In this document: one piece after another, positions 1 through 64,000 of the stretch
How positions within the stretch are numbered: position 1 is the first letter of the stretch
Layout of the letters: every line of letters begins with the position of its first letter
Translations under genes and position numbers: made by a program
Notes under the pieces: generated by a model
Seen by the model: the letters and a program-made list of their open reading frames with translations, nothing else
Told to the model about the DNA's origin: nothing
The model's database searches: none
NCBI GenBank assembly: GCA_964016885.1
Contig: OZ024742.1
Coordinates: 142,290,001 to 142,354,000 of the forward strand
Source of the DNA: Eledone cirrhosa
Lineage: Eukaryota
DNA length: 64,000 bases
Direction: 5' to 3'

Positions 1-1449
1 CGTCTGTATCCTAAAATCCCACAGCACCTTCACCTGATCGTTTTCTATCACCGACTCTGGCTTATGCTCATACCACTTCTCAGAATGTGGTAAATTGTTT
101 ACTTTGTATAGGTGCCAGTGGATCACCCTGCCCATCACATCATGTCTCCATCCCTTATAGTGAGTCTGGGCTAGGTGTTTACACTCAGATACAATGTGAG
201 CCACAGTCTCCTCTCTCTCTCCACAGATCCTGCACAGTGGGCTAGCCTCCTCCTTCTAAATATGGTGTTTCAACCACTTCGTTTTGAGGGCCTGCTCTTG
301 CGCAGCCATTAACATTCCTTCTGTAGCCTCTTTTTAAGGTCTCCTCTTTTCAACCAGTTCCATGTCTGTGGATCTCTGAATTCAGTTTTCTCAAAGAAGG
401 TACTATGAAGGGATTTTTCATGAAGGCTGCTCTTTCTCCTTGTTATTTCCTCCTTGGACATCCCCTGGTCTATTGTCCTCTCCTTCAGTACAGTTCTGAG
501 CATTGGCTCCTTACTATCAGTCACGTATTTGTGTAGGTTGTTGTGTAGGTTGTTTTTCTCCATCTGAACACAGTCCTCTATGCTGATAAGACCTCTTCCA
601 CCTTCAGATCTCCTTAAGTAGAGTCTATCGACATCACTCCTCTTGTGGAACATGTTGTAGATAGTCAATAGCTTCCTAGTCTTCCTATCCATTTCTTTTT
701 GTTCAGCAACATTCCATCTCAGAATTCCCGCACTGTACCTAATAATAGACACAGCTCGGGAATTTACTGCACTTATGGCATTCCTACTGTTCAGATGTGA
801 CTTTAATACGCCCCTTACTCTCCGAATGTATTCAGATCTTATCAATTCCTTCATTTTTTTGTTCTTGATGTCATCAGCCTCCAGAACACCGAAATACTTG
901 TATCCTTCTTCAGTGTCAATTTCCTTTATCATCTCACCTGTTGGTACCTGGATTCCGTTGCTTCTGCTCAATTTACCCCTCTTCATCACAAGGACTCCAC
1001 ACTTACTAATACCAAATTGCATACATATATCATTGCTGAAAATACGGACAGTGTCAACAAGCACATCCAACTTCTTCTCACTCTTCCCGAAGAGCTTAAG
1101 ATCGTCCATGAAGAGGAGGTGATTGATGGTAAGCTCTCCCTTTCCCAACTTGTATCCTGCTCTCACTTTCGCAGTATAATGGTCAGGGGCATCAGGGCAA
1201 GGACAAACAACAGAGGGGACAGACTATCTCCCTGGAAGATACCTCTCTTGATCTTTACGCCTCCCAAGGATTCTCCAGCTGATGTTAACTCTGTTTTCCA
1301 GGACTTCATACTTTTGCCCAACAACTGTCTGATGTTTTCTGCCACCTTGAAGATCTCTAGGCTTTTGGTGATCCAAGAATGAGGCACCATGTCAAATGCC
1401 TTTTTGTAGTCTATCCATCCCATGGCAAGACCAGTGTGTCTCCTCTTTC
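1..1449 (-). mobile_element. Non-LTR retrotransposon, RLE-type (R4/Dong-like): RT plus CCHC knuckle and start of restriction-like endonuclease; 5'-truncated, frameshifted, runs off window start
   Basis: ORFs 1163-1423 (WIDYKKAFD, RGIFQGDSLSPLLF) and 309-1166 (HLLFMDDLKL, RLYLRRSEGGRGL). Manual translation of 1-300 on - gives CRICGEREETVAHIVSEC, RHD and VLWDFRIQT motifs, with stops. Confidence 0.88.
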
Positions 1450-1616
1450 TTGTGGGTAATCTCTGTTGAGATCTTGAAAGTGATCTGGTTATTCTACGGG
1501 TTTTTTTTACCCGTTCCTTGTGGGTAGTCTCTGTTGAGATCTTGAGAATGATCTCCTGGTTTTTCTACTTCTCATGGTCTGGTCAAAGGAATATCTATCG
1601 TGTTTGTGCTTTTTGT

Positions 1617-2322
1617 TCATGTTGTGTGCGTTAGGATGTTTTTGTAGAAAAAGCAAAGAGTTCTTACCGTAGTTCTTCTTTGATTCAAGGAGAGATGGGT
1701 GTTTGTGTTGGCACGTGTTCTGGCGTATGTTGTGTTGGCGAGATTGTCCACTTTTAATGCTTTTTCCAGAGTCTTTACCGTAATTTGCAGCATATTTGTC
1801 GAGAAATTATTGTTTCTGCTGCCATAACTTTTTTGATTTGCTTTCTTTTTTTTTAGATATCTCTGATCCATAGTTCTCGTAGTTTTTCAGCTATATTACC
1901 AGTCGTTAGCTTTGAAATTTCGACTTCAATTTGGTTATCAATATATTCGTATTTGGCTTTGTAGCGGGATTGTTTACTTTGAGCAATGGAGATGTCGGTC
2001 CTGAATTTTGTCAATGGAAGTTCCCATCGGAGTTTTGTTTCTTCTTCTGGCTCTCCTGCAATTTCTTTAATTAGGTATTTACGAGGGAGTATGGGTGCCG
2101 TTAGAGAAAGCCATTTCGAATGTGTTTCGACATAATTTTCGCATTTGTATGCTTTCCAGAAGTTTTGTTTTCTTATGTTAAGAAATGTTTTCCATGTCTT
2201 CCACATTTCTTTTCTTATTCGATGTGTTTCGTTTTCCAAATTTCTTTCGTTTAGTTCTGACATCCAAGGGGGGTGTGGTAGGCTTTCTCTTGTATCTTTG
2301 ATAACTGTTGGTATAAGTTCAG

Positions 2323-2326
<4 letters not shown>
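1617..2326 (-). pseudogene. Frameshifted ORF fragment of unknown, probably transposon-derived protein
   Basis: Protein-like ORFs 1853-2263 and 1617-1871 overlap in different frames and are cut by (TA)n at 2327. No motif recognised. Confidence 0.35.
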
Positions 2327-2393
<67 letters not shown>

Positions 2394-2398
<5 letters not shown>

Positions 2399-3020
2399 TT
2401 AGTTGAGCAGAACAAGACCACAAATTTGACAAGGAAGACATTATTAAAAGATTGTCAACATAGTTTTAGTTTAATGTAAGGAATGTAGAGAATAATAATA
2501 ATAATAATATTAATAATGACTGTTTACAATTGTTTCGCTACTCCATATAATGTTTCTGGATCAAATCATTATAGATCATTATTGATCTGGTTCAGTTGAA
2601 GATAATTAACTTAATCAACTGAACCAGATCACTAATGATCTATAATGGTTTGATCCAGAAATATTATATGGAGTAGCGAAACAATTGTAAACAGACATTA
2701 TTAATATTATTATTATTATTATTATTCTCTACATTCCTTACATTAAATTAAAACTGTTGACAATCTTTTAATAAGGTCTTCCTTGTGAAATTTGGGGTCT
2801 TTTCTGCTTAACTAATGAATATTTCCAGCTCTGTGCACCTAACCTCTGCACGAACCCAGCCACTTAGCTGCCTTCCACTGCATATTGCACATTGAGCACA
2901 TGCCTTTACGCTTTGGCTTCTAACTAATTCACCAATCTCTCTTCTCCTCTCCTATCTCCTCTCCTATCTCCTCTCCTATCTCATTCTCTCTCTTTAAGAT
3001 TGGTTACTCTTGAACTGTGT
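2394..3020. mobile_element. Fold-back element (arms ~2394-2599 / 2616-2820) with longer right tail, in (TA)n; probable PLE terminus
   Basis: About 205-bp imperfect inverted arms. Each carries GAAACAATTGTA, the HHR GAAA plus palindromic stem III. Flanked by (TA)n. Confidence 0.7.
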
Positions 3021-3029
3021 ATATATATA

Positions 3030-5535
3030 TATATTTATTTATTAAAATAACAGATTAAAATTTAAGCAAAGAATCGCTGCTTTCACCCTTAACGGGATCT
3101 TCTGAAACTAACAAAGTCAATTTGTAAACGCAGAAGTGGATATTTCAAAAAACGTTGCAACCGGAGGAAGACAGGAAGACGATACTTTGGTTCGTGGAAA
3201 CGTTCGCTGGCAAAGAACGGGAAAAAACGAATAATACGTCATTAATAGGAGCGGTGAAAAACAATTACGCGCAAAGACAGAACCAAGTTTATGGTATAAA
3301 AGAGGTCGTAGACTAATGTTCTCTTACGTGGTTCATAGAGACGTTCTCTGGCAATGAACGAAAAAACGAAGATAACACGTCATATGTGGAGCGTGGAGAA
3401 CAATAGCACGCAAAGACAAAACCACGTAAATGGTATAGCTGAAGTCCTAGACTAAAATTCTAACTAGGAGACCGAATGAATCTCCGCTACAGAGTTAAGA
3501 ACAAAGTAAATAAATACAATACAGAAGTAATAGAAATAAATAAATACATACACGCAAACAAATACGTACATACACAAGCATACGCAGAATACTTACCATC
3601 GGTATACAAAACCACGCACATATAAATATGTGTGTGTGTGTATGCGTGTATACAAATAAATAAATAATTATATAAACGTATATAAATAAATAAATACGTA
3701 TATAACAAGCGCACACACATACCTACATGTAAATACACGAATGTTCGGAGACGTAAGTCAACCAAAACATGAAGTACACATATACACACACCCTACATAC
3801 GTACAAACCTGCATACTCACACAGACGCAAAACTCCCGTATACGCATAGCCAAACCATATGTACCAGAATATATAAAATTATACGCCATAACATAAACAA
3901 TCAAATATACGTACGAGAAGGTATACGTACCTTCACAAAACATACGGGTAATATATACTTACCTATGAAAATAAGTAATGGTATAAACAAAACATACTTA
4001 GCTCCCACATCAAGACGTAAAATATCCACGTATAAATCGTACTATCCGTTAGGGTATAACGTGGGGCTGTAATACAGGAAAGTTTTGTGCAATTTATGTT
4101 TACAAGCCGAAATTGCCTCAGATTTTTTTGTTTAAGATGTGGTCTGTGGCGTAGAGTATTTCCAAGGCCTCAGCGGCGCAGAGGTCACGTGGTCTTTTAT
4201 TTCCGTTATACGATCTAGCCCTAGCTAGGATCTCCCAGTGTAACTTATATTGGGTGTGGTTGTCTTTTAGACTCCAGATATAAGCTGAAAGTGACGTCAT
4301 ATTCCTTCTTAGAGGGTAACGAAAAGAATGGGTATGCATGTAAAGACGCTGCTTGAATCTATTGGCGGTTAACCCTATGTAGCCCCTACGGGACGTGGGT
4401 GTTACAACCTTACATTTGTAGACAATGTTACTAGAGAGGAATTTCCCGGATAGGGGGCAATCAACCCGATTCCTACAATTACAGTTAGTACTAACTACAG
4501 GGTTGCACGTTTTCCTACGGCTAGGTAGTTTAGCTAAATTTGAAGCTGTGATGTTATGTGCAAAGTTAGGAGTCGTAGAGTAAGAAATTTTAATAGTATT
4601 TCTATTAAAGATTTTACTATACTTATGTGTAGGGGGAAAATGCTTCGTAAAAGGGAAGGAAGGTCTTAGCTAATGGTGTGGCCACCTCCATATTATATGG
4701 TGGGTTATACCAACAAATGCGACGGGATCTATTTCTTCTAGGTTTATTTTCGTACTCTGTATATGCTACCTTGTCGACAAATCCACTTCGAGCAAGAGCT
4801 TCATTGTAATAAGTGGAATGGTGGTTGAAAATACGCTCGTTGGTGGAAAGACGGGAAAGCCTCAACGAAACGTTTCTTACCAGGTTCTTGGTTATGCTGG
4901 CAGGATGGTTGGAATGCTTACTTATGTAATTAAGCGTATCATTCGGCTTTCTATACGGGTAATACAACCCATTCAATAAATTGAGGGTAACGTCGAGAGA
5001 TTGGCCTCAACCTGTATAGAGAGGTTGAAGCCTTTAAAGAAGGCTGTGAGTTCTTTTCTAAACCTGTCGCAAGCACGTGGGCCGCACTTTGTCATGGTCA
5101 AAAGACCATCGTCACGGTACAAACCACCGCCCGCGTTGGGGAATTCGTCCTTGATAGAGAAAAGAAGGAAAAGGCCGATAAGATCAGTAACCTCCGCAGA
5201 ATCACTGGCGCCCATACTCCCGTCGAATGGGGTACTATTGGATTTTTTAATCCAAATAGAGTCGTCGAAATTAATCACCGACTTTCGCGCATTGAGGATG
5301 ACATCAACTTCGAAATCCTTAACCACTGTGAGTGTTTTAGCGAAATTGATAGCTCTACGGAGAAGTGATAAAGTGATGGAGGAGTAGTAATTGTTGATGT
5401 CGAATTGGATAAAACGGCAATGTTCCTTGTTACATATGCCGTTGAACCAATCAATTACCACGAAAGAATTGTTCCAGAGTGCAAGAGGGGCCAAACTTCT
5501 AATTTCAGGTATAATTCTATCTTCGTAGGGTTAAT
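3030..5535 (-). mobile_element. Penelope-like element (Naiad-like): RT plus GIY-YIG endonuclease, 5'-truncated, frameshifted
   Basis: ORFs with FIQFDINNYY, MGASDSAEV, GLYRDDGL and YRKPNDTLNYISKHSNHP. Manual translation of 4340-4640 gives KIFNRNTIKISYS, CNCRNRVDCPLSGKF and IVYKC...YIGLT. Degenerate HHR near the 3' end (CAGAAGA-UCCC-GUUAA-GGGU-GAAA, ~3072-3105). Flanked by (TA)n. Confidence 0.88.
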
Positions 5536-5702
5536 ATATATATATATATATATTATAAGCAGAAAGGATATTTAATTTGTTGGAAATTCAACAAATATAG
5601 CTGTTTATGACTGATTCAGAGCACTCGACAGATTTTCTGGAGTAAATATTCAATGACATTAAATAAATGGAAACTAGATTTATAAAACCATATTTATTCT
5701 AT

Positions 5703-5764
5703 TATTCTATTATATATATTTCAAGGGTACCAAAAACTTTGGTACGCTTTCATCAGATAAAATA
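5703..5764 (-). ncRNA. Minimal type I hammerhead ribozyme motif in left arm of inverted repeat 5651-5920
   Basis: UAUUUUAU-CUGAUGA-AAGCGUACCAAA(GUU)UUUGGUACCCUU-GAA-AUAUAUAU-A-AUAGAAUA. All three stems pair. The + copy at 5826-5880 lacks CUGA. Confidence 0.75.
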
Positions 5765-5931
5765 CAAAGTGTGTTTTATAAATTTGACATAGCCAAGGAA
5801 CATACCTTATCAGTTGAATTTTCCTTGAAAGCGTACCAAGTTTTTGGTACCCTTGAAATATATATATAATAGAATAAATATGGTTTTATAAATATAATTT
5901 CCATTTATTTAAAATCATTGTATATATATAT

Positions 5932-5963
<32 letters not shown>

Positions 5964-6152
5964 GGCGGTGGATTGGCAGTATCGGTAGAGATTCGGACAT
6001 CATGCTTTGACGCATTGAGTTACGGCCCTTGCCATTCTGAGTTCTAATCCCGCCGAGATTAACTTGGCCTTCCATCCTTACGAGGTCGATAAAATAAAGT
6101 ACCAGTAATGTACTGGTTAATTGCTTGCCTTGTGCCAAATGTAGAAACAATT
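5964..6152 (+). mobile_element. tRNA-derived SINE with Nin-type domain (family A, ~190 bp)
   Basis: GGCGGTGGATTGGCAG head, GTTC.AATCC B-box-like motif, GCCTTTCATCC..GGTCGATAAAATAAAGTACCAG domain, AAACAATT(ATT) tail; many near-identical copies in the window. Confidence 0.85.
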
Positions 6153-6686
6153 ATATATATATTATATATATATATTATATATATATATTATATATATATA
6201 TATATTTCATAATCCCAGTCGATTATTTTTTCCCCTCGGTATATTAGCAGTGATTTTTGTTAATGTGTTGAGCACTACTGAAGATCGGTTCAAACCGTGA
6301 CTAACCCCACTGAAACGTTTCGTAAAATGGTATTTTAAAGACTATATAGTGCATTTGTAGTTTTCCCCAAATTGACGGATAAGTATTACTTCTTGATTTT
6401 GTTTTAAATTAAGATTGTATTGTTTATTCCCCAACTTGCACAAAGTTTGATGAAAAAGTTTTTTCTTCTTGATTTGTTTTGAATTAAGATTGTATTACTT
6501 TTTTCGCTCATCTTACATTAAATATTTTTTCGGCTTGATGTTATAGTCACTTATATACCTGAATTATTGTTGGCATTTTGCTTACATTAATTTTATTTTC
6601 ATTTATATATATATATATATATTATATATATATATATATATATATGTATTATATATATTATATATATATATATATACATATATATA

Positions 6687-6718
<32 letters not shown>

Positions 6719-6770
6719 TATAATATATAAATATATATATATATATATGTTATATATTGTATATATATAT

Positions 6771-6802
<32 letters not shown>

Positions 6803-6877
6803 ATACATATATGATAAATATATATATATGATAACTATATATATATGATAAATATATATATATATTGTAAATATATA

Positions 6878-6956
<79 letters not shown>

Positions 6957-6975
6957 TTGTTGCTCTGAAATAGCT

Positions 6976-7341
6976 ATATATATATGAATGTATATATAGT
7001 GTATTTTGCAATACACTGTATGCTTAATAAAAAGCATTTTGAAGACCTCATGCTATTGTTTTAGAGTAGTGACAGACTCACTTACTTTAATTTCAGCAAA
7101 CAGGGGGAGATAAAGCTGACAAGGCCTTCTTTCTGCATTTATTGATGCTTATCAAAGCCGAGGAGTAGTTGGCTTTGATAAGCATCAATGAATGCAGAAA
7201 CAAGGCCTTGTCAGCTTTATCTCCCCCTGTTTGCTGAAATTAAAGTAAGTGAGTCTGTCACTACTCTAAAATAATAGCATACGGTCTTCAAAATGCTTTT
7301 TATTAAGCATACAGTGTATTGCAAAATACACTATATATACA

Positions 7342-7350
<9 letters not shown>
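6976..7350. mobile_element. Fold-back element (~180-bp arms) in (TA)n carrying a variant HHR in each arm
   Basis: Arms are reverse complements around ~7160-7170. Homologous single copy at 58930-59105. Confidence 0.85.
7171..7216 (+). ncRNA. Hammerhead motif, U3-A8 core variant (one extra A before G12)
   Basis: GGCU-UUGAUAA-GCAU(CAAUGA)AUGC-A-GAA-ACAAGGCCUUGU-C-AGCU. Confidence 0.55.
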
Positions 7351-7413
<63 letters not shown>

Positions 7414-7437
7414 GTATATTTATACATATATGATATA

Positions 7438-7550
<113 letters not shown>

Positions 7551-7592
7551 CATATATGATATATATATACATATATGATATATTATATATAA

Positions 7593-7664
<72 letters not shown>

Positions 7665-7778
7665 CATATATATATATATTTTCTATATATATATATATAT
7701 ACATATAATATATATATATATAATATATATATATATATTATATATATATATATATACATATATGATATATATATATAT

Positions 7779-7866
<88 letters not shown>

Positions 7867-7909
7867 TTATACATATATGATAAATATATATATATATGAT
7901 AAATATATA

Positions 7910-7952
<43 letters not shown>

Positions 7953-8002
7953 TTATACATATATGATAAATATATATATATATGATAAATATATATATAT
8001 AT

Positions 8003-8034
<32 letters not shown>

Positions 8035-8115
8035 TTATACATATATGATAAATATATATATATATGATAAATATATATATATATATATTATATATATTTA
8101 TACATATATGATATA

Positions 8116-8170
<55 letters not shown>

Positions 8171-8864
8171 ATATAATATAATACGAAAAATCAGTGATGT
8201 ATCTGAACTCAGTATATTGTGTGTTACAATTGTTTCGCCGGCAGACAGCTCGAGACGCCATCATTGTGTGGATCTGTCTGATTCTAGTCTGCAGGTTCGT
8301 CGTGACTTCTGATCAAATTTTCTCACTAGGGTGTTCGCGTCAAAAAACATCCTCTTCGCTCATCCTGCTATTGGCTGTTGTTTTTCTACGTCATCATAAA
8401 TTTTTACCAACACGTACTGTCAAACTGATCATCAGCTGACCTTTTTTTCTGCCGCACTTCAATGAATCCCTGCTGGGTTTGGAATTTCACACGTCCACGC
8501 GCCCACTCTCACACACACACACATATATATATATACATATATACACTCACACACACGCGCGCGCCGCGTGCGCGCACACAGAATCATATAAATAACAACA
8601 TCCGTACGCATATACTCCCGCTATACATACGCACCTAAAGAGAACCCATAAAGCTATAGACATACGCGTCCACAGACGCCTTCCTACATGCCCACGTACG
8701 TCAACTCACACACACACGCGCACACAGGCGCACACACATACATACGCGTATATCTACTCGTATACACAAACACGTACAGACATATACATAGACACGCACG
8801 CGTGAATACACACACGTATTCATATATACAGGCACAAAAACAGACTCGCTCGCAAACGCACATA

Positions 8865-8935
<71 letters not shown>

Positions 8936-9010
8936 CCCACTCTCCTGAGCGTGAAATTAATAAACATTTATTGTACTGCCTCTCTGTTTTGTCCCTGTTC
9001 AAATTTTTCC

Positions 9011-9114
<104 letters not shown>

Positions 9115-9417
9115 TATATACATATATATACACACAAACAAGCCCTTAACCTACAGTGGTGCACGTATACACACATACACACACACCGGCTCATATACAC
9201 TCTTACAAATATGCGCCTATTACCTACAGGCCCACGCATGTCTACAAAGATACATACATATATCTGTCTATACACAAATATGATATACACACAAAGTCAT
9301 GTAAAGCTACACAAAGGGTCATACATGCAAGGATGTATCTTGTTATACACATGCACCACAAATATAAACAATATAACCATATACATACATCCATACACAT
9401 ACATGTATATATATATG

Positions 9418-9495
<78 letters not shown>

Positions 9496-9821
9496 TACAT
9501 ATACACATACACACACACATATATATGTACATACACACACATACATACTCATATGTAAAAAAACCTACAATATACTAAAATATATATATAACATTAAAGG
9601 ATGTATCTTGTAAACATGTACATATATAAACAATGTAACCATATACATACATCCATGCACATACACATATATATATATATTTTTTTTTTATATATACACC
9701 CATATATACATATACGAATACATATATACACACATATAAAAAAGAAATATACAATATATTAAAAATATACATATAACGTCACATAGAGATATATAAAAAT
9801 ATATTATATATATATATATAT

Positions 9822-10434
9822 AATTGTTTCTACTTTTGGCACAAGACCAGCAGTTACCCAGTGCATTACTGGTACTTTATTTTATCGACCCTGTAAGGAT
9901 GAAAGGCAAAGTTAACCTCGGCGGGATTTTGAACTCAGATCATACAGGCAGGTAGCTCTATGCTTCAAAGCATGGCGTCCGACCCTCTACCGATACTGCC
10001 ATATATTATATTATATTATATTATATTATATTATATTATATTATATTATATTATATTATATTATATTATATTATATTATATTATATTATATTATATTATA
10101 TTATATTATATTATATTATATTATATTATATTATATTATATTATATTATATTATATTATATTATATTATATTATATTATATTATATTATATTATATTATA
10201 TTATATTATATTATATTATATTATATTATATTATATTATATTATATTATCGGTGGATTGGCAGTATCAGTAGAGGGTCGGACGCCATGCTTTCCAGCATA
10301 ATTACGTCCCTTTACGATCTGAGTTCAAATCCCGCCGAGGTTGACTTTGCCTTTCATCTTTACGGGGTCGATAAAATAAAGTACCAGTAATGCACTGGGT
10401 AATTGCTGGCCTTGTGCCTAAAGTAGAAACAATT
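9822..10434. mobile_element. Head-to-head pair of family A SINEs (9822-10001 -, 10250-10434 +) separated by (TATTA)n
   Basis: Both match the family A consensus; pure pentamer run 10002-10249. Confidence 0.85.
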
Positions 10435-10877
10435 ATATTATATTATATTATATTATGATATATATATATATATATAATCAAGGTTTAGCAAATAAGAAAA
10501 AGTTTTAAAATAAATTTTAAAAAGTTCACTGTACCTGCTGTAATTACCCTTACCGTACGTTTCAAGTCTCAAAATCAATGGATAATCCATGCGGAAATCC
10601 ATTGAAAAGAAAGACTTTCGTAAAAGGGTTCTTTTCGCTCGGAGAATATAAAATTCCCGAGTTCAAATCACGAACTGACGCCATTCAAAATTGTTCCCGA
10701 GATGAGAGTGTATGATGAAGAAACAATTCTGTCTAGTGCCGTGTGTAAAGATAGAAGGCAGAGGCGGAAAGGTCAATGTACAGCCACTAGAAATAGCAGC
10801 AGTTAAAACGACCAAAATGTTATCTCGACCAGGGGAGATTAATAATAATAAAGTATGTCTCCCTATATATATATATA

Positions 10878-11051
10878 GTGAAGGCGTTGGTCTTACCAGT
10901 TGCTAGTACTATCTATCGGTCGCAGCACCAGGTAGAAGGAGCAACATGAAATAAAGTGTCTTGCTCAAGGACATAACGCATCGCCCGGTCCAGGAATTGA
11001 ACTCACAACCTCAAGATTGTGAATCCAATTCTACCCATTAGCTACACGCCT

Positions 11052-11055
<4 letters not shown>
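10878..11055 (-). mobile_element. tRNA-derived SINE family B
   Basis: Reverse complement of the 20149-20330 copy (GTGTCCTTGAGCAAGACACTT domain). Confidence 0.75.
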
Positions 11056-11102
<47 letters not shown>

Positions 11103-11171
11103 TATGAAGAGAGAAGAAACATTTAGATATAATTAGTAATAAAATGTATCATACCTAAACTGCTCCTAGAT

Positions 11172-11261
11172 TCCTCGACTACGTAGTTTCGTGGCATAAA
11201 CAAAAACAATACATCATAAAGATATAGAGTCCCTGCGAGGTCTGCCGACTTATCAAGAGGA
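11172..11261 (-). ncRNA. Hammerhead motif, U3-A8 core variant with long stem II insertion
   Basis: UCCUC-UUGAUAA-GU(C)GGCA...UGCCAC-GAA-ACUACGUAGU-C-GAGGA; GUC cleavage triplet, palindromic stem III. Confidence 0.65.
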
Positions 11262-11615
11262 TACCTCATTTTACTAGTCTCAAGAACGCGTCTACATGTA
11301 TATGTCTATATGTGTGTGTCCGCATGTATCTGTGTGTTTCTAAATATATTGTTAATAACTCCCTCTGGTCGAGCAATCTTTGAAGTGTGGGGACTGCTGG
11401 AAAGCTTCCATTACTCATACTTCTCGCCTCCTTCACCACCTCTTCTGCGGCTTCGATATGAATACCCCCTCCGCCTCCGTGGTATTTTCTTCGGGCTTAT
11501 AAGAGGCTTAGCTCTGTTTCTCGACCGTTATATCGCGTGACTATCTCCCCCTCCGCCTTTTGGGATTCTTTCTCACGTATTCTTTCTCACTATTAATAAA
11601 ATAGATGTTCTTTTG

Positions 11616-11685
11616 ATCAATTACATTTTATTATACATATTTCGGATGTACAACAGTACGTCCTCATCAGACAAAATATAATGAT
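11616..11685 (-). ncRNA. Minimal type I hammerhead ribozyme motif (mirror of 13330-13399)
   Basis: Reverse complement of 13330-13399. Confidence 0.8.
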
Positions 11686-12274
11686 ACATGACATACCCTG
11701 AGATGTTAAATGGTTAAGATTTAATCAAGAGAAACCTAAGAGAAAATTTAACATTTATACCCTAATAATGAGAAAATGCGAAAACGTAATAAATTCAATA
11801 GAGGATGAGTAAGAAAAACGTTGCTTAATGTACCAGTTATCGAGATTTTAATATGTATGATACTACAATTTATCTAGGAAAGCATTTCATGAATTATAAC
11901 AGTCAGTGAGAGAGAGGGAAAGATGAGGGGGTAATTTATGCAGAAGGAGATTTTTTTCCGAAAGTTAAACGGTTAGGTTTGAAAATATTTAATTTATGTT
12001 ATCTTAGGGTGAAGAATCAATATTTTAGGGGGGGGGGGGGTTAATTGGTGGTTATTTATATATTAGTTTTGTAAATTGTATAAGTGTGTTAACATTTCTA
12101 AGCTTCTGAATTTTTTGATGATAAGAATTAAAGGATTTAGCTGGCCATTATTAAGGAAAGTTTACACTGTTGAATATTTTCCTAAATGTAATCTTTAAAG
12201 AAGTTAGTCATTGTCAACGTATTAGGTATGTAAAGCTTTTGAAGTACTTGTTGTTAGAAAAATTTAAAAAACGG

Positions 12275-12353
<79 letters not shown>

Positions 12354-13329
12354 TTATTGAGCCAGTATATTTTAGGTAAATAATAATGAAAATAAAATTA
12401 AAATAAAATAATAGATTGAGGCATGTTAAAATTAAATATATACCCATATATAACCGTGTGTAAATGTATTAATTATTCTTAGCTCAAAGTAAAAACAATC
12501 AAAAAATTTAGAAGTTAACTGAAAATTATGTATAGAAAGATACAGGGAGTTATATATGGATATATCTTATATTAGGTATTAGTGATACAGTATACTTTAG
12601 GTAAATGATAACGGTTATAATTTTATATAATAAAGTTCTACGTGTTAAAGTTAAATACATATATATATATATATAAGAAAAACAATAATAAATGCATGGA
12701 TAATTCATAGTTCAAAATAATGTTTATAATAATTTGTAATTTGGATATTTACTCTATATTTGAATCATGGATATAAGAATGCGGTAGGTATATTTAAAAA
12801 CATAGAAAATATAATTACATACATATTATAAATAAGAGATCAGAAACGCATAAAAAATTCACAGTTATAAATAAGTTCAGTAAAGATGTAAGGGTTGGAT
12901 ATAAAACTCATATTTAAAACTTAAGTAGGAAGATAAGGATAGAGAAATAAAGAAATGATGGTATGGATCAAAGTTAACAGAATAATGTTATGTGTATCAA
13001 TGTTCCGGCATGTTATTGAACAAGTGTCTTTCATTCGAGCGTTATATAACTTTCGGGAAAAAAATCTCCTTCTGCATACATTACCCCCCTCATCTTTCCC
13101 TCTCTCTCACTGACTGTTATAATTCATGAAATGCTTTCCTAGATAAATTGTAGTATCATACATATTAAAATCTCGATAACTGGTGCATTAAGCAACGTTT
13201 TTCTTGCTCACACATTCTCTATTGAATGTATTACGTTTTCGCATTTTCTCATTATTATAAATGTTAAATTTTCTCTTAGGTTTCTCTTGATTAAATCTTA
13301 ACCATTTAACATCTCAGGGTATGTCATGT

Positions 13330-13399
13330 ATCATTATATTTTGTCTGATGAGGACGTACTGTTGTACATCCGAAATATGTATAATAAAATGTAATTGAT
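13330..13399 (+). ncRNA. Minimal type I hammerhead ribozyme motif
   Basis: AUCAUUAUAUUUUGU-CUGAUGA-GGACGUAC(UGUU)GUACAUCC-GAA-AUAUGUAU-A-AUAAAAUGUAAUUGAU; ~15-bp stem I. Confidence 0.82.
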
Positions 13400-13430
13400 C
13401 AAAAGAACATCTATTTTATTAATATTTATA

Positions 13431-13471
<41 letters not shown>

Positions 13472-13633
13472 TTAAGGATACTATTTATGGTTATGTATAT
13501 ACTAAAACCTTTTATAGTTATATATATTTTAAACCCTAAACAGTGAAATACAGTAATTTATTACTACCTTATTACCAGTAAGATAAATAGCTCAATGTAA
13601 TAACATCAGTTGTTCTACAGAGCAGTTATATAG

Positions 13634-17570
<3,937 letters not shown>

Positions 17571-18112
17571 ATATATATATATGTCAACTGTTGACTTTCA
17601 AGAGTTTGTATAGTTGAAGCCGATCGTACTACAGTCCAGTATTATTATAATTGCTTTACAGCATAGAGTCACGGCCCTCCACGCTCTGAGCCCAAATCCC
17701 GCCGAGGTCAACCTTGCCGTTCATCCCCACGGAGTCAACAAAAGAGAGTACCAGTGATGCGCTGGGCCAGTCGCTGGATCCGTGCCAAAAGCAGAAAAAT
17801 TATTATTAAAGTTGTTTTCTTAAGGCCCGGTCGCTGGTGATGGTGATGGCGGCGGCGGTAGTGGTGGTGGTGGAAGTTGATGTTGTTGTTGTGTTGTGTG
17901 CGTGTGTGTGTGTGTTTTGTTATTTTGAGTTTTTTTGTGTTTTTTTCCCTTCTTTTTCTTTTTTTTTATCTTTTGATGCCGCTGTTGTTGTTGTTGTTGT
18001 AAATGTTCATTTCAGTTCATTCTGAAGCTGTTGTTGCTATAAACATTAGTGCCGGTGTTGTTGTTGTAGATGTTGGGGTTGAAATCTGGTCGTTTGACTG
18101 AGTGATGTATAT

Positions 18113-18164
<52 letters not shown>

Positions 18165-18559
18165 TCAACAGAGAGTAGAGAGTTTGACAACAGGTCGATG
18201 ACTTTAGTCTAGATAGGGTAATGACATGTGATGGTGGGGAGAGAGTGTAGAAGTTATTGTGGTGGCGGGGGAACAGTGCGATGTATCTAGTTCATTTGAC
18301 CGTTTTCTTCTCTTTGCAAAATTTGAATTTTAGCCATGTTATATTGAGATGTAAGTAAATGTAAAATGTAAAATATAAATAAGGATTGCTCTGCTAAAAT
18401 ATACTAAAATATTTGTGTAACTTCCACAAACTTCTGTTGTGACATTCCCGAGTCCAGTGACCAACAAATTGTTGTATTTTGATGTTTCAGAATACAAAAA
18501 TTAATTAAAAGCTTACCCCACGAAAAGACAGCTTGTGTTGTCCTATCTATAAGCTCCCT

Positions 18560-19815
18560 CATACAGCATATTTAACATCAGGCGCTTTGCTGCGAAGACA
18601 AAAGTGTTTACATCAATCATAAGAGACCTCTTGTATGCAGATGATTGCGATCTTGTAGCGCACACAGAGAGTGATATGCAGCACATTTTGAATGCATTTT
18701 CTGACGCTTGCACTGCCCTAGGTCTGACTGTCAGTCTCAAGAAAACCGTCGTCATGTACCAACCTGCCCCTGTTAAGCAGTACACTGAACCAAACATCTA
18801 TGTGTATGGCAAACGACTTGGAGTGGTTGATCAGTTTGTCTACCTGGGAAGCACTGTCAATCGATACAGCAACCTTGACAGTGAAATCTCACTTAGGATT
18901 AGGAAAGCAAGTGATGCTTTCGGAAAGCTAGAAAGGCGACTCTGGGGTCGGCGAGACATATGCAGGAGGACAAAGGTAAAGGTGTACAGGGCATGTGTGC
19001 TCTCTTGTCTTCTTTATGCCTGCGAGACCTGGGTCACATATCGACACCACCTTAAGCAATTGGAGCGTTTCCATCAGATGTGTCTCAGACGGATCCATGG
19101 CGTTCACTGGAGGGACCACATCAGTGATGTCGAGATTTTGGAAAGCTCTATGTGTGACAGTATAGAAGCTCTTGTGCTTAAGCAACGACTCCGTTGGAGT
19201 GGTCACCTTGCCAGGATGAAGGATTCTAGAATACCAAAACAACTCTTTTATGGAGAGTTGGTTAAAGGAAAACGACCGCCACATAAACCAAAAAAGAGGT
19301 ATAAGGATTCCTTGAAAGCCTCTCTGAAAGACGCTAACATCTCTGCTGATACATGGGAGAATATTGCTGCTGATCGTAATAAATGGAGAAAGACTGTATA
19401 TGAGGGAAAAGTTGCCTTTGAGGCATCTCGAATCGCATACGAGAAAGTAAAGCGGGATGTGAGGAAGGGCATTGCTGTTGCACTTCCAGACGGCGAGGGT
19501 CCTCCTATGGTGCTGACATGCAGCGTATGTGCGAGACTCTGCCTAAGCAAAGCTGGACTCGAAAGTCATCTTCGCAGTCATAAAGAAAGACCAGTGGTTG
19601 ACTACCAGGCTGCTGTTGGAGATGCTACTCATCATGCTTGCCAAACATGTGGTAGAGAATGTAAATCAGCAGGAGGGCTCAAGCGACATGCAAAAGTACA
19701 CGAACTCCAACCACAGCCGACTATTCCCAGTGAATGTTTTGGTTGCCGACTCTGTGCAAGACATTTTAGATCATTGGCTGGGCTAAAAAACCACATTCGA
19801 TCGCAGCGCTGTTAG
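18560..19815 (+). mobile_element. 5'-truncated RTE-like LINE ORF (RT C-half plus C2H2 zinc fingers), open for 403 aa
   Basis: FNIRRFAAKTKV, LLYADD, FVYLGS, LLYACETW, RLRWSGHLARM, PKQLFYGEL; CSVC..H..H, CQTC..H..H, CRLC..H. Confidence 0.92.
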
Positions 19816-19974
19816 TTGCTATCGTGTGTGTGTGTGTGTGTAGATATGCTTATGTGTGTGCGTGTGTGTGTATATGTATATGTATATTATTATTGTTGTT
19901 GTCGTTATTATTATTGTTGTTATTATTATTATTATTATTATTATTGTTATTAATGTATGTGTGTGTATATGTGT

Positions 19975-20016
<42 letters not shown>

Positions 20017-20148
20017 GTATGTATATGTATATATATATTTCTCTTTTTTTTATTTTTATTTATTATTATTTTTTTTTCTCGTGCAATGGCCATACTCGAT
20101 AACGAGGGGGCAGCCATCATCATATATATATATAGATATATATATATA

Positions 20149-20437
20149 GTGAAGGCGTGAAGCTGAGTGGTTACAATTGGATTCACAATCTTGAGGTTGT
20201 GAGTTCGATTCCTCGACCAAGCGATGCGTTGTGTCCTTGAGCAAGACACTTTATTTCATGTTGGTCCTTCTACCTGGAGTTGCGACCGATAGATAGTACT
20301 AGCAACTGGAAACACCAACGGAAACATTGTTTCTTCGGTCCGATTTGACGAAAGTCGATCGATCCTTTTATATAAGAGCGTGAAACTAATAAACCTTTGT
20401 TCATACCGCCTCTCTGTTTTGTTCCCGTTCAATTTTT

Positions 20438-20441
<4 letters not shown>
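20149..20441 (+). mobile_element. SINE family B copy followed by a repeated tail module
   Basis: tRNA-like head (GAGTGGTTA...GTTCGATTCC) and GTGTCCTTGAGCAAGACACTT. Tail 20376-20441 resembles 8947-9013. Confidence 0.7.
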
Positions 20442-20496
<55 letters not shown>

Positions 20497-20497
<1 letters not shown>

Positions 20498-20932
20498 TAG
20501 TAGAAGTACCCGGCGCTGCCCGGGTGTAAGTCGACCTTTGGTCTGTTGTTAAAATGTTTGAAAGTTACTTCCCGCGCATCACAGGTGCAAAAACCTTCGA
20601 ACCTCAAGGAAAAAAACAGAGGTTAGTATACGCAGGTGTGTAATTGAGCATAAATAATGGATCAATGGTAGGTTTACAGTGTATCGTTGAAATTGTTCTT
20701 TGCAAGACTGACGGAAGTCAAATTAACTTGAAATTGAATTTTCAGTTGATTTTTAAAGCAGGGTGAAAAAGTCAATTTTTTCAAATTTTTTTTTTCTTTA
20801 CAATTTTGGCGCTCACATATGCAGAAGAAGAAATAAAGGGGACTTTATCTGAATCGCGGCATAATGGACGAATCAATTGCGACATTTTTCACGAAAATCG
20901 GACGTTCCTGTAAAAAATTATCCCATCTGCAA

Positions 20933-20964
<32 letters not shown>

Positions 20965-21023
20965 TTGTATATATATATATATGTATATATATATGTATAT
21001 ATATATATGTGTATATATACATC

Positions 21024-21100
<77 letters not shown>

Positions 21101-21252
21101 GTGTGTGTATGTGTATATACATACATATATATAGAGAGAGAGAGAGAGATTCCTGATGATTTCTAAAGAATGAAACAGTTCTAGTCCTGTAGAATCTCAT
21201 CTATATATATATATATATATGTATATGTATGTATATACACATACACACATAC

Positions 21253-21325
<73 letters not shown>

Positions 21326-21822
21326 CACACTCACATATATATATATATATACACACACATATAATTATATATATATACACACACACATATAATTATATAT
21401 ATATACACACACACATACATATATACATAACTATATATGTGTGTGTTTATCTATCTATGTATTTTATCAGCAGGCAGAGGTGTGGCTGCGCCAGTGAGGT
21501 GGAAGAGAGGGAATTAGAGTAAGTTAGAGTTGTCGTGATATTTGCCTCTGGTGATCGAATTATCGATTTTTCGAATATTTAATGTAGCGCACGTTTATCC
21601 CCGGATCAAAATACACACTTGCGTCGAGTTTCATCGATTTTTGAAAATATCGATTTTGGGCTTCTGGGGTCCCGATTATCGATTTTTCGAAATTTCAAAT
21701 AACCTATTCCACTCTACGCGTTGAGTTTTATATATGTGTGAGGTTTCATGAAAATTGGATGAACGGTGTAGCATGCAAGTTCGACACACTAAACAATGCC
21801 CATCTTCACTTTATATATAAGA
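20497..21822 (-). mobile_element. Non-autonomous Helitron with internal microsatellite block
   Basis: On -: starts A|TCTTATATATAAA and ends with hairpin CCCGG-GCAGCG-CCGGG then TACTTCTA-CTAG|T. Canonical 5'-TC, 3'-CTAG, A|T target. Confidence 0.8.
21146..21198 (+). ncRNA. Minimal type I hammerhead ribozyme motif flanked by (GA)n/(TA)n
   Basis: GAGAUUC-CUGAUGA-U-UUC(UAAA)GAA-U-GAA-ACAG(UUCUAGUC)CUGU-A-GAAUCUC. Confidence 0.75.
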
Positions 21823-22279
21823 TTAGAATTGATGCTATTTTATTTATTAGTTATTATATGTACATATTTTACTTACTTCAATCAAGATTTTAACTTGTAA
21901 TTTTTTTAATTTCTAATCTTCAATCATAATTTCCACTGTGAAACCATAATACCTAGAAATAAGTATATATTCTCTTAGTGGGTGATGGTCAATTCTTTTG
22001 TCCAAGCATAATTTAGGGGTAGTATTGGGACCTATTGGAACTCACAATCTCTCACCCCCACCAGGTTTTCGGCCAACTGCCACTGGCAGGGCAACTAGCA
22101 GTAAACTATAACCCTGTCATATTATTGACCTGTCTGGTTGAGAGGGGGACCTTAGAACTTTGGGGTATTTGATGGTCAAGTTCCTCCGGACTTGCGCCTG
22201 CGCAGACCGGTAGGGGTGAATTGGTACTCACAAGGGAACGGGCGAACGATTCAAGAACACACGCTTTGTCCGTTCCCTT

Positions 22280-22651
<372 letters not shown>

Positions 22652-23746
22652 GCTTCACAATCATGTTTTTCACTTGTTCACATAAAGATATTTCTTGAGG
22701 ATGCCCTTGGACAACTAAAATAGTCGTATACATTTAAATATATATAGCTGAATAAAGGTAAAAGAAAAGAGTACAGATTGAAGAAATGGAATTTCAAAGA
22801 TAAACTGCAAACAATTCATATTGAAGATTTTCATTGTAAAAACAGAAACACTTAACCAGACAATCTTACTTCCTTCTTTGAAGCATGACAATAAAAGAGT
22901 TACATAAAGCATTACACATATCAAAATCATTACATTTTCAGGCATCAATATTTCACGTAACTATAAGCTCCCACAAAACTATTTGCAGAAATAACAGCCC
23001 GAAAATGACAAACTACAACAGCTGGAGAATTGAAACAATAGAATTTTAACTGCTGTAGGATTTTTAAGAATTCTTGAAACGAATGTTAGACCAAACTGAT
23101 GGAGCAATGTAGAATTGATGGAGGAATAGAGGATAAAACATTTTATGTTATGTCACTAAATTGGTGGTATATACTTATGTTGTGTCATTAAATTGGTTGT
23201 ATGCTCTTGTTACATCATTAAATCGGCTGTATATACTGACTATGTCATTAAATTGACTGTATTTGCCTCTGTTAAGTCACTAACTTGGTTTTATATGCTG
23301 CTTGGGAGATGTATTGAGAACACGGGGGCTGTTTTAATTCACCGATTTAACACTACTACCTGACCTTTGGTGGCCTCAAGCAGAATCTACTCAGTTGCAA
23401 TCAGTCGGTCCACGTTTTCAACTTTAAGTGAATTTCTTACCTTTTTCCAACTAGTCTTGGAGGCCCTGAAAAATGTCGAGAACGCTGGCCTTTTTCCGCT
23501 AAGTCATTACACAAATAAATGTTTGCAACTTTAACTTGATTGGTCGACCGCTTTAAAGCACGATTTCGTGTCAAGTCTCCGATTTAAGGATATTTCCTTC
23601 CTTCTCACCAGTCATGGAACACCTGAAAAGGGTCACGGTTACCTTCCTTCTCTCCCTAACTAAACACAATAATCATGTTTTATCAATTCTAGAACTATAA
23701 ACGGTGAAGTTGAACCTGATAATATTGAAAGGATTAAGTGTAACAT

Positions 23747-23809
<63 letters not shown>

Positions 23810-23873
23810 GTAGAACACTGGAAGGTAATATCTGTAGTGGTAGAGCACTCAGTCCATGGGACGAGTTCGGTAG

Positions 23874-24009
23874 AAGTGGTTACGCAACAGTTAGTTCACC
23901 CTACCGGGAACAATTGTTTCACCTTAGCGGATCCTCAGCTCGAGCTGAGGATCCGTTAAGGTGAAACAATTGTTCTCGGTATGGTGAACTAACTGTTGTG
24001 TAACCACTT
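23874..24009. ncRNA. Spacerless palindrome of two back-to-back HHR motifs (23941-23978 +, 23905-23942 -)
   Basis: CGAG-CUGAGGA-U-CC(GUUAA)GG-U-GAA-ACAAUUGU-U-CUCG; symmetry centre 23941/23942. Confidence 0.72.
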
Positions 24010-24842
24010 ATATATATATATATATAACAGGTAGAGACAAAAACAGGACAAGCTATGCCTTTTAGCGAATGACACAAATTAGATTTTTAAAAAGTAGCCC
24101 ATGTGCAAAGAAGGGAACGAACGGTGCGCGAGAGTTTAGCTAAAGGAGAAAAGAATATAGAAAAGAGAGAAACAGAAAAACAGAAAAGAGTATTATGGAC
24201 TGCAGTTCAACGAGCAAAGAAGTATGACACTGGGGTATAGAAAAGGTAAGAAGGGAGAATAGAGGAAGACAGACTGGGTGGTGAAACGTCTATTATATGA
24301 CAATTTAAAAAAACACCCGCATGGCTAAGTTTTTAGAATATGAATTCAAAATAGCAGGGTGCATCGGACAAAGACAATGGAAAAACAAAACAATGGAAAA
24401 ACGGACAGTCCTATTTCCTCAGTCAACTTCTGGAAATCACTACATTTTCGGTATATTTAAGATTAGAGATCGTTCATACAAGTGCACATTGGGACGTAAC
24501 AAAACAGGTACAGGTAAAGACAGTATTTTCAATTACTACTTTGTATACTGAACGTTTCAAAACAGGCTATTGATGAAGCGTTCTTTAGAGGATGGGGATT
24601 TGAGTTTGAATGCAATATTTACCATATGTATTCAAATAGAGAACAGAGGAACAGTGGAAGTTTACGTGCAATTCATGTTATTCATTGGATTCTATACACT
24701 GAGGATATAGCAATGTTCTGTAGCACAGTAGATGAAGCTAAGAAATTGTTCAATATCATTAACAACAGATGTAAATGATTTAGACCACAGGTTCTCAACC
24801 CATTTAGGCCAAACGCCCTCTTTTGTCCCTCGAAATCACGAA

Positions 24843-25885
<1,043 letters not shown>

Positions 25886-26048
25886 TGAATTGGAAATAGC
25901 ATGGAAAATATATTTTAGAGTCTGTTTTTCTTTTTTTAACCTTTCTTTGATTCGTCAAAGTGACAATAATGTCACTTTGGCGAATCAAAGGTTAAAAAAA
26001 AGAAAAACAGACCCTAAAATATATTTTCCATGCTATTTCCAACTTCAC
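25886..26048. repeat. Palindrome, ~80-bp arms, 4-nt loop
   Basis: GGAAATAGCATGGAAAATATATTTTAG...GTGACA ATAA TGTCAC...CTAAAATATATTTTCCATGCTATTTCC. Confidence 0.85.
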
Positions 26049-26149
26049 CTTTTCTCTATATCCACTGTTTTGTATAGAACCTTACTTCTCTTTTCTAATA
26101 TATATAGATATATAACACCGCCAATAAGTATCCACCGCCGTACAATTCG

Positions 26150-26400
26150 TCACCTCTTCATTTCTACATGCCACCACCACCAACCTCCTTGTCCGCACAC
26201 CACACATCATCTTCTTCCTCCACAAAATTCACAAACCGGATACCCCTGGTTGTCAAATACTTTCTGCTTCCAACTGCCCAATGAACTCATCACTGGCTAT
26301 CTCGACTCTATCATCGCACCCATAGTACATGCCCTTCTGACACCAACTGTACCCTCCGCTTCTTCGACTCTTTCATCTTTCCACCTGGCACACCCCTCCT
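26150..26400 (+). pseudogene. Degenerate Penelope RT N-terminal fragment
   Basis: Frameshifted FFLHKIHKPDTPGCQILSASNCP / ELITGYLDSIIAPIVHAL, cf. PLE motif LPKIHK..PGRPIVS. Confidence 0.6.
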
Positions 26401-26540
26401 TTTCATATATATATAATATGAATATATAATATATATGTGTGTGTGTCTGTGTGTGTGTGTGTGCAGCAATATCCATGAATGTGAAAAGGAAAAAGGAAGA
26501 CAGTGCTCAATCGGGAAGAGAATAGAAATATATTATTTAT

Positions 26541-27241
26541 CGATGGATTGGCAGTATCGATAGAGAGTCGGACGCCATGCTTTAACGCATAGAGTTACGG
26601 CCCTTGCCATTCTGAGTTCAAATCCCGCCGAGGTTAACTTTGCCTTTCATACTTACGGAGTCGATAAAATAAAGTACCAGTAATATACTGGGTAATTGCT
26701 GGCCTTGTGCCAAAAGTAGAAACAATTATTTATTCATGTTCGTACACGGAACAGAGGTGCTGCCCAAGGTTTCAACGCCAAAATGTGATAATATATCCAA
26801 AAAACAAGATGGTGATTTGGATGCTATAAACTCGTATTAGCGCCTGAGGTAAGGTCACTATTTTGATACCTCTGATTTTCTTAAGGTATGGTCCAATTTG
26901 GGCCTTGATTACTTGGGTAGCGCCTTTGTTCTATGTATGAACATAAATAAATAATTGTTTCTACTTTAGGCACAAGGCCAGCAAATACCTAGTGCATTAC
27001 TGGTACTTTATTTTATCGACTCCGTAAGGATGAAAGGCAAAGTCAACCTCGATATTATATATGCAGTATCGGTAGAGGGTCGGACGCCATACTTTGCAGC
27101 ATAGAGTTACGCCCCTTTACAGTCCGAGTTCAAATCTCGCCGAGGTTAACTTTGCCTTTCACCCTTACAGGGTTGATAAAATAAAGTACCAGTAATACAC
27201 TTAAATAATTGCTGGCCATGTGCCAAAAGTAGAAACAATTA
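26541..27241. mobile_element. Family A SINE cluster (26541-26728 +, 26951-27051 -, 27063-27241 +)
   Basis: Matches the family A consensus. Confidence 0.85.
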
Positions 27242-27922
27242 TATATATATATATAAAAACAAATAACGAAACGAAATTAAATTTTGTTTCGTTTGTAACT
27301 CACTTTTGTATGACTGACGCTTAAACAATTAAGTTAAAAATGTACATCCACATATGTATACTGAAATACTAGTATGCATATGAATACACACACGTATACA
27401 TATGTAGATGTACCGAGTTTTTCACTGGTCACTTTACTGTGAGTGTCCAGCTATTCTGTATGTAAACACACAGACAAACCGGTTTTTAGAGTCATACTGG
27501 TTTTTGAGGAAACACCTTTCCTCTATTCTCCAGAAAGCCAGACAAGGAATATTGAACTAGTTTCGTTGTTGTTACAACTCATCAGCAATATTTACCTATC
27601 TTCCGGCCTTTCTAGAGAATCGTAAAAGCACATATCGTTATATGCCTTTTCTATGAAAATTAGTAGTGGGCAGACTAATTTGCATAGAGCGTGATATATA
27701 TATAATTAAAAATTACAAACAGAGAGATACAAAACCAATTAGTCTTATTAGTTTCATGCTTTCGAGGAGAGATGGAAAGAAGTTCGGCGTATCGTACGTT
27801 AGTCCTTCATCGGGAGTGCAAGAGTTCAGAAGTTGGAAAATTAAAAGAAAGGTGAACATATTAGTGTGTGTGGTTTTGAATTTTTTTGTGTATCGGCATA
27901 CATGATGGTGGAGTTGTCTATA

Positions 27923-28833
27923 CAGGGTGGTCCGAAGTCTTGTCACCCCCTACCAAAAAGTAATGAGAAACAGTTTATGTTCCCATCGTAGTATCGTCCT
28001 CTTCGGAGGAGTTGGTTTGCCGAATCTTACAGTGAAGTCATGTCGCACATCCTCCATGCTCTTGCCAGAATGCACACGATCATGTGTCCATACACTTGCA
28101 AGCAGCCTCTCTTCCAAACTATAGTAGCTCTGAAATGGAAAATTATATTATTATTATTATATATTATAATTAATTGTTTCTACTTAAGGCACAAGGCCAG
28201 CAATTACCCAGTGCATTACTGGTACTTTATTTTTTCGACCCCGTAAGGATGAAAGGCAAAGTAAACCTCGGCGGGATTTGAACTCAGATCGTAAAGTGAC
28301 GTAACTATGCTGGAAAGCATGGCGTCCGACTCTCTACCGATACTGCCAATCCACTTATAATTAATGATATTATATATTATATTATTAAAACAAAAAATAA
28401 TTGTTTCTACTTTTGGCACAAGGCAAGCAATTATATCAGTACATTACTGGTACTTTATTTCATTGATCCCGTAAGGATGAAAGGCAAAGTTAACCTCGGC
28501 AGGATTTGAACTCAGATCGTAAAGGGACGTAACTACGCTGGAAAGCATGTCCGACCCTCTACCTGTACTGCCAATTCACCGCCCTATGAAAACAAAAAAT
28601 AATTGTTTCTACTATTGGCACAAGGCCAGAAATAACCAGTACATTACTGGTACTTTATTTTATCGACCCCGTAAGGATGAAAGACAAAGTTAACCTCGGC
28701 GGGATTTGAACTCAGAATGACAAGGGCCGTAACTCTATGCGTCAAAGCATGGTGTCCGAACCTCTACCGATACTGCCAATCGAAAGTTAAAATAATATGT
28801 GACAACGGGTGACAAGACTTTCGGACCACCCTG
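27923..28833. mobile_element. Tc1/mariner-type non-autonomous DNA transposon with three nested family A SINEs (28171-28353, 28398-28585, 28600-28780, all -)
   Basis: TIRs CAGGGTGGTCCGAA(A)GTCTTGTCACCC / GGGTGACAAGACTTTCGGACCACCCTG, with TA on both flanks. Confidence 0.85.
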
Positions 28834-28973
28834 TACGTTGTCCATAATGGTGTCTAAGTGTGTCTGACTGTATTAACATTGTATGTGTGTGGTTTGGCTG
28901 TGTATATCAAATATAGAAGATAGTATTTGTGTCAAATATGTATCTATTCATTATTGTAAAATTCTATTTTCAG

Positions 28974-29203
28974 GTACAACGACAGTTTTAACGATGACAT
29001 TTCTTGGTCTGGATATCCGCACAGACTTACCGAAAGTATCCTACGTCACAGCTCTTGACTATTACGTGGCTGTCTGCTTTGGTTTCGTCATTTCAACCAT
29101 AATTCAATTTGCAGTCGTACATTATTTCACCAAATATGGCACTGGCGATATGAATATGGTGTTTCAAAATTCTGACGATAGCGATGATAGTGGAGAGATT
29201 GGA
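28974..29203 (+). CDS. Grd: Cys-loop GABA receptor alpha-like/Grd-type subunit, M2-M3 exon
   Basis: ttttcag|GT acceptor (phase 1) and GGA|gtaagt donor (phase 0). [56 protein letters not shown] resembles insect Grd as I recall it ([24 protein letters not shown]...QFAVVHY.TK). Confidence 0.9.
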
Positions 29204-29472
29204 GTAAGTAATAATCTTCGTTGTGTTCTATTGCTATCTTCTCTTTTGAGTTGTTGCTCTTGTTGTTCTGTGTTGTTGTTGCTCTTGTTGTTCTGTGTTG
29301 TTGTTCTTCTTGTTATTCAGAGCAGTTGCTCTTTTGTTGTTGTTGCTCTTGTTGTTCAGTGCTGTTGCTCTATTGTTGTTGTTCATTGTTTTATACCCCA
29401 GAGCAATCCTTATGAAATACTCTTACAATCAAAGATATTCAAGTCGTGACCTTCCATTATTTTGTATATAGA

Positions 29473-29663
29473 GGGCGGTGGATTGGCAGTATTGGTAGAG
29501 TGTCGGATGCCATGCTTTGACGCATAGAGTTACGGCCCTTGCCATTCTGAGTTCAAATCCTGCCGAGGTTAACTTTGCCTTTCATCCTTAAGGGGTCGAT
29601 AAAATAAAGTACCAGTAATACACTGGCTAATTGCTGGCCTTGTGCCTAACGTAGAAACAATTA
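29473..29663 (+). mobile_element. Family A SINE
   Basis: Full-length match to consensus. Confidence 0.85.
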
Positions 29664-30279
29664 TTTTGTATATAGTTCAAAAGTCAGCATCCTGCTGCTC
29701 TATTCAGATTGTCAAAGTCTATTTTGAGTGTCTTTGACACTGAATTTTATTTTTTGTTTTAGTTAATTGATTAGATTATTTATTTATTTATTTCTATTGA
29801 TACCCAAATTAGGTTTTATTCTATGCCTAGTGGCTCTTAAGCACACTGAATCATATTTTATAAAATTAATTAAATTATTTATCTGTTATTGTTGCTGTTG
29901 TTGCTCAGAGTGGGCTTTAGTCTATCTCGGGTGGGTCTTAAGCACTTTGAATTTTTATTATATTTTAATTAATTAATTAAATTATTTATCTATTATTGTT
30001 GTTGTTACATGTGCAATATCTTGTTTGGTAGGTCAGGATTGGATCAAAGGCTGTTATCTAGGTAATATAGTTTGTATATTAAAGAGACTCCAAAATGAAC
30101 AAATTGAATCAAGTACCATGAATTATTGTGCACCATGAGGAACATCAAGACAAGAAAGTCATCTGTTCAAATTCCAGAAGACCACTATTTATAAGTGTGA
30201 CCAGTTCTTGTCATGCACAGTTACAATATATTACAATGGAGATAACTTATATCACATAGATTAGATTGAGCTGTTTGAA

Positions 30280-31200
30280 ATGTGCTGCCTGGTTGGGATT
30301 GGCTAAATGAACTGGCTTTGCTAAGTTGGCCTGGTAGAGCACACCCCTCCTAGCCAGCCAGGCTGGACAGGGCTTGCCAGCCTGGACTGGGTTATGTATC
30401 CAGGCATGGCTGTGCTTGATGTGCCTGGCTGGGCTGGCTGAATTGAGCTAAGCTGGTTAGGCTGGCAGCAAGTCTTGCTTTGTATCCAGCAAGCCTAGCT
30501 TAGCCACACAGACCAAGCCAGTTCAACCTTACTCAGCCAGCTTTACTCAGCTAGCCCAACCAGGCCAGCCTTTCTCAGCCCAGCCCAGGTCTGCCAAGCA
30601 GACTTTGCCAGCCTAGGCCAACTTAACCAGCCCTGCTATGCCAGCCTAGGCCTTCTTAACCAGCTCTGTCTGCTATACTAGACCAGGCCAACCCAACTCA
30701 GGCAACTCAACTAGCCTCACAAGAACAGCCCAGAGTAGCCCACCCAGTCAGCCAAACCAGGCCAGTTCATCCAAGTTAGAAAATCCTGGGTCGGCCAGCC
30801 AAACCAAGCCCAACACAACTAGTTAAGTTATACCAGCCCATCTAGCTTAGCTCAGCCAATCTGGTTAGACAATGCCACTCTAAACTGACCAGGTCAGCTT
30901 AGTCCAACAAGATCAATCAATCTCAGCCATCTAAGCCAGACCAGCTTGGCTCAACCAGTCTGAGCACATCAACTTAGCCATGCTATCTCAACTAGCTCGG
31001 CCAGGACAAACCAGACCAGCCTAGCCAGTTCAGTCAAACTTAGCTAGCTCAGCCAGCACAGTTAGCCTAGCTTAGCCATTCCAGCCTTCCCTTTCCCACA
31101 TCGACTCCAATCAGTTTACTCTTAGCCAGCCCCGCCAGTTTTGCCAAGCCATCTCAGTTACCCAAGCCTTGTCCAGCTCAGATGAGCGAGGTCAACTCAG
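30280..31200. repeat. Degenerate pentamer-periodic satellite (GCTGG/CCAGC, AGCT-rich)
   Basis: GC-rich island in an AT-rich intron built of CAGCC/CAGCT/TAGCC-like units; polarity flips near 30480. Confidence 0.65.
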
Positions 31201-31291
31201 TAAATATCCTAATTATAAATAATGATTGAAACAGTGTTCCTTCTATATTCTATCTTTAATGTAATTTTACTTTCATTTTGTCCCATTGTAG

Positions 31292-31555
31292 GAAATAACT
31301 GGCCCTGGTCGAAGTAATGGAGATCTTTGGGTAACTGACAATGCTGCTTATGTGAATTCCCACCAAGGACCTTGGCGGGTCTTCTACAAAATGTGGAATT
31401 GTGTTACCGGGACTCGAAATTACAGTGGCAGAAGTCAGCCAAGAGGTAACCAGCCAATGAACAGCGTGAGCCAGGTTGACAGAATATTTAGAGTTGCCTT
31501 TCCCATAACATTTCTTATTTTCAATATGGTCTACTGGATAGTATATTGGGTGTGA
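31292..31555 (+). CDS. Grd: Grd-type subunit terminal coding exon (end of M3-M4 loop plus M4)
   Basis: Polypyrimidine tract and tag|GAA acceptor, phase 0, in frame with ORF 31352-31555; NSVSQVDRIFRVAFPITFLIFNMVYWIVYWV-stop. Confidence 0.9.
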   Translation, partial: EITGPGRSNGDLWVTDNAAYVNSHQGPWRVFYKMWNCVTGTRNYSGRSQPRGNQPMNSVSQVDRIFRVAFPITFLIFNMVYWIVYWV

Positions 31556-31748
31556 GTCGTCGTAACAACACTTTATTTCACCTGATTATTATTATATATT
31601 ATTTCTTAATTATCTATTAAGTGATTTTTTAAATTCATTTATATATTCCTCCTTCTTTTATATTGGTTGATTTTATCCATTCTCCTCTATTGGTTAGCTG
31701 GTGTACTCTAATTTTACAAAGATTACTAGTGAAAACTTTCAGGAAGTC

Positions 31749-31823
<75 letters not shown>

Positions 31824-32719
31824 GGAATAAAACTGAAAATATATCGTTTATAATACACTTGTCCAAAAATATCCTCTCAATTTCATGAGGCGTCATTTCC
31901 GCCCAGCAGATTAGAAGAAATGTCTTGAAAAAAAATGGGTCTCAACTGCAGAGATTACATTGGATGCAAATTGGCTAAGCCATTAAAGCATATGACAAAA
32001 TACCTTGTGCATTCGTTATGATTCTCTATGACATGGTCAAATTTGTCTTTTGTTCGGAGTCAACAAAATAAAGTACTAATCTATGTGGTGGATGGGCAGA
32101 ATCATTAGAACATCGGATGAGATACCATGTGGTATTTGTTTCAACTATTTGCATTCTGAATTCAAATCCCACTGGGGTCTTCCACCTGGTCTTTGGATGT
32201 CTTTAGCAGCATCTATTCTGCTGTAAGCATTCAGGTATGTCTCCAGTTTGAGTATACCTTCCTTTTTCCCCTTTTCCCAGTTTCAGAGACCCTAAAAAGG
32301 GTCATGGGCACTGCCCTTCCCTTCCTAATTAAACAGTTAGAAAAACATTCAAAATAAAATCAACCTACTGAAAAGTCAGTAAATTAAAATGAAAGAATTG
32401 AGGGAATATATTTCATAGAAAGGTTATCCTTCTGGAGAAACTCAATTCTCTGATCCGTTGCAAATATCTATGTTGTCTCACACATACACTCACACAACAA
32501 GCACATACATGCACACATACACTCACACAACAAGCACATACATGCACACATAACGAGCAACATAATATTTTGATATTGTAAACAGATAATTTCAATCTTT
32601 ATCAAATTTCTATGAATAAGAAATTAAATTCTATTTTTAAACTGCGAAACGAGAAATCAACAATGGCTGATATATAACATATTATCCTTTAAAGATTTTT
32701 TCTTTTTATTCCTTAAATG

Positions 32720-33254
32720 CAGGGGTCAAGAACCTGCAACTCTGGGGCCGCATGCAGCTCTTTAACATATCTTGAGCGGCCCTTACATGTTCTGAGGAGT
32801 TATCGGATTTTTTTTTTCTGTTTTTTTTTAGATAAAAGACATGACTTTATAATTCGTAAAGCAATTTCAGATAAGACTTAATGCCAAAACTTACATTGAG
32901 TAATAAAAAAACAAGTTAGCTAAATTATAGTTTTCTTGTATGTATTTTCATTTATAATATATCATTTGACTCTGACAGTCTCAATTATTATTATCATCAA
33001 TAGACTGATGGGCAATATGCTTTGAGGCATATAGTTAGAGCCCTTTACATACTGAGTTCAAATTCCACCAAGGTTAGTTTTGCCTTTCATCCTTACAAGG
33101 TTGATAAAATAAAGTATTAGTAACGCACTAGAGTCAAAGTAATTGACTTTCCCCTTCCCTTCAAATTATTGGCCTTGTGCCAAAAATAGAAACTACTATT
33201 TTGTTTATTTTAACAAGAAATGGCTTTACAGATTGAAAAGGTTCTCAATCCCTG
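32720..33254. mobile_element. hAT/Charlie-like MITE with nested old SINE (33005-33198)
   Basis: Imperfect TIRs CAGGGGTCAAGAACCT / AGGTTCTCAATCCCTG, subterminal GGGCCGCATGC, degenerate 8-bp TSD cttaaatg / ctttagtg. Confidence 0.6.
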
Positions 33255-33749
33255 CTTTAGTGTATATATGCTAATGTATGCTTCGGTGTGCTTTTGAATT
33301 TCATATGTCTAGTTTTACCCGGTTATGTCCTTTTTTTAGGGACACCACTTTTTTAAAAGAAAAAGAAGCATTTTAACTTATCCAAGATCAAACTCATGAT
33401 TTTTGTTAAGCATTCATTCACAAAAATGGGCGCCATTTTTACTAAGCCTGCCTTTTTGTCTGCTATTTCTAAATATTATTAAAAAATCACTGGCTTAGTT
33501 CAGGTGTATTTAGATGCATTCTTTTCCATCCTTATAAATTCAGCAAGGAATCATTTCTACCCTGGTCAATCAGTTATATACGCCTGAACTGCCGTGTTGC
33601 GAGGTCAGCTATTTTTACAAATCTAAAATGGCAGACAAAAAGGGATGTTCAATAAAATTGAACAAGAACAGAAATAGATTATTCCATTTCAGTCCTTTGA
33701 GTATTGATGCAATGTGAATATTTCATTCACATTAGACAACCGTTATATT

Positions 33750-33870
<121 letters not shown>

Positions 33871-33950
33871 TATATTATGTATGTATATATGTGTGTATAT
33901 ATATATATATAAATGTATAAATATATACATATATATATATATATATATAT

Positions 33951-33988
<38 letters not shown>

Positions 33989-34126
33989 GTATATGTATAT
34001 GTGTGTATACATATATATATATTATGTATATGTATATATATATATATTATGCATATGTATATATTATGTATATGTGTATATATATATTATGTATATATGT
34101 GTGTATATTATATATATATATATATT

Positions 34127-36858
34127 ATGTGTGTGTGTTTTCATTTTGTCCTTAATTGTAAGTTGTGATGTTGCTATTCCATTCATGTTTTCTATTTAAT
34201 TTTGGTTGGAGTTCATTTATGTTTATTGCCTCTGTGATTTGTCTAAACATTGCATCTTTTCTGTGTGTAGATTCTATTTTTATTTCTATGTTCTCTAATT
34301 TGCCCTTTATGTTCTATTTTAGCATGTTGGTGGAGTACAGATGATTCTTTTCTATCTTGAAGTTCTCGCCAGTGTTCATTTAACCGTTCTCCTATACTAC
34401 GAGCTGTCTCACCTATGTACACTTTATTCTTATCTTCAGTACATCTTATGCTATATACTACATTTCTAGTTTTACAGTTAATATGGGGGGTTAGTTTACA
34501 GATTATACATTTCTTATCTATACAGGGAGGTCTTTGGAAAGGGTATGTATTGCTAATAAGTGTTTTTATGGAGGTACCAGGTCTTTCTACTATCTTAATA
34601 TTAAGTTTATGTTTATCTAGGGCCCTTCTAAATTTGTAAGCTAATTCACCTCTAGGGGTTGTATTGATGAACATTACACTCTGGTATTTATTGCTATCAT
34701 ACCATGAGTTTATTCTATTAACCTTATTCCTAGTTCTTTCTATTCTATTCCAAAATTTTCTCCTATACAAGGGACAGGTCCCATTTTTATCATTATTTAC
34801 CATTTTTTCCCATTTGGTTCTGGCTCCTCTATATACTCTGATTTTATCTCTCTGATTGTAACCAGAGAACTACATACGGTGGATGAAGTGTTGTATGTAT
34901 CTCTCTAGTTCTTTGGGGTTGCACATGCGGGACACGTTTCTCATCACTCGTACCAAATCCGCAATCAGTATGTTGATTTTGGTGTGAACCGAAACAGCTG
35001 AGTTTTGGTGGATCAGATATTTGGAAGTCATGGGTTTGGCATAATGGGAGTGGAGGATTTGTTTTTTTGGTTATTAATGGTTTCTAACCAGAGCTCTGTG
35101 TCTAGTACAGGTAATTGATGGTTGGGTGTTTGCTTGGGTAGTCTATAGTAACTCTAATACTCTGGTGGATGGAGTTAGCTATTTGCTGGATGCTTTCCAT
35201 GGTGTTTTTCTCTAATTCCTGACTGTTCTCTAGTGGGGTGTTTTTACTACGATGTTTATATCATCAACGTAGCGGGAGTACATTATCAGGGTTAAGAGGT
35301 TGCTGTCTTCTAATTGTTCTTTAAGTTTAAGTTTATTGTCCCACCATACCATGAATATGTTAGCTATGTCACCTTCAATGCTAACACCAATGGCTGCTCC
35401 CTCCTCTTGGGCATATGTTTTTCCATTAAATTTGAACATATGTTCCTTAAGGGTTAATTTTATCCTGGCCCCCACCGCATGTGCAATCATTTTCTTTAGT
35501 TCATCGTGGTTTTCAGGGGTCTGTATGGCTCTGATCCACCCGTTCCATCTTTCTGTGTGGGTTTTCTTGGCCATTGAGATAATGGTAGGTGGTCTGCCCC
35601 TTGCTGGTCTTGTAGGGCACAGGTTGCTAAGGTTGCTAAGGTTATATACTAAGGTTGCTAAGGTCATATGTCCCGCATGTGCAACACCAAAGAACTAGAG
35701 AGACACATAAAACACTTCATCCACCGTATGTAGTTCTCTGGTTACAATCAGAGAGATAAAATCAGAGTATATAGAGGAGCCAGAACCAAATAGGAAAAAA
35801 TGGTAAATAATGATACAAATGGGACCTGCCTCTTGTATAGGAGCAAATTGTGGAATAGAATAGAAAGAACTAGGAATAAGGTTAATAGAATAAACTCATG
35901 GAATGATAGCAATAAATACCAGAGTGTAATGTTCATCAATACAACCCCTAGAGGTGAATTAGCTTACACATTTAGAAGGGCCCTAGATAAACATAAACTT
36001 AATATTAAGATAGTAGAAAGACCAGGTACCTCCATAAAAACATTATTAGTAATACATACCCTTTCCAAAGACCTCCCTGTATAGATGAGAAATGTATAAT
36101 CTGTAAACTAAGCCCCCATATTAACTGTAAAACTAGAAATGTAGTATATAGCATAAGATGTACTGAAGGACAATGTAAAGATAAGAATATAGTGTACATA
36201 GGTGAGACAGCTCGTAGTATGGGAGATCAGTTAAATGAACACTGGCGAGAACTTCAATATAGAAAAGAATCATCTGTACTCCACCAACATGCTAAAATAG
36301 AACATAAGGACAAATTAGAGAACATAGAAATAAAAATAGAATCTACACACAGAAAAAACCCAATGTTTAGACAAATCACAGAGGCAATAAACATAAATGA
36401 ACTCCAACCAAAATTAAATAGAAAACATGAATGGAATAGCAACATCACAACTTACAATTAAGGAGAAAATTAAAACACACACACACATAGAACAAACAAC
36501 CAACCAGTAACATGTAAATAAACAAATAAATAAACAAATATAAACACACACAGACACCCGTATGTAACACATGCGCAAACTAAGCACACAACACACACAA
36601 AAACAAGACGGCGTAGGACAGAACAAAGGAGTGTCACAAAAACAAAGAAAAGAATCCCCAGTCACTGAAGAGGTCACAGAATGTGTGACGAAAGAACTTT
36701 GACAATATATGAACAACCGTCCGGTTATGGAACCAACCAACCAACCGGAAATTTATAAATTCTTAAATTTATAAATTTAATTTATAATAAATTGGAGTGA
36801 AAGCAACTGGTGCGTGTGTTTCTTATTGGCAACATGACCCTCCCAAAGCATAACAATA
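34127..36858 (-). mobile_element. Penelope-like element (third clade): RT/EN on - (34127-35667) joined to an inverted copy of its 3' part (35669-36858, +)
   Basis: GAAIGVSIEGDIANIFM, YSRYVDD, CIDKKCIIC, VVYSIRC...YIGETAR. 34127-34934 is the reverse complement of 35669-36490. Confidence 0.9.
36661..36703 (+). ncRNA. Minimal hammerhead motif in pLTR (extra G after A9)
   Basis: GUCA-CUGAAGA-G-GUCACA(GAAUG)UGUGAC-GAA-AGAACU-U-UGAC. Confidence 0.6.
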
Positions 36859-37035
36859 TATATAAATGTATATATATATATAAATGTATATATATATATA
36901 AATATATATATAAATGTTATATATATATATAAATGGTTATATATATATATATATATGTATATGTGTATATATATATGTATATGTGTATATATGTATATGT
37001 GTATAAATATATGTATATGTGTATATATATATATA

Positions 37036-37086
<51 letters not shown>

Positions 37087-37292
37087 GTATATATATGTAT
37101 ATATATATGTATATATATATGTATATATATATATATGGTATATATGTATATATATATGTATATATGTATATATATGTTTATTTATATGTATATATATATA
37201 TGTATATATATATATGTATATATATATGTATATATATACATATGTATATATATGTATATGTGTAGATATATATGTATATGTGTAGATATATA

Positions 37293-37325
<33 letters not shown>

Positions 37326-37448
37326 GTATATATATATACATATATATATATAAATTTATATATATATATACATATGTATATATATATACATATATATACA
37401 TATGTATATATATAAATATATACATATATATATATAAATATATACATA

Positions 37449-37482
<34 letters not shown>

Positions 37483-37527
37483 AATATATACAAATATATA
37501 TATATAAATATGTACATATATATATAC

Positions 37528-37572
<45 letters not shown>

Positions 37573-37736
37573 AATATATACATTTATATATTAAAATATA
37601 TATATATGTATATATATAAATATATATATATGTATATATATATATTTATATATATACATATATACATATATGTATATATATAAATATATATATATATGTA
37701 TATATATAAATATATATATATGGATATATATAAATA

Positions 37737-37794
<58 letters not shown>

Positions 37795-38072
37795 TATGCA
37801 TATATGTACATACATACATACATGCATACATACATACATACATACATACATACATACATACATACATACATACATACATACATACATACACACATACACA
37901 TGAAGATAAGTCAAATTAAATTTCGTTTGAATAGATCAAATGCACAAACAAATTCTGTACGGAAGATTACTTACAAAATATTTTTTCTCGAAGTATTCCT
38001 TGGACAACGTATCGTATGTATCCAGTTAAAAATGTTATGATACAATTTCCAAGGTGAAGATCATGGAGTATG

Positions 38073-38259
38073 TATAATAATATGTATGGTACCAGGAAAA
38101 ACAGGAAAAACTTAGTAGGAAGGAGTGGTCAGAGGTAAAGATTTATTCAGTGTTCAATCGTTAACATATTTTAAAGATTGAACACTCAATAAATTTTTCC
38201 TTCTGACCACTTTTTCCTGCTTAGTTCTTCCTGTTTTTCCTGGCACTATATTTATTATA
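38073..38259. repeat. Imperfect palindrome next to (TA)n
   Basis: CCAGGAAAAACAGGAA...AGTGTTCAATC / GATTGAACACT...TTCCTGTTTTTCCTGG. Confidence 0.7.
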
Positions 38260-38303
38260 TGTATATATATTTATATATTTATATATATATATATATATTT
38301 ATA

Positions 38304-38351
<48 letters not shown>

Positions 38352-38361
38352 TATATATATA

Positions 38362-38595
38362 TATTGTTATGCTTAGGGAGGGACATGTTGCCAATAAGAA
38401 ACACACGCACCAGTTGCTTTCACTTCAATTTATTATAAATTAAATTTATAAATTTAAGAATTTATAAATTTCCGGTTGGTTGGTTGGTTGGTTTCACAAC
38501 CAGACGATTGTTCATATATTGTCAAAGTTCTTTCGTCACACATTCTGTGACCTCTTTCTTATTGGCAACATGACCCTCCCAAAGCATAACAATAT
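38362..38595 (-). mobile_element. Mini-insertion of the 36668-36858 pLTR end with a ~39-bp inverted terminal copy
   Basis: 38362-38556 is the reverse complement of 36668-36858; 38557-38595 repeats TCTTATTGGCAACATGACCCTCCCAAAGCATAACAATAT. Confidence 0.88.
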
Positions 38596-38882
38596 CGGTT
38601 TCAGCACACGTTTTCAGATAAAGAATCTTGCTAAACAAATTCAGAAACGAAATATATATATTTACATTTATATATACATATATATATATATATGATGATG
38701 ATATAGGAAGGGTAAAAATTTAACTTTATTTGTGTGTAAAGAGCTATATGTAATGATTGATGGCAATGCCAAAACAATTGTCATTAAATGAGATAAGAAT
38801 CATATTCTACTTTTTCTTTGAGAAATGACAAAAAATATACATATATATATATGAAGTATAAATCAACAGTTTAATTTTAATC

Positions 38883-38941
38883 GCTGTTATATATATTTCG
38901 GTGATAACCGTTATGCAACAGTTATGACCTCGTCAGACAGC
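38883..38941 (-). ncRNA. Minimal type I hammerhead ribozyme motif
   Basis: GCUGU-CUGACGA-GGUCAUAACUGUU(GCAU)AACGGUUAUCACC-GAA-AUAUAUAU-A-ACAGC. Confidence 0.82.
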
Positions 38942-39061
38942 TAGAAGTTGAACAGAAAAATATATAGAATAAATAAAGCTTACTTCTATTATTTCAATTC
39001 ATTGATATGTTCCGGGTTGATATTTGGTGTTGCTCTCACAAAGCATTGGTAACATATGAGC

Positions 39062-39094
<33 letters not shown>

Positions 39095-39167
39095 ATTCTA
39101 TATATATATATATAGCTCATATGTTATATATATATAGCTCATATATATAGCTCATATATATAGAGAG

Positions 39168-39681
39168 AATAAGTAAAAGCGAAGTAGTTTCAGATGTTCA
39201 AGTCCTTTAATAATAATGCTGTGATATATATTTCAATGATGACACTGGCCACACTGTTCTGTGTGCGAGTGTCGTGACATCATCAGACAGCTTGTTACAT
39301 AATAAGGTTATGTTTCCGAGGCAATCCAAGTTGAATCCAAATTGGATTGCCTCGGAAACATAACCTTATTATGTAACAAGCTGTCTGATGATATCACAAC
39401 ACTCGCACACAGAACAGTGTGGCCATGTCGTCATTGAAATATATATCACAGCATTCGCCGAGGTTAACTTTGCCTTTCATCCTTACGGGGTCGATAAAAT
39501 AAAGTACCAGTAATGTACTGGGTAATTGCTGGCCTTGTGCCTAAAGTAGAAACAATTATTATTAAAGGACTTGAACATCTGAAACTACTTCACTTTTACT
39601 TATTCGATATTTACTCCGCCACTCCTATGTGGAAAAAGTACGATGAGTGTTTGAATTGAATTGCATCAATGTTTACCCTAA

Positions 39682-39682
<1 letters not shown>
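39168..39682. mobile_element. Family C fold-back element with HHRs at 39218-39291 (-) and 39380-39452 (+); right arm interrupted by a SINE A fragment (39456-39563)
   Basis: Inverted arms about ~39337; GCUGU-CUGAUGA...GAAAUAUAUAUC-ACAGC in both arms. Confidence 0.85.
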
Positions 39683-39754
<72 letters not shown>

Positions 39755-39755
<1 letters not shown>

Positions 39756-39826
39756 AATACACAAGTATCAAAGTTATGTTTAAAACATTTAAATGTTTTA
39801 AACATAACTTTGATACTTGTGTATTC
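39755..39826. repeat. Perfect spacerless palindrome (36-bp arms) heading a repeat also present inverted at 13468-13638
   Basis: Centre ACATTT|AAATGT. Downstream 39826-39975 matches the reverse complement of 13468-13638. Confidence 0.85.
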
Positions 39827-39966
39827 TATATAACTGCTCTGTAAAACAACTGATGTCCTTACATTGAGCTATTTCTCTTACTGGTAATAAGGTAGTAATA
39901 AATTACTGACCTAACCTGTTTATAGTTGTTTATAGTATAGTATATACATAACAATAAATAGTATCT

Positions 39967-40011
<45 letters not shown>

Positions 40012-40317
40012 TATATTATATTATATTATATTAGGGGAAGGTCATTTTGTTATAATATTGCCAGATAAATATAGTAAAACACACTCACTATTTTATATCA
40101 AAAACCTTGCAAAACAAATATATATATATGTGTTAGTGAAATTAGAGGATCGGCCGCGAGGTTGGGTGGTTTCAGCTAGTTACCTATTCTGAAGACATAA
40201 GTAACTCATTGTCAGTTCTATACTTTTACTAATATACCCACTCTGCTTCATACCATTTGTCGGGTATTGAGTGTGTCTCTGATTTGTGGTCTTACCATTC
40301 CTCACACACTAGATTAT

Positions 40318-40365
<48 letters not shown>

Positions 40366-40464
40366 GTTTACATATATATATATATAAAGTAATAAGTATA
40401 TATGTGTTTTGCAACGGGTCACTTTGTGGCTCAATGAAGAATTAATAAATTAAATAATCAGAGC

Positions 40465-40625
40465 TATATATCATAAAACATGTCTATAGAATCACCAGAT
40501 AAAATATATACGGTTTCCTCTCCCAATTAGCATAATTAACCATTGATTTTGTATATGGTTAATTATGCTAATTGGGAGAGGAAACGGTATATATTTTATC
40601 TGGTGATTCTATAGACATGTTTTAT

Positions 40626-40633
<8 letters not shown>
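40465..40633. repeat. Palindrome, ~79-bp arms, 11-nt spacer, next to (TA)n
   Basis: TCATAAAACATGTCTATAGAATCACCAGAT... / ...ATCTGGTGATTCTATAGACATGTTTTATGA. Confidence 0.85.
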
Positions 40634-40663
<30 letters not shown>

Positions 40664-42039
40664 TAAAGAGAGAGAGAGAGAGTAGAATGGTTGAGTTAAC
40701 ATACATGGTGGGTAACCAAGCTACACTGCTTCCAATTCAGTATTCAGAACTCAAATTCTGCTAAAAGTTTTTCTTGATTTTAATTTTTGCTGGAGTTAAT
40801 AAACAAAGTACTGTTCGAATATATTTGTTCTGCTCTTTACGTCTTGCGTTCACAATCCCACTGAGGCCAACTTTGCATTTCATCTTTCAAGGGTCAATAA
40901 AATTAAAGACTTGTCACATACTGGGGTTGATTTAATTAACTTTCCTCTCCCCTTAAAATTGCTGGCCTTGTGTCAAAATACAAACCATTATTAAAAATAT
41001 TATTAAGGGCGGTGGATTAGCAGTATCGGTAGAGGGTCGGACACCATGCTTTGCAGCAAAGAGTTACGGCCCTTTATGGTCTGAGTTCAAATCCCGCCGA
41101 GGTTAACTTTGCCTTTCATCCTTATGGGGTCAATAAAATAAAGTACCAGTAATACACTGGAATAATTGCTGGCCTTATGCCAAAGTAGATTATCTTAAAA
41201 TCTTCATGTGAAGGAAAAGAACTGGTCTGAAAGGGTAAACCTAGATGTTTAACAGTCAATTAATTGAAAGATTTGCCTCAGTTATTATAAAGATTCTTAT
41301 ATATGTGGTATGAGTGTGTGTCTGTCAGGCTGGAACAAAAGTTCTATCCAAAACCATCAAGCAGGATTTATTAAAGTTCTCTCTACAACTGAGAGAATTC
41401 AAGCATTAGAAAAGAAGTTTCCAATTTGACATGCAGCTGTCTAAGATCCCAGATTCAGCAAAATGCAGAAATGAGAACAGCGATGTCAAACTCCTTCTAA
41501 GAAATGAGAACAGTGATGTCAACTCCTTCAAAGAAAGATGGCTTTAGAAAGTGTAGCTAAAATGGTGGTACCCCAGCATGATCCCAGCTAGAGGCTTGAA
41601 CAAGTAAAAGAGTATATAAATATCTAATGACCCAGATAACAAGACTCAAACTTGGCCTTAACAAAGAAAAAATATCAATATATATATATAAATATAAAGT
41701 GGTAAAAAACCAGGAGGTTATATTTGTAGTAAGAAGAGCACTCAGTCCAGAAGACGAGTTTAGTATAGAGGTAGTTCCACAAAAACTTAGCAATAATTTG
41801 TTGTGAAACTAATTCTATATATATATGTGTATAATTAACAAAAATAGGAAGTAACTAAGTAACTCTATGGTTGTGTCAAATACATATAAACACACACATT
41901 GTATAAGTAAATTTATACACACATACATATATATACATACTCCCTTCCATTTACCTTCCATGTCCTAACACTCTGCCCCTCACACACACCCAAATACCCA
42001 CCTACCAAATCCCCACATACCTCTCCCACCAAAGTTCCC

Positions 42040-45000
42040 AGCCTACACTGTAAAGTGGTTGTGAGAGCAACACAACAAAAAGCACCCAGCCCACACTGTA
42101 AAGTAGTTGAGTGTAGGTGTCATGACAAAAAGCACCCAGCCCACACTGTAAATGTGGTTGCGTTAGGAAGGGCATCCAGCTGCAGACACCAAGCCAAAAT
42201 CAGTTCTGTATGAGCAAGACATGGTCACCTGACTAGGCCTATCTCACAACAAGACAACTTGTTTAACTCATACTAGCTTGGAAAAATGGACATTAAGCGG
42301 TGATGATGATGATGATGATACATCCTTTCCTCTCTCTCTATATATATTTATATATTTATAGGGAATGTAATGTCCAGTTACTGTAGGTTCACTGTCATTA
42401 CCACAACAGAGGTCCAACAAGCTTTTGATTCCAGAGTCGGGCTAGATCGATACAGATCAAACTTTGAGCTGATCAATAGTGAAAAGCGCATCACTACTCA
42501 ATCATAATATAATAAAGGAGGAATGCAGGATTGTGTCCCGAATATATTTTTTTTATCCCATTAGTAAAATAAGTTGGATTACTTTGAATAAATAATAAAT
42601 GAATATTACATAATTTCATAACTCTTGATTAAATATAAATAATTTTATTGCTTATTTCAAGATTCCCTTCTTTTAAAATTTTCAAATGTCAATACTACTA
42701 ATGGATGCTATATCATATCGCTTATATAAACGTTCATATACTTCCATTGTTATATAACGTTTATATTTCTGTCGCTAATTTTCTCCTTTTTAATTTTCAT
42801 TACATTTCACAGTACTGCAGTTTCTATATAATATCATCTTTTTAAAATGTATCATGGACTACTTTACTGATTACAGAAGAGAGTGTAATACAGTCTCTCT
42901 TTAATTTCTGTTCATATTCTCAATTACGATTTTATTTGCCATACCATATCTACATGCATATATATTTGCATATAATATCAATATGCACACTACACAAGCT
43001 AGTAGAAAACATGCTAGCAGAAGACATTATTATTATTATTATTATTATTATATGTGTGTGTGGATAAGCATACTTCACAACCATGTAGTTCTGGGTTCAG
43101 TACTGATGAAGTAGGTGCTTTTTGTCATGACATTAACACCACCAGTTTACAGAATTGGCTGGATGCATTTTATCATGGTACCAGCACTACCTCATTATAA
43201 ATCTAGAATGTTTAGTGTGTCTTTAGTCATGCTGAGAGGCCTTGATGGTAGTGAGAGATCTAGCTGTCGAAACGGCCGGAGCTCAGCTGTCGGGGTCCTG
43301 ACTCTGTTCCTATATATATATATATATATATATCCAAGTATATATATGACACATGCCACAACTATAGCATATTTCCTATTCCCCCACCCATAGGGTAGTG
43401 AATGCTCTTCAGCATTCAATCAATGACCAGAAACTTCCCTAGTGCTAGTACCTCTGTAAAGTGGTTAGTGTTAAGAAGGGTTTCCAGTTGTAGAGACCAT
43501 TCCAAAAGGGGTTGAGAGGAATCTCCAGTCATGACACAGCTACCTCTCTAGTGCTAGTGTTTATGAAAAATGACGCAGTACACCCTGTAAGGTGGTTCAT
43601 GATAGGAAGGGCATCCAGCTGTAGAAACCATACCAAAAAAGAGTTGAGAGACCTCTTCAGTTGTCTCAAGTGTTGGTGAAATACATGATAAATGCACACA
43701 GTACACTCTGTAAGGTGGCTGGTAATAGGAAAAGCATCCAGCTGTGGAAAACCTGCCAAACAAAAGGTTGAGAGGCTTCTTCAGCTGTTCTGAAAACATG
43801 ACAACCTCCTAATATAATAAAATGCACTCAGTGCTCTCTGTGAGGTCAGTAGCTTTGATTAAGTACTAACTTCTATGATGACCCATCCAAACTTCCTGGC
43901 AGAGAAAATGGATGTTATATAGTGATGATATATATATATCATCATCATCATCGTTTAACATCCATATCCCATGCTAGCATGGGTTAGACGGGTTATCCTA
44001 TTAGAGGCAAGTCGGGTCAGGTGACTATGTCTTGCTCATACAGAACTGTTTCTGGCTAGGTTTCTATGGCTGGATGCCCTTCCTAACACCAACCACTTTA
44101 CAGTGTGGGCTTGGTGCTTTTTGTCATGACTCCTACACAACCACTTTACAGTGTGGGCTTGGTGCTTTTTGTCATGACTCCTATACAACCACGTTACAGT
44201 GTGGGCTTGGTGCTTTTTGTCATGACTCCTATACAACCACTTTACATTGTGGACTAGGTGCTTTTTGTCATGACTCCTACACAACCACTTTACAGTGTGG
44301 GTTGGGTGCTTTTTGTCGTGACACCTACATGACCACTTTACAGTGTGAGCTGGATGCTTTTTTTTGTTTGCGATACCAACACAACTTTACAATATAAGAG
44401 TGCTGTGGACAGAAGTGGCTGGGTGGGTTTGGGGGTGTGGGAGGTGTATGAACAGGGATATAGTGATAAAGAAGTGCCTACTTGATGTATTTGAGGCCAT
44501 GTGCATGGGAAGGTGCCTTCTGTATTACAGCATGATGCTAAAGATATATGTGTGTGTGTATATCATCATCATCATCATCATTTCATTTTACGTCCGCTTT
44601 TTCCCTGCTTGCAAGGGTGGGACGGGAACTGATTCTGGCTTGATTTCTACAGCTGGATGCCCTTCCTAACACCAACCTCATTTACAGTGAGTGCTGGGTG
44701 CTTTTTTGACGTGGCACCTCCACGACCAATTTGCAGTGGAATGATAGGGACCCCAGTCCTATCATCTCATTTCTACAGCTGGATCAATGTGAAACAAAGT
44801 GTCTTGCTCAAGGAAACAACACATCACCCGGTCTGAGAATTGAACTCACAACCTTTCGATTGCAAGGCCAATCTCTAACCACTAAGCCATATTTATATAT
44901 ACAATATGTAATATATAATCATCATCATCATTTAATGTTTATTTTCCATTAGCAAGAGTTGGGTAGGTTATCACAGACTGAGTCAGTACTCAAGCAGAGC

Positions 45001-45360
45001 TACTGACCTCCCAGACAGGGTAGGAGTCCACATCTCTTTTACATACGATCCCACACTCAACCAAGTGCATTTTATTATGACACTAGTACTAGAGGGATTG
45101 TCATGTCTTTGAAACAACTGAAGGATCCTTCCAACCTTTTGTTTGGCAAACTTTCTATGGCTAGATCCCCTTCTTATCACCAACCACTTTACAGCGTGTA
45201 CTGTGTGTGTTTATCATGTAGATCACAAACACCATTTGACACAACTGAATGATCCTCTCAACCCTTTTTAGCCCGGTTTCTATGGTGGGGTGCTCTTCCT
45301 ATCACCAACCACATTGCAAGGTGTACTGGGTGCATTTTCATGGCACTAATACCAGAGAGG
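42040..45360. mobile_element. Cluster of SINE-like family D copies (GGTTGGCGTTAGGAAGGGCATCCAGCTGTAG core, (GAT)n tail), both strands; also 48350-48525 and 57900-58060
   Basis: Repeated core at ~42155, 43460, 43590, 43720 (+) and 44070, 44650, 45160, 45290 (-). Confidence 0.7.
44092..44350. repeat. 48-bp tandem repeat, ~5.3 copies, inside family D element
   Basis: ACCACTTTACAGTGTGGGCTTGGTGCTTTTTGTCATGACTCCTACACA with period 48. Confidence 0.9.
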
Positions 45361-46202
45361 TTGTCAGTTATTATTCTAACTGAAGAGCCATCACTACTCT
45401 GCAGGTAGAGGGAAGATAAGTGAGATCTCATGGATGTATGGCAAGTGCGGTGGGATTTGACTGATGAGCAGGTAGGATGGAACGGCTTCCAATAGTGTAG
45501 GGGAAGTAGTCACAAATGTTTCAGGATTTTTAGAGGGGGGGGGGTGTAGGTATAGTGAGAATAGCCAAGAGGTGATAGTGGTGTGGATGGGATGATCGAT
45601 TCCATGTTGGGATTTAGGAAGGGGGCAGTGATAGAAAAATTATCTAAGAAGTGATAGTGGACAAGGCATGGAAAGGGTTGGAGTGCACAAGAATGGAAAG
45701 CATAGCTAAGGTGTGATAGTGAGGATATTTAAGGACTTTTAGAGGGGAAGGAATAGCTAAGGAATGATAGTGGAGGGGCATGGACGAAGTGGGGGGTGCA
45801 GTGCTGGTGAGGATAGCTATTAGGGAGTGGTAGTGGAGGGGAGCACAGAGATGTACCAGGTAACATTTTATGCCTCTAGACAGGTTTTCACCAGCATAGC
45901 ATGGCACCAGTCCTCGTGGTCCTTTATCTCTGTTGTGAGTTTTATCTTCACACCCTCATCCCAAGTCTCACTGAGATTTCCATGCTTGTGGAGTCAGGGA
46001 TATGAATGGCAAGAGGACTAGGTGAGTGGTGGTAGGTTGCGGGTATGAATTGATGGATAAGGCAGCCCAAGTGTTGTTACATTTTTCTGTCTTTCATTCC
46101 ACTCATATAGGGATGCGAGTCTTTTATATACGAAAGAAACTATTAAGTCAACACTAAGTGTGTCAATCCATCACACACCACAAGTGATGCAGGAGCCTCC
46201 CT

Positions 46203-46465
46203 CTAATATTTATTGGGACAAGCCAACACACTAGCAGCATAACCGCAGGTGATAGCGAGGCTAGGATGCTGGGACAACCAAACACCCTCAGGGTCATAGC
46301 CTGATACCTTGGTACAGTGAACCGTCAATGATGACAAGAACTTCATTGCCATTGGCCCACCTTCCCCAAATGTCTCGAATGCCACAGGCTGGAAGTTTGC
46401 CAATAATTACCAGTATTATAGAATTTTATTCCCTTCAGTTTTGAAAGCAGTGGCCCTCGCTTTTA
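46203..46465 (-). pseudogene. C-terminal RLE-domain remnant of a CRE-like non-LTR retrotransposon
   Basis: FQPVAFETFGEGG..AMKFL...WLSQHPSLAITCGYAASVL resembles F.P.A.ET.G..G..A..FL...QR.S.AI.RGNAA.VL. Confidence 0.6.
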
Positions 46466-47099
46466 CTGCAAAATCAAGAATGTGGGAAGAAGCAAAAGAG
46501 TCACTGACTGGCATCTACTAGAGAGCAGTTCCTGCACCCCTTGGGGTGTGTGACCAATTGAGGTGTGTGAACACTTAGTGTTGAATTAATATTTCCTTTC
46601 GTTTTGACTTTTATATTTGTATGTGAAATATTTATGTAATTATGTATTGGATATATTATTTTTGTGTATATTTCCATACCATAAGAATTATAAATAATTT
46701 GTAAAGTCATTTATTCAGTGACAGTCATTGTTGCTTAAATTCCATTTTGGGTATTTTTGTATATATGGCTGTGTGTGTGTGTGTGTGTATGTGAGTGTGT
46801 TTTTGATTTCAGTTATCTGAAGCAATTATTTTATGGTGGATTAATTCTCACAAAGCATCCTCAGCATAAACCAGGAAAGAGATTTCATGATTTTACAAAA
46901 GATAACCTTCAGTCTTTGAATATTAGCACTGAATAGAAGTTGATGGTGATAAGTAACCAGTGGTAAAAACAGCCTGCAATTTGGAAAAAAGAAATGTATT
47001 GCCAACAAATAATAAGTTATGCCCCACAACTGCAAGCTGTTGAAATTCTATTTGGTAAGGGAACCAGGGCAATCTGACCTGCACTGTTTGTAGTTGTAT

Positions 47100-47640
47100 T
47101 GCACTTTCAAAAACTGGGCATCTCACCCATGAGAGACTACATATCAAATCAACATAAAACATTTATGTGCAGGCAGTTCTATTAGCCTCACCCGGATACT
47201 GTTCTCCTTTATATTTAAAGATATGCACATCCATTGCTGGGTTGAAAATCAATTTTGGATGAATGCAAAAGAATGCAGCCTCTGCTGGTGATGTCATTAA
47301 CCAAATTCCATACCAAATCTGCCATAAAATGTTTAACAAAATGGAGGGACTATGACAGAGAGGGTAATATATGATACAAGAAAATAACCTTGCTCTAAAT
47401 CAAATTGTCAACCATCATATATGGGTGTTAAGGGTCTGTAAACGTACATGTGAGTGTGTTTCTGTGAAACTGTGTATTATTTATGTTGATCTAAGGCACC
47501 TAGTTCAACTTTTGAAAGTTAGCTTAGCTTCATGCATGAAAGATTTCGGTCAGCATGATATTCTATGGATTCCACTTAAACAAGAAATTCTATTGTAACT
47601 TTGCTTTGTCATCATCAATTCACCTTATCTCTTCCACCCA
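47100..47640 (-). pseudogene. Highly decayed Helitron Pif1-like helicase remnant
   Basis: Frameshifted, colinear motif traces: IEFL..SGI, PI.M..NL.LEQG, KIDFQPS...RR.QYP.VRL, FYV...LSWVR. Confidence 0.4.
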
Positions 47641-48524
47641 AAGAGTTTCCCCTCATGCAAACTGCCTAGCTTCAATAAATAGTATATATTTCTAAAACTG
47701 AATTAGATGTTGCTGAAACTTTGACTAACTAAAATAATCTAATAACACAGGATATAAGCCCAGTGAACAGAAAAAGATGATAATCAGCACACAAATTTAG
47801 TTCTACATTGCTACAAATTCTACTGATTCTATAAACCTGCTTATGGATAACTAATTCTACTACAAACATATAACTGCTATCTACAACAGTACTCACAAAA
47901 TTGATCCTCAGTGACACTGCAAAGAAATCGGTGTTGAACATTTTCTTTCTAAAAATAAATCTTGTACTCTACATATGTATATTAAGTGTTTTTGCAGGTA
48001 ATGTTCAAATGTCTCTATGTAAAGTCATGTGGTTTAATGGTTAGGATGTTCAGCTCACAATTATAAGGTTGTTAGCGAGACACTTTATTTCATGTTGCTC
48101 CAGTCCATTCAGCTGGCATAAATGAGTTATACCTGTAATTCAAAGGGTCAGCCTCGTTGACCAGTGTGTCACATTGAATCATCCTGAGAACTTTTTTAAG
48201 GGCACACATCTATGCGGAATACTCAGCCACATTTACATTAATTTCATGAGCAGGCTGCTCAGTTGTTAATACAACTGGAAGATTCAGCGCCGGAAACAAC
48301 AGGGGTCCAACAACAATATAAACATGCACACAGAAATATATATACATATACAAAGCACCCAACCCACACTGTAAATGTGGTTGGCATTAGGAAGGGCATC
48401 CAGCTGTAAAAATCTTGCCAGAAACAGTTCTATATGAGCAAGACATTGACCAACTTTGCCTCAAATGGGACAACCTGTCTAACCCATGCTAGCATGGAAA
48501 GTGAATGTTAAACGATGATGATGA

Positions 48525-48580
<56 letters not shown>

Positions 48581-50371
48581 CATACATACACATATATATA
48601 TATCATCATTTATATTCAAGGAACAAGGATGTTAAATAATGATGATGAGGAGGAGGAGGAGGAGGAGGAGGAGGAGGAGGAGGAGGAAAGAACAGCAAAA
48701 GAAAGAAGGTAAAAAAGTGCAGGTATTTGGTCGACACTCTGAAAAAATGAAATAGAAAGTTCTTTGATGTTTCAAGATTAATCTCTTCAGAAAGATAAAC
48801 TGAGGAATAGAAAAGAATATGTGGAAGAAAGGACACAGGTAGTTATGCATGCATAGTATAGGTCATCTTGTAGTGGGCCAGGGTGTGTATGTGATTTTTC
48901 TCTTTGTTGAATGAATGAAATGCATTATACATACTTACTCTATCAATCGTATTTATTTTATTAATGCTGGCAGATGAAAGACATGTTAACTCTGATAGTA
49001 TTTGCACTCGGAAATATGATGCAACCTATAAAAAGGAGATTGTGTGGTGATGGTATGAATAAGGGGACAAATAAATATTTATGTGTATGGATAATCAACA
49101 GCCATGTATCACAAGTTTAAGGACATTCATTGATCTTCTGGACTTAGAAAGAGAACTGAATGATAAAAAGAGTTCTGTTGTTTCAATCCGTAATAGAGTT
49201 TCTTAAATATCCATCATCAACCAAGTAACCTTTGAAGCTTACATAATTTCTGTGTGTTAATATGAAGCTATATTTTCATCGTTTAGAAAAGTTTTTATTT
49301 ATTCTTACTTGCTTGACTTCTACTCTTTGCCAATTTTCTTCTTACTTCAAAGGCTCCTTTATTTATTTATTATATCCACCTTACTTAACCTTTTCGATAC
49401 CAAGCTATCTGAAACCAGCCTTGATTCTATCATATAAAACTGCTGGTTTTAAAGTGTTCATACTTATATTAAAATATTCCAGCAAAATTCTATTTAAGAA
49501 CCTTAAGTTAAGTTATGATCCAAACAGTTTTCTAATGAAAAAGTCAATAATTCTGCAAAATCCTCCAAATTTTTATTATTTAAAAAATTAATTGAAACAC
49601 ATAAGCAGTGTATTTCATTCAAAACATGGTAATAACAGGGTTAAATTCAATAGTTACCTTATCAACATCATCTATATTCTTCATGGTACACTGCATAGAT
49701 TCTATAGTTGAAATCTTGCAGACAACCAGCAAAACTTTTGTATGAGTATCAATTTGATTAGTCCATTCACTTTACTTACATCAGGAAAAAATATTTTTCA
49801 ACAAATAGCAGTAGAGGAAGCTGCTCTAAATGTATAGTAGCTAAAATAAGAACAGGATGAACAAGGTTCATGGAGCTATTACCTCTGATAAGAAAAAGGC
49901 TTTTCTATATGAACAAAAAGTTGGTTGTATGGTGACTGCATGTGATGTGCGATGGTCATTTGCAGTGACACAAAGATCAATAAATAAATTGTTAAGCATC
50001 GTTGTTGTGTGACATCATTGGAAAGAGTGGAGAGGGTCATATGGTGTTATTATATTTCACTTGATTTGGCAGGGTGAGTATGGACTATGTAGTGGAAAAT
50101 GCAAGCTTAGTAATTTTTTAAGATTCGACCAAGCAAAAAAATGTCATGAACTAGGTTCATCAGCTTAGCCAAGTATAAGTTGAAATTATTTTATTTAGGA
50201 GAATGGGGCACATAACTGGAAGAAAGAGGCGCAGATTATAGAGCTAATCTAGGGGACTAAATACCTAGGTGCCAGCTCTGCTCACAGGCATCACCTGACA
50301 CTTTGTTGTCAGTGGCTTAGCTCCCATTTGTTTGTTTATTCCATTTTACATATAGAAGTGAAAGAAGAAAT

Positions 50372-50411
50372 CTGGCAATCTCCATATATTATTGGATAAT
50401 ATCTCTCTCGC

Positions 50412-50447
<36 letters not shown>

Positions 50448-50547
50448 GCGATTTCCATACATAATCAGGAAAAAAACTTGGCTAAGTTTATTTATATCTT
50501 GAATAAATGTCTGAGCATGTTAGATGACAAGTTTATTACATAATATT

Positions 50548-50627
<80 letters not shown>

Positions 50628-50739
50628 AATATTATGTAATAAACTTGTCATCTAACATGCTCAGACATTTATTCAAGATATAAATAAACTTAGCCAAGTT
50701 TTTTTCCTGATTATGTATGGAAATCGTTTGAGATTGCCA
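50372..50739. repeat. Nested inverted duplication centred on (TA)n tracts
   Basis: Perfect 106-bp arms 50449-50554 / 50621-50726 around (TA)n; CGCTATTA(TA)nTAATAGCG at 50409-50450; TGGCAATCTC / GAGATTGCCA outer pair. Confidence 0.85.
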
Positions 50740-51009
50740 ATCTGTTTTGTAAAAATGACAGGGATTGAACCATGTGAATTTTATGATTTTCCTTTTATAA
50801 CTTCATTGCTACAAAATAAATACAGGGTGGTCAATATTTAGCTTACTGATTACAAAGGAATATAATCATGGCATACTTGCAACCAGGCAGCATTTCGAAT
50901 ATTTAATTTAACCATATAAACTCACATCAATTGCCTATATTTTGGGATAATGCTTAGTAACACTATAGTTTCTTTTTATTTCATATTATTCTAAAGTAGT
51001 AAACTATAA

Positions 51010-53795
51010 AGGCGGTGGATTGGCAGTATCGGTAGAGCATCGGACAACGTTTTATGGCATAGAGTTATGGCCCTTTACATTCTGAGTTCAAATCCCACCA
51101 AAGTTAGCTTTGCCTTTCATCCTTATGGAGTCGATAAAATAAAGCACTGGGGTCGATTTAATCGACTTTTCCTCCTCCCAGCCCATCAAATTGCTGGCCT
51201 TGTGCCTAAATCAAAAACCATTATTATAACCTAGAAAGCTAATTATGGTCCATCCTGTAGATTAGATATGATCCTACAACTGTGATTGCTATGAACATTG
51301 TGATAATTGGCAGAATTCTTAGCATCAAGCAAAATTGCTTGCAGTGTTTCATCTGGCTCTTTATGTTGTGTTTAAAACCCACTGAGATCATTTTTTTACT
51401 TTTCATCCTCCTGGGGTCAATGAAATAAAGTACCAGCCAAGTACTGGAATCAATTTAATCAACAACCCCATCACCTTCACCACCAACACCACCACAGCAA
51501 AGTCCTGGCTTTGTGTCTATGTTAGGAACAATTGTGGTTGCAACAATGGTAACTAGGTATTAAATTTCCTGTATGATTTTTTTGTTTGTTTGTTTTATTG
51601 GGGGGAGGGGGGTAAGGATGGGGCGTTTTCAATTCATTTGTAAATTATACCAACTCTTTAATGTTGTTCTCCATTTCTAAGAACATATTTTAACAGCAAA
51701 TTAACTGATCCATGAAATTAAAAAGGGTTTTTTAAACACTGGAGAAGGCATATGGCCTAGTGGTTAGGGTGTTGGGATCACAATCATATGGTTGTGGTTT
51801 CAATTCCCAGTTGACATATTGAGCAATTTTCACTTTACTTCAGTTCACAGCTGGTGTCCGTGAAACCGAGATAAGTTGTGGGTATCATCCAACCCATAGA
51901 AAAATGATTATAATATTATAACTCTTTAAAGCAATAAAAATTATTTGCTCAATTAGATACGTAACTTTAACTCAGAATTTATATATATATAAACTAGAAG
52001 CATCAGATTTGTGTTAGCTATATGACATTCAGGTCTTTTCAAAGTTTAGTATGCAAAATAAGTGAAGAGGAGAGAATACAATCGATATACAATATAGTCT
52101 TACTGGTACTTATTTTATTGACCTTTAGGAAGATGAGAAGCAATGATGATCTCTGCAGAACTTGAATTCAAAACAATAAATCAGTGATAAGTTGATTAAA
52201 TTTCACTAATAATATAATCAATAAGCGTGTAAACAGAAGGTAATCCCAATTAGAATTAAAACAAATGTCAGGTCATTCACACTTTTTTCAATCCAATATA
52301 GAAATGTAAAATAAAAACGGATACATGTTTACATCTATGAAGCTTCAGTTAAATCTTGTATTGTTTCTGTACAATTTTTGTATTTATTTCTCAGATTTTA
52401 TGCCGTGTGTGTCCCAGCTTTTAGAATAGGCACACTGTATCCCTACATGTTGTAAGAGGCAACTGAAAAGGTTGTTATCAGGATGGATGCCCAGCTGTAA
52501 AATTTTGTCTTAAAAATCTCCATCTAAACCCTTGCCATCATCGAAAAGTGGACGTAAAAACAATGATAAAGATGATGATATTTCTATTTCAGGACAAAAC
52601 TCGTCTGAAGCTAGACTAGAAACATTTTATTTAATGCCTGAACAAAATAAAGGCCCTGAAAAGTGTCATGGGCACTGCCCTTCCCTCCCTGACTAAGCAG
52701 TAAATGAAAAAAACCCAATTATATGGTTTTGAGCTTTTCTGTAATTACCTGGCAGTTCAAGCTGTTTTGCTATTGATATCATCCTTTTCTCCTTTCTTCG
52801 GCTTCATAAATGAAAGCAGAAATTGCTGTAAGACATGTCACTACTGACAAGTCCAGACTACAGTTCAGTTTTGATTCTCATTCAGACCAATTTACAGTTT
52901 TTGCAATATACTAAATGTACTTAGGAAAACAACATAAATATTACAATATCCCTAGTCACTATCATATAAAACCCAAGACCTCTGTATCTATGTGAGAAAT
53001 AATAATTATTATTATTATTATTATTGTTATTATTATTATTATTGTTCAAATCCTGCCGAGGTTAGCTTTGCCTTTCAATAAAATAAAGTACCACTGGAGT
53101 TGATTTAATCGACTTTCCCCCTCACCCAAAATATTGCTGGCCTTGTGCCTAAATCAGAAACCATTATTATTATTATTATTAGTGAAGGGTTAAGGCAGTA
53201 GATTTAGCAGAATTGTTAGGGTGTTGGACAAAATGCTTTGCATTATTTCTGCCAGCTCTTTACATTCTGATTTCAAATCTTGCTGAGATCAAATTTACCT
53301 TTCATCCTTCAGGGGTTGATGAAATAAAGGATTAGTCAAGTACTGGAGTCAATTTAATTGACTTTCCCCTCTCACAAATTGTGTCAAAAGTAGAAACAAT
53401 TAAAACCTGCTTCATGGCATAGAGTTACGGCTCTTTATGTTCTGAGTTAAAATCCTGCTGAGGTTAGCTTTGCCTTTCATCCTTACATGGTCGATAAAAT
53501 AAAGTACCAGTAATGCATTGGGTTTATTTAATCGACTTTCCCCTCCCTCAAAATTGATGGCTTTTTGCCTATAGTAGAAACCATTATTATTATTATATAA
53601 GGGCAGTGGATTGGCAGTATCGGTAGAGGGTCGGACGCCATGCTTTCCAGCATAGTTACGTCCCTTTATGATCTGAGTTCAAATCCCGCTGAGGTTGACT
53701 TTGCCTTTCATCCTTACGGGGTCGATAAAATAAAGTACCAGTAATGCACTGGGTATTTGCTGGCCTTGTGCCTAAAGTAGAAACAATTATTATTA
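51010..53795 (+). mobile_element. Multiple old and young family A SINE copies (51010-51225, 51310-51530, 53044-53790 tandem of four)
   Basis: Recurrent GCCTTTCATCC..GTCGATAAAATAAAGTACCAG. Older copies keep a GATTTAATCGACTTTCCCC segment missing in young copies. Further copies at 17655-17805, 41007-41190, 60578-60763 and 61054-61238. Confidence 0.8.
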
Positions 53796-55489
53796 TATAA
53801 GTGAAAGTTGCCAGTCAGCTGTTGTTCAGCACTAAGATTAATATTATGTCCCACTACATCAAAAGTTCAAATGGCTCCTGCGTTGACTTTGTGTTTCATT
53901 TTTCTAAAATAAAAAATAAAAAATAAATAAATATAAAATCATTTTCTGTGGGTTGACTCAATCAAATGTATCCTCTTCTCTACAAATTTGGGGCCTTGAC
54001 CTTTTCACACAAAAAAAAAAGAAAAATTAGTCAGTTTTCAACAATATAGTTAACAATGATGCTTTTGATAAAACCTGGTGAGAATGCCAAAGAATAGAAA
54101 CTTTTTTTAAAAAACATACACACATTGTTTCTGAAAATTCTTTCTCAAACTCTATACTTTGCATATCAAATTTTGGTTGAAATACGATTTCCAGATAAAC
54201 TGTCAAAAATAATTATTTGTTTCCATTGTTGAAAACTTCCCAAAAGACCTCAGAAAACAAATAAACATAAATAAAAACTGAATCAAATCCTATCTCCATT
54301 TGTTTTTTGTGGGTTTTTTTCTTCTTTTCTTCACTTAATGTAAGATAGTAGGCATGTTTGTATAGCTAAAATTATAGTTTATTTTTCTTTTCATTTAATA
54401 TCAGATAGTATTATTGATTATATTGTTAAAATTACAAGTAATTTTTTTTATATATATGATTCATTATGTAAAACAGAAAACAAACATTAAATGATGTTGA
54501 ATATATTTTCAGGTATGAAATAATTTTATGCATTGATCTTTTCCTCCTTTCATATTGGAGAGTAGTGGGGAGGGAATACATTTGAATGTGGTTGTTTTAT
54601 TTTGTTTTGTTGTTGTTTTTTGTTATACCAGAAACAAGTTCAAAGAATGGTAAAAATATCAAAACATAACAAAAATGTATTACATTTGGCTTCAGTTTTC
54701 CATTTTCACTTAATTTACATTTTAATGCCCTTCCCAAGTGCTTGCATGTCTGACATTCACATAAGCCCCACCATAACCAATACTTCCCACTTAGACAATG
54801 CTTGCTTTGTGTCTATGGCAACAATTTTTATTGCAACCATTTCCTGGTCATATTCTAATCAAATTCATAATATTTCAATTAATTAATAAAATATTTGGAG
54901 GGATTTGATAAAATTATTTATTATTTCCTTCTGAAGATGGCATTTGTAACACTACCTAATGAAAGGTAGAAATGTAGAAATTATATTGGAAGATTTTAAG
55001 TTAAATAGGAACTCTTTAAAATGGATGGTTTTGTTTCATAGAACTAGAGATGGTTTGGGACAGTAACCTGATGCAGTAGAAAGTTCATGCCAAACCATGT
55101 TGAAACTACTATATTAAGAAAAGTAATGGCTCTGGAAAAGGAATGGGCATCACCACAACCTATTAATCTATCTTCTGAATTACATGAAGATATTTTGCCT
55201 CTATGTGGTCATTTCACCTGCTAGAAACAGCAGCCAAATTTGTCTCATATCATCCCCTACTGTGTTTTAAAAATGTAAGGTTAGATATAGTTATGTCTGG
55301 AAAAGAAAGATAGGATGGTTATGGTTGAATCAAGCTTGATCTGGAACTAGATAACAACAACAATCATGCAAACATACAAAAGAGACCAGTCCTGGGCATT
55401 ATATTGCACCCTAAGGTGATGTGAATGGTGTGGTCCAAAACTAAAAGGAAATAAAGCATAGCTGAGGTTCTCAATCACACTGGTTAATG

Positions 55490-57075
55490 TTCTCAACATC
55501 CACAATATATCACACTAGACAATGTCTTCAACACTACCAACATATTTCACAACACTCGGGAATGTATTTAACACTACCAACAGACATCACAACACTGGAT
55601 AATATCTTCAACACTGCCAACATACATCACAACACTAGGGCATATCTTATTTTCAGGACAGACATCACAACACTGAGTTATGACTTCAACACTACCAACA
55701 GACATCACAACACTGGATAATATCTTCAACACTGCCAACATACATCACAACACTAGGGCATATCTTATTTTCAGGACAGACATCACAACACTGGGTTATG
55801 ACTTCAACACTACCAACAGACATCACAACACTGGATAATATCTTCAACACTGCCAACAGACATCACAACACTAGGACATATCTTATTTTCAGGACAGACA
55901 TCACAACACTGAGTTATGACTTCAACACTACCAACAGACATCACAACACTGGATAATATCTTCAACACTGCCAACAGACATCACAATACTAGATAATGTC
56001 CTCAACAGTTACAACAGATATCACAACACTCGGGAATGTATTTAACACTACCAACAGACATCACAACACTGGATAATATCTTCAACACTACCAACAGACA
56101 TCACAACACTGGATAATATCTTCAACACTGCCAACAGACATCACAACACTAGGGCATATCTTATTTTCAGGACAGACATCACAACACTGGGTTATGACTT
56201 CAACACTACCAACAGACATCACAACACTGGATAATATCTTCAACACTGCCAACAGACATCACAACACTAGGACATATCTTATTTTCAGGACAGACATCAC
56301 AACACTGAGTTATGACTTCAACACTACCAACAGACATCACAACACTGGATAATATCTTCAACACTGCCAACAGACATCACAACACTAAGGCATATCTTAT
56401 TTTCAGGACAGACATCACAACACTGAGTTATGACTTCAACACTACCAACAGACATCACAACACTGGATAATATCTTCAACACTGCCAACAGACATCACAA
56501 CACTAGGGTATATCTTATTTTCAGGCAGACATCACAACACTGGGTTATGACTTCAACACTACCAACAGACATCACAACACTGGATAATATCTTCAACACT
56601 GCCAACAGACATCACAACACTAAGGCATATCTTATTTTCAGGACAGACATCACAACACTGGGTTATGACTTCAACACTACCAACAGACATCACAACACTG
56701 GATAATATCTTCAACACTGCCAACAGACATCACAACACTAGGACATATCTTATTTTCAGGCAGACATCACAACACTGAGTTATGACTTCAACACTACCAA
56801 CAGACATCACAACACTGGATAATATCTTCAACACTGCCAACAGACATCACAACACTAGGGTATATCTTATTTTCAGGACAGACATCACAACACTGAGTTA
56901 TGACTTCAACACTACCAACAGACATCACAACACTGGATAATATCTTCAACACTGCCAACAGACATCACAACACTAGATAATGTCCTCAACAGTTAAACAG
57001 ATATCACAACACTGGGCAGTATTCTGTTGTCAGAACAGACATCACAACACTGGAAAACATTCTCAACACTGATAA
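55490..57075. repeat. Minisatellite with 118-bp higher-order repeat (40+38+40-bp monomers)
   Basis: Monomers share ACAGACATCACAACACT; A-type starts at 55580 and 55698 (period 118). Confidence 0.92.
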
Positions 57076-57808
57076 CAGAGAGTTTTGGTGAATGAGTCTG
57101 GGATAGGAATTCTCCAGAAAAAACTTCAGTTTACTTTGTATTATAGAAATCCAGATCTGAGTTTCATATATGATATAAAATGGTTAGCAATAGATTCATT
57201 TGTTAGTTTTATACCAAAATAATCATTGTCTCACTATAATGTATATTAGTAAGAATGACAAGAACATGTTTATAACTTTGAGGAGTAAAACAATTATTAC
57301 AATTGAGAAGCACCATTTTTTTTTTTAGTTTTCCTAACGAATGATGATTTCATCTTTTGCTGATATACATTTAATAAACAGTGTGGCAGCCCTGAAATGT
57401 ATTGCCTGACTGTGGTGGTTGGCTCATCTTTTGGTAACAATTACCTGTACCTTAAAAAGAAAGTGTATGTGTGATTGTTTATGGCTATAGAGGGGTTCTT
57501 GCACATGGATAGGTTAGCCACCAATTACCATGCACAGTGCCAACATGATTAGTCTTAGTTCAGTTTATGCATATAGTGCATATGTTGTAAGTTGCACTTT
57601 TCATAATTTTTTGGCAGGGACTTTTTATTCCTGGTAGGAAGCCATTTCTATACCCAAACATTTTACAGAAAGTTTGTCTGACAGACATAAGACTCCTTTC
57701 GACACTATCAATTTTTAATTATAAATGCTGTCTTGGATATGTTTGCTTTAGACACATTTCTACTCTGTGAAGATTTATTTATTTGGACTTTCTACTGTCC
57801 TAAGTGGG

Positions 57809-57868
<60 letters not shown>

Positions 57869-58147
57869 TGTATGTATACACACACGCGCGTGCATGCAGT
57901 GCTAGGGAGGGCATCCAACTGTAGAAACCAAGCCCAAATCGGTTCTGTATGAGCAAGACATGGTCACCTGACCTGGCATTGCTCACAACAGGATAACTCG
58001 TCTAACCCATGCCAGCGTGGAAAACGGACGTTAAATGGAGATGATCATGATCATGATTTTATATATATACTTACAGTAAAGATTGACGCAATTCAATTCA
58101 AGCACTGAACGTACTTTTTCCACATAGGAATGACGAAGAATATTTAG

Positions 58148-58471
58148 AATAGGAAAATGCGAAGTAGTTTCAGATGTTAAAGTCCTTTGTTGATAAGGCT
58201 ATTTCAATGACGACAGTGACCACGCGATTCCGCGTACCCAGTGCCATGATCTCACCAGGCAGCTTCTTACATAATAAAGTTACGTTCTTGAGGCAATCCA
58301 AATTAAAACGTTTTAATTTGGATTGCCTCAAGAACGTAACTTTATTATGTAAGAAGCTGCCTGGTGAGATCATGGCACTGGGTACGCGGAATCGCGTGGT
58401 CACTGTCGTCATTGAAATAGCCTTATCAACAAAGGACTTTAACATCTGAAACTATTTCGCATTTTCTTATT
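58148..58471. mobile_element. Family C spacerless palindrome (162-bp arms) with degenerate HHRs
   Basis: Centre 58309/58310; identical ORFs on both strands; core reads CUGGUGA in both arms. Confidence 0.88.
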
Positions 58472-58933
58472 ATATATATATATAGGCACTGTTTAAGCAT
58501 AATAGGGGTGTATATGAAAGTATATACTATATCTTAAATTAATCATGTTTAGTCTAGTTTTAGATATTTAAAATGTCACCTTTGCTCTCATTTTTCAGTG
58601 CTAAGCACCGAGCATCACCAAACCTCTTCACGTTACTGGCGTAAGGATTGTCTGGTGGTCGGTTACAATTTACTTAGTTATTTTGTCCACGAAATCTGAT
58701 ATATTGCAGCCTGTTCAACCAGGGGTTTATTGTATCTTCCTCACACTAAATACTTTAAATAATGAATATTTGTGCACAATACATCATCTGTATTTATCGT
58801 CTGTGTCGTCATTATTTTCTAGTTTTTTTGTTTTTTTTCTGTGGGCGTAGCATGACCTACTGGCTAAAACATTCGCTTGTAATCATACAATTCTGGTATT
58901 ACTAGAAATTGTATAAGAATCAAACATTCATGA

Positions 58934-59026
58934 TTTTCAGCAAACAGGTGGAGTACTTGGCTTTGATAAGTACCAATCAGTACGAAATAGAGCTCTGTCA
59001 GCTTTATCTCCCTTGTTTGCTGAAAA
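58934..59026 (+). ncRNA. Extended type I hammerhead, U3-A8 core variant
   Basis: UUUUCAGCAAACAGGUGGAG(UACUU)GGCU-UUGAUAA-GUAC(CAAUCA)GUAC-GAA-AUAGAGCUCUGU-C-AGCU(UUAU)CUCCCUUGUUUGCUGAAAA. Confidence 0.75.
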
Positions 59027-59118
59027 TTTAAAGTAAGTGAGACTGTCACTACTAAGACAATAGCGTAAGGTCTTCGAAATGCTTTTAATTAAGTATACAT
59101 TCATATATATATATATAT

Positions 59119-59213
59119 ATAGGAACAAGTAGGACCCCGACGGCTGAGCTCAAGCCGTTTCGACGGCTAATTCTGGGCTTGAGCTCAGCCGTCGGGGTCC
59201 TACTCGTTCCTAT
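59119..59213. repeat. Short fold-back element (38-bp arms) related to 43265-43312
   Basis: Shared GAAACGGC..GAGCTCAGC.GTCGGGGTCCT..TTCCTAT tail ending at (TA)n. Confidence 0.7.
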
Positions 59214-59289
59214 TGCCCACTCTACTACCCTAAGTATTGAGTACTTTGGTACGTTATGGTCCACCTGGTTCCTTACCACATTTCCTTCG

Positions 59290-59357
<68 letters not shown>

Positions 59358-59377
59358 TATTCATTACACTTCATCAG

Positions 59378-59658
59378 AAAGCCTATAGTAGTGGAATTCA
59401 ACTATTCACTACGCGGTAGAATTCAGCATTTTTCTAGGTGCAATACTTACTTATGTTAATATACTCCGTGATCTCTTCTGGACCTATATACCATATTCGC
59501 CTGCTTGGATATTTATAGCATAAATATCCAAGCAGGCGAATATGGTATATAGGTCCAGAAGAGATCACGGAGTATATTAACATAAGTAAGTATTGCACCT
59601 AGAAAAATGCTGAATTCTACCGCGTAGTGAATAGTTGAATTCCACTACTATAGGCTTT
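59378..59658. repeat. Perfect palindrome, 139-bp arms, 3-nt loop
   Basis: 59378-59516 is the reverse complement of 59520-59658; loop AGC. Confidence 0.92.
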
Positions 59659-59771
59659 ATTTATTTATTTATGCTATACAATTCAAAGGATACCGTCGAG
59701 TCAAACTCTGGTAAGCAGCTTTCTTGTTTAAGCAATTCCTGATATTCATAAACAAAACCAACCTTATCTAC

Positions 59772-59830
<59 letters not shown>

Positions 59831-59907
59831 GAGTCCAGGGTTCAGTCGGAGGTAACCACAGTAAGTAAGTTATTCTATACATTAGTAGAGTGTAAACATC
59901 AAATTTA

Positions 59908-60013
59908 ATATAGAAATGGCTTCTTCAGGACTAGAACTGTTTCAATCAAAGAAAATCATCGGAAAAGCCCTTTGAATGAAACAGTTCTAGTCCTGTAGAA
60001 GCCATTTCTATAT
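59908..60013. mobile_element. Fold-back element related to the 21146 HHR, degenerate core
   Basis: GAAACAGTTCTAGTCCTG(T/A)AGAA in both arms; core on - reads CCGAUGA. Confidence 0.7.
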
Positions 60014-60846
60014 ATAGTAGGCAGTGTGCCAGTTTTATAATCTACAACAGATAGCAAATATGAAATTAGATCATTTTATTACTGACAACTATCTCAGCAG
60101 AAACAAATTTCTCTCTCTCGGATCTATTATGAAATAAATATATATTTAAAAAATACTTTTATCTATTATAATCTGATCTGTGACTCAAATGATAATTTTA
60201 CGTCATCGGAGAATATTGAAAACGATCTTCATTATAGAAAGATATTATTATAATGACACATTATAACAACAACAAACGCAGCATATGGGACAAAACACAC
60301 CGTTAAAAGAAACATTATATTTTTTAAGACCAGAGTATTTAATATCAACATAAAGGAAATAAAAAGAAAAGAGAAAAAATAAACCTCGAAAGCTTCTGAA
60401 CTTAACTTTCAAAATAAAATTCTTTAAAAAAAGGAGAAGAAAATATTTGAGATATGGTATTAGGAATTCTATTGAAGATTACAAGAATATTAGATAAGTA
60501 TACTTAGTAATACTGCTCGTAGATTCTTATCCAGTATAAACATAGCTAATGCACAGAAAATTTAACATTATTATCTTGTGGATTGGCAGTATCGGTAGAG
60601 GGTCGGACGCCATGCTTTGACGTATAGAGTTACGGCCCTTGCCATTCTGAGTTCAAATCCCGCCGAGGTTAACTTTGCCTTTCATCCTTACGGGGTCGAT
60701 AAAATAAAGTACCAGTAGTGTACTGGGATAATTGCTGGCCTTGTGCCAAAAGTAGAAATAATTATCTTAATACAAAAAATAAGGAATATTAAACATTTCG
60801 GAATGTCGGAGATATTTATAAATTATTGCATACAAATTATTATGGC

Positions 60847-61054
60847 AATCTTTCGTTTTAGGTACGTAAAATAAAACTTTGCGAATATGTTTAAATTTCA
60901 CTAAGTTTCGGTTTCCGTCAGTTTAAATATTATGGGTTAGAGCTAGAGTTAGGGTTATTATCCTTTGTGAGATATTCCTGTGAGATTTCGCTTCTTTTGA
61001 AATAAATTTTTGTTTTTCTGGATTTTTTTATTTACGTACCTAAAACGAAAGATT
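60847..61054. mobile_element. MITE-like element with ~30-bp TIRs and internal telomere-like GGGTTA units
   Basis: AATCTTTCGTTTTAGGTACGTAAA / TTTACGTACCTAAAACGAAAGATT; GGGTTAGAGCTAGAGTTAGGGTTA at ~60934-60957. Confidence 0.6.
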
Positions 61055-62617
61055 TGGCAGTATCGGTAGAGGGTCGGACGCCATGCTTTCCAGCATAGTT
61101 ACGTCCCTTTACGATCTGAGTTCAAATCCCGCCGAGGTTGACTTTGCCTTTCATCCTTACGGGGTCGATAAAATAAAGTACCAGTAATGCACTGGATAAT
61201 TGCTGGCCTTGTGCCTAAAGTAGAAACAATTATTATTATGCATTAACATAGTTAATTTAAATTTTAAAAATATACTTTATTATGTTAATTGAAGTTATAA
61301 ATTGTAAGTTAATATTTATTTTATAATTATGGTTCATGTACGAACAAGTAAACACCTGTAATGTAAAAATGTATTATTCAATATTTTATTACTAAGGATA
61401 ACGGAATTAAAGGTGTTTAATTATAGAAAATTTAAATATTACACTTCCCTAAAATAAGAAAATTATATTATTTATGTAGAATCATAAACGGTTCTTGAAA
61501 AACTATGAATAATTTTATGTGGGCAGCAAATAATTATTTTTTTATCTATGATTTAAAAGAGGTTATTATAAATTGCCATTACAAGAGCTTTGATAAAACG
61601 AAGATCAACCCTCGCTGTAAGGACTACATAGATTAAAAATTAACCAGCATAAACTACATCCTACCATAGAGTTGTATGAGGACTAAATATATTGTATGAG
61701 AAATGTAATGTACCTTTTTATTTTCATTTCTAAAAGACTGTAAGTGTGAATAGTACTATTTCTTAAACGAATTTGATGTGGTTCTTATATAACATTTGCA
61801 GTGGTTATCCTACATTTATACAATACATTCTCCTTTAGACAATGTCCATGAAGTGGGCAAATCTCAGGATTCTACAATTACACTTAAAACTAGTCGATCT
61901 GCTATTTGTAGTTAGTCTAGGTTCTAGTTTGTCATGTTGGGTAGATATGTGAGGGGTAGTGTACATCACTTTGGAATTTATTTTTAATATTTTAATTGCA
62001 TTTTTTAACTTATCTAAGAGATTTTGCTGTATAAACTTATCGTTAATTTAATCATTTTCACTCAAAAATAATTTAATTTTCTTATGGTTGCTAAAAGCTA
62101 TACTGGCAGCTAAATTAGGTGTTGCAAAATACAAAATCTTACTGTAGTTTTATTTATTACTGTATGGTGTCAATGTAGAGGTGGGAAAGTTTGGGGGGGG
62201 AGTGATATCGAAAAATAATTTTAGTAGATTAGATAATATTTGGATTCCAAAAGGAGAATTATACCAAGTATTTTTTTCCTTCTAGTTCGCTCATTAGTTG
62301 GTGCATGATATTAATTATTATTTGCATCATTTCTGCTTTCCACATTATCATACCTTGGACTAAGCAGGATTTATCTTATTAATATCTACACATAGGTTTC
62401 CGTCCTTCAAATTCTCCACTTCAGAGTTATTACCATTATTTAAATTTCAGTATCCAAATTTTGATGGGCCCCACTCTCTAGAATTCCCTTTACATGAAGA
62501 ATACGCCTTAGATAAAACCGCTCCAGAATTATCATATCTTCACTTACTATGTTACAGGTATGGGGACCTGGATTTTTTATTGCCTCTGAAATATGTTATT
62601 TTATCAGTGTAGCCGCT

Positions 62618-63480
62618 TCCTCCTCCTCCTCCTCCTCCTCCTCCTCTTCTTCTTCTTCTTCTTCTTCTTCTTCTTCTTCTTCTTCTTCTTCTTCTTCTTC
62701 TTCTTCTTCTTCTTCTTCTTCTTCTTCTTCTTCTTCGCCCACATATTCATGGGAGGGTAATGGAGGCAGAGTCCTCAGACTTGCCTTCCAGAAGGTCCTA
62801 TCAGAAGCAACCATCTCCAAGTGATCTGGCTGGATGCCCAAGTGAGACCAGCCAAGCTCATGGATGTTATCCATCCATCTTGCTAGTAGTCTACCTCTGG
62901 ATCTCCTGCCAGTTGGCCTTGCCTGTAAAGTATGTGATTCTTTTCTGAGACATTCTAACGACATGTCCTTAGTATCAGAGTTGTGATCACTCGATCTGGA
63001 GAAGTAGCATCTCTACCTGGAGTGACTCCCTGATCTCTGAGCTACACACCCTATCTAGTAACATTACTCTAAGAGCCCTTTGGGGGAACCCATTTTGGTT
63101 GCTTGTATTCGTGATTGTATTCTTTCTACCATTATCCAAGATTCATGACCATAGTAAAAAAGTAGGCCTGAACACCAAATTGAAGATAGCGAGTTCAGCT
63201 TTTACACCTACCTTCCTTTTTCTGATGACCAAGTACTGAAGCTGGCATATTACTGCACCAGCTCCTGCAATTCTTGCATCTAATTCAGCCTCCTGTCCTA
63301 CATAACTCGTACACATGGCCCCAAGATACTTAAACTTCTCCACATGCTTCAGTGGAACTCCATTCATAAGCAGAGTACACTGTGCAAGCTTCTTTGAGAG
63401 GACGAGTGTTTCAGTTTTCGCACCAGTTTTATTCCTGTCATGCAGCACTCAACAGTAAACCTATCAAATGCATGTCAGAA
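62618..63480 (-). mobile_element. Decayed RTE (Expander-like) LINE 3' end with (GAA)n/(GGA)n tail
   Basis: VEKFKYLGA, ELDARIAGA, RPTGRRSRGR..RWMDNI, DRTFWK. Confidence 0.8.
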
Positions 63481-63494
63481 ATCACCATCCAGCA

Positions 63495-64000
63495 AGTTAA
63501 GTAATACCATATCTAAGGCGGGTAAAATTCCAGAGATCCATGGACGAGTTCTCTCCAGCGGTCTCTGTCCCTCATTATCGCTGCCATGTCCTGCGTCTCC
63601 AACAGACCAGTGTCTGTCCTTAGGGCATCAACATACGTTAAACTTGGTCTTCCTCTTCCAGTGTGTCCATGTAGGGGCTCCCACAGGAGCACTGAGTGCA
63701 ATGTCAACTCTGGATGTCGGTGAGCATGTCCAGCTAACCTCAGTCTCCTCTGTGCCAAAGAAGGGACATCTCTCTAACACCAACAACTACAGGGGGATCT
63801 CACTGACGTCACTTGTGGAAAAGACCCTCAACAGGATGATTCTTAACAGGATCCAGCCTGAGATGGAGAAGAAGCTCAGGGACAACCAGAACGGCTTCAG
63901 AGAGGGAATATCAACCACCAGTCACATCCTGATGCTGAGGAGGATATTAGAGGGAGCTAGAGCAAAGTGCCTTCCTGCAGTCATGGTTTTCATTGACTTT
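63495..64000. mobile_element. RTEX/RTE-like LINE with internal inversion: C-terminal part on - (63513-63758), RT N-terminal part on + (63755-64000)
   Basis: On -: RRLRLAGH..RHPE...LLWEP.HG..GRGRP. On +: PKKGHLSNTNNYRGISLTS...DNQNGFREG...LRRILEG...VFIDF. Confidence 0.85.

What the first reader, a model, noticed from the sequence alone, without database searches (positions are those of the whole stretch)
58934..59026. U3-A8 core-variant hammerhead with compensatory stem changes between two copies
Seen: the core reads UUGAUAA instead of CUGAUGA. Against the homolog at 7171-7216, stem II changes GCAU/AUGC to GUAC/GUAC and stem III changes ACAAGG/CCUUGU to AUAGAG/CUCUGU. The core, the GUC site and the GGAG-loop-GGCU / AGCU-loop-CUCC stem I are kept, and stem I extends ~20 bp further. 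Established: C3 and G8 form a tertiary Watson-Crick pair and U3-A8 is a tolerated covariant. Inference: a structurally selected, possibly monomer-active HHR that standard descriptors would miss.
Basis: partly seen in the sequence, partly recalled or inferred. Interest (0 to 1): 0.75.

Follow-up and report, generated by a model that had tools for sequence, protein, structure and literature searches.

The report
Variant hammerhead in a retrozyme family
This is one cut-down copy of a 320-base non-coding repeat with over 2,000 copies in this animal genome; its units carry a predicted self-cutting RNA with an already known base swap in its core, which likely cuts in pairs rather than alone and is likely pasted around the genome by Penelope-type jumping-gene enzymes.

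Summary
The motif is real: a type I hammerhead with a U3-A8 core and a GUC site at 58997-58999. It lies in a 5'-truncated solo copy (58897-59105) of a ~320-bp tandem repeat, a non-LTR retrozyme. A relaxed pattern finds 2,380 exact genomic matches: 1,744 U3-A8, 544 C3-G8, 92 other. The two cores form sister clades, so the 3-8 covariation is real but is one evolutionary event. Stems II, III and outer stem I covary between subfamilies. Stem III is a 12-nt palindrome, and the computed folds favour a double hammerhead over monomers in 10 of 10 natural U3-A8 dimers, so 'monomer-active' is not supported. Insertions end at two fixed sites about 30 nt apart in TA runs, the Penelope 'tail' footprint. 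Corrections: the outer stem is 15 bp and family-wide, one 'compensatory' base is a private mutation, and the 7171 homolog has an extra A in its core. Natural U3-A8 cores (PMC3088659, PMC4209133) and animal retrozymes (PMC7229834) are in print, and this scan noted U3-A8 retrozymes before, in this genome and in others. Cleavage and expression are untested. Verdict: new member of a known kind.

The parts
58897..59105 (+). 5'-truncated solo copy of the ~320-bp retrozyme monomer, subfamily A; lacks a ~28-nt hairpin near its 3' end
   Evidence: 94% identity to monomer positions 75-278; family copies
58934..58948 (+). Outer stem I, 5' strand (15 bp with 59012-59026)
   Evidence: covaries across subfamilies
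58950..58962 (+). Stem I 5' strand: GGAG, internal loop 1, GGCU
58963..58969 (+). Core 5' strand UUGAUAA (U3 at 58963, A8 at 58968)
58970..58983 (+). Stem II (4 bp) with 6-nt loop 2
58984..58986 (+). Core G12-A13-A14
58987..58998 (+). Stem III, 12-nt palindrome with a private C-to-U change at 58988
58999..58999 (+). C17, predicted cleavage after this base (GUC triplet)
   Evidence: position inferred from hammerhead numbering
59000..59026 (+). Stem I 3' strand: AGCU, loop, CUCC, outer stem
59103..59121 (+). TA run at the element's 3' end (end site A)
   Evidence: family pattern
7160..7354 (+). Subfamily B copy (U3 7175, extra A 7196, C17 7212), right arm of a tail-out inverted insertion, ends at site A
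6950..7159 (-). Inverted left arm of the same insertion, second U3-A8 core, ends at site B about 26 nt further into the unit

Best explanation
The motif is the type I hammerhead sequence of a ~320-bp tandem, non-coding repeat family (a non-LTR retrozyme) with U3-A8 and C3-G8 sister clades; it is predicted to self-cleave after GUC mainly as a double hammerhead, and the repeat is likely inserted into TA microsatellites by Penelope-like RT/endonuclease proteins. Shown: the motif, the 320-bp period, copy numbers, clades, covariation and insertion ends. Inferred: tandem copies are transcribed; two hammerheads pair through the stem III palindrome and cut out a unit-length RNA; this RNA circularises; a Penelope protein nicks AT-rich DNA and starts reverse transcription at two fixed sites about 30 nt apart, giving tandem, 5'-truncated and tail-out inverted copies. 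The copy at 58897-59105 is a truncated solo that cannot give a unit-length RNA and likely has no role of its own.
For: Period 319-324 in most tandem copies (range 315-333) and an array of over 5 kb. 2,380 exact matches, reversed-pattern control 0: 1,744 U3-A8, 544 C3-G8, 92 other against about 888 expected if positions 3 and 8 were independent. The clades split at 100/99 support in a 45-row tree. On 35 hand-picked copies, 95.3% of cells pair and 15 of 27 pairs change on both sides; slid controls pair 33-44%. The fifth stem III pair, which could close only a 2-nt loop in a monomer, changes A-U to G-C (26 and 5 rows). Double-hammerhead fold lower than two monomer folds in 10 of 10 distinct U3-A8 dimers. 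Circular monomer z -4.4 to -6.9 in 3 of 3 units folded, GC 34%. 138 of 159 outer 3' ends fall at two sites; 67 of 74 site-B ends are followed by a TA run against 10.7% in flanks. 90 of 135 insertions have two outward 3' ends; of 70 with both at fixed sites, 61 pair A with B (35 expected, p 6e-11), matching the 30-40 bp PLE tail of PMC11167929.
Against: No cleavage or expression data. The 3-8 change is one branch of the tree, and no outgroup roots it. Most copies were picked by patterns that contain the core, so core conservation is partly built in. Subfamily B spread to 203 exact copies with an extra A inside the core, and hammerhead mutants did not affect insertion of a lizard PLE in vitro (PMC11167929), so cleavage may not be needed for spreading. 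Even the double-hammerhead fold lies 1.3 to 13.9 kcal/mol above the free ensemble. No autonomous partner was found: 19 of 170 family loci hold PLE coding fragments and only 3 join the repeat without a TA run. Eight of nine Xenopus retrozyme dimers did not cleave in vitro (bioRxiv 10.64898/2026.07.22.740005).
Confidence: 0.8

Rival explanations
1. The copies are truncated terminal repeats (pLTRs) of an autonomous Penelope-like element not yet found, not an independent non-autonomous element.
For: PLE tail footprint and inversions. U3-A8 hammerheads are in print for PLE termini (PMC4209133). Three loci join PLE coding fragments directly.
Against: Unit-length head-to-tail arrays with no ORF between units. 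The three junctions involve different PLE fragments and positions. No match between the unit and the PLE ends in the window. The motif has full stems I-III, unlike PLE minimal hammerheads.
Confidence: 0.1
2. The ribozyme is a relic in the U3-A8 clade: the repeat now spreads without cleavage, and DNA-level template switching keeps the palindromes.
For: Subfamily B carries a core insertion yet spread. The family forms inversions often. The monomer misfolds in silico by 3-8 kcal/mol. PLE insertion in vitro did not need cleavage.
Against: Stem II changed stepwise through a G-U intermediate with pairing kept. Ten core positions are the same in 8 of 8 subfamily majorities while 35 of 148 columns outside the ribozyme vary (partly built in by the patterns). 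The 3-8 pair is not an inverted repeat that template switching would repair.
Confidence: 0.06
3. The hammerhead cleaves efficiently as a monomer (4-bp stem III with a 4-nt loop, held by loop 1-loop 2 contacts and the long outer stem).
For: A 4-bp stem III is longer than the 1-2 bp usual in animal type I hammerheads (PMC4209133). The loops line up with the HH9 consensus. Nearest-neighbour energies leave out tertiary contacts. A coral retrozyme monomer cleaved at 0.8 per min (PMC7229834). Some monomer cleavage is compatible with the best explanation.
Against: This copy's stem III has no hairpin alone (0.0 kcal/mol) but a -16.3 kcal/mol duplex. The active monomer fold holds 0.17% of the ensemble. 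The innermost palindrome pairs covary.
Confidence: 0.04

Closest known systems
Animal non-LTR retrozymes (coral, mussel, axolotl; PMC7229834, parts 2-3 of 6 and passages read)
   Same: Tandem units of 150-450 bp, GC under 50%, one type I hammerhead per unit, self-paired circular fold; axolotl units of 330-350 bp cleave better as dimers.
   Different: U3-A8 core in most copies; stem III palindrome of 12 nt instead of 1-2 bp plus a loop; circular RNA not shown here.
U3-A8 minimal hammerheads of Cercyon Penelope-like elements in Schistosoma mansoni (PMC4209133, parts 1-2 of 4 read)
   Same: Same core covariation, about 1,300 hits there, palindromic dimer-type stem III.
   Different: Those are minimal motifs with a long stem II and poorly defined loop 1 in PLE termini; this one has a 4-bp stem II, a defined loop 1, a long stem I and sits in ORF-free tandem units.
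Natural U3-A8 hammerheads of Perreault et al. 2011 (PMC3088659, section 8 and passages read)
   Same: C3-G8 covaries to U3-A8 in several natural examples, stated to be active in vitro from earlier work.
   Different: Section 8 names core insertions after A6 and at 13a, not one between C11.1 and G12 as in subfamily B; it does not describe both cores in one repeat family.
Poseidon PLE of the green anole (PMC11167929, parts 1-2 of 4 read)
   Same: AT-rich targets and two reverse-transcription start sites 30-40 nt apart that define the 'tail'.
   Different: That element encodes its own RT/endonuclease; this one encodes nothing.

Membership tests
Type I hammerhead ribozyme | Core U4 G5 A6 A9 G12 A13 A14, A15.1-U16.1, H17 | tested here: met
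Type I hammerhead ribozyme | Watson-Crick pair between positions 3 and 8 | tested here: met
   U-A here; 2,288 of 2,380 family matches are U-A or C-G
Type I hammerhead ribozyme | Three stems, stem I open, supported by covariation | tested here: met
   related rows, so not a probability
Type I hammerhead ribozyme | Loop 1-loop 2 tertiary contact | tested here: inconclusive
   Loops align to the HH9 consensus; loop 2 keeps C...A ends; contact itself not testable
Type I hammerhead ribozyme | Self-cleavage after the NUH triplet | not testable with these tools
   needs an assay
Rfam RF02275 Hammerhead_HH9 | Gathering score 52 bits | tested here: not met
   15.7 bits
Non-LTR retrozyme | Tandem unit of 150-450 bp with a type I hammerhead in each unit | tested here: met
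Non-LTR retrozyme | Low GC, non-coding | tested here: met
   GC 34%; no ORF of 120 aa or more over the window copies; units abut with no ORF between
Non-LTR retrozyme | Stable self-paired circular fold | tested here: met
   z -4.4, -6.9, -5.1; 57-64% paired in 3 units
Non-LTR retrozyme | Expressed as unit-length linear and circular RNA | not testable with these tools
   no run on record as RNA was available
Non-LTR retrozyme | No LTR, PBS or PPT; long target-site duplications where present | not tested
   ends lie in TA runs, where duplications cannot be read
Penelope-like element (autonomous) | RT plus GIY-YIG ORF flanked by the repeat | tested here: not met
   19 of 170 loci hold PLE fragments within 1.5 kb, 3 joined directly, none as a flanked ORF
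Penelope-like element (mobilisation footprint) | Two 3' end sites 30-40 nt apart, inverted copies, AT-rich targets | tested here: met

The most novel reading that the evidence does not exclude
One genome holds a dated series of ribozyme-core evolution: a C3-G8 retrozyme with an imperfect stem III switched to U3-A8 on the same branch on which stem III became a perfect 12-nt palindrome. U3 would have been the permissive step, because it weakens a misfold of stem I onto that palindrome by about 3 kcal/mol, and it turned the element into an obligate dimer cutter. A later lineage then kept spreading with an A inserted between C11.1 and G12, an active core variant that my searches did not find in print.
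Probability: 0.15. Interest if true: 0.55.

Novelty: new member of a known kind. Interest (0 to 1): 0.3.

Why it matters
The variant and the element type are known, so the finding alone is ordinary. Its use is as test material. One family carries both 3-8 pairs, a graded set of stem III palindromes (9, 11 and 12 nt) and a core-insertion lineage, so natural sequences can test whether cleavage, and dimer cleavage in particular, is needed for a retrozyme to spread. The strict pairing of the two end sites also predicts where a Penelope RT would start on this RNA. Descriptors fixed on CUGANGA would miss about three quarters of this family's matches.

Tried and rejected
Rfam over the whole window listed no hit at this place among the 150 of 167 rows shown; the microRNA hits are TA-repeat artefacts. 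A first search for a C3-G8 sister with a fixed 6-nt loop found 0, and 20 unrelated C3-G8 motifs had no match to the unit; the sister clade has a 5-nt loop and turned up by chance in L041. Expression: no RNA holder listed. Contigs of two runs of unknown kind were laid; they showed further variants and say nothing on expression. The idea that the outer stem is an inversion artefact was rejected: it is in all subfamilies and covaries. The idea that U3 always prevents misfolding was rejected as a general rule: swapping to C3-G8 costs about 3 kcal/mol in the A, D and E backgrounds but gains about 2 in B and C. The first tally of insertion ends split at the unit boundary and was redone. No autonomous partner was found in the fetched loci. 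Literature searches for U3-A8 in canonical retrozymes or for an insertion before G12 gave only the papers cited; the library lacks most subscription papers. Przybilski and Hammann 2007 was seen only as a reference and was not held; a 2017 paper on dimer-cleaving PLE hammerheads is recalled and was not held. No supplements were read; their alignments may already show such variants. A sequence look-up among earlier findings gave nothing.

Full report
Observation. The sequence at 58934-59026 holds a type I hammerhead layout with U3 at 58963, A8 at 58968 and C17 at 58999. Rfam aligns it end to end with Hammerhead_HH9, loops included, at 15.7 bits against a gathering score of 52. The homolog at 7175-7212 is 83% identical. 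The outer stem adds 15 bp, not 20. The U at position 15.2 is private to this copy. The homolog has an extra A between C11.1 and G12.

What it sits in. The own genome (3.0 Gb) holds many copies at 95-97% identity. Flanks show a repeating unit of about 320 bp: TRF gives period 320 in L013 and 321 in L060, and L118-L120 cover an array of over 5 kb. The unit has 34% GC, and 3 of 3 units folded as circles beat their shuffles (z -4.4 to -6.9, 40 shuffles each). The window copy covers unit positions 75-278 only and ends in a TA run. It lies about 27 kb past the last coding exon seen of a Cys-loop channel gene. This fits the non-LTR retrozymes of PMC7229834 (parts 2-3 and passages read).

The 3-8 pair. 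A pattern with positions 3, 7 and 8 left free gave 2,380 exact matches and 0 for the reversed control. Of these, 1,744 are U3-A8 and 544 are C3-G8, leaving 92 against about 888 discordant expected under independence. The counts are lower bounds, both arms of an inverted insertion count, and subfamily G4 (GUU triplet) falls outside the pattern. In trees of 152 copies and of 45 rows, up to 6 per subfamily, the two cores fall on either side of one branch (100/99, length about 0.06). So this is one coupled change, not thousands. There is no outgroup; C3-G8 as the ancestral state rests on the general hammerhead consensus. Copies differ from their subfamily majority by 2.4-5.1% in pattern-sampled loci, so both clades were mobile recently.

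Covariation. On 35 of 163 copies, picked by hand to cover eight subfamilies, 95.3% of cells pair, 15 of 27 pairs change on both sides, and 0 of 500 shuffles reach that; slid controls pair 33-44%. The rows are related and two have scrambled 5' ends, so this is not a probability. Lineage-level events read from the tree: stem II pair 1 G-C to A-U; pair 2 U-A to C-G in both clades; pair 4 C-G to U-A with a G-U intermediate; stem III pairs 4 and 5.

Monomer or dimer. The common U3-A8 stem III forms are perfect 12-nt palindromes (duplex -19.5 to -24.3 kcal/mol, hairpin 0 to -1.8); C3-G8 forms have 4-5 bp arms around 1-2 unpaired bases. The fifth pair would close a 2-nt loop in a monomer, yet it changes A-U to G-C, which is meaningful only in a duplex; it is one event. 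As a monomer, the window copy's lowest fold pairs stem I and U3-U4 onto the palindrome, and the active fold is 3.95 kcal/mol up. One search folded 18 rows, 12 distinct dimers after removing overlapping loci. In 10 of 10 U3-A8 dimers the double hammerhead (+1.3 to +13.9 over the free ensemble) beat two monomer folds (+5.2 to +26.0). One U3-G8 dimer did too; the one C3-G8 dimer, with damaged stems, showed no preference. These energies leave out tertiary contacts, so some monomer activity is not excluded.

How it moves. Of 159 outer 3' ends, 64 fall at site A and 74 at site B, about 26-36 nt further. Site A ends in the unit's own TA run, so only site B tests targeting: 67 of 74 are followed by a TA run against 626 of 5,850 flank positions. 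Of 135 distinct insertions, 90 have two outward 3' ends, and of the 70 with both at fixed sites 61 pair A with B (35 expected, p 6e-11). The insertion at 6950-7354 is such a case. I ran this pairing test after earlier notes of the scan mentioned paired end points. It matches the two RT start sites and the 30-40 bp tail of a Penelope element (PMC11167929). The window holds RT/GIY-YIG fragments, but no partner was identified: 19 of 170 loci hold PLE coding hits and 3 join without a TA run.

Against. Subfamily B has 203 exact copies with the extra core A, forms tandem dimers and is a well-supported terminal clade. Either the insertion is tolerated or cleavage is dispensable. In the lizard PLE, ribozyme mutants did not affect insertion in vitro, and 8 of 9 Xenopus retrozyme dimers did not cleave (bioRxiv 10.64898/2026.07.22.740005, parts 1 and 3 of 5 and passages read). 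Core conservation is partly built into my sampling.

What is known. Natural U3-A8 cores are reported in PMC3088659 and, with about 1,300 hits, in Schistosoma PLE hammerheads (PMC4209133). PMC5680766 (passages) added nothing. The scan's own notes list U3-A8 retrozymes in this genome (591-bp and 316-bp units) and in others; I did not check whether those in this genome are related to this family, and a sequence look-up found no look-alike. My searches did not find a family with both cores or an insertion before G12, within a library that lacks most subscription papers; supplements were not read.

Verdict. A real hammerhead motif with a known variant core in a new retrozyme family; likely a dimer cutter; this locus is a truncated passenger. 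New member of a known kind, interest 0.3.

Noticed in passing
window 59121-59295; also 43254-43313 and about 35 fetched loci: A second abundant short repeat with the same build: inverted 5' part, fixed 3' end in a TA run, GC-rich foldback. My pattern found no hammerhead in it. Likely another Penelope-mobilised element.
   Followed up: partly
window 27532-27603 (-): Unrelated C3-G8 type I hammerhead, HH9 37.7 bits, below the gathering score; similar cores at a few other genomic places.
   Followed up: no
window 13345-13383 (+), 11632-11670 (-), 5711-5756 (-), 38888-38936 (-), 21153-21191 (+), about 36665 (+): Minimal hammerheads with long stem II and AT-rich stem III, as in PLE termini; the first two belong to an inverted pair of about 380 bp.
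   Followed up: partly
window 4118-5530 (-), 14895-16619 (-), 34243-35694 (-), 36009-36461 (+): Broken Penelope-like RT/GIY-YIG fragments of at least three families; Pfam confirms GIY-YIG for 14898-16127 only; the other labels are from recall of the motifs.
   Followed up: partly
window 28877-29449 and about 31450-31600 (+): Exons of a Cys-loop ligand-gated ion channel (Neur_chan_memb; last transmembrane segment with stop).
   Followed up: partly
L009:1862-2025 and L171-L190: Divergent C3-G8 subfamily G4 with a GUU triplet, a U-U mismatch at the base of stem II and a 9-nt stem III.
   Followed up: partly
L096:1406-1428, L118:1447-1448, L006 near 1836: Retrozyme copies joined directly to PLE coding fragments with no TA run between; possible template switches by a shared RT.
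   Followed up: partly
window 309-1564 (-) and 18553-19815 (+): LINE-type reverse transcriptase fragments (type from recall of the motifs).
   Followed up: no
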